Positions 1 through 48,057 of a stretch of 48,057 nt of DNA are shown piece after piece. The DNA comes from Candidatus Hodarchaeota archaeon. Lineage in GTDB: Archaea > Asgardarchaeota > Heimdallarchaeia > Hodarchaeales > Hodarchaeaceae. The number at the start of each line of letters is the position of its first letter. Position 1 is the stretch's first letter. The notes beneath the pieces are model-generated. The model was not told where the DNA came from and did not search any database. It saw only the letters and a list, made by a program, of their open reading frames with translations. The stretch lies in NCBI GenBank assembly GCA_016839815.1, contig JAEOTM010000172.1, positions 1 through 48,057 on the forward strand, given 5' to 3'. A program made the translations under genes and the position numbers.

Positions 1-94
1 CCTTGGTTAATCCTTTCATAGAAGGTGTGCACTTCTAAAGAACAGAAATGAGTACTAATTTCTGTAGTAAGCTTCTTATTGGGAAATATTTCAG

Positions 95-1330
95 ATGTTT
101 CTAAGAATAATTAGCAAATCGTTATCTAAACGGAAGGGGAGGATTATCATTGCAGTGTTAGCAGTAGTCATGGGAGTTAGTATTCCCGCAGCAATGTTCA
201 CTGTTTCATTAGATATTAATCACAAAATTGGGTTAGAATTTCGAAAATTTGGTGCTAATTTACTGATCGTTCCTGAATCAGATACTATCCCAGTAGGTAT
301 TGGTGATATTAGTCTTAGTTCTGTCTCAAATCAACAATATATCAATGAAACTGATATCTACAAAATTAAAACAATTAACTGGTCAAAAAACATTCAGGGA
401 TATGCTCCTTTCCTATACGAGGTTATTTCAGCTCAAGCAAAGGGTCAAGAACAACAAGTGGTTCTTACAGGCACCTGGTTTGAGAAAAATACAACATTAC
501 TTGATGGTACGACCTTTACTACAGGTGTAAGACGAATTAACAGCTGGTGGTGGGATGTAGAAGGTGAATGGATAAACGATACTCAATCCACAGATTCTTT
601 GAGTGTTGAATGTATGGTAGGTAGAAGCGTTGCAGATAAAATGAATTTGGAAATCGGAAATAAAATCACTATTGATTTCCAAAATAAACGTCAATTAGAG
701 ATTGAGGTTAAGGGGATTATTACAACAGGTGGTACAGAAGATAATCATATATTTACTTCTTTAGAAACCGCCCAAAACTTTACTGAGCATGATAATGCCA
801 TACACACAGTACAAGTTAGTGCATTATGCACTGGTTGTCCCATTGAGGAAATCGCAGCTGAAATAGAAATTAAACTAGACAATGTTGAAGCAAAAACCAT
901 TCTGCAAATGACCAATACCGAGATGAGTGTTCTAAATACTGTTGAAACTATGATGATGCTTGTTACCTTCGTTGCTCTTCTTGCAACAATACTAGGCGTA
1001 AGTTCTACCATGACAACTTCAATTTTGGACAGAAAAACGGAAATTGGCCTGATGATGAGTCTAGGAGCAGAAAATTTGAAGATTATCTCCTTATTTTTAA
1101 CCGAATCCCTCTTGATAGGAACTATTGGAGGAAGCATTGGATTTAGTTTCGGAATAATTGGAGCTCAGTTTGTAAGTTTAATTGTGTTTAATTCACTAGT
1201 TACACCGCAAATTGTCGTTTTACCTCTTATAATTGGAATTTCAACTGTAGTTTCCTTAATTGCAGCGATAATCCCAATTAAGAGTGCACTTAGGATTGAT
1301 CCAGTGACAGTATTGAGGAATAACGGATGA
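95..1330 (+). CDS. ABC transporter permease, FtsX/MacB family (iron-uptake Fet-type cluster)
   Basis: N-terminal TM, large extracellular domain, 'DRKTEIGLMMSLGA' FtsX motif, three C-terminal TMs and an 'IDPVTVLR' end; overlaps the ATPase start by 4 nt. Confidence 0.9.
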   Translation: MFLRIISKSLSKRKGRIIIAVLAVVMGVSIPAAMFTVSLDINHKIGLEFRKFGANLLIVPESDTIPVGIGDISLSSVSNQQYINETDIYKIKTINWSKNIQGYAPFLYEVISAQAKGQEQQVVLTGTWFEKNTTLLDGTTFTTGVRRINSWWWDVEGEWINDTQSTDSLSVECMVGRSVADKMNLEIGNKITIDFQNKRQLEIEVKGIITTGGTEDNHIFTSLETAQNFTEHDNAIHTVQVSALCTGCPIEEIAAEIEIKLDNVEAKTILQMTNTEMSVLNTVETMMMLVTFVALLATILGVSSTMTTSILDRKTEIGLMMSLGAENLKIISLFLTESLLIGTIGGSIGFSFGIIGAQFVSLIVFNSLVTPQIVVLPLIIGISTVVSLIAAIIPIKSALRIDPVTVLRNNG

Positions 1331-1998
1331 GTAAAATTTTAATCTCTATAGAGAACTTATCGAAAATTTATGATGAGCACACTATCGCTCTAAAGGAGAT
1401 TAACCTTAAAATTAAATCTGGGGAATGGACATCTATTATTGGTCCAAGTGGTTCTGGTAAGACTACGCTGTTAAACATGGTAAGCTGTTTAGACAGACCT
1501 TCATCTGGATTGATAAGCATAGACGGAAAAAATATTTCTAATCTTAGTCGTACAGAACTAACTCGATTTAGAAGAGAAAAAATCGGATTGATATTCCAAC
1601 AACATTATCTCGTTCCTTATCTGACAGCTTTAGAGAATGTATTACTCCCAATGTACTATAATGGAGACGTGCAGGAAGATTTTGCGATACAAATATTAAA
1701 TCGTGTAGGGATGGGACATCGTTTACACTCAATTCCTACTAAACTCTCTGGTGGGGAACAACAAAGAGTTTGTATCGCCAGATCAATGATTAATAAACCT
1801 CAAATACTAATTGCTGACGAACCAACTGGTAATCTTGATCAAAAAAACGGAAAAAAGGTACTGAACTTAATAAAAGATTTACATGATGAAGGGAATGCTA
1901 TTTTACTCGTCACTCACAATCTAGAAATAGCTAAATTGGGAGATTCGATTCTAGAGATTGTTGATGGGAAAATTTCGTCTAAAAACGGGAGATCGTAA
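1327..1998 (+). CDS. ABC transporter ATP-binding protein (LolD/MacB-type)
   Basis: Walker A GPSGSGKT, signature LSGGEQQR, Walker B ILIADEPTGNLD, H-loop VTH. Confidence 0.95.
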   Translation: MSKILISIENLSKIYDEHTIALKEINLKIKSGEWTSIIGPSGSGKTTLLNMVSCLDRPSSGLISIDGKNISNLSRTELTRFRREKIGLIFQQHYLVPYLTALENVLLPMYYNGDVQEDFAIQILNRVGMGHRLHSIPTKLSGGEQQRVCIARSMINKPQILIADEPTGNLDQKNGKKVLNLIKDLHDEGNAILLVTHNLEIAKLGDSILEIVDGKISSKNGRS

Positions 1999-2012
1999 AT
2001 TAGTAATAGGTT

Positions 2013-2525
2013 GTGAAAATCATGAAGAAAAAAAGTGACTTAGTAAATGATGAATATGATGGATTAAGTAGTAAACATTTAGGGATAGCTGTTGCTTGTA
2101 TCGCAGTATTTACTTTTGCTTTAATTATTGCACTACAACCTGGGCCTGAACAAAATACTATTGCAGCCAAACAAGAAGGAGAAAATTTAGTTATAAAGGT
2201 CAAAGATGTGAAACCTGATGCTAAATTTTACTTCTATGAAGTGGAAAATGTAAAGATAAAGTTTTTTGCTGTGCTAGGATTTGATAATAATCCTCATATC
2301 GCATTTGATGCATGTGATGTGTGCTACGAAGCTAAAAAAGGCTATGCACATGAAGATCCTTATATGAGATGTCGAAATTGTGATAATACATTTTTGGTTG
2401 ATGGTATTGGTACAGAAAATGTTGCAGGTGGATGTTGGCCTTCCTATTTACCAATCTCAATAATAGAAAACCAAATAGTGATTGAAATCACTGAGATAAC
2501 TCAGAAGCTTTGGATGTTTGTGTAG
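2013..2525 (+). CDS. DUF2318 / FtrD-like membrane-anchored iron-sulfur protein
   Basis: One TM, then AFDACDVC, CRNC and GGCWP motifs typical of DUF2318; follows an FtsX-type ABC pair. Confidence 0.85.
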   Translation: MKIMKKKSDLVNDEYDGLSSKHLGIAVACIAVFTFALIIALQPGPEQNTIAAKQEGENLVIKVKDVKPDAKFYFYEVENVKIKFFAVLGFDNNPHIAFDACDVCYEAKKGYAHEDPYMRCRNCDNTFLVDGIGTENVAGGCWPSYLPISIIENQIVIEITEITQKLWMFV

Positions 2526-2581
2526 AAATAAATCGGAAAAAAGAAGAGAGATCTGAAGAAAATTTCCTTAACGGAATACGA

Positions 2582-3454
2582 ATGAATTCTCTTTCTATTA
2601 TCCCTTATACTCAAGAATTAATTACACGTAGAACCTCTATTAGGACTTATGATTTATCAACAAATATTAATAAAGAAATCGACCTGATGAGTGAGTTCAT
2701 TACCCAATTACCAGCGAGTCCTTTCCAAGGAAGTACACGGTTTGAAATAATCCAGCTTGAGGGTAGAAATAAACTACAAAAACTAAGATTGGGTACTTAT
2801 GGATTTGTTAAACGAGCTGAAAATTTACTTATCGGGATCATAACTAAACCTACCTTTTATGATTTGGAAAATATTGGATTTCTTTTTGAATGTCTAATAT
2901 TGTTTGCAACGAAACTGGGTTTAGGAACCGTATGGCTAGGAGGGACTTTTAGTAGAAAAGCCTTTTTCTCTCATTTAAACTTGTGTAATAATGAAAGGAT
3001 CCCAGTTATTTCTCCAGTAGGTCGGATTGCTTCAAAGCAAACACTTCGCTCAAAAGCTATAAAATCTATTGCTAAATCAAAAACACGAAAACCATGGTCA
3101 AAGTTATTTTTTGAACGTGATTTTATTACTCCTCTTGTGAAGGATGCAGTCAAAGAGTTTGCTACTCCTCTGGAAATGGTGAGACTTGCCCCTTCTGCTT
3201 CAAATTTTCAACCTTGGCGAATAATTAAGATACCAGATGAGAATATTTTCCATTTTTACATCTATCGACGAAGTCCCCGTTCACATAGGATTCTGAATTG
3301 GCCCGATCTTTCACGTATAGATCTGGGGATTGCAGTATGTCACTTTGATCTCACAGTTAGACAAATGAATCTTTCTGGTGAATGGAGATTTGAATATCCA
3401 TCTCATCCAGTGAAAGAAGATATGGAATATTTACTCTCTTGGGTTTCTTCATAA
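2582..3454 (+). CDS. Nitroreductase family protein (two-domain, TM1586-like)
   Basis: RRTSIRTY, 'LGLGTVWLGGTF', 'RLAPSASNFQPW', 'IDLGIAVCHF'. ATG 2582 is preferred over the TTG at 2510, which overlaps the upstream gene. Confidence 0.88.
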   Translation: MNSLSIIPYTQELITRRTSIRTYDLSTNINKEIDLMSEFITQLPASPFQGSTRFEIIQLEGRNKLQKLRLGTYGFVKRAENLLIGIITKPTFYDLENIGFLFECLILFATKLGLGTVWLGGTFSRKAFFSHLNLCNNERIPVISPVGRIASKQTLRSKAIKSIAKSKTRKPWSKLFFERDFITPLVKDAVKEFATPLEMVRLAPSASNFQPWRIIKIPDENIFHFYIYRRSPRSHRILNWPDLSRIDLGIAVCHFDLTVRQMNLSGEWRFEYPSHPVKEDMEYLLSWVSS

Positions 3455-3465
3455 CAAAATTGACC

Positions 3466-4305
3466 TTAGGATTCTCTGTTGGTTTTTTGGCCTATAACAC
3501 CTCTTAGAAATGCGCCTGTAAGTATTAGAAGTACACAAACCATGTTAAAAGACCAATTCTGAAACAAAAGGTCTGTACATAATAGTAATAAACTACATCC
3601 AATAGGGAGGAGACTATTAGCTACAAATTTCAATGAAGAGGGAATTTGATAAGGAAGAGTATACCTTAAAATGATGGGAAGAAAACAAAATGGCAAAATT
3701 CCTATAATAATTCCAACCCAATAAGTTTCTAATCCATACAGAAGATAATACGATGCAAAAGCGACAGAAATGATTGTACCAACCAATATTCCGTAGCAAC
3801 CAGTACAGAAGTACTTATTCTTAATCTGGAACTCATGACCAGATTTTATCAGATGAACAGGATGATGAGAGTGTTTAATTGACAATCGACCAATTCGTGT
3901 AGAAAATGAATCAACTCGTAAGGAATTCTTTCGATAACATGAATAAGCCCTATTTGATTTTGTAATCTGAATTCCTGACAAATTAAATGCAAGAAATGTT
4001 GAACCAAAGAGTGTTACGAGAATTGGGCCATGTGAGTCAAATGCTTGCAGTATCCCTACAAGAACAGCCGTAAAAAGTGCACTTCCTAAAGCAAAAGCAA
4101 TAGGAAAAATCGCATTTTCAGTAGTTGAACCACATGTACATGTTGCATCAGAGCATGCATTCGAACACGCATCAGAGCATGCTTGATTACATGATTCCTG
4201 ACAGTTCTCCTCACAGCTTTCTGTACAACTCTCACAGAATGATCTCGTACAATCTTGACAACATTCTTCAGCACAAGTGTTTTCTTCAGTTGACATCTTT
4301 TTCAC
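3466..4305 (-). CDS. Membrane protein with Cys-rich N-terminus and DUF2085-like His/Cys motif
   Basis: 14 Cys in the first ~58 aa, about 6 TM segments, 'HSHHPVH...GHEF...FCTGCYG'. Confidence 0.65.
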   Translation of the reverse strand: MKKMSTEENTCAEECCQDCTRSFCESCTESCEENCQESCNQACSDACSNACSDATCTCGSTTENAIFPIAFALGSALFTAVLVGILQAFDSHGPILVTLFGSTFLAFNLSGIQITKSNRAYSCYRKNSLRVDSFSTRIGRLSIKHSHHPVHLIKSGHEFQIKNKYFCTGCYGILVGTIISVAFASYYLLYGLETYWVGIIIGILPFCFLPIILRYTLPYQIPSSLKFVANSLLPIGCSLLLLCTDLLFQNWSFNMVCVLLILTGAFLRGVIGQKTNRES

Positions 4306-4408
4306 CTTGATTTCAATCTTCTATCAACAGGGAAATCACCTATAAAAATATTAGGATCATGATTCCTCCTACCCTGTAAAAGATAATAAAATCTTTAGAT
4401 AACCTTAG

Positions 4409-6019
4409 TTAGTCTGAAGTATTCTTTTGTGGATCTCTAAAAAACATAAGAGGTAAATTAAAGAGTCGTTTTATTTTACCAGGATCAACAACTGATTCTC
4501 TAGCATATTTAACTCCAAGCTTTTCAAGTCGTAATAAGAATAAGCGAAGTCGTTGTCTGAAATCTATATAATCCTTTTTTTGTTGCGACCAAGCAACTTC
4601 AGCAAGAGCTGTTAATCGTGGGAATACTTGCCAATCAATACGAGAAAGTGTAGGAACCCACTCAGTCCAAAGTTGTGCAGATAGTCCTAGAATATTGTCA
4701 GAGAATTGGGGTTCAAGCCCTTTAGGAATGGGATCAAATTGGTAGCACTTCTTAAGTGAGGTCATTGTATATGGATAGTCTAAATAGGTATAAAAAAACC
4801 GAGATATGATCATCTTTCTTCCTTTTCTAAGATGATTTTTCACAAGTTCAGATCCCCCTAACCAGTGTTGAGCTACCACACTTGAATCTAAGTTCTCAAA
4901 TTGATCAGGTAAAATTTCATTCCAACCAATTGCCACTTTATTAAGATCTTTTAACAGGTTTACAAGACGGGAAGTGAAATATTCCTGAAGAGCTTTTTCA
5001 TTAGGAAGGTCCTCATCTCTGATACGTTTTTGACATTCTGGGCAGACCTTCCATCGGGATGTAGGAGTTTCATCCCCACCTATATGAAAAAAGGGAGAGG
5101 GGAAAAGTGGTGCTACTTCTCTGAAAAGATCTTCAATAAAATTATAAATCTGGTCTTTTCCTGGACAGAGGACATCCTTAAAAATACCCCAATCCGTAGC
5201 AACCTCAAAAGGGCCCCCTGTACAACTATATTCAGGATAGGCGGCAAGAAGTGCTCGTGTGTGTCCTGGTAAATCAATTTCTGGAACTACCATGATATAT
5301 CTATCTTTTGCATACTCAACGATTTCCTGAATATCTTCTTGCGTATAATACCCCCCATGTGGAGTCGTGGATCTCTTTTTACGTAGAAAGCTTCGATATC
5401 CTCCAATTTGACTTCCTTTCCGCCATGCTCCAACATCAGTTAATTTATGATACTTTTTTACCTCAATTCGCCAACCTTGATCTTCGGTTAAATGCCAATG
5501 AAATACATTAAGCTTGTGTAAAGCCATTAAATCAAGCATACGCTTTACGACAGTTTTGCCATGAAAATGACGACATTCATCAAACATAAATCCTCTCCAG
5601 CTAAATCGTGGATAATCAACAATCTTAATACCAGGAATATCCCATGTCATTTTCACCTCTGTCTTGGATTCAATTTCCAACGGTAGCAACTGTCTTAAAG
5701 TTTGAATTGCATAAAATGCACCTTTAGAATGATGTGCTCTAACTATAACAATGTTAGAAGTGATTTCTAGAATGTAACCTTCATTCCCATGTGTATTTGT
5801 TTCACTATCCATTTGAATTATGATAGCATTCTTATCAGGTAGTGATTTTTCCACTTCCTGTAATAAAAAGTGAAATCCAGTTGGTAACGATAGAAAATTC
5901 TTGAGATATTCAGCCTCTTTGGAAAAAGCAGGTGAGAAGAATATTGTTGTCTCTTCGTTTAGATGAAATACTTCAGAATTTAACTCACACAGAACTGGTT
6001 TAGGAATAATGGAAACCAT
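4409..6019 (-). CDS. Beta-N-acetylhexosaminidase (GH20), apparently cytoplasmic
   Basis: 'DYPRFSWRGFMFDECRHF', 'HWHLTEDQGWR', 'PEIDLPGH', catalytic 'HIGGDE', 'LWTEW', 'FPRLTALAEVAW'; no signal peptide. Confidence 0.95.
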   Translation of the reverse strand: MVSIIPKPVLCELNSEVFHLNEETTIFFSPAFSKEAEYLKNFLSLPTGFHFLLQEVEKSLPDKNAIIIQMDSETNTHGNEGYILEITSNIVIVRAHHSKGAFYAIQTLRQLLPLEIESKTEVKMTWDIPGIKIVDYPRFSWRGFMFDECRHFHGKTVVKRMLDLMALHKLNVFHWHLTEDQGWRIEVKKYHKLTDVGAWRKGSQIGGYRSFLRKKRSTTPHGGYYTQEDIQEIVEYAKDRYIMVVPEIDLPGHTRALLAAYPEYSCTGGPFEVATDWGIFKDVLCPGKDQIYNFIEDLFREVAPLFPSPFFHIGGDETPTSRWKVCPECQKRIRDEDLPNEKALQEYFTSRLVNLLKDLNKVAIGWNEILPDQFENLDSSVVAQHWLGGSELVKNHLRKGRKMIISRFFYTYLDYPYTMTSLKKCYQFDPIPKGLEPQFSDNILGLSAQLWTEWVPTLSRIDWQVFPRLTALAEVAWSQQKKDYIDFRQRLRLFLLRLEKLGVKYARESVVDPGKIKRLFNLPLMFFRDPQKNTSD

Positions 6020-6046
6020 TGAGAAAAAAACTCCTTTTTAGGATAA

Positions 6047-6370
6047 TTATGAATCTAAACCACAATCATGTAAAGAGACTCTTAAAGGCCTAAGAGTGGT
6101 AATCTTTTGAATCTTAGCTTTAACACTGGGATCATTTTCCAGTAATTTTTTAGCTTCCTCCAATGTTTCTGTACACAGAATATAGATTCCAAAAGGATCA
6201 TTCTCTTGAAGAGTAGGTCCTGCTAAATAGAGTTTACCATGATTCATAAGATCTTGAAGATATTCAAAGTGATTACTCATAATCTGATTCTCTGAATCAA
6301 TAGGGTTGGTTATAAAATCCTTCCGATAGGGGTGAGTTATTGCAAAAAAGTGGGGGGACATAAAAGACAC
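6047..6370 (-). CDS. YciI family protein
   Basis: 'HFEYLQDL...GKLYLAGP...GIYIL...EEAKKLLENDP' YciI pattern. Confidence 0.85.
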   Translation of the reverse strand: MSFMSPHFFAITHPYRKDFITNPIDSENQIMSNHFEYLQDLMNHGKLYLAGPTLQENDPFGIYILCTETLEEAKKLLENDPSVKAKIQKITTLRPLRVSLHDCGLDS

Positions 6371-6413
6371 CTTAAATCTCTAGTAAATCGATTTTGAAAA
6401 GAATTTTTACAAA

Positions 6414-7226
6414 TTACTTATGTGGTTTTTGAAATATAGCAATTATACGTGAACCCTTTTTTCTCTCATCAGGTCGGTCTTCATATGAAAGAAAGTTCTC
6501 GACAAACTCTAATCCCGCTAATTTCGCATAATATTTCAGTTCACGTATATTAATCATGATAAGCTCATGAATATCCTCATAAAGAAGAAAAGGGTCAGTT
6601 TTAGGTGTTTTATCTGCTTTAAGGAAAATACGAGCATGATGAATCCAAATATCTCGAGTGGGATCTGGTCCATATGAAACAACTAAGAGACCTTGTTTCC
6701 CCTCTAAATCAATTTCTTTAGGTTCAGGATGTTTATATTTTTTGATAATTGCATAAAAGTTCATTAGATCAACAAGAAATATCCCTCTTGGCTTTAGTGC
6801 TCTATAGATATTTTTCAAGGATTGGATGAATTCCTCACTTGACGTAAGATAAGCCATTGTCCCATTTAAACCAAATATCAATTTATACTTTTCATTAGCC
6901 ATTAAAGTTTGATAAGAACCCTTTGAAAGAGAAATCTTGGTATTTTCTTTGTCAGCTTTTTTACTGGCAATTTCCATCATCCCTTCAAATGGTTCCATTC
7001 CTTCAATAACATAGCCTTTTTGAGTTAGGGGAATTAGAACGCGGCCCGTACCTGCTCCCATATCAAGGATAAGATGATCAGGATTGTTAATCTCAATTTT
7101 CTTGTAGGTAAGAAACCACTGAATGAACTCTAACGAAGGACTTACTTCAGTACTAACAGCTTGGCCATAAAGAGAATCATACCAATGAGGAAATTTGGAA
7201 TAAAGAGATAACAAAACATTTTTCAT
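6414..7226 (-). CDS. Class I SAM-dependent methyltransferase
   Basis: Motif I 'ILDMGAGTGR' and 'ALKPRGIFLVD'; start could be 7226 or 7268. Confidence 0.9.
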   Translation of the reverse strand: MKNVLLSLYSKFPHWYDSLYGQAVSTEVSPSLEFIQWFLTYKKIEINNPDHLILDMGAGTGRVLIPLTQKGYVIEGMEPFEGMMEIASKKADKENTKISLSKGSYQTLMANEKYKLIFGLNGTMAYLTSSEEFIQSLKNIYRALKPRGIFLVDLMNFYAIIKKYKHPEPKEIDLEGKQGLLVVSYGPDPTRDIWIHHARIFLKADKTPKTDPFLLYEDIHELIMINIRELKYYAKLAGLEFVENFLSYEDRPDERKKGSRIIAIFQKPHK

Positions 7227-7406
7227 AGAGTCTCTCCAGAATTTCTTATTTATAAACATATACCGCATTATTAGCTTTTCGCTATTTACTACCCCTTCAA
7301 CTTAATATTAACCAGAAACGCGGTTTTATTTGCTTAATTTTTTATATAAATACATGGGAAATAAGATTATACTTTTTGAATTCTACCCTGAAAGGATTAC
7401 ACTGAA

Positions 7407-9377
7407 ATGCAATTCACATTATTTTCTAATCTAAAAATCGCTCAGAAAATTATAATTCTAGTCTTACTTGTATCTATGGTTCCCTTAACATTAGTGACAA
7501 TGATGAATATAACAAATATACAAGGAGATTTAACAAACGCAAAGATGAATGAACTAGAAACGTTAACACAAGCTTTAGTTTATAATGTGGATACTACGCT
7601 AAAGATAAAAATGGAAGAAGTTCAATCTCTCGCACGGTCACCTGCATCAATTACCTCCGCATTACTTGCACAAAATGCATCTGAAGCTGAATTATGGGAT
7701 ACTTATGAGGGATCTAACTACGATATTGAAACTAGCATGCTAGATACTAAAACACCATTAACATGGGACCCACATGATGATATTGATGTCTTATATTCGA
7801 AATATCTAGCTGATCAAGCCAGCTCTCTTGGATTTACAGAAATATATGTTACTGATACTAGGGGGTTTTTATTTGCCTCGTCACCAGTTATCCCAAGTGA
7901 TTTTCTTCAAGAAGGAGAGGATTGGTGGACACACTGTAATGAATCACTTACGGGGAAATATGTTGAATATGAGTATGATACTGAAATTGAGAAATTTTTA
8001 ATGGACATAAATATTAAAATAATCACTTTAGATGGTGTATTTCTCGGAATAATTAAAGCACGATATGATATAACTCTAGTTTCCCAAAATCTCCATAATA
8101 TTCTGCAAAATCGATTGAGTTCCAATATTGGAACCTCTGAATTATCATCTGATTGTTATACTTGTCATGATGCACCAGAAGGTCAAGATAATACCTCCGA
8201 AGAAACAACAACGTTAGACTCAAACATGAGTGCTAACATGGTTCAGAATGCTCGTGTAGCGTTTTCAGTTTTATCTGATGGGAGAATATTAACATATTTT
8301 GATAACTCATATGTTGGGAAAAATCTAGAAGAATTATTACCCGTCAGTAACTCCAAAAACAAAAAAGTGATTGAACAGATAAATGAGGAGTCATTTAATG
8401 CAAGTGAAGGAAAAGTAAGTGTGAAAGGAGAAACTACTTACTTAGCAAGTTATATCAAGATAAGTACATGGAATATTACGCTATTTCTAATTGAGAAAAC
8501 ATCAATTATTGATCAAACAATAACCAATGAGATAACAGGTTCTTTATTCCTCTTTGGTGGTGTCATAATCTTTTGTCTACTTGCAGCCTATTTCTTATCT
8601 ATGTCAATAGCTAAACCAATAGAGTCCATTGCTTCTGTCACAGAGCAAGTAGCAGAAGGAAAATTAGGTGTGAAAATAGATGCTAACATAAAAGACAGAA
8701 CAGATGAGGTAGGATCTCTAGGAAATACTCTAGGTTTAATGGTTGATAATCTAAAAGAATCACTTTCATCTTCACAAATTTCTGCTGAAAAGTTAGCTTC
8801 CTCAGCACAAGAGGTTGCTTCTACCTCGGAAGAAGTCAATGCATTGTCTGAAGAAATAGCGGCAACCATACAACAAATTTCACGGGGAGCTTCAAATCAA
8901 TCCACGATAGCTGTAGAAGGAATAGGAAAAGCTAAACAAATGGCTGAAGCAGTCAATACAGCGTTGGGAGAAATCGAAATTACTTTGCAAATTATTGAAG
9001 ATATTGCCAAACAAACAAATATTCTAGCTTTAAATGCAGCTATTGAGGCTGCAAGGGCAGGAGAATATGGACGTGGATTTGCAGTAGTAGCAGACAATGT
9101 AAGAAGACTAGCTGAAGAAACAAGAGAAAATGCTTCTGAAATAAACCAAATGACTGAGAATATTGTAAATAGTGTTGGGGGAAGCATAAGTGAATTTAGA
9201 GCCATTTTTGAGAGTTTTGCCACGCAATCAGAGGAATTTAGTGCCTCAAGTGAACAGGTTGCTGCTGCAACAGAAGAACAATCTGCCTCCATGCATTCGT
9301 TGACCAATGCAGCACAAGACCTAACCCTCCTTAGTACAGAGATGATGAAAACAATTAACAAGTTCAAATTTGATTAA
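7407..9377 (+). CDS. Methyl-accepting chemotaxis-like receptor (TM, Cache-like sensor with CxxCH, TM, HAMP, short MCP signal domain)
   Basis: Two TMs, HAMP 'KPIESI...DEVGSLG', hairpin '[40 protein letters not shown]'. Confidence 0.93.
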
Positions 9378-9413
9378 TACTAGCCCCTAACCGAGAATGA
9401 GTCATAAAACTCA

Positions 9414-9716
9414 TCATTCTCCTATATACCAAATTTCCAGTATTGTAAATACGATAAAAATAAGGAGTAACAACACAACAACGAATGGGGGAAGTTCGAT
9501 TTTGAAAAGGTCCACTAGGATCATAAAAATGACTAATCCAACGACAGCTATAAGAAAAGAGACTGGTGCCCGTTCCCATAGCATATTCCGATATCTAATC
9601 CGTCGATGAACTGCTTTCCATCCATAATGATGTTTTAAAGAGAAATAGCGTCGTAAACCACGCTTAAATCGTCTTCTTGTCGCACCAGGAAAAGTATAAT
9701 GAGGTTGATCTTTCAT
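9414..9716 (-). CDS. Hypothetical small membrane protein (basic N-terminus, 2 TM)
   Basis: Fills the intergenic gap; has two hydrophobic segments. Confidence 0.55.
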   Translation of the reverse strand: MKDQPHYTFPGATRRRFKRGLRRYFSLKHHYGWKAVHRRIRYRNMLWERAPVSFLIAVVGLVIFMILVDLFKIELPPFVVVLLLLIFIVFTILEIWYIGE

Positions 9717-9831
9717 GAGCTCTTCTGTTACAATCAGCTTTTTATTCCTTCATATACCGGAACAGATATGACTTAGCTTATCCACAGGAAATTATCTGAA
9801 TTATCAAATATTTAAAGGTAGACAAGAGTTA

Positions 9832-10464
9832 ATGGAACAAACTGAAGAAGAGAAATGGATAGATAGAGAGGATCCAGATAGCGACGGAACTCCTCCCACA
9901 AAAAAAATTGAACATAGTTTATCCTCTGAGGAATTAATAAAGGAAATAAAAATGGATAAAAAATGTTCAATGTTTAAGGAGAGTTCAGCGAACTTAATTA
10001 GTGGAATCTTCGGATTTCTCTTCTTCTCATTCGTTGGATTAGCTCTTACTGCGTATGCAATTATGGATATTGTACAGGAACCTGCGACTTTCTTTGAGAA
10101 TGGCATTTTAATCATGATGTCTGTTGTTGTTCTTTTATTAGCAGGTGGAGGAATCTATATCTACAAAATTAATACGCTCTTTACATCTAAAAAAGGAATA
10201 GGCCACACACATCACAAATTTGCTGATTGCGCGATTCAATGGGAGCATATAAGTCATATCGCAATCGATGAAAAGGATAACGACATCTATATGATGTGGA
10301 TTCATGGAAATAGACGAAAGATAATTTTTCAAAATCCCTGGTGGAGTCGGAAACGTTTCACGTATTCAGAATTGAAGAGGTATTTACCAAACTTAGATTT
10401 GTGGGTCGTCAGTCAGCAGAAAAATTCACGTAGAAAGGTTGTAAGATATCGAAGAAACATTTAA
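9832..10464 (+). CDS. Hypothetical membrane protein (2 TM plus possible PH-like C-terminal domain)
   Basis: Two TMs followed by 'IQWEHISHIAI', resembling bacterial PH-like domains. Confidence 0.6.
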   Translation: MEQTEEEKWIDREDPDSDGTPPTKKIEHSLSSEELIKEIKMDKKCSMFKESSANLISGIFGFLFFSFVGLALTAYAIMDIVQEPATFFENGILIMMSVVVLLLAGGGIYIYKINTLFTSKKGIGHTHHKFADCAIQWEHISHIAIDEKDNDIYMMWIHGNRRKIIFQNPWWSRKRFTYSELKRYLPNLDLWVVSQQKNSRRKVVRYRRNI

Positions 10465-10513
10465 TTAATTATTCGAATTGCCTCGGTAAAAAAAACCATT
10501 TAAGCCCTTTTCG

Positions 10514-10792
10514 GTTAACAGAAATGTATGTAGTTAAACCCTGTTAACACATTCAAAATCATCTCTCCTTTGAAATATAGAATCGGTTTAAATAAGTAAT
10601 TATCTCACAAGGATAAATTATTTTCAAAATCAAGGAAAATTTCCAAGTATAAAGTATATTTTTTGTAATTTTAGTGCATTTAGATTTGTTAGAAAGATTT
10701 TTAAAGTAAGTCAAACATATGTTATACAGAGTTAACAAGCCAATCAAAACCCGATTGTTAACATATTGTTGTACGAAGTTAACGGAGTTAAT
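10514..10792. promoter_or_regulatory. Cluster of phased GTTAAC boxes (putative RHH operator array)
   Basis: GTTAAC at 10514, 10543, 10731, 10757 and 10778; degenerate boxes at 10533, 10721, 10768 and 10787, spaced 9-11 bp from perfect boxes. Confidence 0.55.
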
Positions 10793-10800
10793 GAGTTTTC

Positions 10801-11001
10801 ATGTTTAATCCAGCAAAAAAGCATTTAGACGAACTGTATCAGTTTGATCCTGCTTCTTATATTGATATGGCGAGAAAGGTTGTTGCAGAGCATGAAAAAG
10901 TGCAAGAATCGGTCGAAGTGATATTATCTAAAGCTCAACCCATGAATTCTCAGAATGTTAAGGATTTGTATGCCAAATTGACAATAAATCGTATATTGTG
11001 A
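10801..11001 (+). CDS. Hypothetical small protein (MFNPAKK...)
   Basis: 66-aa ORF directly after the operator cluster and co-oriented with the next gene. Confidence 0.6.
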   Translation: MFNPAKKHLDELYQFDPASYIDMARKVVAEHEKVQESVEVILSKAQPMNSQNVKDLYAKLTINRIL

Positions 11002-11033
11002 AGTATAACAGTCACTAAGAATGTAATAGTGGA

Positions 11034-12026
11034 ATGAAGTGTATGTTTAATCCAAATAAGAAAGACAGAAAGTTTATTGACGACGAAGATGACGATGATG
11101 AGGAATATCTTGAATCAGTGGGAGAAAATTGGTCCGAAGAAGAAGACGAAGAAGTAGATGATGAACCCATAATTGTAGAAAATGGTATTGATCCTGTTGA
11201 AGTTATAAGAGAAGCTCGTTTACATGCTCGTGAGGCAGCGAGACAAGCTAGAGAAGAAATGCGAGTCAGACGTGAGCGTAGAGCTCATCGAATTGCTAGA
11301 GCTTCAATTCCCCCTCTACCACCTGTCCCACCATTACCTCCTCTTCCTCCTGATTTTGTAATCTTAAAATCCAACAAGGTCATTGGTATTCGTGGGTTAG
11401 ATGCCCGATTATACAAGGATATTAGTAAGATTGCTCGGAAAAATGGATTAAGTGTTGCCGAACTGATTAATCGATTATTTGCGAAATATCGATATGATTC
11501 TTCCGGAGAAAATGGTAATACAATTAGTAACATTACTTCTCTGGAATTACATGAGGATGAACTTGTTTCTCTGGAGGATGATGTTATCAATATTATCGGG
11601 GTCAAAAAACTCCTTCTAGGACCAGATATCACTCCAGCTACTTTTCAAAAAATAAAACGAATAGAAACTGTTAATCAAATCTGGGTACCTTCACACCTTT
11701 ATCTTCTCTTACTAAAAAAGGTTAAAAATTGTCCTAAAATTGAAAAATATAAAGGTGAGCGTCTTCCCCAAGTTATTCAAAAGAGTATTGATTCCGACGT
11801 TCATATGACAAGTTCTTTTCTTGAATATTTCTTGGAAAATGATCAACAAGTGGATCTTAAAATCTATGGAGAGTTAAGAATAGATTCTGATATTTCTCTT
11901 CAGGACTTTAAGGATGTAATTTACAACCTAGAAGTTGATGGAGACATTCATGCTCCTAAACACTTAATTGGTATTCTTTTTGCTAAAGCGAAATGTTTTG
12001 GAGAAATTGAGGAAACACGAGATTAA
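11034..12026 (+). CDS. Protein with acidic/Arg-coiled/poly-Pro N-terminus, RHH-like domain and two repeated beta-rich domains
   Basis: RHH pattern 'KVIGIRGLDARLYKDISKIARKNGLSVAELINRLF'; internal repeat 'LLLGPDITPATF' / 'LRIDSDISLQDF'; likely start 11043. Confidence 0.7.
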   Translation: MKCMFNPNKKDRKFIDDEDDDDEEYLESVGENWSEEEDEEVDDEPIIVENGIDPVEVIREARLHAREAARQAREEMRVRRERRAHRIARASIPPLPPVPPLPPLPPDFVILKSNKVIGIRGLDARLYKDISKIARKNGLSVAELINRLFAKYRYDSSGENGNTISNITSLELHEDELVSLEDDVINIIGVKKLLLGPDITPATFQKIKRIETVNQIWVPSHLYLLLLKKVKNCPKIEKYKGERLPQVIQKSIDSDVHMTSSFLEYFLENDQQVDLKIYGELRIDSDISLQDFKDVIYNLEVDGDIHAPKHLIGILFAKAKCFGEIEETRD

Positions 12027-13039
12027 GCTTTTAGTTCATCTAGATTATCAGGTGTAATCTCACGTTCTCCCCTCTCGATTTCTTTTACCATCGCAGTTAT
12101 CTGCGTATTAATAGGAGTTTGTATGTCTAAATCTTTCGCTTTTCGTGCAATATAGCCATTAATGAAATCAATTTCTGATTTTTGTCCCCGTTTTAATGAC
12201 CTGAGCGTTGAAGATTTTACAGAACGATAGGGTTGAAAGATTGTTTTGAGTAGTTTATGTTTTTCCTGAAATTCAGCCTCAGAATGATCCGCGGTTAAAG
12301 CTAGATCTTGTGGATGGTAGTGTTCATTTAACTGGATGACTTTAATGTTTTCTTTGTCCGCAATTGCGAATACTTCGCGCATAATCCCCATAAATAATCG
12401 TGAATATCGTTCATCATCTACAATTTCCCCAATTGTATATCCACTGAGAGCTCCAAGTCCATTAATTCCTGCATTTATTCCTAGTTTTGCATATAGTGCC
12501 CCAAATATATTAGGGGTAATACTAGTAGGCAATAAATAGTCAAGTAATCCTTTTACTTCCTGCAGTCGGTGTTGGTTTCTTTGTGCACCCAAAGAACCAA
12601 TAAAGAATACTCCATCTGAAGAACGTTCAATCACTCCTGGAGCAACCATTTTTGAAGCCCAAGCGACTACTGCTCCTATCACTCTATGTGGCATGACAAT
12701 TTGCGCAACATCTTCCTCTACTACCCCATTTTGAAGAGTTACTACAACACTATTAGCAAAGAGGTAAGGTAATATTGCTTCTGCGGCAGTACATGTATCC
12801 ATAGCCTTCATAGCAAGAAAAACGATATCAAACTTCCCCTGTAGTTGATTGATGTCAGAAACAGCAATCATCTTAACATATCGCTCTTCTTCCACCCCTT
12901 GTAGTTTTAATCCCTTTGTTTGGATGAGATCAGCAACTTCAGGATATTTCGTAACAACTGTGAGATCTATTTTGTGCTCCGCAATATGAGCAGCAATCGG
13001 CCCACCTATTGCTCCTACTCCGATTATGGCAACTCTCAT
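12023..13039 (-). CDS. panE: 2-dehydropantoate 2-reductase (ketopantoate reductase family)
   Basis: GVGAIG Rossmann motif, 'LQNG', 'KLGINAGIN', 'SEIDFINGYI'. Confidence 0.88.
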   Translation of the reverse strand: MRVAIIGVGAIGGPIAAHIAEHKIDLTVVTKYPEVADLIQTKGLKLQGVEEERYVKMIAVSDINQLQGKFDIVFLAMKAMDTCTAAEAILPYLFANSVVVTLQNGVVEEDVAQIVMPHRVIGAVVAWASKMVAPGVIERSSDGVFFIGSLGAQRNQHRLQEVKGLLDYLLPTSITPNIFGALYAKLGINAGINGLGALSGYTIGEIVDDERYSRLFMGIMREVFAIADKENIKVIQLNEHYHPQDLALTADHSEAEFQEKHKLLKTIFQPYRSVKSSTLRSLKRGQKSEIDFINGYIARKAKDLDIQTPINTQITAMVKEIERGEREITPDNLDELKA

Positions 13040-13048
13040 ACCTATCTC

Positions 13049-15262
13049 TCATTGTAAAAAGACTTTGGAAATTTCTTCATTTAATGCATCATTTACTTTA
13101 TCAGACCGTCCTGTAGATCGAATTTTGGTGATTTCCTCCCATAAGGTAGAATCATGCACAGCTTCAATAAATTTTTCTAATTTCTGCATGGCAGAATAGG
13201 ATTGTCCCTGAAAGACATATGCAAAAAGATATGGATCCACACTCTTCAACAAGAGTGTATTTTCTTCATGTTTAATACGTTCAATAGACCCACTTAGCGA
13301 AAAAGCTTCTTGCATAAACGCATTTATCGAAGTTAACAAGCCTCCTATCAGCTGATCTTGTAAAAATGACTCAGAGGGGAAAGTCTTAGAAAATAAACAT
13401 AATCCAGCTTCGTCTAGAATTAAAAGCATCATAGGATCTTCTTCAGGAAGATCGTCGTATTGCTTACCTTTACGTTCTAAGATAGCACTCATCATAGACT
13501 CAAGTTCTGCTAATTCATATCTCTCTGTAATCGATGCATCACGCTCAATAAAATCGTTCCACTTCGCAAGATCATTAAGCAGTGAGTCGAATTCATATGA
13601 AATTGATTGGGCTAGGCGATGTAACCCTTTGGTTTCTGCAATAATTTGAGCTTGACTCAATAATCGCTGACTTTCTTTTACATCAAGTTCAAGCAATGCG
13701 AGTTTTGATTGTAGACGGTAGATTTCAGCAAGATCAGAAAAACTCTTTTGGGATTCCGCAATCGTTATAATTTTATGTGAAAGTACTTTAATTTCTTTTA
13801 TTACATCCTCATTCCCAGTGGTTTGCAATTCAAATAGGAGAAGTTCAAATAAATGGAACATAGCTTCCACAGTTAGCTCATGGTCAATAATCTCCGATTC
13901 TACAATTTCTGTGAGTATTTGTTGAGCTTCTGCTTTGTGAACAGTACGCCCACTCATAATAAGGACTTGTGCTTTTGCATACTGATATCTTTGTTCAATA
14001 ACCTTGTTTTCTCCTCGTATCTCATTTAATTTCGCTAAATAATGTTCTGTGGAATCCTTGGATCCCGATTGAATATAATTTTGAATCATTAGAAGAAGAG
14101 TGCCTGAAATCTCTAGTGGATTTCCCAACTCTTTTTGGATAATTAGAGCTTTAGCTAGTTGAGCAGAAGTTTCTACAGTATCTCCCTTTTCACGATAAAT
14201 TATTCCTATATTGTGATAAGATGCTGCCATTTCATATTTATTATCTATCTCTTCGAAATATGTTAAACTCTTCTCATAATAGCCTAATGCGATATCTAGT
14301 TCTCCTTTTGCTTGGTATATATTTCCCATATTATTCTGACAAATAGCTACCTCGTTAGACCGGTCTAATTCTTGAAAAAGTGATAAACTCTTCTGAAAAT
14401 AATCTAATGCCAAGTCTAAATCACCCTTACTTTGGTTAATTAATCCTATATTCAGTAAGAGTGCTGCACTATACATTTTCTGGCCAGCTTTTTCACTTAA
14501 ACTCTGTCCACGAAGATAGTGCTGTAATGCTTCTTCTAGTTCACCTTGTTGCCATAATATTTGTCCTATATTATTATAAAGCTTTATTGAAGAGGAATTA
14601 TTCTTGAGTGTCTCGTATAGTGATAAACTTCTCTTAAAATACGTCAGTGCAAGATCTGAATTACCTTTCATTGCATTGTTGATACCTAGATCGTTATAAA
14701 GAGTAGCTTGTTCGTAATTATTTCCCAGTTCTTTGAGTTCGTCATATGCTTTACTCAGGTAAGTATTGGCCTCAGATAAATCCCCTTTTTTTCGTAAAAT
14801 TTTCCCAGAATAGTGTTGAATGATTGCACGATATTTTTTCTTATCATTTTTATTTAATCTTCGTGATTTCTTTAGTAATAACTCACTCTCACTGATTACT
14901 TGCTGACATTGGTCAAGATTTCCAAGTAAAAATAAGGAATTAATTTGTGCTCTAAGAGATTCGAATTTTAGTAAAGGATGATCTAATTGTTGACTTCTCT
15001 GTAATGCTCGAATTGATAATTGGAATCCCTCCTGTTTTTCTCCCATTTCATTAAGGATATTGCTTTTCAGTATCATGGTTTGAATTTGTTCATTTTCCGA
15101 AAAATCTTCTTTTAGTCGAGCTTTTTCAATGATTTGCAGAGCATCGTCATATTTTCCTTCGAAAAATAATGTTTCTGCTGTTTGTTGGTTAGGACTTAGG
15201 ACTAGTGTGTATTCAGGGCCTTTAAGACGATTGATTATTTGTTTAATGTACTGAGTAGGCAA
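13049..15262 (-). CDS. Tetratricopeptide-repeat protein with C-terminal longin/roadblock-like domain
   Basis: Several ~40-aa TPR units (e.g. 'NIGLINQSKGDLDLALDYFQKSL'); C-terminal 'LLILDEAGLCLFSKTF...DQLIGGLLTSINAFMQEAF...IERIKHEENTLLL'. Confidence 0.85.
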   Translation of the reverse strand: MPTQYIKQIINRLKGPEYTLVLSPNQQTAETLFFEGKYDDALQIIEKARLKEDFSENEQIQTMILKSNILNEMGEKQEGFQLSIRALQRSQQLDHPLLKFESLRAQINSLFLLGNLDQCQQVISESELLLKKSRRLNKNDKKKYRAIIQHYSGKILRKKGDLSEANTYLSKAYDELKELGNNYEQATLYNDLGINNAMKGNSDLALTYFKRSLSLYETLKNNSSSIKLYNNIGQILWQQGELEEALQHYLRGQSLSEKAGQKMYSAALLLNIGLINQSKGDLDLALDYFQKSLSLFQELDRSNEVAICQNNMGNIYQAKGELDIALGYYEKSLTYFEEIDNKYEMAASYHNIGIIYREKGDTVETSAQLAKALIIQKELGNPLEISGTLLLMIQNYIQSGSKDSTEHYLAKLNEIRGENKVIEQRYQYAKAQVLIMSGRTVHKAEAQQILTEIVESEIIDHELTVEAMFHLFELLLFELQTTGNEDVIKEIKVLSHKIITIAESQKSFSDLAEIYRLQSKLALLELDVKESQRLLSQAQIIAETKGLHRLAQSISYEFDSLLNDLAKWNDFIERDASITERYELAELESMMSAILERKGKQYDDLPEEDPMMLLILDEAGLCLFSKTFPSESFLQDQLIGGLLTSINAFMQEAFSLSGSIERIKHEENTLLLKSVDPYLFAYVFQGQSYSAMQKLEKFIEAVHDSTLWEEITKIRSTGRSDKVNDALNEEISKVFLQ

Positions 15263-15346
15263 TCTTAGAATCCTCTAAGCGATTTAATAGTATCTAGGAA
15301 ACTGTATTGATTATTATTCCCTTTCAGCCTAGAAATACGTTTCTTA

Positions 15347-15385
15347 ATAAAAAAATTTGTGTAGACGACTCTTATCAGAGTCGTC
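15347..15385 (-). terminator. Hairpin plus U-tract downstream of the 1055-aa gene
   Basis: Perfect 9-bp stem GACGACTCT-TATC-AGAGTCGTC (15364-15385), followed on the minus strand by a T run. Confidence 0.5.
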
Positions 15386-15413
15386 CTGAATTTTGCATGA
15401 GTTGTTGTGTTGC

Positions 15414-18400
15414 TTAGAAGCTTTTTCTTTTTTTCCTGCTAAGAAGAATGGCTAATCCAAGGAAGGCGACAATGTAAGACCAACTTGGTGAGATCTGAGG
15501 AGTTGTTTGACTTTCATCAGTTGTTTTTGTCGTTGTTGTAGTTTCAATCACTTCATTCTTTATAGTGAAGACATCATTTGACGTATCGAATGTACTGAAT
15601 CCATTGAGATCGACTGCTGTAACTTTAATCAAATAATTGACCCCATTACCTACTGTAGTCGTATCCCACATGTATTGCACGCGTGTTGTATTATCTGCTG
15701 TTGTGATTATTTCATAGGTTGCCATAGGAATGTTTATCCAGCTGACACCAGCATCACTGGAGTAAAATAGCCAATACTTTACGGGATCCCCTTTTTCAGA
15801 GTAAACTTTCTCCCATTGGACTGCAACTGTCTTTTCAAGAACTTCTCCACCACTTGGATAAATAACTGTAGGTATAGACATGAAATATCCAGGGGGATTG
15901 ATTGGATTGTCGGCTGGATTCGCATCCACATTACCTGCTACTCCATCTATTGGATAGCTTCCTTCACCTATCCAGTCACTCCAATAATTGTGATCAAAGT
16001 CGTTATGTTGTCCATCATCTTTAGCTTGTGATCCTGGTTCAAGATTCTCTGGGTATTTATTCTCGAAGAAATCGTTACTACTAACTACAGTGTCTCCTGA
16101 GGCGGAGTCAATATTGACTCCATACAGCATATTCACTGATAGAACATTGTGGTAAATTTTCGTATTATCCGAATCAACTAAAAAGATTCCATTCCCAGTA
16201 TTACTAAAGATATTATTTCCTTCAATAATATTATAATCGGATGGATCCAAAAAGACACCATGACCATTTGTCACCGCTTGAAGTGAGAATTTCAAGAAAG
16301 GATATTCAGCTTGTCGTTTTTCACTTTCTGCACCATTTTCGAAAATTGTATTCAGCGTTATATTGTTTTCATTCGAGTCCTCCAGGGCTATACCATTTGC
16401 ATTTCCAGAGATCTCGTTATTTGAAACTTCTGTATGATCACTTAGATAAAGATGAACTCCATTGGCAACATTATTTTCGATAACGTTTTCACGTATAACG
16501 TTCTCAGAAGTAGGATCAAGGAATACACCATGGCCATTCGTAACTGCTCCAATTTTAAAAGAGATTTCTCCCCTAGTTATACTATAGAGGAGATCTGGAT
16601 CACCATTACTTGCTATATAGTTTCTAAGGACCAAATTATTGCTCGAACCTTCGAGAAATATACCATTTTCTAAATTATCGCGAATAGAATTATCATATAT
16701 TTCGTTCTGACTCGAATCAAGTAAATAGGTACCGCTTCCTGCATTTCCGTAAATTTGATTTTCAACTATCACATTCCCAATGCAAGGATCTAGAAATACT
16801 CCATGACCATTCGTAACGGCCTCAATAGAGAACTTTATCTCTGAAGAAAGAGGATTATTACTAATACCACTATTATTTGCTATCTCATTTTTTTCAATTG
16901 TATTGTAGTTTGAATCAAATAATACAATTCCATTTCCTTGATTCTCAAGGATATGGTTAAACATCACTATATTACCATTGGATAATCCAAACAGGATTCC
17001 ATCTCCGCCATTATTAGTTATCCAATTATCTCCAACATTCGTGTTATTAGTCGATATGAATACGATTCCTGTACGTTCATTGACTGAGATATCATTTCCA
17101 TAGATTTGGCCTCCTGCACTTACTACAGCATAAATACCATCTTGATTATTGGTAATATAATTCCCTGCAATAATACCGTCAAAATCTCTCACAAATATTC
17201 CTGCGCGAAATTCATCCGGGTAGGTATGCGTTATCCGTGAATTGTTATCTACCGAGTTATTCCCAATATAGAGATTTCTTATGGATCCCCATGCATGAAT
17301 CCCACTTTCCCAGTTTTCAATAATGTCATTGAAGGAGATCTCTGTGCTTGGAGAATTATGAATAACGATTCCTTCAGCCCGAGAATAAAAAATGCCATTG
17401 CCAAAAAGCTCGTTCGATGAAGAGTTGTCAATAAAGATACCAACGGAATTATTAAAAATATTATTGGAATAGAATTGATTTCCCACAGAGAGAGCAGAAA
17501 TAAGAATGCCATCCCAATCATTATCGAAAATTTCATTGTTTTCAACAAAATTGTTCATCGACGAATAAAAGTGAATTCCGTCTTCCCTATTCCCATAAAT
17601 TACATTTTTCGTAATTGAATTCTCGTTTGTAAATTCTACACGTATACCACGATATCTACATTCATAGATAGTATTGTTATTAATAGTAGCATATGTATTG
17701 GTGGATGGCATTCCCCAATATCCAAGAGTTATTCCATTTCCATTGTATTGATAACCAATGATGTTATTGGTAACTACACTAGAATAAGATCCTTCAAGAT
17801 TGATACCACCCCATCCTTCATTACCAGTAAGGGTATTACCTGAGATAGTGGTTGCATTGCATGCACTGGAAATATAAATTCCGTTTCCGACAACACCCCA
17901 GATATCATTGTAAAAGATGTTTACTCCTCCAGATGCCCAAATATTTATTCCATCAAGGGAGGTATTTAACACCTCATTTCGATAAATATCATTGAAGTGA
18001 GCTCCTTCTAGATAAACGCCTGTTTCTACATTTAGGATATGGTTATCAATCACTAACCCATTTGTGACATTTTGTAGGAATACTGCGTTATAAGATCTAT
18101 TGATTCCATTAAGATAATTATCGCGAATCTGAAAATAAACATCTGTATTCCTGATATAGATAAGATGTGTATGGGAGGCTGTGATACTCAGATTTACAAT
18201 CATATATGGATCAGATAAAGTCCCTCGACCTGTAAAATTGTAAGCCATAAAATCCGCATTTCCGTCAATTTGGATGATAACATGGGGAACATATTGAGTA
18301 GCAGACACTAAAAACGTAGGATATGGTATATCACTAACAGACCTTAACGGTTTTGAATCTCTTTGTAATATATTTTCAGGCTCCCAATCATTTCTTTCAT

Positions 18401-18581
18401 AAGAAATATAATTGGTATTTAATTCAGTAGACGTATCCATTAGATCATAAGACGAAGCTAAGGGAGACATAGTCTCTGATTCAGAAATTCTTGGAAAATT
18501 TCCGTTTATTTGCGTAAAAAATCCAAGATTAAATACGAACAGTAAAAAAATTAATAGAAATTTTGTTTTGTTTAATTTCAT
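15414..18581 (-). CDS. Cell-surface right-handed parallel beta-helix (NosD/CASH-like) protein with Ig-like domain and C-terminal sorting anchor
   Basis: Signal peptide, many 'N.I..N...GI.L' repeats, 'NYWSDW...YPIDG...D..P', Thr-rich linker, then 'SPSW', TM and basic tail. Confidence 0.88.
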   Translation of the reverse strand: MKLNKTKFLLIFLLFVFNLGFFTQINGNFPRISESETMSPLASSYDLMDTSTELNTNYISYERNDWEPENILQRDSKPLRSVSDIPYPTFLVSATQYVPHVIIQIDGNADFMAYNFTGRGTLSDPYMIVNLSITASHTHLIYIRNTDVYFQIRDNYLNGINRSYNAVFLQNVTNGLVIDNHILNVETGVYLEGAHFNDIYRNEVLNTSLDGINIWASGGVNIFYNDIWGVVGNGIYISSACNATTISGNTLTGNEGWGGINLEGSYSSVVTNNIIGYQYNGNGITLGYWGMPSTNTYATINNNTIYECRYRGIRVEFTNENSITKNVIYGNREDGIHFYSSMNNFVENNEIFDNDWDGILISALSVGNQFYSNNIFNNSVGIFIDNSSSNELFGNGIFYSRAEGIVIHNSPSTEISFNDIIENWESGIHAWGSIRNLYIGNNSVDNNSRITHTYPDEFRAGIFVRDFDGIIAGNYITNNQDGIYAVVSAGGQIYGNDISVNERTGIVFISTNNTNVGDNWITNNGGDGILFGLSNGNIVMFNHILENQGNGIVLFDSNYNTIEKNEIANNSGISNNPLSSEIKFSIEAVTNGHGVFLDPCIGNVIVENQIYGNAGSGTYLLDSSQNEIYDNSIRDNLENGIFLEGSSNNLVLRNYIASNGDPDLLYSITRGEISFKIGAVTNGHGVFLDPTSENVIRENVIENNVANGVHLYLSDHTEVSNNEISGNANGIALEDSNENNITLNTIFENGAESEKRQAEYPFLKFSLQAVTNGHGVFLDPSDYNIIEGNNIFSNTGNGIFLVDSDNTKIYHNVLSVNMLYGVNIDSASGDTVVSSNDFFENKYPENLEPGSQAKDDGQHNDFDHNYWSDWIGEGSYPIDGVAGNVDANPADNPINPPGYFMSIPTVIYPSGGEVLEKTVAVQWEKVYSEKGDPVKYWLFYSSDAGVSWINIPMATYEIITTADNTTRVQYMWDTTTVGNGVNYLIKVTAVDLNGFSTFDTSNDVFTIKNEVIETTTTTKTTDESQTTPQISPSWSYIVAFLGLAILLSRKKRKSF

Positions 18582-18840
18582 TAGTATTCTCTCGTTTGTT
18601 TGAATATTAAATAAGAACTTAAATAGCCGACAAATTACTCTTTATACTGAAAAATCATTTTTAACTATTACTGAATCACAATTCAGCAATTAAAGCAAAA
18701 ATATTCGAATCTAATAACGTAAATTTCTCTTTTTGAATTCTGCGGAGAATCAATTCAGAATTATTTATATCAAATCCCATCTATGACATCTTAACTTGGA
18801 TTTGCGCTTATTAAATCCTCGATTTATGGGTTGAACAAAA

Positions 18841-20622
18841 ATGAAACACAACAAGTTGTTATTGACAATTCTTTTCTTTGGAGTTGCAATATCTTTCATC
18901 TCTATCAATCCAGCTTCAACTACTGTATCGATTGTACCTGACGGCTATCTTGAAGTATATCTCTATCAAGGTCACCATGCAGCAGTAGGGGAAACTGGAG
19001 TAATGGGATTCGATATTTATTCCAATTTCAATGTAACGATGCATGTCAATATCTCCCTTATCATCATGACCCCCAGTGATCGGTTAGTCACTATTTACAG
19101 TCAGCCAGCTGCACTATCTCCTTGGAGTAATTTTTATGATGAAGCAGGCTATACTTTTACTGAAACGGGTTACTATGAAGTCGCTCTCTTTGTCTATGAT
19201 GAATATGGTCAAGAATGGAAAGCTGATTGCTGGTGGGAAGTATCAGATCCTTGGATGGATCTCTGGATTTCCCAAGACAATTATGCATCCGTCGGTGACA
19301 TGGGATATATGGCCATTGATATATATTCACATTTTACTGTGAATATGAGTGTATCGGCAAAAGTAGTTATCAAGAAACCTGATAATAGTGAAGTAATTCT
19401 ATATGATAATCCTTCAGTCTTCATCCCAGCATTTGGTTATTGGACTGACGATGTCTATTATAATTTCTCAATGCCAGGATATTATGATGTAATCTTTTCA
19501 ATTTCTGATGGTTATTCTTACTGGGAAACTCACTGCTGGTGGGAAGTATTTGAAGAGCAGGAATACCTTGCTTTATGGATTTACCAAGATTTTCACCGAA
19601 TGGTTGGCGAACACGGCTGGATGGACTTTAATGTTGAGAACCGCTTCTCTGTTAACAAAACAGTCAATATATTGATATTGATGCTTAGATCTGATTATGA
19701 AGAAGTCTTAATTAATGAAACAGTAATGATAGAGGCTGGTATGACATGGTTCCAGTATATCGAATACTTATTTGTAGAACCTGGCTACTATGATGTTGCT
19801 CTCTTAGTCACAGATCATGATACAGGTCGAGTTTGGGAATTCTGGTGCTGGTGGGAAGTCAACGATGGCTCCACTGGTGGTTATGATCTTTTCATTGATC
19901 AAGATTACAATGCAAAAGTTGGCGAAACCAGATGGATGCATTTCAAAGCCCAAAGCAATTTCGCTCATGATATGCCCAGTGTAATCATCAAGATTCGCAT
20001 GGAAGATCCAACAGGTTACACTGAATTATTACTAGAGGTTGATGTTCCTATCAATGCTTATGGTATCTGGGAGTTTGATTTGAATTATACATTTACTAAG
20101 GTAGGTATGTATATCGTTCATTTCGAGCTTTATGATGATATCGGAAGTGAATGGTATACCAGTTGCGAATGGAATGTTTCTGAAGCTGGTCCAAGTATTT
20201 CTGTTTATGGGCCTGACGCTGTAGATGTCAACGAAACATTTGTCATTGAAGGACAAGTCTATTCAGGTATGGAAGATGAGCTTCATATCAAAAAAATTAG
20301 TTTATTATGGCTAAATGGCACGCTAATTGAGCTGATAGATGTCAATCAAACATTCCCTGTTGATAGTTTCTTCGATGTGCACTTCAATCTAACAATCCCG
20401 ATTGAAGGTGAATTTACTTTCCGTATTAAAGCAGATACCAATAAAGGTCTGTTAGAAACAAAGTACTCCGTTAAGGTAGGAATCATTGATGATAACACAG
20501 ATGATAAAACTGATCCTGAAAACAAGGATACTACTCCTACATTAACTCCTGGTTTTGAAAGCATCTTTGGAATTCTTGCTCTTACTATTGCGATTCCTAT
20601 AATTAGGAAATCGCGAAAATAA
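18841..20622 (+). CDS. PGF-CTERM surface protein with four ~105-aa Ig-like repeats
   Basis: Signal peptide; repeats end in CWWEV/CEWNV; C-terminal 'TPGFESIFGILALTIAIPIIRKSRK'. Confidence 0.85.
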   Translation: MKHNKLLLTILFFGVAISFISINPASTTVSIVPDGYLEVYLYQGHHAAVGETGVMGFDIYSNFNVTMHVNISLIIMTPSDRLVTIYSQPAALSPWSNFYDEAGYTFTETGYYEVALFVYDEYGQEWKADCWWEVSDPWMDLWISQDNYASVGDMGYMAIDIYSHFTVNMSVSAKVVIKKPDNSEVILYDNPSVFIPAFGYWTDDVYYNFSMPGYYDVIFSISDGYSYWETHCWWEVFEEQEYLALWIYQDFHRMVGEHGWMDFNVENRFSVNKTVNILILMLRSDYEEVLINETVMIEAGMTWFQYIEYLFVEPGYYDVALLVTDHDTGRVWEFWCWWEVNDGSTGGYDLFIDQDYNAKVGETRWMHFKAQSNFAHDMPSVIIKIRMEDPTGYTELLLEVDVPINAYGIWEFDLNYTFTKVGMYIVHFELYDDIGSEWYTSCEWNVSEAGPSISVYGPDAVDVNETFVIEGQVYSGMEDELHIKKISLLWLNGTLIELIDVNQTFPVDSFFDVHFNLTIPIEGEFTFRIKADTNKGLLETKYSVKVGIIDDNTDDKTDPENKDTTPTLTPGFESIFGILALTIAIPIIRKSRK

Positions 20623-20664
20623 GAGTCTTCCTCCCTCTTTTTCTTTTTTAAAGATTACTAAGAA

Positions 20665-21072
20665 TTATAGCCAACCGTATAACTTCAAGATAAATAATTC
20701 AAGATTGAGAGAAATTCTTTCAATTTTATTCGCAAGTTCTGTGTGAAAAGGGCAATAATCATCAGATACAGCCTGATGAGTAATTAAATCCCAGATTATC
20801 GGATAGTAGGTACATCCTTCAGGCCTAAATTGATAAATTGAACATAAACCTTTGTCATCTAGGAAGAAACACACTTCTTGATCATCAATTGTTTTATTCT
20901 TCAGCATTCGTTGATTATCTTCAGTCATAAATGAAAAGTTAGTGATAGGGATTCCTGTTGCTTTACTAATCTGTGTGCATTCAGTTTTTAGTACAAGCAT
21001 TTCGGTTTCTATACAGCAATGATGACATTGATTCTTAAGACAAATATCTCCCGAAATTTCTAGTTTATCCAT
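20665..21072 (-). CDS. YkgJ family (CxxCxxCC) Zn/Fe cluster protein
   Basis: 'CLKNQCHHCC', 'CFFL', 'CSIYQFRPEGCTYYP', 'YCP'. Confidence 0.9.
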   Translation of the reverse strand: MDKLEISGDICLKNQCHHCCIETEMLVLKTECTQISKATGIPITNFSFMTEDNQRMLKNKTIDDQEVCFFLDDKGLCSIYQFRPEGCTYYPIIWDLITHQAVSDDYCPFHTELANKIERISLNLELFILKLYGWL

Positions 21073-21106
21073 GGAAAATCCCGATATTCAGGAGAAATAA
21101 TTGGTG

Positions 21107-21868
21107 TTAAAAAAGAGGACGATTGTTAGATTTTTGGATGTAACTTTGGATACGGTCCATCAGACATTGATAATTTTCGTTGAGTGATTCAAACATATTT
21201 TCAACCTGGATTTTTAAGGCAAATTTTGCTCTGTTATCAATCTGAAGATTGTCAATGGTGTTAAAAATTTTAGAATTCTCATGGAGAACATTAAGCTCAT
21301 TGATATCTTTCTTGAATTCATCAATTTCTTCCTTAACTATTTTTTGTGAGTTACTCAACCATTCAAAATAGAGAAGCAGTTCACTATCGAGGGGTTCTGT
21401 GCCAAAACTTCTTTCTAAGTCAATTGCCCAGATTTTGTCTTCTACAATTAAATAATTTCCAGAATGTCGATCTGAAGCTCCAATCAAAGCTTCAAGAAGT
21501 AGGAGTCGCAGCACATCTCTTGAGGGGCATTTTTTAAGTAGAAGAGTACTACTATCTCTTAATTCAACACTTTCATCTAGCCACTCGTAAAGTAGTCCAA
21601 GTTGTGTTCCTTTTTGAGCTAGATGTGCCCTTGGAACGTTAACGTTTAATTTCGATGCTATGTGTGAGGCAATGTATTCACGCATAACTTGCGTATCAGT
21701 TGACCGTTTCCACAGCCATTGCTTGTCTGTAGTCTCATTACTATAGAGATATGAAGTATTCTTAAAATTAGCGCCTCTAAGCTTAATTGGTGAACGTGTT
21801 GTTAGAGCTACGTCTCCAAAATGAGAAAGAGAGTCGTTTATTAGAGTAGGAAATTCGGAAGTAGCCAT
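21107..21868 (-). CDS. Atypical kinase, PI3/PI4-kinase-like / HipA-like fold
   Basis: 'WLWK' (Lys), 'REYIAS' (helix C Glu), catalytic 'DRHSGN', metal-binding 'AIDLE'. Confidence 0.75.
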   Translation of the reverse strand: MATSEFPTLINDSLSHFGDVALTTRSPIKLRGANFKNTSYLYSNETTDKQWLWKRSTDTQVMREYIASHIASKLNVNVPRAHLAQKGTQLGLLYEWLDESVELRDSSTLLLKKCPSRDVLRLLLLEALIGASDRHSGNYLIVEDKIWAIDLERSFGTEPLDSELLLYFEWLSNSQKIVKEEIDEFKKDINELNVLHENSKIFNTIDNLQIDNRAKFALKIQVENMFESLNENYQCLMDRIQSYIQKSNNRPLF

Positions 21869-21964
21869 TTATATTCACCTGGAACACTACAAATAACCTC
21901 GTAGACGACGAGACCTAAATGTTCTTATGGGAGCGATTTTTTATACGATTTTTGAATATTGTCC

Positions 21965-22435
21965 TCATTCTTCGTCATTGGGGAGAGTATCTAGCTTCTG
22001 TAATTCTTGTTCAATTTCAGAAATGCTTTTCTTGAGATTTTCAAATCCTAGCATGAATCGCAAACCCAGTCCCATGACAAAGCTTGAGTATTGGATTTCT
22101 GAAAAACCATGGGAGGTTAATTCATACCCTAAGGCCATTTTGAGGAAACTTAGAGCTTGGCGTCCTTCCAGAGTATCTCTTTGGTTTAAGTGATCATACA
22201 AAATACTTCCGTAGTTGTATCCCCACATCTTTGAGATATCGTCAGAGCTTCCCCCAACCATAGAAATAGCTTCTTCTGCTTTTTGGTAGCTGTCATTTAG
22301 CTCATTTTTAATCGTTTTTGCAATAGATTCTGGGATCTTAAGCTGTTTTTTTAGATGAGAAATCCGGGTTTTAATTTTATCTAATTCTCCTTCATCAACG
22401 GACTGTAAACGATCATTAATTTTTCCAGGATTCAT
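21965..22435 (-). CDS. Hypothetical helical protein
   Basis: 156-aa ORF co-oriented with ppa and the kinase; coiled-coil-like ends. Confidence 0.6.
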   Translation of the reverse strand: MNPGKINDRLQSVDEGELDKIKTRISHLKKQLKIPESIAKTIKNELNDSYQKAEEAISMVGGSSDDISKMWGYNYGSILYDHLNQRDTLEGRQALSFLKMALGYELTSHGFSEIQYSSFVMGLGLRFMLGFENLKKSISEIEQELQKLDTLPNDEE

Positions 22436-22544
22436 AACTATTCTCCACCATGATATAAATCACTACTTTTCTTTTTGATTGTTACTAAAGAAAATCTCCG
22501 GAAAACTATGGAAGAATATTCCCTCACGAAGAATTTTTGTTTCC

Positions 22545-23072
22545 TTACTTTTGATTTAATAAGTCCGTGATGGAAGCTTCTATTATACGTAAAGCAGTAG
22601 ACTTATCATCCCAACCAACGATTGTTGTTGTTTTTCCTCTTTCCAAGTGTTTGTATGTATTGAAAAATTCCTCAATTTCCTTTAGTAAATGCTTTGGGAT
22701 GGTTTTTAATGATTGAATTTCTTCACTACGTGGATCATCAATTGGGATTGCCACAATTTTATCATCTTCTCCCTTCTCATCTTTCATTTTGAGTACAGCT
22801 ACTGGTCGTGCTGATACTATACATCCTGGTACAAGTTCAATACCTGCACTATGAACTACGAGCACATCAATAGGATCTCCATCATCACACAATGTTTGTG
22901 GAATATACCCATATGTTGCAGGATATACTACTGAGGAATGAAGTATTCTGTCCACAAAAATAGTGTTATATTCCTTATTAAACTCATATTTTACTTTGGA
23001 ACCCATTGGAATTTCGATTCTAACATAGATAGCTTCAGGTGGATTTGGGCCTGGAGGTATATTCTCTCTCAT
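22545..23072 (-). CDS. ppa: Soluble inorganic pyrophosphatase (family I)
   Basis: 'IEIP..S.VKYE', 'YGYIPQTLCDDGDPIDV', 'DEKGEDDK', 'FFNTYK.LE'. Confidence 0.96.
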   Translation of the reverse strand: MRENIPPGPNPPEAIYVRIEIPMGSKVKYEFNKEYNTIFVDRILHSSVVYPATYGYIPQTLCDDGDPIDVLVVHSAGIELVPGCIVSARPVAVLKMKDEKGEDDKIVAIPIDDPRSEEIQSLKTIPKHLLKEIEEFFNTYKHLERGKTTTIVGWDDKSTALRIIEASITDLLNQK

Positions 23073-23179
23073 CTTCTAACCTCTGTACACTATAGATTTT
23101 ATTTATCATTTTTTGTCTATCCTTATAAGTATCAGAGGAAATTTTAATTTCTCAATTCTCTAGAAATTTTTAATTTAAA

Positions 23180-26100
23180 CTACCCATCTTTACCAAATCG
23201 TCTTTGTAGATTTTTTAGGTATTTCTCAATTTGAGTAAGAGCTGAAACTTCTCCTATTTGTATTTTTAATTGGTGGTCATAAATTAATAATGCTCCGCCA
23301 GCGACTCCACCAAGTATAAGAACGATCAAGAAAATTAAGACGAATGGAAATTCACCACTTGCTTCATCTGATCTTCCTAATGCACCAATAGTGGTAGTAT
23401 GATCGAAGGTCCCGATAACTAATGATAAAATCTCGTTATGATCAGTTCGATCCGCTGGTACCCATTCATCTAATGATTCATCGAAGAAATATACTTCAAT
23501 ATTATAAATCGTTAATCCCTGTATAGCTAAGGTTTCCAGAAGATGTGCAACACTAAAACTGACTACGAGGACTTCTAAAGCGTCAGGATTATCTAGGACA
23601 ATATCGACATATAATCCGTACCCAAAATAATCACTCGCATTAGGATCCATTGACGTAGGAAGCGTAGTTAATCGCTGAATGGTTACATTTGTTTCTTCTG
23701 AGACACTGATTGATAAATTTACATCAGGCATCGAGATTTCCGTAGTTCCTACAGGCAATTGTCTCTTTATGATATTGAGAATTGTAAATGTAGTTTCTGA
23801 TCTGACTTCACCTGGTTTTCCAAGAGTTATACTACTGACTCTAACAAGGAATGCAGATCCATTTAGATTAGAAGTTGCGGTATCCCAGATATAGTAAGTC
23901 AAAGAGTAACTTTCGACCAACGATACCCATGAATATCCACCGTCTGGCGAGTACTGTAAATTATAAGTAAGATCTTCAGGGCTTGCCCAAGTTACATTGA
24001 TGTAAGCCCCAATAATTTCTCCTCCAGTTGGATATATCAAGGAAATATCTGCAGGAGCTAATACTATTATAGTTATTGATTCATACTGCACGTTTCCCGC
24101 CGTATCATTAGCATAGATCTTCAAAGTCCACTCACCCGTAATATTGGGTACCTCTACCCAAGGGATATCTGAACTAACAGGTGGAAAGGTTCCATGGGTG
24201 CCATTCCACGTATACCAAAATTGTTCATAATGAATATCAAATATTGAAAACGGCAGGGTTGTTCCTGCGCCTAGTTCTGACCCATCTTCTATTGCATCCC
24301 ATGATTCAATAATTGGAGGTGTATTGTCTATAGTGAAAACATACTTTTCCATTATCGATAATTGACTATTACTAACATAGATATTCAAAATATGAGATCC
24401 TTCTGTTAAGGGTAGAGGGATATCTGTATCAATGGAGACAGAAATATTAGTTGTATCGTCCCAATTGTAGATAAGAGTGCCATTACTGTTCTGAAAACTA
24501 AATTCAAGTTGCATCTCGGAGTTAATTATTGTTGAGTTCAGAGGAGAAATCAGATTAATTCCAGGTGGACCGATCAGACTCGTAAGGGGATAATTATCTT
24601 GAGCATTTGCTATTCCTGGAATTAAATGTGGACTATCTCCAATCCCATCTTCATCCTCATCTATTCCTTCATAAGTATCCCAGAAATTACCATAAGACCC
24701 ATTATCCCAACTATTTGTCGTTCCACTATCCCATCCATCATTATTCAGAAAAATATTCTTATATATGGTATTATTTTCTGTATCATCTGTACAATTTATT
24801 CCTACATAATTATTAGTTATCAGATTCTGACTAATTACGTTATCAATGCAATATTTCAGATAAATCCCTGTTTCAACATTTGAGGTAAGATTATTTTTTG
24901 AAATTGAGACATTGTGAGTTCTTCCCTCTTGGCCCCAAAGATATATTCCACGGTTATTATTATGAATATTGTTCTCAACCACGAGATTCGACTCTAGAGT
25001 TGAATCGATAAATCCTATTCCTACGTCACAATTATAAATATCTAGATGTGATAGAATATAATTTCCAATGCCAGGATTTATTTCCACACCATAATGGGTT
25101 TGATTCCAAATCGTTGTTGAGGAAAAATTACAGTTCCTCCCTTGATATGTAAAAATACCCGTATCTGTATTACTGATGCTACATAATTCGATTGTACTAT
25201 TTGTGGTATAATATAGATATACTCCATAGTCTGGGATGTTGTGTACTTCTGAATTAGTAATGGTTAGATGATCAACATTATCAGATCGAATACCTCTACT
25301 GTTAACAGCATAACAGTTTTGAACTGTACAATGATCTAAAGAAATTTCAGAACTATATTGTATGAATATACCCGTATAGGTAATGTTCTCCATCTCAGAG
25401 TTACTGATTGACACATTATGGCTGTAACGTACATATAATCCTTGTTCTTGAGTTCCAAAAATCGAAAGTGTGTCGATCGTGGAGTCATTTATATTATCAC
25501 CATAAATCCCATGAGTTGCTGATCCATTAAGTACACAATTTTTCAAATTCGAATTTTGTATTGTGTCCATATAGATACTTGGAGTTCCATTGTATATAGT
25601 ACAATTCACGATGGCTATATTTGATACAAAATTTAGATTGATCGCAGTAACAAGAAATGCTGCATCAAAGAAGCAGCTTTCAATTATAATATGTTTATCG
25701 ATATTCGCAATATCAATCAAGGGAGTCTCCATTGCGAACGAAAAGTTAATATTTCGTATCAAATAAGGATTAACTTTTGTTCCATTCCCGAGAAATCCTT
25801 TATTAAACATATGCATATCTAATTGACCATTGCTCATCATAATTAGCTCATTAACATTCCAGTGTTGTTTATGGACTCTTGGAGCATAATCAAGTACGGC
25901 TCCATCTCCTGGAACAGAATATACCAATTGATAAATGCCACCATCAGATCCCCCACTGTGTGTATCCCACCAATTGTAATAGAAATAGTTTTCATCGTTA
26001 TCATTATAGGCATTAATACCCCCAGTATTATTATTTTCGAAGATGTTGAGTGATATCCTATTATGATTTCCAATACTATCTAAAAATAACCCAATGGTTG

Positions 26101-26629
26101 TGGCGTTCTGGAAGATGTTACCTTTAACGATACCATTGGACACATTATAAAAAGTTGTAAGATTAGCAGCATTTTCAAAGATACAATTCTGAATAACAAA
26201 CTCTAAAGTAGTGTCTTGGATTAGCAGACGAGTTGAAGGAGTATTCTGTGAAAAATTGTAATTCTCAATAATAATCGGATCAAATGCATTCCCAGTTCCC
26301 TTCCATCCCATAGTAGTGGCTGTTGTTCTGAACTCAGTGTTAGACGTGATTGAGAGACTATCAATAAGTTCATTGTTCGATTGATTCGGAGGACCTGAAT
26401 AAACATTCTTAGAAAAGACCACTCTGTTATCAAAAACAGAATCCGAGGTATCAGTGAAAAGAGGAACAGTATTATCCGCATTTTGCGGAGTACTCAGTGG
26501 ATTAAGACTAGTATCTTGAGAATTGAGAAAATTTAAGTGTATACTTGAGATGCTAGCTATTTGGAGTAAAAAAATCAGTAACACGCATATTTTAGGGAAA
26601 TTTTTTGAGATTTTATTGTAATTATTCAT
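23180..26629 (-). CDS. Single-pass surface protein: beta-helix repeats, Ig-like domains, juxtamembrane H-T-T domain, TM, cytoplasmic tail
   Basis: Signal peptide, NosD-like repeats, 'GNFWDTYEGIDEDEDGIGD'; C-terminal ~460 aa paralogous to 26757-33092. Confidence 0.85.
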   Translation of the reverse strand: MNNYNKISKNFPKICVLLIFLLQIASISSIHLNFLNSQDTSLNPLSTPQNADNTVPLFTDTSDSVFDNRVVFSKNVYSGPPNQSNNELIDSLSITSNTEFRTTATTMGWKGTGNAFDPIIIENYNFSQNTPSTRLLIQDTTLEFVIQNCIFENAANLTTFYNVSNGIVKGNIFQNATTIGLFLDSIGNHNRISLNIFENNNTGGINAYNDNDENYFYYNWWDTHSGGSDGGIYQLVYSVPGDGAVLDYAPRVHKQHWNVNELIMMSNGQLDMHMFNKGFLGNGTKVNPYLIRNINFSFAMETPLIDIANIDKHIIIESCFFDAAFLVTAINLNFVSNIAIVNCTIYNGTPSIYMDTIQNSNLKNCVLNGSATHGIYGDNINDSTIDTLSIFGTQEQGLYVRYSHNVSISNSEMENITYTGIFIQYSSEISLDHCTVQNCYAVNSRGIRSDNVDHLTITNSEVHNIPDYGVYLYYTTNSTIELCSISNTDTGIFTYQGRNCNFSSTTIWNQTHYGVEINPGIGNYILSHLDIYNCDVGIGFIDSTLESNLVVENNIHNNNRGIYLWGQEGRTHNVSISKNNLTSNVETGIYLKYCIDNVISQNLITNNYVGINCTDDTENNTIYKNIFLNNDGWDSGTTNSWDNGSYGNFWDTYEGIDEDEDGIGDSPHLIPGIANAQDNYPLTSLIGPPGINLISPLNSTIINSEMQLEFSFQNSNGTLIYNWDDTTNISVSIDTDIPLPLTEGSHILNIYVSNSQLSIMEKYVFTIDNTPPIIESWDAIEDGSELGAGTTLPFSIFDIHYEQFWYTWNGTHGTFPPVSSDIPWVEVPNITGEWTLKIYANDTAGNVQYESITIIVLAPADISLIYPTGGEIIGAYINVTWASPEDLTYNLQYSPDGGYSWVSLVESYSLTYYIWDTATSNLNGSAFLVRVSSITLGKPGEVRSETTFTILNIIKRQLPVGTTEISMPDVNLSISVSEETNVTIQRLTTLPTSMDPNASDYFGYGLYVDIVLDNPDALEVLVVSFSVAHLLETLAIQGLTIYNIEVYFFDESLDEWVPADRTDHNEILSLVIGTFDHTTTIGALGRSDEASGEFPFVLIFLIVLILGGVAGGALLIYDHQLKIQIGEVSALTQIEKYLKNLQRRFGKDG

Positions 26630-26756
26630 TTACTATTCCTTCTCTCTAAGGGTACTCTTTCATTGTTTTAAAAATTGAAAAGAGATATGAAGCGAGATTT
26701 ATAAAATGGCCTGTAATCAAATACCGCTAAACCAGAATAAGGGAAGATATTCTGGG

Positions 26757-29700
26757 TTATCCATCGTTTCCAAATTTCTTCCGTGCACTACTGTAGGATT
26801 CAGCTAAGAACTTTTGAATCTGTGAAAGAAGAGATTGAGTACCAGATAAAGCATGTTGTTGGTGGTCAAAAAGAAGTAAAGCGCCACCAACAGTACCACC
26901 GAGTACAAGCACGATAAGAAAGATCAAGAAAAACGGAAAATTTCCACTTAATTTTTCGTTTGAACGACCTAATGCCCCTATTGTAGTTGTATGGTTAAAT
27001 GTTCCAATAACGACATTTAATGTTTCATTATATTCAGTAACATCTGCGGGTTCCCAATTATGGGAGGTCTCATTATAGAAATAGACCTTGATATCCTTAA
27101 TTGTTAGACCTTGAGCCGCAAACGTATCGAGAAGAAGTTCTACATTAAAACTGATGATTAAAACTTCAAGTGCTTCTTGATCACCAAGGACTATGTCCAC
27201 AAATAAGCCATATGAGAAGAAATTACTTGCATTGGGATTCATTGTCATGGGTACTTCAGTTAATCTTCGTATGGTAACGTTGGTTGGACTAGAAACAGTA
27301 ATCGTAATATTTATATCAGGCATCTCAATCTCAGAACTTCCAACTGGGAGCTCTCTAGTAATGATGTTTAGAAGTGTAAAAACTGATTCAGATCGTGCTT
27401 CTCCAGGTTTTCCAATCGTAGTACTGAGAATTCGTATCAAGAATGAAGAACCATTCAATGAATCTCTTGCTGTATCCCACAGATAAAAGGTGGAAGAAAG
27501 GTCTTCTCCAATTTTTAACCATGAAAAACCTGCATCAGGTGAATAGAAGAGATCAACAGATAATGTTTCAGGAGTTGACCAGCTAATATTCACATATCCA
27601 CCAATAACTTCCCCACCGTTTGGATAAATCAGGGTTAAAGACGTTGAGCTGAGTACTTCAATGGTTATTGATTCTTCTCTCGTATTTCCAGCTTGATCAC
27701 TTGCATATAAATTGAGTGTCCATGTCCCAGTTACTATTGGGGCCTCTACCCAAGGAATGTCAGTTATTACGGTCTCAGTTCTTCCCTCGCTGTTATTCCA
27801 ATAGTAGCTGAATTCTTCAAAGTGAAGTTCTGCTATTGAAAATGGAATTGACGTTCCAGCTCCAACTTCTGATCCATCAGCTAAATCATCATAAGATTCA
27901 ATAGCTGGTGGAGTATCATCAACAGTAAAATGGTATTCTCGTCTAATTGTTGTCCCTCCAACATCAGTTAGAAAAACTTCCAAGCTGTGAAGCCCTTCTG
28001 TAGTAGGAAGTATTGGTGAAAAATGCTCTGGATCCCAAATTATATCATATATTGAACGAGTGATATTGCTTTCTTCATCCCAGTTATAATTTAACGTGAT
28101 TCCCCCCGAAAGAGCTATATCTATCCATGCATTAGACTGGAGGATGGAATTATTTAAGGGGAAGGTCAAAAGTAAGGATAATGGAAGGATAGTAAATGTA
28201 CTATCGCTAACTCGTTCAAAACCATGACTATCTCTGATATAGACCTGTAAAATATAAGTCCCAGAAGTTAATCCAATTTCTGACTTCCAATAGCTTCCAT
28301 TCCATGAAAGGTCATAATTATCTGACCAGGAGCTGTAATAGAGTTGATACCAAGAAGTTACCACTTCTGTACTATTTTGGACTACTATTGAAATAACGGG
28401 TGAAAGGTAATCTGTGGATATCGGATTGATAATTTCTGGTGCATTTATGGCTGGAGTAACTAGAATCAATACAATATCATATTGTTCATAGCCAGAAGTA
28501 TCATTAGCAAAAAGTACTACATAATGCTCTCCTAAAGGTAAATTATCAATAGAAACTATTACTAATGTTCCATTTACCCATGTTGTAGTATTTACAAGGA
28601 ATGTAACGCCGTCTAATATAACATTATAGAATGCTGGATTAGTATCTGTTAAAACCCAAGAAATAACATTGCCTGTTAAATTTTCTGGGTAAATAATATC
28701 TGATGGATGCGTTACTGCAGGTACTTCTGACCCTAATGCGAGAGTAGCACCGCCTATAATGATTAAATTTTCAAAAATTATGCTGGTCGATTCTGTTAAT
28801 ACTATCTTATATAATCCTGGTGCAAGTATAAAATGGACTTTACCCGCCGCATCAGTCCATGCATAGGTATACCTTACACCTGTATTCTGATCAAAAACTT
28901 CTATAAATGTGTTTTGTAGTGGTTCTCCGCCTACACCAGTACTATAAACTGTTAATTCTCCCCATAAAATGGTTATATCGAATATATCCCCTCCACGTAA
29001 CCATGTATCTAATACCCAGTAATCATTATGCTCTCTGGCACGAATATTATAGAAATCTTCTGATAGGACAATATTAAGCTGGCCCAAATCGTTAGTGTTT
29101 CCCGAATAGACTATTGCACCCGTTGATTCCCTATAGACAGTAATATCGGTTCGTAATCCTTTGAAAGCATTACCTTGGGACGTAATCTGGAAAGTACCAG
29201 TCCGATCGCTAACTACTAACATGAAGAAGCGACTGCCACCACGTCCATCAACTAGGGTAATATTGATTTGATAGAGCTCACTTGAACTTGGAGAAAAATA
29301 CTCAATTCGGTATGACCAGCGTTCTTTTTGAATCCATCCTATTTCAGGCTGTCCAAGACTACCAGTAGATGTAACCATAAGTACATCCATTGTATCATAG
29401 TCGTAATCTATATCCGTTGCTTGGATTAGAATAAAAGTGGAGCTACTTGGACCTATTCTTGTTGGACTTGATGTCACAGAATATATTGAGGGATAGTTAT
29501 TTATGGAAGGTCCAAATTCAATGGATACTTTTGCAGATGCTGCTAGAGTTACATTCGTAATCGAATGTGTGGAATTTGTCACCCGATAATATCCCTCCGT
29601 TAGATAGAAGAAACAGACTCCATCTGAACCTGTCCCTCTACCCACAATGTATGTATCTGTTGTGGCATTATGTACACTAATTGTTAAGGAATAAGGATTA

Positions 29701-32700
29701 CCTTGGATATCAGTTTGTGATGCTCGAATTACACCGAATCGTCCCTCTACATTAGTTATTTCACTCGCAATTGCAATTACATCCAAATATGCAATATTAT
29801 CTGCATGAATTCGTACCTGATAATCTGTTCCTGGAGCAGTATAGACAGTATTTTGACCTGTTGAAATTGGTGCCCAATCATATGTGTATCGGGTATTCGT
29901 AGTTGAATTATAGATTTCCCAGAACGAATCCAAAGGCATATTCATGACAGATCTTGTAGTTATGTTCAACTCAGCCCATTCAAATGTTAAATGAACATTA
30001 GAATCATTAGTAATTGTAGTATTCTTATAAAAAAGATAATTAACCTCTTCCCCACGAATATCATAAGTATCTGGGCGTAAATCGAACCGTATGTGTCCTA
30101 AGCCAGTCAACACCGTATTCCCTGAACTTTGTTCCGTTACTGTTCCTGCTGGGTATATTCTAATATATGTGCTAATAAGAGTGTGATTTCCACCTGTTGA
30201 ATTTACAAATAAGGCCCCAAATTTGAATGTATAATCAAATGGTACATCACCCAAAATCATTACATTTGATTGCATTACATTCGCTGCGTGAGCTCTCAAA
30301 TAGTAGAATGATTCTGGAACACTGGGAAAGACCACATATCCACTTCCGTCTGTCCAGCCATAACTTAATCGGCCACCTGTTGTCCAATCATAGATTTCCA
30401 GAAAATTATTTACTAATGGACTATTTTGAAAATCAGTTACGTTTACACTGACTGGTGCTGACCGTGCTGATAAAGAACGGGTTATATTGTCATGGCCACC
30501 ATGTGGATCCACAACCGATATGTTTAAATAATAGAATCCTATAGTGGCTGGAGCTACATAAGTTACAATATTACCTGAACCAATAACCGATCCCATGGAT
30601 GGTGTATATACATATGTTAAGATGTCTAATGGATCAGGATCAACTGCAGTAATTGTAATTGTCGAATTTTCAGAGGGAAGTACAACAAAAGGATTTGCAT
30701 TGTATCCAGTAATAGTTGGTTCATGATTAAGAAATTGACCAACATTTTGACCTGCGTTTGGTAGGATCGTGATGGGTTCATAAATATAAGAAAAAGTAGT
30801 ATTATGATCAACCTGAATTGTATAATTAGTATATGGTGCAACAATTAGGATAACGAATCCAGATGTACTAGTCCAATCATAAAAATTGCGGATTCCCGTT
30901 GTTCTATTAAAAACTTGGACAAATTTTGATTGGGGATTTCCATTATCATCTAAATAGTAAACAGCGATTACACTAAACTTAAATTCGGAAAATGATTCTT
31001 GATGCTCAAATACTGATACATTGGGTTTCCAGATGGAGTTTCTTTCGATTGCTTGAAGTTTATATACCCCTTGTGCTACATAAAAGGTTGTATAGCCATT
31101 ACCAGAGGTTGTAGTTGTCAATGTATTATAATTTTCATTTGTTGTCTGATTATAGATAGTGATTTGCGTGTCTATTAACTCTCCATTCAAACCAGTTGAA
31201 TTAACATGTAAGAGACCCCATTTGAAGTTATAGGAATAATTAAAATCAGGATCAAGGTGGAAAATCGATGAGAACTGTTGATTATGTTCTAATGCTCTTA
31301 TCTGGTACTCATCTTCCCATATATCAGGAAAGATGACCCACCCGTTTGTATCAGCCCAATTATACGTTGTTCGAGACCCAGTATTCATATTGTATAATTC
31401 TATAAAAGTATTCGACTTTCCTATCCCTCCTAGTTGCGTACTGTTGATGTAAACAGTTCCCTGTCTATTTGAAACATAGATTCGATAAGAAAAGTTACCA
31501 TTCATATTATCCGTAACAAATATATCAATATACATAGTTTGAAGGGAACTAGGCGCAGTATACGTCACAGTGGATTGATATTGCATTTCTTGTACAAACC
31601 TATTTTTTTCATCTACACCAGATATTGAACCAACATTCGGAGTCCAAGTAAAGGTTAAATTTTTGTAATCGTAGTTAACATCAGATACTCTAACCGAGAT
31701 ATTTGTCTGTTCATTTGCATTTATTCTTGCAGGAGATGCAAACACAGACAGTCTAGAAGGTGCTGTATTTTTCTGAGGATTAACCAGTGTTCTATTTCCT
31801 TGATGAATTGTAACTGGAAAATTCTGACTTGAATAATGAATGTTGTATGATCCTGGTTCTAAAGTAAAAACTACATGATGAGTGCCGGTATTGATCCAAT
31901 CATAGGTAATACGGGATGTACCTGCTGCATTATATAGCTCAACAAAGGTATTTGAAGTATTGTCTTGATATACAATCAAAACACCCCATTTACTAGTAAT
32001 ATTTGTCTGAACATTTGCCGTAACTACAATAGTCTCGCGAATTATAGTATTAGATTCTGTAATTTCAACTGTATAGACATCTGGAGCTAGATCCCAAGAT
32101 CTTTTGCCAGTGATAGTATCAGTTGTCCCAGAAGCAACTGAAACACCACTTGTATAATTCCTAATATTCACACTTGTTGTTAAAGGCATATCAAAGAATC
32201 CATTCGATTGAACCTCTATACTTCCAAACTTTCCTTGAATTGAGCCAAAAATAAAATGAGCTATAGATAAATCTCCAGCTAATACTATTACTGAAGGTTT
32301 AGATTGACCATACCCAAAGAAAGAGATTACATCATAGGTACGTGGAGCGACAATAAACGTTTTATTACCTGATGATCCACTACTTAATCCGATTGCATCA
32401 ATGGTTCCATCAATGGAATTTCTTATCTCTATTGTTGCATCCACTGGATTTCCAATATCATCCTCTGTAGTAACTCTAAGCCAACCAAAATCTGCTGTAA
32501 CAATAGTTGTAGCTGCACTATTGATTTCAATATCAAGAGTGAAATTTGTAGTCTGTTGGACAGTAACGGTATAATTTCCAATAGGTAGGATATCAACTGT
32601 ATAGTTACCAGAGGAATTACTAATTCCAGAAGTAACAAGAAAATTTGATGTATTTCTAACTTCAATTGGAGCTCCTTGTATTACTGTTTCCCCAACTTGC

Positions 32701-41049: not shown

Positions 41050-43128
41050 TTGTTTAGCCAAAAGGATAGAAAATTGAAACTAATTTGCGTATTTACGACA
41101 TCTATGTTTATATTTTCGCTTATCTCAACTTCCTATGCTATAAATGTAAAAGATACCTTAAATATCCAAATCGAAGAAGAGATACTGAATCTAGACACAC
41201 GGAGTCGGAAGGCAACCTCTCCTTTTGATGAAGTTGTTGCCTATCAGTATCAGGGATTTTTAAGCATGATTGCACCTGGAACAACAACTGTGTTAATGAA
41301 TGGAATTGCTCATTCTTGGAATATCAATGTTGCAGATAATGGGTGGACGTTTACTCTTCGAGAAGGTGCAAAATTTCATGATGGATCTGTAATTAAAGCT
41401 AAAACAGTTAAATACAGCATGATAGCGAATTATATGACATACTATGGATACGACAACATGTCCCAAGCAAGAATAAAATGGGAATCTCAAGGTTATAATA
41501 TCAGCTATCCTACGAACGATCCTAATGGTGATGGTCTTGTTGTTTCATTTTCAGGGAGTTACTCCCGAAGCTTGAAGCTTGCATATGAGATCTCCGGAGC
41601 TTCAGATCTCTATATGTTGATTCCATATGGTATTCAAGGCTCGTACACCGATTCTACAGAAGTCTGTCAACAAAAACTTACTGTATTCCGAGAATCTCCA
41701 GTTTCTTGTGGTCCTTACAAGGTTATAGAACAGGCACCTCAAGATTATGTACTTTTAGAACGATTTGATGATTGGTATGGGTGGGGAGATAATTTTATTG
41801 CCGATAATGGTCAACTATACACATTTCCAACAGTTGAGAAAGCATTTAAGTTTGTTAAATTTCGATCTTTACAGGATAAAGCGATGGCAATTATTGAACT
41901 AGTCACTTCTGGCGTTGATGTCACAACAGGACGATTTAATAGTCAGAGACAACTAGATGAAATCCTTACTGAAAGAGAGGGGTTTAGTGCTTATCAAATT
42001 GAAACTCTAGGCGGTTCTTCTATATATATGAATATCCAAGGAAATTGGCCAAGCTATTTTGGTGGGATGGGGAATTTTCCACTTTCCCAGAGTTGGTTTA
42101 GAAAGGCGGTTTCGCATAGTATTAACCGTACAACTCTTGTAGAAGTTGTTTACCTTGGAATCGGGAAATCACGAACTACTATCTTTCCTAGCTGGGTGCT
42201 AGATAAGTTCTCAAATCTTGACACTACCGATTATTACAATTTTGATCAAGGATATATTGAAGCAGAAGGTCTTTTGGATTCTGCAGGTTATCCTCCCTTG
42301 GGATTTCCAGAGGAACCTGAAAATCGCTTTGGATGGGGTCCTTACGCTAATGAAACGCTGATTAATGGAGTTATGCAAACTAAGGGTAAACACTTCGTTC
42401 TTATAACCAAAAACTGTGATCAATGTATGAAAAAAGTAGTAGCAGTTATGAAAGATCTTCGCCAGATTGGAATATATGTAGATGTTGAAATATATAACTT
42501 TGGGGATTATTTTGACGTAATTTCTTCAGGTAATCCAGGTTTTACCTATAATACTACAGGTCCACAACCTGATCCTGATTTTGAAGGACCAGTTTACGAC
42601 TTCTATCTCGGAGCTTTTAACGGGAACTATGAGACTCCATGGGACTTTATTGCTTATCAATCGTTTTTTTACTGGTTGTATTACGGATATGGGGGCAACA
42701 GTTGGTTCAATATTGACTATGAAGAAGCTTACGCAAAAGCTACTGATGGTAAAGGATTAATGGAATATTTCTCACCAGGATTCATCCCTTATAATCCACC
42801 ATTGTGGTCGAATGACGATACACAATTCATTCAAGGATGTGAAGATGCAGGTTACTACATGACACATGATATGAATAGCATTCATTTAGTCTGGTACAAA
42901 GATACATATGCATATAACTCAAGATTGGAAAATTTTCTTGGTTCAAGAAGTGGATTTTATCATGCAGCATATTCGTACTGGAATACGACTGGGTTAGACT
43001 TTGGTACAACAACGGAATTAAGCACCACTCCAACTATCACCTCTTTTGCAGAAATAACCTCCATAATTGGGATAATTTGTCTAGCTCTCTACTATAAACT
43101 TGAGAAACGAGTAAAAAAGAAGTTGTAA
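41050..43128 (+). CDS. ABC peptide/oligopeptide substrate-binding protein (family 5) with C-terminal membrane anchor
   Basis: 'WTFTLREGAKFHDG', 'GPYK', 'RKAVSHSINR', 'DLRQIGI'; Thr-rich linker, TM, basic tail; GAGGTG precedes TTG 41050. Confidence 0.88.
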   Translation: MFSQKDRKLKLICVFTTSMFIFSLISTSYAINVKDTLNIQIEEEILNLDTRSRKATSPFDEVVAYQYQGFLSMIAPGTTTVLMNGIAHSWNINVADNGWTFTLREGAKFHDGSVIKAKTVKYSMIANYMTYYGYDNMSQARIKWESQGYNISYPTNDPNGDGLVVSFSGSYSRSLKLAYEISGASDLYMLIPYGIQGSYTDSTEVCQQKLTVFRESPVSCGPYKVIEQAPQDYVLLERFDDWYGWGDNFIADNGQLYTFPTVEKAFKFVKFRSLQDKAMAIIELVTSGVDVTTGRFNSQRQLDEILTEREGFSAYQIETLGGSSIYMNIQGNWPSYFGGMGNFPLSQSWFRKAVSHSINRTTLVEVVYLGIGKSRTTIFPSWVLDKFSNLDTTDYYNFDQGYIEAEGLLDSAGYPPLGFPEEPENRFGWGPYANETLINGVMQTKGKHFVLITKNCDQCMKKVVAVMKDLRQIGIYVDVEIYNFGDYFDVISSGNPGFTYNTTGPQPDPDFEGPVYDFYLGAFNGNYETPWDFIAYQSFFYWLYYGYGGNSWFNIDYEEAYAKATDGKGLMEYFSPGFIPYNPPLWSNDDTQFIQGCEDAGYYMTHDMNSIHLVWYKDTYAYNSRLENFLGSRSGFYHAAYSYWNTTGLDFGTTTELSTTPTITSFAEITSIIGIICLALYYKLEKRVKKKL

Positions 43129-43134
43129 TCTAAT

Positions 43135-43530
43135 TTATGATTCAATATCGTTTTTCTGAGCATTAATCTCATGATTAGCAGGTTTGGACAACCGCTGTTT
43201 TAATAGTATAGAATTTGCATAAGCTTCTAGGCTTTTAAAGCGTCTATCCATGGGTTGAGATTCGTCTAGAAAAAATCTAAGACTCATTTGAGAAAATTTT
43301 CCTCCTATTCTCTCAATAATGGTATTCCTTACAGTTTTAGATACACGGATTTTTGGTTGTTCTTGAATAAATACAATAAGGTCAATCCAGTTGTCTACCG
43401 CTTTTGGGCTAATATTGGCCTTGGTTAATTGTGTTTTAGCGAAAGGTTCATCCATATCATTGATTATTTCAAAAATTGCCTGTGCACGTCCAAGCATCGA
43501 ACGTGAAGTTTTGGGTTTACGATTACTCAT
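43135..43530 (-). CDS. Small putative winged-helix DNA-binding protein
   Basis: 'IFEII...FAKTQL...ISPKAVDNWIDLIVFIQEQPKIRV'; ATG at 43530 lies directly beside a palindrome. Confidence 0.6.
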   Translation of the reverse strand: MSNRKPKTSRSMLGRAQAIFEIINDMDEPFAKTQLTKANISPKAVDNWIDLIVFIQEQPKIRVSKTVRNTIIERIGGKFSQMSLRFFLDESQPMDRRFKSLEAYANSILLKQRLSKPANHEINAQKNDIES

Positions 43531-43531
43531 C

Positions 43532-43547
43532 AGTACATTAATGTACT
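43532..43547. promoter_or_regulatory. Perfect 16-bp palindrome AGTACATTAATGTACT (putative operator)
   Basis: Exact inverted repeat in the divergent intergenic region; an extra AGTACAT half-site at 43602-43608. Confidence 0.6.
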
Positions 43548-43631
43548 TTATCTGCATATAAATGTATTCATTTTTATAGGATAAAGTTATTCATTCTAAA
43601 TAGTACATATAATAGTTTTCAAGGGTTAGTT

Positions 43632-45608
43632 ATGTCACAAATAGATCAAATGCTTCAGTACTTCATCATGTTAACCTCACAGGAATTAAAGAAGTCTTTT
43701 GACCATGAGGAAGCAGAAGACATTACAATTGCATTTTCTGAACGGTTTGGGGAACTTTTCGAACAATTAAAGGAAAGATTGGATTTCAACGAAACACAAC
43801 TCTTTCATGGAATTAATCCAATCTTTGTAATAGCATTAGAAGAAGCTCTCCCTGGAAAACAAGGGCAAAAAGACGTAACAATCGTTACCAGACTAGTCCT
43901 TACCATCTACAAAACCATGCTGGAGGAAATGGTTTTATATCCTCAAAGACGAAATTTAGAGACCTCAAAGAACCCATGGGCCACTTTTGTTGAAAATACT
44001 CGTAAAGGAAACACAAAAATCTATGATAATGAATATTTTCAAGTCAAAGAAATCATCTCCACCTCAGAAGAATTTGGCTTTGACCTCAACCGGTGTATTT
44101 ATCAAGAGATCTTCAATGAGTTCGGTAGAGATGATCTAGGCCCTGTTATGTGTGAATATGACTATATACTTGCTGATAATGTCTCAAAATGGGTAGGATT
44201 CAAACGAGAGGAAACAATCCCAACAGGTTCGAACAAGTGTACTTTTAGATTTTTTAATATCAAACCCAGATTCTCCGATAATCCTCTCATTGATAATTTT
44301 CACTTTTTTCTCAATATTATTGATGAGTCTCAAGAAATGTTAAGCAAACAAGAATTGGTAAACAAGGGACTTGACGTTTCTACTGACGTTGATGAAATGA
44401 TCAAACTCTATAGATTTGTAAAAAACCATTCAGGCATTGAAACACTAATGGTAAATAAAGAACTAGCAGTTGGCAATCTAGACAGTTATAAAAAACATGA
44501 AGAATGGATATTACTATTTAACCGTAAAGTTTCCAAAGATATAAGGTCTCAAATCATCAGACATTTACCCCTTAATCTCAGTGAAGAGAAAATCAAACGA
44601 TTAATTACTGACATTCTTGAAAATCCATATGAACTTGACTCTATTAAGTGGATATGCCTCAATTATCTACAACATCACTTTTCATCACGCATCGGATTTG
44701 AAGTTGAAGGGGTTGATCAATTACAGATGAATGTAGGATTATTAGAACAATTTCGTGAGCTTTATCCCGATTATTCATTCGAGGTAAAGGTTTTACAAAA
44801 TTTAAAAGTCTCTGTTCAGATTTTTGGAAAGGGTATACCTGAATATAAATTAAAAGAACCCATTGGGCAAATTCGGAAGAAAATTATAAATAATTACCCA
44901 GATGCAGGTATTTCTTCCATTCAACCAATAATTTCTTCTGATCCTGTAGCCCAGAAATTTTTTGAGGTTTTTAAGGATACTAGCCAATCTTTCCAGCTTC
45001 GTGAGCTTGCACTTAGAATTCTTATTAGTCGAGTAGGTAGTAAACTCATACCATTTTTGGTCTCAGTTGCAGAAAATGATGAAGATGATCAGTTTTTAAG
45101 AGGGAGAGCAATAGATTCTCTTTCATGGTTCACTAGTACATTACCGCAAATATATACTTCTTTTGAGGATTTTGTCCCACTTCCCAATCCTATTAAGCGA
45201 TCAATAATTGATTTTGTCTCACGACAAGGAATAGAACAAGAATTACTTCTTTTTATTTCTAAAGATGAATCGATTGACCCTATTATCCGAATCATTGCTT
45301 TGCGAAACTTACAGACTTATCAAAGTCCACAAGTCACTACATTTTTATTAGAATTTACGAAGGAAAGGTTAAATTCCGAACGTGTCAGACAAGCATCTCT
45401 AGAAGCTCTTTCACATCACGAAGTTGACGAAAAAGGAAAAAATTTGTTATACACCATATTTACTGACCCAAAAGAAACAACCTTCATACGTATGGAAGCT
45501 TTAGAAACTCTCAAAGCTCTAAACTTTCAACCAGAGACAGAAACCACGAAAATTGAAGATTCGGATTGGATTCTTTCGCTTGGGACAAAACAGCTAATGG
45601 AGGAATAA
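43632..45608 (+). CDS. ATC-hydrolase/V4R-like domain, wHTH-like domain and HEAT-like repeats
   Basis: 'FDLNRCIY...LGPVMCEYD...REETIPTGSNKCTFRF' three-Cys pattern; repeats such as 'LRGRAIDSL', 'IRIIALRNL', 'VRQASLEAL', 'IRMEALETL'. Confidence 0.75.
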   Translation: MSQIDQMLQYFIMLTSQELKKSFDHEEAEDITIAFSERFGELFEQLKERLDFNETQLFHGINPIFVIALEEALPGKQGQKDVTIVTRLVLTIYKTMLEEMVLYPQRRNLETSKNPWATFVENTRKGNTKIYDNEYFQVKEIISTSEEFGFDLNRCIYQEIFNEFGRDDLGPVMCEYDYILADNVSKWVGFKREETIPTGSNKCTFRFFNIKPRFSDNPLIDNFHFFLNIIDESQEMLSKQELVNKGLDVSTDVDEMIKLYRFVKNHSGIETLMVNKELAVGNLDSYKKHEEWILLFNRKVSKDIRSQIIRHLPLNLSEEKIKRLITDILENPYELDSIKWICLNYLQHHFSSRIGFEVEGVDQLQMNVGLLEQFRELYPDYSFEVKVLQNLKVSVQIFGKGIPEYKLKEPIGQIRKKIINNYPDAGISSIQPIISSDPVAQKFFEVFKDTSQSFQLRELALRILISRVGSKLIPFLVSVAENDEDDQFLRGRAIDSLSWFTSTLPQIYTSFEDFVPLPNPIKRSIIDFVSRQGIEQELLLFISKDESIDPIIRIIALRNLQTYQSPQVTTFLLEFTKERLNSERVRQASLEALSHHEVDEKGKNLLYTIFTDPKETTFIRMEALETLKALNFQPETETTKIEDSDWILSLGTKQLMEE

Positions 45609-45610
45609 AC

Positions 45611-48057
45611 ATGGATTTTAACGAAGCGTTACATACAATTGAATTATATCTCGAGGAGGAGAGTTCACTCCAAAAAATTACATCACTATCTGATCTTGAT
45701 CAGATAGAAGATCCAATATTTAGTCTTCTTCTTACCCAAAAAGGGAAGTTATCTCATCTACCAGAAAAAACTATCTTTAATAAAGGAATTTCGTTTTTAG
45801 ATGAGGATTGGATCGATTTTAAATCACTGGAGGATGAAAAGAAAAGGATTAAGAAATTGCTTAATGGGGAAAATCTGGAAAAAAGCAAAGATCACCGCTC
45901 CAAAACCCATATCATTAAATCATCTGCTGAACTTCTTAAAAACGTACGAGAAGGAAGATTAAATAAATCAGGTTATTGGGAGCTCTTCAAATGTTATAAG
46001 GAGATAGATCTCGAAGACGATATTCTCGTACTCAAAAAATCTCTTGAATCATCCACAATTGAAGAGATTCTTGTAATGAAAGGGCCAATGAATACTCAAT
46101 CTACTCAAATACCGGAATATATTGAATCAGTGGGGAGTTTTTCTGAAGTTACATATCAGACTATTCCATATACTAACCCTCCAAGACAGGAGCATCTTTT
46201 ATCATATCGTGAATTACAGCAAGTTGAAAAACTCAAATGGAATTTGGATCAGATTAGTAAGTATCTAGGGTCAATTTGGCATGAAAGAACCTCATCTACG
46301 ACAATTTCACGACTAAACTTGCTTTTTGAAAGTGTTGTATTATTAGCAGAGAAAAATTGGCAGTTTAATCAGTCTCTTCATGCTGATAAAAACCAAAAAG
46401 TCATGCTAGGAATACCTAGTAACTTTATCATCGGAATATGTGGAGGATACGCTAGAGGAGAGTTTTCAAGTCATTCAGATTTAGATATGCTTCTTATTCA
46501 TGAAGGAAATGATCAGCAATTCATTCAGGTAGGTGAAACCTTACATCGAATATTCCAATTCGTTCCAAATCTGGAATTATGTAAACTAGAGAACGTTATC
46601 AATCTAAATTTTCATGAAAATGCAATACCTAATATTTTAAAGGCTTTCTTGCAAGGAGAGGAACATTTCTTAGAAGAAAGACAAAGAGTCCAACTTCAAG
46701 AGATGTTAAGCTCAATCGAAGCACTTCGGAAAACTAAAGTCTCTCTAGAAGAACAAAAAGATGGGATTAGAAAGTATTGTTGGTCTGTTTACAAATCGAT
46801 CGTTAATATGGTTCCCATTTATGAAAAACCCATAGGTAAAGGTCAATTTTTACGTGATAAGATTACTGATTCCACCAAAAATGTTCTTCCAGACATTATT
46901 CCAATCCTCGTTCGTGTTACTGAATCACTTAGAAATGAGAATAACTCTCTTGGAGAGAATCTTAGAATTTGTCAACCTTTTCTTTATGATTCAATATTCA
47001 AGACACATTCAGTTATCACAGCATTACAAGATCTGAGTACCATTTTGGCTGTTCTTACAGGAACTACGTTTACTTTTTCAACCATTGACCGATTTCAAAC
47101 AGCTATAAACCGAAATCTCATATCTGAAGAACAGGGTGAGAAACTTATTCAAGGATATGCATGTTTTGCAGAAATGAAATATAATCTGACAAAAAGGATG
47201 CCAATAACAGCTGTCGAGTCACTTAATGATGAATTGAAGGATTTAATCCAAGAGATATATACTCATATTCTACAGAGTTTAGGCCCAAGTGAAAGGATTG
47301 AGAAACCAACCACTGTCGCTTATCCACTCCTAGTTTTTTCTGACCTACACTGGGGATTAAATAATAAAATGGTTAAAGAAGGACTAGCTGAAATCAAAAG
47401 GGTTTGTGAAACACATCAAGTACGGTCAATTGTTATTGCTGGAGATATATTCAATATCGATCGTGTAAGTGAGCTTCTAGAATCAGATAATGAAGGTATT
47501 GCACTTCTTAATGAGCTCTCTAATATCCAAGATACTCTTGGAGATCAACGAATTCATATTATGTCCGGTAATCACGATCCATATTCTTTCTATACCCAAT
47601 TTCGCTTCAAATTAAAACGAAATCTTGATATCCACTTTATTGGAGACAATTACAAAGATCACCATATTTGGATTGAACATGGTGATCAGGACTTTTGGGT
47701 TAATTATACTCCACCCCTTGAAGATTATGTTTCAACATACAGAGCAAAGAAGAATCTATCGTCACAGGCAATTATTGTAGGACACAATCACCGAATCCAT
47801 GAGGAAATTGAGTCAAGATTTTATGCAAACGGCTCAATTGGAAAATATTTTTCTGCTACATTAGTAACAGAGAATTCAGTTGAACTATTAAAGTTACCTA
47901 TACAACATCACATTGATTTAGAGAATATATATGAAAAATATCAAGAAATGACTAATTCAGAAAATTTATTAGATGAATATATTCAGTCTAACTTCAAGCT
48001 GATTGAATGGAATAACTTTTGTTCAGAAATTCAATTTAACAAATCGGAAAAAGAAAC
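45611..48057 (+). CDS. Partial ORF (>815 aa, runs off the window): GlnD/GlnE-type nucleotidyltransferase, helical substrate-binding domain, calcineurin-like metallophosphoesterase
   Basis: Manual translation from ATG 45611 finds no stop. 'GGYARGEFSSHSDLD' at 46442, 'STIDRF...LISEEQGEKLIQGY' near 47080, 'DLH' at 47342, 'AGD', 'GNHD' at 47567, 'EHGD', 'GHNH' at 47780. Confidence 0.85.
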   Translation, partial: MDFNEALHTIELYLEEESSLQKITSLSDLDQIEDPIFSLLLTQKGKLSHLPEKTIFNKGISFLDEDWIDFKSLEDEKKRIKKLLNGENLEKSKDHRSKTHIIKSSAELLKNVREGRLNKSGYWELFKCYKEIDLEDDILVLKKSLESSTIEEILVMKGPMNTQSTQIPEYIESVGSFSEVTYQTIPYTNPPRQEHLLSYRELQQVEKLKWNLDQISKYLGSIWHERTSSTTISRLNLLFESVVLLAEKNWQFNQSLHADKNQKVMLGIPSNFIIGICGGYARGEFSSHSDLDMLLIHEGNDQQFIQVGETLHRIFQFVPNLELCKLENVINLNFHENAIPNILKAFLQGEEHFLEERQRVQLQEMLSSIEALRKTKVSLEEQKDGIRKYCWSVYKSIVNMVPIYEKPIGKGQFLRDKITDSTKNVLPDIIPILVRVTESLRNENNSLGENLRICQPFLYDSIFKTHSVITALQDLSTILAVLTGTTFTFSTIDRFQTAINRNLISEEQGEKLIQGYACFAEMKYNLTKRMPITAVESLNDELKDLIQEIYTHILQSLGPSERIEKPTTVAYPLLVFSDLHWGLNNKMVKEGLAEIKRVCETHQVRSIVIAGDIFNIDRVSELLESDNEGIALLNELSNIQDTLGDQRIHIMSGNHDPYSFYTQFRFKLKRNLDIHFIGDNYKDHHIWIEHGDQDFWVNYTPPLEDYVSTYRAKKNLSSQAIIVGHNHRIHEEIESRFYANGSIGKYFSATLVTENSVELLKLPIQHHIDLENIYEKYQEMTNSENLLDEYIQSNFKLIEWNNFCSEIQFNKSEKE

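Follow-up and report, generated by a model that had tools for sequence, protein, structure and literature searches.

Organization of the cassette and its intergenic region

The window analyzed here (48,057 nucleotides) is one entire contig, and near its end lies a cassette of three genes: a small putative autoregulator, a protein combining a cysteine-cluster sensor with HEAT repeats (gene 1), and a GlnD-like nucleotidyltransferase (NTase)-phosphoesterase-CBS protein (gene 2). Its distribution is almost entirely confined to Asgard archaea of the Hodarchaeales type. Gene 1 ends with a TAA stop codon at 45606-45608 and gene 2 begins with an ATG at 45611, leaving the 2-nt gap that the initial annotation had described; the divergent small regulator gene and the palindrome named in the same annotation are likewise present (Table 1). 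Gene 2 runs past the contig end, with 815 aa inside the window. The initial annotation had proposed retrieving the downstream contig, and this contig, C106, was recovered: its first 127 bases are the window's final 127 bases, and it carries gene 2 on, in frame with the family consensus, to 934 aa, adding a CBS pair as a second sensor that lay outside the earlier reader's view.

Table 1. Coordinates of the cassette's genes, domains and sequence elements in the window
Feature	Position	Strand	Basis or remark
Small 131-aa protein, wHTH-like putative autoregulator	43135..43530	-	16 homologs; divergent from gene 1
Putative operator, perfect 16-bp palindrome AGTACATTAATGTACT	43532..43547		Read directly; 1 nt from small gene start codon
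Invariant 13-mer ATATAAATGTATT and further ATGTA half-site	43556..43568		Identical in 5 aligned intergenic regions
Extra AGTACAT half-site	43602..43608		Read directly; 23 nt upstream of gene 1 start
Gene 1, sensor/scaffold subunit, 658 aa	43632..45608	+	Pfam; AlphaFold model; 44 homologs
ATC_hydrolase/MetOD1-type domain, gene 1 residues 1-210	43632..44261	+	Family matches; three invariant Cys
wHTH-like domain, gene 1 residues 218-295	44283..44516	+	Model elements; homology to small protein
Ferredoxin-like domain (beta-alpha-beta-beta-alpha-beta, ACT-like topology), gene 1 residues 351-433	44682..44930	+	Secondary structure; VIA
HEAT/alphaRep-like solenoid, gene 1 residues 438-658	44943..45605	+	VIA; Pfam HEAT_2; predicted docking surface for gene 2
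GGAGG Shine-Dalgarno-like site	45599..45603	+	Read directly; within gene 1 end, 7 nt upstream of gene 2 ATG
Gene 2, catalytic subunit	45611..48057 and beyond	+	Completed by G000:C106 1-485 to 934 aa
N-terminal alpha/beta domain, gene 2 residues 1-200	45611..46210	+	Predicted HEAT-binding segment at residues 179-201
GlnD/GlnE-like NTase core and HEPN-like helical 'substrate-binding' domain, gene 2 residues 205-565	46223..47305	+	hhalign; NCBIfam; VIA
Catalytic NTase motif GGYARGE-x4-SDLD (G278-D292)	46442..46486	+	Conservation in 38 sequences
Calcineurin-like metallophosphoesterase domain, gene 2 residues 572-767	47324..47911	+	Metallophos_2; VIA; motifs
C-terminal CBS pair, start	47954..48057	+	Remainder on contig C106, 128-485

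The small ORF spans 43135-43557 on the minus strand. If translation began at the other ATG, upstream at 43557, the protein would have 140 aa; the start at 43530 is preferred because it is supported by the homologs, which are clade-restricted and all start near MSN/MS..R. A Pfam search of the small protein found no family. It matched residues 211-307 of the gene-1-like protein of locus L011 (BLASTP, E 3e-12) and residues 219-309 of P0001 (hhalign, E 5e-4, probability 31%), and by sequence comparison it is a paralog of the middle domain of gene 1. In three genomes, copies of this small gene that are inverted and decayed were also seen downstream of gene 2.

The palindrome AGTACATTAATGTACT is found once in the 4.24-Mb assembly, and from base composition about 0.8 occurrences of such a 14-mer core would be expected, so that its weight rests on positional conservation in four other loci. 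At the same position, L004, L005, L008 and L009 have near-palindromes of the form (A/G)(G/A)TACA-N4-(T/C)(G/A)TA(T/C)(C/T), and the L005 copy is also perfect. The 13-mer ATATAAATGTATT, with a count of one in the genome, is the same in all of the aligned regions while the flanking proteins are merely 29-70% identical. Read on the minus strand, it probably serves the small gene as TATA box, which would give it a promoter role. The AGTACAT 7-mer occurs 263 times in the genome and is thus weak evidence by itself.

Domain content of the two large proteins

The AlphaFold model of gene 1 (mean pLDDT 84.3) and family searches bear out the V4R/ATC-hydrolase-like, wHTH-like and HEAT anatomy initially assigned to it. 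Pfam ATC_hydrolase matched residues 105-207 (E 2.3e-14; 54.8 bits against a cut-off of 28.1) and HEAT_2 matched residues 549-627 (E 3.7e-9). ATC_hydrolase matched 36/36 gene 1 members and MetOD1 33/36, and three cysteines of the N-terminal domain (C155, C174 and C203) are invariant. The V4R-type cysteine relationship claimed initially is supported by published work in which MetOD1, V4R, HNOB and ATC hydrolase are linked by a three-Cys cluster that the PoxR/MopR phenol sensors also have (Galperin et al. 2018, PMC5847659). This cluster defines the group, and gene 1 keeps it in its sequence. The sensor of gene 1 differs from those of PoxR/MopR and of archaeal response regulators in being fused to wHTH-like, ferredoxin-like and HEAT domains, and its partner is an enzyme, where V4R/MetOD1 systems have a sigma54 activator or receiver domain.

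Residues 218-282 of gene 1 may be described as wHTH-like from the modeled H-H-H-beta-beta pattern (helices at 218-232, 239-244 and 253-263; strands at 269-274 and 277-282) and from homology to the small protein. The basic wing of the small protein is lost here, which counts against the reading that we favor below. The ferredoxin-like domain matched a designed alpha/beta plait (VIA Z 10.1) and the aIF2-alpha C-domain 1yz7 (Z 9.6, rmsd 2.1, 77 residues); this fold is generic and assigns no function. The C-terminal solenoid matched alphaRep 6fsq (VIA Z 14.5, rmsd 2.9, 172 residues).

Family searches of gene 2 residues 1-200 gave no match, and this domain was modeled with moderate confidence. The NTase core aligned with residues 89-175 of E. 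coli GlnD (hhalign probability 89.6%, E 1.9e-6, 35% identity). The NTP_transf_2, DUF294_C and GlnD NCBIfam models matched weakly at 266-307 and 469-524, the GlnD models with E values of 5.5e-5 and 1e-4, far under their cut-offs (21.5 bits against 631); DUF294_C was weak in 26/37 members and DUF294 in 3/37, all under gathering scores. Structurally, residues 201-570 matched the GlnE adenylylation domain 3k7d (VIA Z 10.6, 275 residues), and the helical bundle, which is HEPN/NT-substrate-binding-like, matched 1wwp (Z 10.4). Three observations on this region count against the favored reading: the GlnD likeness is limited to about 80 residues, the NTase core is badly modeled (pLDDT below 50 at 273-344 of the homolog), and Pfam DNA_pol_B_palm and PDB Pol beta match the core at weak levels like those of GlnD, so that the substrate could instead be a nucleic acid or a small molecule.

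The initial annotation of gene 2 as an NTase-phosphoesterase agrees with the invariance of both catalytic centers across 38 sequences. In the NTase, G278, G279, R282, E284, S289, D290, L291 and D292 are invariant in these sequences and in the split variant described below. The phosphoesterase has five motifs that are invariant or nearly so: D578-x-H580, G611-D612, G653-N-H-D656, H690 and G724-H725-x-H727. Metallophos_2 matched residues 573-743 (E 2.8e-6), and the structural matches were LpxH 5b49 (VIA Z 16.4), the MJ0936 phosphodiesterase 1s3l (Z 14.0) and SbcD/Mre11 (Z 12.9-13.6), which places the domain nearest diesterases and pyrophosphatases and not Ser/Thr phosphatases. At the C-terminus, homolog-model residues 795-916 matched the CBS-pair structures 3lv9 and 2p9m (VIA Z 10.8) and the MtCorB CBS pair with Mg-ATP (Z 10.2); the Pfam CBS match on the C106 piece was weak (E 0.0064).

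A complex model of the gene 1 HEAT domain with the NTase module of gene 2 scored 0.79, compared to 0.25 for the best of three controls; in the benchmark of this score, that mark was reached by 58/80 solved complexes and 2/110 mismatched pairs. The runs shared at least 66% of contacts, with partner pLDDT of at least 83, and profile searches of PDB sequences found no similar solved complex. The model supports binding of the HEAT domain to the NTase module, and since this docking is predicted to be stable, the HEAT protein is more plausibly a regulatory subunit than a substrate bound transiently. In a permutation test, interface residues were not significantly more conserved than the rest (p 0.35 and 0.12), which counts against the favored reading.

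Co-inheritance of the three genes

Homologs of gene 1 (n=44, 52-68% identity) all come from Hodarchaeales/Heimdall-type Asgard MAGs, and those of gene 2 (n=46, 49-65% identity) are confined to the same clade; a gene 2 profile search of 1.84 billion representative proteins returned only 15 relatives. Synteny across genomes had been suggested as a check, and the three genes were found to co-occur strictly, side by side. Genes 1 and 2 are spaced 0-5 nt or overlap in L004, L005, L006, L008, L009 and L011, and the small gene is divergent upstream in all of those loci where the flank is present, although the surroundings vary. In the genus, genes 1 and 2 are both in the same 11 of 21 genomes and both absent from the same 10. 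The small gene adjoins the cassette in 11/11 congeneric carriers, whose flanks differ, and lies divergent beside gene 1 in every genome bearing the cassette. A split variant occurs in genome G038, where one gene encodes only HEAT (E 2e-10 to P0001 438-627), a second the NTase (30% identity) and a third MPE-CBS (40% identity), with overlaps between the genes. It keeps nothing of gene 1 but the HEAT part, the ATC_hydrolase domain being absent, so that HEAT, NTase and MPE-CBS are the conserved core modules.

The neighbors of the cassette are ordinary metabolic genes and PADLOC gave no significant matches, so the defence signalling that had been suggested initially gained no support. Individual loci have further genes. 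The L011 cassette also holds an ATC_hydrolase-wHTH-EutA fusion (EutA E 2e-130, a reactivase-type ATPase) and an Amidohydro_2 gene, MeaB-like genes adjoin the cassette in L008 and L009, and a second ATC_hydrolase/DUF6125 gene comes after gene 2 in the source genome.

Possible functions of the cassette

The cassette looks like an undescribed switch that adds and removes a nucleotide tag. Our preferred reading, which we put forward tentatively, is a ligand-gated enzyme of two subunits by which a nucleotidyl group is attached and taken off again, a GlnD analogue outside the GlnD family. Gene 2 would be a bifunctional enzyme on GlnD logic, in which the NTase attaches a nucleotidyl (NMP) group, most likely onto a protein side chain, the fused binuclear metallophosphoesterase hydrolyzes the same phosphodiester again, and the CBS pair sets the balance of addition and removal through an adenine-nucleotide-type ligand. 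Gene 1 would be the regulatory subunit, its HEAT solenoid contacting the NTase module at the linker and N-terminal helix and its three-Cys domain, a probably Zn-binding sensor of the V4R/ATC-hydrolase type for a ligand or redox state, giving a second input. The small protein is a free-standing copy of the gene 1 wHTH-like domain. Its probable role is to repress the divergent promoters by binding the conserved palindrome where its own gene starts, and as output or target of the switch it would be the most economical choice.

Gene 2 resembles GlnD in having, in one polypeptide, a Pol-beta-type NTase with the GGY(G/A)RGE...SD(L/V)D signature, a HEPN-like helical domain, a metal-dependent phosphohydrolase and a C-terminal small-ligand sensor, that is, a writer-eraser-sensor logic. 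The eraser, however, is calcineurin-like rather than an HD domain, and the sensor is a CBS pair rather than two ACT domains. Gene 2 also has an additional 200-aa N-domain and a separate sensor/HEAT subunit, and it belongs to an archaeal family confined to one clade that scores far under GlnD cut-offs. We know of no metallophosphoesterase that acts as a de-nucleotidylylase. A PII protein was sought in the source genome and none was found, so the classical GlnD target is missing. GlnE, which performs reversible protein AMPylation, matches the NTase and helical region best in structure, but its sequence likeness to gene 2 is negligible (hhalign E 0.017, probability 2.7%), and it has two NTase domains and removes the group by phosphorolysis, whereas gene 2 has one NTase and a hydrolase. 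Putative NTases of the DUF294/DUF294_C type share the GlnD-like NTase, the helical domain and CBS domains; in DUF294 proteins, CBS and cNMP domains precede the NTase and no phosphoesterase is known. To our knowledge, the DUF294 family is uncharacterised.

The same domains could act on a small molecule, a reading that we consider unlikely. The NTase would synthesize a nucleotide-derived messenger or nucleotidylylate a metabolite, the phosphoesterase would degrade the product, the CBS pair and three-Cys sensor would gate the cycle, and the small wHTH protein or the gene 1 wHTH-like domain would be the receptor. The top structural matches of the phosphoesterase, LpxH (a UDP-sugar pyrophosphatase) and MJ0936, would fit, KNTase-type relatives with the same helical domain act on small molecules (clan description, PMC3710099), the ATC_hydrolase family takes its name from a small-molecule hydrolase (PMC5847659), and the EutA fusion and Amidohydro_2 gene of L011 hint at metabolism. 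The NTase, however, is nearest in sequence and fold to GlnD and GlnE, families in which the characterised enzymes act on proteins; Pfam/family searches and PADLOC matched no cyclase-type or CD-NTase family, and none of the cassette's domains was recognised as a receptor for a known messenger.

It is quite unlikely, in our estimate, that the cassette encodes a nucleic-acid end-processing enzyme for RNA/DNA repair or conflict, in which a Pol-beta-type terminal transferase and an Mre11/SbcD-like nuclease or 2',3'-cyclic phosphodiesterase would be wHTH-guided. The enzymes to which it has been likened, PolX with PHP, bacterial CCA-adding enzyme with HD and Pnkp, are likewise single proteins in which a transferase of the Pol-beta superfamily, or a related one, is joined to a metal-dependent phosphoesterase, and the Pnkp phosphatase domain matches that of gene 2 at Z 9.9. 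Top sequence matches of the phosphoesterase include the nuclease SbcD (E 2.4e-7), which also counts against our preferred reading, and PdeM (E 1.1e-3), besides the Mre11/SbcD structural matches. DNA_pol_B_palm is weak in 14/37 gene 2 members, Pol beta is the sole PDB sequence match of the NTase core motif (E 0.3), and the patchy genus distribution and decayed inverted small-gene copies suggest an accessory, once-mobile unit. Against this, the NTase core is followed, as in GlnE, by a bundle of the HEPN/KNTase_C type, and gene 2 lacks polymerase fingers and thumb as well as a tRNA-binding body. The phosphoesterase domain is just about 195 aa and the Mre11 capping domain is absent. The CBS pair and three-Cys sensor, unusual in repair enzymes, are like the HEAT partner without counterpart in CCA, PolX and Pnkp enzymes, and the cassette, with its metabolic neighbors and no significant PADLOC matches, has no nuclease, helicase or ligase partners.

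Finally, the ATC_hydrolase-like domain might be a true enzyme of a catabolic or cofactor pathway, such as one that opens the ring of a thiazoline or hydantoin-like compound or one that handles corrinoids or tetrapyrroles. The NTase would then activate a cofactor or intermediate, and the small protein would be the repressor of the pathway. HNOB and V4R relatives are linked with tetrapyrroles, and the EutA fusion and Amidohydro_2 gene inside the L011 cassette, the MeaB-like genes of L008 and L009 and the second ATC_hydrolase/DUF6125 gene point the same way, as does the naming of ATC_hydrolase after a C-S ring hydrolase (PMC5847659). This is nonetheless very improbable, since no pathway gene is common to the loci compared, the split variant has HEAT, NTase and MPE-CBS without an ATC_hydrolase domain, and MetOD1-type relatives function within response regulators, as their output or sensor domains (PMC5847659).

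Boundaries, linkage and distribution of the cassette

The window is one entire contig (C151) of a metagenome-assembled genome (G000) of 4.24 Mb in 206 contigs, with 89.5% completeness and 7.8% contamination. The initial annotation placed 2 nt between the sensor/HEAT gene (gene 1) and the NTase-phosphoesterase gene (gene 2), and this spacing was confirmed: the gene 1 TAA is followed by 2 nt and then by the gene 2 ATG, with a GGAGG located 7 nt 5' of that ATG. The downstream contig that the same annotation wished to see retrieved was also found. The first bases of contig C106 of this genome are the window's last 127 bases, an overlap found in no other contig, and C106 extends the gene 2 frame by 119 residues in agreement with the family's C-terminal consensus; the full gene 2 protein is thus 934 aa. 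Upstream of the cassette (window 38152-43128) lie genes for an M32 carboxypeptidase, a D-serine-dehydratase-like/Ala_racemase_N protein and a family-5 peptide-binding protein, an amino-acid/peptide uptake theme that is not common to other loci.

Coordinates of the cassette features, of the structural regions of the gene 1 model and of P0006 (a full-length homolog of gene 2), and of the split-variant proteins of genome G038
Feature	Position	Length	Description or match
Gene 1	43632-45608 (+)	658 aa	TAA stop
Gene 2	ATG 45611 (+), open to the window's last base	815 aa inside window	
Small gene	43135-43557 (opposite strand)	140 aa	ORF; homologs begin at second ATG, 43530, giving 131 aa
Perfect palindrome	43532-43547		AGTACATTAATGTACT
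Gene 1 part 1 (model)	residues 1-210		helical plus beta-beta-alpha-alpha-beta-beta domain
Gene 1 part 2 (model)	residues 218-282		H-H-H-beta-beta unit, wHTH-like
Gene 1 part 3 (model)	between wHTH-like unit and plait		helical linker
Gene 1 part 4 (model)	residues 351-433		beta-alpha-beta-beta-alpha-beta plait
Gene 1 part 5 (model)	residues 438-658		HEAT solenoid
NTase plus helical domain	P0006 201-570		GlnE adenylylation domain 3k7d, Z 10.6, 275 residues
Helical bundle	P0006 444-570		HEPN and NT-substrate-binding bundles, Z 10.2-10.4
Phosphoesterase	P0006 586-780		LpxH, Z 16.4 (rmsd 3.2, 174 residues); MJ0936 phosphodiesterase, Z 14.0; SbcD/Mre11, about Z 13.5
CBS pair	P0006 795-916		3lv9, Z 10.8; 2p9m, Z 10.8; 2ef7, Z 10.6 (~120 residues aligned); MtCorB CBS pair with Mg-ATP, Z 10.2
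G038 HEAT-only protein		288 aa	E 2e-10 to gene 1 residues 438-627
G038 NTase		533 aa	30% identity
G038 phosphoesterase-CBS protein		376 aa	40% identity

Synteny across genomes, which the initial annotation had named as a check, showed the cassette genes to be linked amid varied surroundings. Genes 1 and 2 are adjacent in all six loci fetched, either overlapping slightly or separated by a few bases, and the small gene is divergent and upstream wherever the flank is present, while the surrounding genes vary by locus. Homologs of all three proteins occur on common contigs, and nearly all come from records under the names Hodarchaeales, Hodarchaeota, Heimdallarchaeota or Kariarchaeaceae. When 1.84 billion representative proteins were searched with a gene 2 profile, just 15 matched at E <= 1e-3, all from this group; all three cassette proteins are in families with almost no detectable relatives.

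In a survey of 83 genomes of the class, 11 of 21 congeneric genomes carried gene 2, as did one member of another family (G038). Full-length gene 1 was found in exactly those 11 congeners, and the small gene adjoins it in all of them. The cassette is accessory, since several high-quality congeners (94-99% complete) do not carry it. G038, the single outlier of this survey, has three overlapping genes in place of two (see table). This split arrangement shows that HEAT, NTase and phosphoesterase-CBS form the conserved core and that the three-Cys/wHTH part is an addition.

Some cassettes have distinctive neighbors. A divergent relative (P0094; locus L011, 431-8877) carries an expanded cassette. The small gene comes first, then an ATC_hydrolase-wHTH-EutA fusion of 768 aa (EutA E 2e-130), Amidohydro_2, a 576-aa protein like that of gene 1 and a 958-aa protein like that of gene 2. 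Genes of the MeaB type (B12-chaperone GTPase) adjoin the cassette in loci L008 (9486-10439) and L009 (3222-3512); together with the EutA of L011 they hint at a corrinoid-related theme, which may be chance. An FtsX-type permease follows the cassette in the split variant (L010, 8740-12825, with an ABC ATPase) and, 2.4 kb downstream, on C106 (2893-4053), possibly by coincidence.

Domains of the two large proteins and their predicted complex

The description of gene 1 as V4R/ATC-hydrolase-like, which had been read from the sequence, is sound at the family level, given the Pfam and MetOD1 matches, the invariant cysteines and the published relationship of the families. ATC_hydrolase (PF14196) matched gene 1 in Pfam with E 2.3e-14 (54.8 bits against a cut-off of 28.1), and across the gene 1 family it matched all 36 sequences and MetOD1 matched 33, the MetOD1 matches covering the Cys-bearing half of the domain. 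C155, C174 and C203 are invariant in the 36 sequences, so that gene 1 has both the Pfam score and the three-Cys cluster by which the ATC_hydrolase/MetOD1/V4R group is recognized. MetOD1, V4R, HNOB and ATC hydrolase are related to one another, and the same three-Cys cluster is present in the phenol sensors PoxR and MopR (Galperin et al. 2018, PMC5847659). The three cysteines are also kept by a free-standing 168-aa DUF6125/ATC_hydrolase paralog encoded 77 nt after gene 2 on C106 (563-1069, + strand), a neighbor that is not conserved in other loci. Four further families of the class have free-standing homologs of residues 4-209 as well (210-330 aa, 35-44% identity; contigs G073:C99, G078:C151, G001:C126 and others), without an NTase gene and in unrelated contexts; no common theme emerged among the contexts of such paralogs in loci L012, L013 and L015.

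The AlphaFold model of gene 1 had a mean pLDDT of 84.3 on an input alignment of 36 sequences. HEAT repeats, claimed for gene 1 at the outset, were evident from both sequence and fold: HEAT_2 matched in Pfam (E 3.7e-9), the solenoid consists of the stacked helical hairpins typical of HEAT/alpha-solenoid proteins, and structure comparison with VIA matched it to HEAT and alphaRep structures (alphaRep 6fsq, Z 14.5, rmsd 2.9, 172 residues). Foldseek and VIA lists for the whole model were dominated by HEAT/ARM repeats, and the plait resembles generic ferredoxin-like domains (Z about 10). The wHTH-like label for part 2 reflects the secondary-structure pattern predicted by the model; a Pfam match to 'wHTH-Calcineurin_assc' in 2 of 36 homologs (E 3.6e-4) was not placed on any sequence in two further scans and was discarded. 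Profiles of gene 1 and of its N-domain gave no usable match among PDB sequences.

In gene 2, residues 573-743 are a calcineurin-like phosphoesterase by Pfam and NCBIfam (Metallophos_2, 27.8 bits against a cut-off of 27), with the five metal-binding motifs (DxH, GD, GNH[DE], H, GHxH) and the alpha/beta sandwich fold of that class. Residues 266-307 gave weak Pfam and NCBIfam matches to NTP_transf_2 and four GlnD models, and residues 1-200 have no recognizable family. Across 38 sequences the NTase signature (G278, G279, R282, E284, S289, D290, L291, D292) is invariant, as are D578, H580, G611, D612, G653, N654, H655, D656, H690, G724 and H725 of the phosphoesterase, with H727 nearly so. These motifs indicate that both catalytic centers are under selection. 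Structural regions were compared by an all-against-representatives search with the model of P0006, which is 64% identical to gene 2 (mean pLDDT 68.6; the NTase core is poor, with pLDDT below 50). The predicted fold of this homolog, rather than of the window's own protein, contains a CBS pair (Bateman module); Pfam CBS was sub-threshold on the C106 piece (17.2 against 24) and in 7 of 37 gene 2 family members. Nothing usable was found among PDB sequences with the gene 2 profile, and the NTase-region profile matched only a generic Pol beta motif (E 0.3).

A joint model of gene 2 residues 1-770 and the gene 1 HEAT domain (438-658) was built with the family alignment of each protein. The complex scored 0.79 against 0.25 for the best of three controls; the same mark was attained for 58 of 80 solved complexes and for 2 of 110 mismatched pairs. 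Runs agreed in at least 66% of contacts, with partner pLDDT of at least 83. According to profile searches of PDB sequences no such complex has been solved, so the result is unlikely to reproduce a known structure. The model supports binding of gene 2 by the gene 1 HEAT domain. The concave face of the solenoid is predicted to hold an extended gene 2 segment (179-201, Y199 and R200 included) and the solenoid to contact helix 221-237 just before the NTase core, with its invariant YL-SIW-E motif, as well as the invariant P-I-G-K-G loop (407-413). Many key predicted contact residues are invariant; conservation of the interface set was not significantly higher than that of the rest of the proteins (p 0.35 and 0.12).

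Proposed nucleotidyl transfer and its alternatives

Most known cases of reversible protein nucleotidylylation (GlnD, GlnE, Fic, DrrA/SidD, SelO) come from bacteria and eukaryotes, and the Asgard lineage is often placed nearest eukaryotes among archaea. Like GlnD, the gene 2 NTase core carries the GGYGRGE...SDxD signature, and its profile (A9) aligned with E. coli GlnD 89-175 in hhalign (probability 89.6%, E 1.9e-6, 35% identity). Full-length scores, however, were 21.5 bits at best against a cut-off of 631 (NF002895) and 20.7 bits against 519.4 (TIGR01693). No HD or ACT domain was matched in gene 2 by Pfam or NCBIfam; where GlnD has an HD uridylyl-removing center and two C-terminal ACT domains, gene 2 has the Metallophos domain and the CBS pair. 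PII (GlnB/GlnK, PF00543) was matched in 13 of 14 control genomes and not found in G000, whose 89.5% completeness leaves absence short of proven, so PII is an unlikely target; a 2015 review knew of no report of PII modification in archaea (PMC4285133). Given the missing domains, scores far under the family cut-offs and the PII gene not found in G000, gene 2 is not a GlnD.

GlnE has two tandem NTase domains (AT-N and AT-C), whereas gene 2 has one GG..R.E...SDLD motif and one NTase region; the modelled similarity to GlnE is confined to the C-terminal adenylylation domain, and hhalign gave no meaningful alignment of the NTase region with GlnE. DUF294_C (PF10335) weakly matched gene 2 469-524, under its gathering threshold (14 bits against 22.5; best E among 37 members 0.0058), as did DUF294 (PF03445) in 3 of 37 members (best E 8.5e-4).

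In its logic the cassette nonetheless resembles GlnD, as it combines a transferase, a hydrolase and a ligand sensor, built from different parts and with a docked sensor subunit. On this ground we tentatively favor an enzyme that attaches a nucleotidyl group and takes it off again under the control of a ligand, and we file the cassette with bifunctional nucleotidyl-transfer and removal enzymes that have allosteric sensors. The most economical guess for the target is the cassette's own wHTH-like protein. A fuller version, of which we are considerably more doubtful, is an Asgard-specific analogue of GlnD that would erase with a binuclear metallophosphoesterase rather than HD and would be the first switch of this protein-nucleotidylylation type in archaea. 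The choice between writing and erasing would be made jointly by the CBS pair and by a sensor subunit that is HEAT-anchored and three-Cys (redox or ligand), and the target would be the wHTH-like repressor or the paralogous domain in the sensor subunit. If so, a metabolic or redox cue would be coupled directly to transcription.

The LpxH- and MJ0936-like hydrolase would also suit a system that makes and breaks a small nucleotide product, a reading that we consider unlikely. The SbcD and Pol beta echoes in gene 2, together with the accessory and possibly once mobile nature of the cassette, point rather improbably to an enzyme that processes nucleic-acid ends. EutA and Amidohydro_2 in L011 give a hint of a metabolic role for the ATC_hydrolase domain; we consider this role very unlikely, and the split variant of G038, which is without this domain, weakens the case for it. 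Defence, an option in the initial annotation, gained no support: PADLOC yielded no significant defence model, its sole matches being to the generic NTase motif (PDC-S09 and PDC-M70A, E 0.0012-0.015), with nothing for gene 1 or the small protein.

The public names of the cassette proteins are generic, and no description of the cassette was found in the literature, including that on Hodarchaeales nucleotidyltransferases and on GlnD with a metallophosphoesterase. With ligand-gated addition and removal, the cassette would give archaea a system whose eraser chemistry and two-subunit sensor design are both new, albeit one that is accessory (about half of congeneric genomes), has no eukaryotic counterpart and has a chemistry so far inferred. 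For the archaeal ATC-hydrolase/MetOD1/V4R sensor domains, which are poorly understood, the cassette also offers a defined setting for study, with an enzyme partner and a putative operator.

The small divergent gene and its putative operator

The small regulator and palindrome that the initial annotation had noted beside the cassette are both present, the gene lying upstream wherever flank exists. A near-palindrome at the small gene start is kept in five orthologous intergenic regions, being perfect in the window and in locus L005, and ATATAAATGTATT is invariant across the same five regions; AGTACATTAATGTACT and ATATAAATGTATT are each unique in G000. The small protein family has no Pfam relative and no PDB sequence match. 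Direct BLASTP against gene 1 was not significant (E 0.14); hhalign aligned the small protein to gene 1 residues 219-309 (E 5e-4, probability 31%). The gene-1-like protein of L011, which is less diverged, was matched by the small protein over residues 211-307 with E 3e-12, and the small protein of L011 itself matched the same position in the ATC_hydrolase-EutA fusion (E 1e-10). These alignments indicate that the small protein is a paralog of the gene 1 middle domain. The arrangement fits a dedicated autoregulator that would bind the conserved elements.

Further copies of the junction and of the small gene were observed. Contig C29 of G000 holds a paralog (1587-2305, 67% identical) of the window's SBP_bac_5 gene over its 3' part (42038-42753) and, after it, what is left of the 3' end of a decayed small gene (2731-2852; 80% aa identity, residues 79-118). 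The pair is apparently a relic of a duplicate of the window junction. A second, apparently intact small gene (57% aa identity) on contig C51 of G000 (2506-2820, - strand) is cut by the contig end and adjoins a Fur-family regulator and a catalase; it could be bin contamination. Immediately 3' of gene 2, locus L009 (8850-8963, + strand) and two other genomes (G054:C17 16898-17107 and G049:C32 6278-6415) have decayed inverted small gene fragments, and inverted copies of the small gene may at one time have flanked the cassette on both sides.

What the first reader, a model, noticed from the sequence alone, without database searches (positions are those of the whole stretch)
45611..48057. Hidden ORF: GlnD/GlnE-like nucleotidyltransferase fused to a calcineurin-like phosphoesterase
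Seen: missing from the ORF track because it has no stop in the window. It has an intact NTase motif GGYARGEFSSHSDLD, the GlnD/GlnE/DUF294-type helical domain, and all five metallophosphoesterase motifs (DLH, GD, GNHD, H, GHNH). Known: GlnD pairs this NTase with an HD hydrolase and GlnE with a second NTase. Inference: a bifunctional nucleotidylate/de-nucleotidylate (or nucleotide-messenger synthase/hydrolase) enzyme with a different eraser fold. I do not recognise this architecture, and no PII or glnA gene is nearby.
Basis: partly seen in the sequence, partly recalled or inferred. Interest (0 to 1): 0.8.

Follow-up and report, generated by a model that had tools for sequence, protein, structure and literature searches.

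The report
Asgard nucleotidyltransferase–phosphoesterase–CBS fusion enzyme
A real, roughly 933-residue gene of a Hodarchaeales (Asgard) archaeon joins a GlnE/DrrA-like nucleotidyltransferase, an intact LpxH-like metallophosphoesterase and a probable CBS sensor, is always encoded with a HEAT-repeat partner, and is a candidate "writer plus eraser" of protein nucleotidylylation that nobody has studied.

Summary
The frame 45611-48055 (+) is open to the contig end. Contig C106 overlaps the last 127 bases and adds 118 residues, giving about 933 aa. The family is confined to Heimdall-group Asgard archaea: 14 of 400 Asgard species genomes, and nothing else among 1.84 billion representative proteins. 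The fusion is genuine, since it occurs in a closed 4.9-Mb genome and a sister lineage carries a split two-gene form. Structure prediction puts residues 195-560 with GlnE and DrrA adenylyltransferases (Z 17) and with DUF294 proteins. Residues 571-765 are a metallophosphoesterase closest to LpxH (Z 16). The tail resembles a CBS pair. All catalytic residues are invariant in 28 sequences. A HEAT-repeat/ATC-hydrolase-like gene is translationally coupled upstream and is gained and lost together with it (12 of 12 present together, 9 of 9 absent together). A complex model places its HEAT repeats beside the transferase cleft (score 0.69, best control 0.00). The genome has no PII gene, so this is not GlnD. 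The function is inferred, not shown: most likely reversible protein nucleotidylylation. I class it as a new variant of a known kind. This scan noted the same family earlier on other DNA (e1-5444148, e1-5541567, e1-5541575).

The parts
45611..48055 (+). Partial CDS (815 of about 933 codons) of the transferase-phosphoesterase-CBS protein. It continues on contig C106 (L003:3-485).
45600..45604 (+). GGAGG ribosome-binding site inside the last codons of the upstream gene, 6 nt before ATG 45611. This indicates translational coupling.
45611..46180 (+). N-terminal alpha/beta domain (residues 1-190), fold not identified. Its predicted strand/helix order resembles two CBS-like units; this was not tested.
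46193..46840 (+). Pol-beta-type nucleotidyltransferase core (residues 195-410), GlnE/DrrA/DUF294-like
46442..46486 (+). Catalytic motif GGYARGEFSSHSDLD (G278-D292). D290 and D292 are the metal-binding carboxylates.
46838..47290 (+). Helical HEPN-like substrate-binding domain (residues 410-560), DUF294_C/GlnD_UR_UTase type, with no conserved Rx4-6H motif
47321..47905 (+). Binuclear metallophosphoesterase domain (residues 571-765), closest to LpxH and then to SbcD/Mre11
47957..48055 (+). Start of the probable CBS pair (from residue 783). The rest is on contig C106.
43632..45608 (+). Obligate partner gene of 658 aa: ATC_hydrolase-like domain, a middle domain, and C-terminal HEAT repeats (438-630)
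43135..43557 (-). Conserved divergent small gene (118-140 aa in relatives), related to the middle domain of the partner

Best explanation
Shown: the gene encodes one chain of about 933 aa. It has an unidentified N-terminal domain, a GlnE/DrrA/DUF294-class nucleotidyltransferase with its non-catalytic HEPN-like helical domain, an LpxH-like binuclear metallophosphoesterase, and a probable CBS pair. All catalytic residues are intact. It is encoded in a fixed module with a HEAT-repeat protein. Inferred: the transferase puts an NMP (probably AMP or UMP) on a hydroxyl of a protein. That protein is either the co-encoded HEAT/ATC-hydrolase-like protein or a target which the HEAT protein presents. The phosphoesterase hydrolyses that phosphodiester and releases NMP, resetting the switch. 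The CBS pair senses an adenosine-type ligand and sets the balance between the two activities. The logic is that of GlnD, GlnE or DrrA/SidD, but with a different eraser fold. The confidence given is for this mechanism; the anatomy is about 0.95 certain.
For: Fold of residues 195-568: the model has pLDDT 87.8 and pTM 0.87. It matches GlnE AT-C 3k7d_B at Z 17.3 over 285 residues, DrrA 6yx5_B at Z 16.9 over 282, and GlnE N-domain 1v4a at Z 15.7 over 285. These stand well above aminoglycoside transferases at Z 6-8, and a Foldseek-independent search gave the same order. The nearest ESM Atlas clusters are all DUF294+DUF294_C or GlnE/GlnD_UR_UTase. From established knowledge, the biochemically characterised members of this clade (GlnE, GlnD, DrrA) modify protein Tyr or Thr (review PMC12409994; PMC3710099). 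Phosphoesterase: LpxH 5b49_A matches at Z 16.2 over 175 residues with rmsd 3.4, and Foldseek gives E 6e-7. LpxH cleaves at a nucleotide alpha-phosphate and releases UMP, which is chemistry close to removing NMP from a protein. Catalytic residues are invariant down to 24% identity. A natural split form exists: P0052 and P0050 overlap on at least 6 contigs from different samples. Partner: it lies directly upstream in every locus examined. Both genes are present in the same 12 genomes of the genus, adjacent wherever both were placed, and both are absent from the same 9. In the split form the upstream gene is the HEAT part alone. Complex model: ipSAE 0.69 against a best control of 0.00. That mark was reached by 58 of 80 solved complexes and 2 of 110 mismatched pairs. 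The runs agree in at least 65% of contacts and the partner pLDDT is 83. The interface uses invariant residues on both sides, including E298 and P407-K410 next to the catalytic strands. The CBS reading rests on Pfam hits below cut-off in all 6 tails tested and on 10 of 10 PDB profile hits being CBS proteins.
Against: No substrate, nucleotide or product is known for this family or for any DUF294 protein. The closest structural relatives of the phosphoesterase act on a lipid-nucleotide and on DNA, not on proteins. No metallophosphoesterase is listed among the known deAMPylase folds (PMC12409994, PMC12663964). Bacterial DUF294-RNase_T fusions hint at an oligonucleotide-like substrate. The full-length model has pTM 0.58, so the relative placement of the two active sites is unknown. 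The complex model cannot tell a substrate from a scaffold, and it used my own alignments. The gene is missing from 9 of 21 other genomes of its genus, so it is an accessory function.
Confidence: 0.42

Rival explanations
1. Signal-nucleotide synthase plus degrading phosphodiesterase. The transferase makes a free nucleotide or short oligonucleotide messenger, the phosphoesterase destroys it, and the CBS pair gates the cycle.
For: Pol-beta transferases include oligonucleotide makers. HalB matches at Z 6.4 and MntA-type enzymes are weak PADLOC hits. DUF294-RNase_T fusions exist. Metallophosphoesterases include cyclic-nucleotide phosphodiesterases such as Rv0805 (Z 10.3) and GpdQ (Z 11.1).
Against: The fold match to the protein-modifying GlnE/DrrA enzymes (Z 17) is far better than to HalB or MNT-type transferases (Z 6-8). 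No effector or receptor gene is conserved beside the module, and downstream genes vary. The module does not match known defence systems beyond weak hits to the transferase core.
Confidence: 0.2
2. Small-molecule nucleotidylylation. The transferase activates a metabolite handled by the ATC-hydrolase-like domain of the partner. The LpxH-like domain cleaves the resulting nucleotide-linked compound.
For: The best match for the phosphoesterase is LpxH, an NDP-sugar pyrophosphatase. The partner carries an enzyme-like ATC_hydrolase domain. A further ATC_hydrolase/DUF6125 gene follows on C106. The L010 locus adds an ATC_hydrolase-EutA fusion and an amidohydrolase. Aminoglycoside transferases share the fold at Z 6-8.
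Against: In the split-form lineage the partner has lost the ATC_hydrolase domain and keeps only the HEAT repeats, so the conserved core does not need that domain. LpxH sequence models do not match. The segment between H690 and H725, where I recall the LpxH lipid-binding lid to sit, is short (32 residues).
Confidence: 0.15
3. Nucleic-acid end processing. The transferase adds template-independent tails and the phosphoesterase acts as an Mre11/SbcD-like nuclease or a 2',3'-cyclic phosphodiesterase, as in RNA repair enzymes.
For: SbcD, Mre11 and MJ0936 are the second tier of structural matches at Z 12-13.7. NCBIfam SbcD gives E 2.4e-7, below its cut-off. From my own knowledge, CCA-adding enzymes and Pnkp combine transferase and phosphoesterase activities.
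Against: Pfam and NCBIfam scans showed no nucleic-acid-binding domain. The Mre11 capping domain was not assessed. The transferase fold is not of the CCA, poly(A) or TUTase type: TUTase rows have Foldseek probability 0.11-0.15. No Rad50/SbcC-like or ligase gene is linked.
Confidence: 0.1
4. An orthologue of GlnD or GlnE working in nitrogen control.
For: There are weak local hits to GlnD models around the catalytic motif, E 5.5e-5 to 1e-4. The fold is GlnE-like.
Against: The genome has no PII gene, while the control search found PII in 13 of 14 reference genomes. The GS genes lie on other contigs. There is no HD or ACT domain and no second transferase module. PF08335 and PF03445 do not match in this genome at E 0.01 or better. 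The protein occurs in only 14 of 400 Asgard genomes.
Confidence: 0.03

Closest known systems
GlnE (glutamine synthetase adenylyltransferase / adenylyl-removing enzyme)
   Same: It shares the Pol-beta transferase core followed by a HEPN-like helical domain, with Z 15.7-17.3 over about 285 residues. It also puts a writer and an eraser in one chain.
   Different: GlnE's eraser is a second copy of the same transferase fold, whereas here it is a metallophosphoesterase. The GlnE and GlnD_UR_UTase sequence models do not match. There is no linkage to GS.
DrrA/SidM AMPylation domain with SidD
   Same: The transferase fold matches at Z 16.9 over 282 residues. In that system a metal-dependent hydrolase encoded next to the writer removes the AMP (PMC12409994).
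   Different: SidD has a PPM phosphatase fold and is a separate protein. DrrA is a secreted bacterial effector that acts on host Rab. Here the hydrolase is LpxH-like and fused to the writer, and the organism is an archaeon.
GlnD (PII uridylyltransferase / uridylyl-removing enzyme)
   Same: The catalytic motif is of the GG-x-x-RGE...SDxD type. One chain joins a transferase, a hydrolase and a ligand-sensing domain.
   Different: GlnD uses an HD hydrolase and ACT sensors and acts on PII. This protein has neither domain, and the genome has no PII gene.
DUF294 / COG2905 sensor nucleotidyltransferases (cNMP-CBS-DUF294-DUF294_C, including RNase_T fusions)
   Same: These are the nearest predicted structures, with TM 0.57-0.61 over about 290 residues. 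They are also associated with a CBS pair. Some are likewise fused to a hydrolase (RNase_T).
   Different: The DUF294 and DUF294_C models stay below cut-off. The CBS pair is C-terminal, after a metallophosphoesterase that no listed DUF294 cluster carries. DUF294 itself has no known biochemistry.
LpxH (UDP-2,3-diacylglucosamine pyrophosphatase)
   Same: It is the best structural match for residues 571-765: Z 16.2 over 175 residues at 18% identity. The motif spelling is similar (DLH.G, GD..N.D, HGD).
   Different: No LpxH sequence model matches. The motif III histidine is kept (GNHD). The segment between H690 and H725, where I recall the LpxH lipid-binding lid to sit, is only 32 residues. Archaea make no lipid A (established knowledge).

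Membership tests
Pol-beta nucleotidyltransferase superfamily | hG[GS]-x9-13-D-h-[DE] motif with conserved carboxylates | tested here: met
   G278/G279 ... D290-L-D292 is invariant in 28 sequences. E405 is E or D in all 28 and is a candidate third carboxylate. NTP_transf_2 is hit in 28 of 29 members, best E 4e-6.
GlnE/GlnD/DrrA/DUF294 clade | Transferase core followed by a non-catalytic HEPN-like helical (KNTase_C clan) domain, judged by fold | tested here: met
   VIA-align gives Z 17.3, 16.9 and 15.7 over 282-285 residues, covering the whole model. The Atlas neighbours are all DUF294 or GlnE. The helical part matches HEPN proteins at Z about 10.7 and has no conserved Rx4-6H motif.
GlnE/GlnD/DUF294 clade | Match to Pfam DUF294, DUF294_C or GlnD_UR_UTase above the curated cut-off | tested here: not met
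   PF03445 and PF08335 find nothing in this genome at E 0.01 or better. DUF294_C gives E 0.043 here and hits 10 of 29 members (best 0.008). DUF294 hits 2 of 29 members (best 8.5e-4).
GlnD | HD hydrolase domain, ACT domains and a PII substrate | tested here: not met
   No HD or ACT hit. No PII gene in the 89.5%-complete genome.
GlnE | Two tandem transferase modules, with GS as substrate | tested here: not met
   There is one transferase motif and one module in the model. The GS genes are unlinked.
Metallophosphoesterase (calcineurin-like) superfamily | Five motifs: DxH, GD, GNH[DE], H, GHxH | tested here: met
   D578, H580, D612, N654, H655, D656, H690 and H725 are invariant, and H727 is conserved in 27 of 28. 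Metallophos_2 scores 27.8 bits against a cut-off of 27 and hits 26 of 29 members.
LpxH family | Match to an LpxH sequence model, and a lipid-binding lid | tested here: not met
   NCBIfam at E 0.01 or better lists SbcD, acc_ester and PdeM but no LpxH model. The H690-H725 segment, where I recall the lid to sit, is about 32 residues. Only the fold is close (Z 16.2).
PPP protein phosphatases (PP2A-like, with HEAT scaffold) | GDxHG / GDxVDRG / GNHE signature | tested here: not met
   The sequence reads SDLHWG / GDIFNIDR / GNHD. Calcineurin chains score Z 9.6-10.0 against 16.2 for LpxH.
CBS pair (Bateman module) | Two CBS motifs matching PF00571 | tested here: inconclusive
   CBS hits appear in all 6 tails tested but stay below cut-off (E 0.0004-0.05), with two stretches in P0048. 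The tail profile hits only CBS proteins in the PDB, E 0.0018-0.02 for the best seven. ST2348 aligns over profile positions 10-126.
HEPN ribonucleases | Rx4-6H catalytic motif | tested here: not met
   No conserved Rx4-6H in residues 410-565 across 28 sequences.

The most novel reading that the evidence does not exclude
Some Hodarchaeales carry a self-contained reversible protein-nucleotidylylation switch in which a metallophosphoesterase is the eraser. That fold is not among the known deAMPylases (FIC, GlnE-type ATase, PPM/SidD, RNase Z). The HEAT-repeat partner would be its substrate or its substrate adaptor.
Probability: 0.3. Interest if true: 0.75.

Novelty: new variant of a known kind. Interest (0 to 1): 0.58.

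Why it matters
Protein AMPylation and UMPylation have few known writers and even fewer erasers. A fused GlnE/DrrA-type writer with an LpxH-like metallophosphoesterase would add a new eraser fold. It would also give the large, unstudied DUF294-type sensor transferases a workable model, because the partner and possible substrate is encoded next door. The host lineage, Hodarchaeales, is the archaeal group currently placed closest to eukaryotes, so its regulatory enzymes draw attention. The family is narrow, however: one GTDB genus plus one split form. It has no detectable eukaryotic relatives, so it says nothing direct about eukaryogenesis.

Tried and rejected
- **Assembly artefact:** rejected. 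The same fusion is present in 12 genomes of the genus, including a closed 4.9-Mb genome.
- **Sequence searches:** a profile search against PDB sequences gave nothing significant for the whole protein or for the N-terminal domain.
- **ESM Atlas feature searches:** these gave no usable hit for the whole protein or for residues 1-195.
- **N-terminal domain:** it stays unidentified. hhalign against the CBS tail found nothing (probability 0.07%).
- **Known defence systems:** PADLOC gave only weak hits to the transferase core.
- **Literature:** searches found no paper on this architecture. The DUF294 hits in the fitness-screen preprint are word-start matches to DUF2946.
- **Sequencing runs:** The C151-C106 join therefore rests on the 127-base overlap and on homology, not on reads.
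- **TTG 45566 as start:** judged less likely than ATG 45611, because of the GGAGG site and the upstream stop.
Full report
**1. The observation**

The frame from ATG 45611 runs without a stop to base 48055, which is 815 codons. The window is the whole of contig C151 of a 4.24-Mb, 206-contig, 89.5%-complete genome.

Only one other contig, C106, shares sequence with the 3' end. Its first 127 bases are identical to the last 127 of the window, and the frame continues for 118 more residues to a stop. That tail aligns without gaps at 71% identity to residues 792-948 of the homologue P0002. The complete protein therefore has about 933 residues.

The upstream gene stops at 45606-45608. GGAGG sits at 45600-45604. 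This favours ATG 45611 over the TTG at 45566 and points to translational coupling.

**2. Family and distribution**

A word-indexed search found 46 clusters. They are 49-65% identical and 915-960 aa when complete. Nearly all named members are Hodarchaeales or Heimdallarchaeota, and they carry only generic automatic names.

A profile search of 1.84 billion representative proteins found 15 hits with E below 0.001. At least 13 of them are the family itself or fragments of it.

Among 400 Asgard species genomes, 14 carry the gene. These are the window's genome, 12 of 21 others in its GTDB genus, and one genome of another family in the class. Nine genomes of the genus lack it, including ones that are 94-99% complete. 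It is single-copy in this genome.

**3. The fusion is real**

The fusion occurs in a closed 4.9-Mb chromosome.

In the other family the same protein is split. P0052 (533 aa) holds the N-terminal domain plus the transferase. P0050 (376 aa) holds the phosphoesterase plus the CBS part. The two genes overlap, and this arrangement appears on at least six contigs from different samples.

**4. Domains**

*Sequence models.* Pfam sees Metallophos_2 just above its cut-off. NTP_transf_2, DUF294_C and CBS fall below theirs. Across 29 members the counts are NTP_transf_2 in 28, Metallophos_2 in 26, DUF294_C in 10, CBS in 7 and DUF294 in 2. The DUF294 and GlnD_UR_UTase models find nothing in this genome at E 0.01 or better.

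*Transferase.* A model of residues 195-568 has pLDDT 87.8 and pTM 0.87. Its matches are:

| Chain | Protein | Z | Aligned residues |
|---|---|---|---|
| 3k7d_B | GlnE AT-C domain | 17.3 | 285 |
| 6yx5_B | DrrA | 16.9 | 282 |
| 1v4a | GlnE N-domain | 15.7 | 285 |

- HEPN proteins match only the helical half, at Z about 10.7.
- Aminoglycoside transferases match at Z 6-8.
- A search that does not rely on Foldseek gave the same order.
- The nearest ESM Atlas clusters are all DUF294/DUF294_C or GlnE/GlnD_UR_UTase.
- This agrees with the published grouping of GlnD, GlnE, DUF294_C and DrrA as transferases with a non-catalytic HEPN domain (PMC3710099).
- No Rx4-6H motif is conserved in the helical half.

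*Phosphoesterase.* Residues 571-765 match LpxH best: Z 16.2 over 175 residues with rmsd 3.4, and Foldseek E 6e-7. SbcD, Mre11 and MJ0936 follow at about Z 13.7.

*C-terminal tail.* The tail profile hits only CBS proteins in the PDB. Every tail tested gives a CBS match below cut-off, and one gives two stretches.

*N-terminal domain.* Residues 1-190 remain unidentified.

*Catalytic residues.* All catalytic residues of both enzymes are invariant in 28 sequences, down to 24% identity. The one exception is H727, conserved in 27 of 28.

**5. The partner**

- **Position.** The gene directly upstream encodes a 658-aa protein with an ATC_hydrolase-like domain and HEAT repeats. A homologue lies in the same place in every relative examined.
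- **Diversity.** Its family has the same size and divergence as the enzyme family and appears to lie on the same contigs, judging by matching contig lengths.
- **Co-occurrence.** In the genus, both genes are present in the same 12 genomes, adjacent wherever both were placed. Both are absent from the same 9. One further genome keeps only a tail fragment of the enzyme gene, with two in-frame stops, and has no partner.
- **Conserved core.** In the split-form lineage the upstream gene is a 288-aa protein that matches only the HEAT part (E 2e-10). The HEAT repeats are therefore the conserved core of the partner.
- **Complex model.** A model of enzyme residues 1-800 with HEAT residues 438-630 scored ipSAE 0.69 in three runs (0.69, 0.71, 0.68), against a best control of 0.00. 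That mark was reached by 58 of 80 solved complexes and 2 of 110 mismatched pairs. The runs agree in at least 65% of contacts, and the partner pLDDT is 83.
- **Interface.** On the enzyme it uses Y199, R200, I222, E225, E298 and P407-K410. On the partner it uses F488, R523, Q587, E615, F618 and E622. All of these are conserved. This supports binding near the transferase cleft. It does not show binding, and it cannot tell a substrate from a scaffold.
- **Small divergent gene.** A small divergent gene is also conserved.

**6. Mechanism**

The anatomy is shown; the chemistry is inferred.

The characterised enzymes with this transferase fold modify protein hydroxyls. LpxH attacks a nucleotide alpha-phosphate. 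On those grounds the most likely reading is reversible nucleotidylylation of a protein, with the phosphoesterase as eraser and the CBS pair as ligand gate.

The known deAMPylase folds are FIC, the GlnE-type transferase, PPM (SidD) and RNase Z (PMC12409994, PMC12663964). A metallophosphoesterase would be a new one.

The rivals are:
- a free messenger synthase/hydrolase;
- a small-molecule pathway tied to the ATC-hydrolase-like domain;
- nucleic-acid end processing.

A GlnD or GlnE role in nitrogen control is nearly excluded. There is no PII gene, GS is unlinked, and there is no HD, ACT or second transferase module.

**7. Novelty**

I found no described family or paper with this architecture. 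I class it as a new variant of a known kind, namely sensor-gated GlnD/GlnE/DUF294-type transferases paired with a hydrolase.

This scan noted the same family before on other genomes. A follow-up there (e1-5444148) reached the same main reading. My tests were run independently and agree with it. They add the split form, the co-gain and co-loss counts, the LpxH match and the complex model.

Noticed in passing
window 43135-43557 (-): The conserved small divergent protein aligns by profile with residues 217-310 of the neighbouring 658-aa partner (hhalign probability 84.5%, E 7e-6, 93 columns). This gives moderate support to another first-reader note that it is a free-standing copy of the partner's middle domain. 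It has no Pfam family.
   Followed up: partly
L007:7144-10722 (also L008, L009): A Heimdall-group lineage carries a three-gene split form with overlapping genes: a HEAT-only protein (288 aa), the N-terminal domain plus transferase (533 aa), and the phosphoesterase plus CBS part (376 aa).
   Followed up: yes
G067:C127:2970-3467: One genome of the genus keeps only a tail fragment of the enzyme gene, with two in-frame TAA stops, and has no partner gene. It is probably a decayed copy.
   Followed up: no
L003:563-1069 (contig C106): Just downstream of the completed gene lies a 168-aa ATC_hydrolase/DUF6125 protein. It is a second member of the partner's N-terminal domain family. It is not found at this position in the four relatives examined.
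   Followed up: partly
L010:2943-6233: In the most divergent fused member's locus, an ATC_hydrolase-EutA/Ppx-GppA fusion (768 aa) and an Amidohydro_2 gene sit between the small divergent gene and the partner.
   Followed up: no
window 45611-46180: In the full-length model the strand/helix order of the N-terminal domain reads like two beta-alpha-beta-beta-alpha units. That would fit a degenerate CBS pair, as in canonical DUF294 proteins. No sequence support was found.
   Followed up: partly
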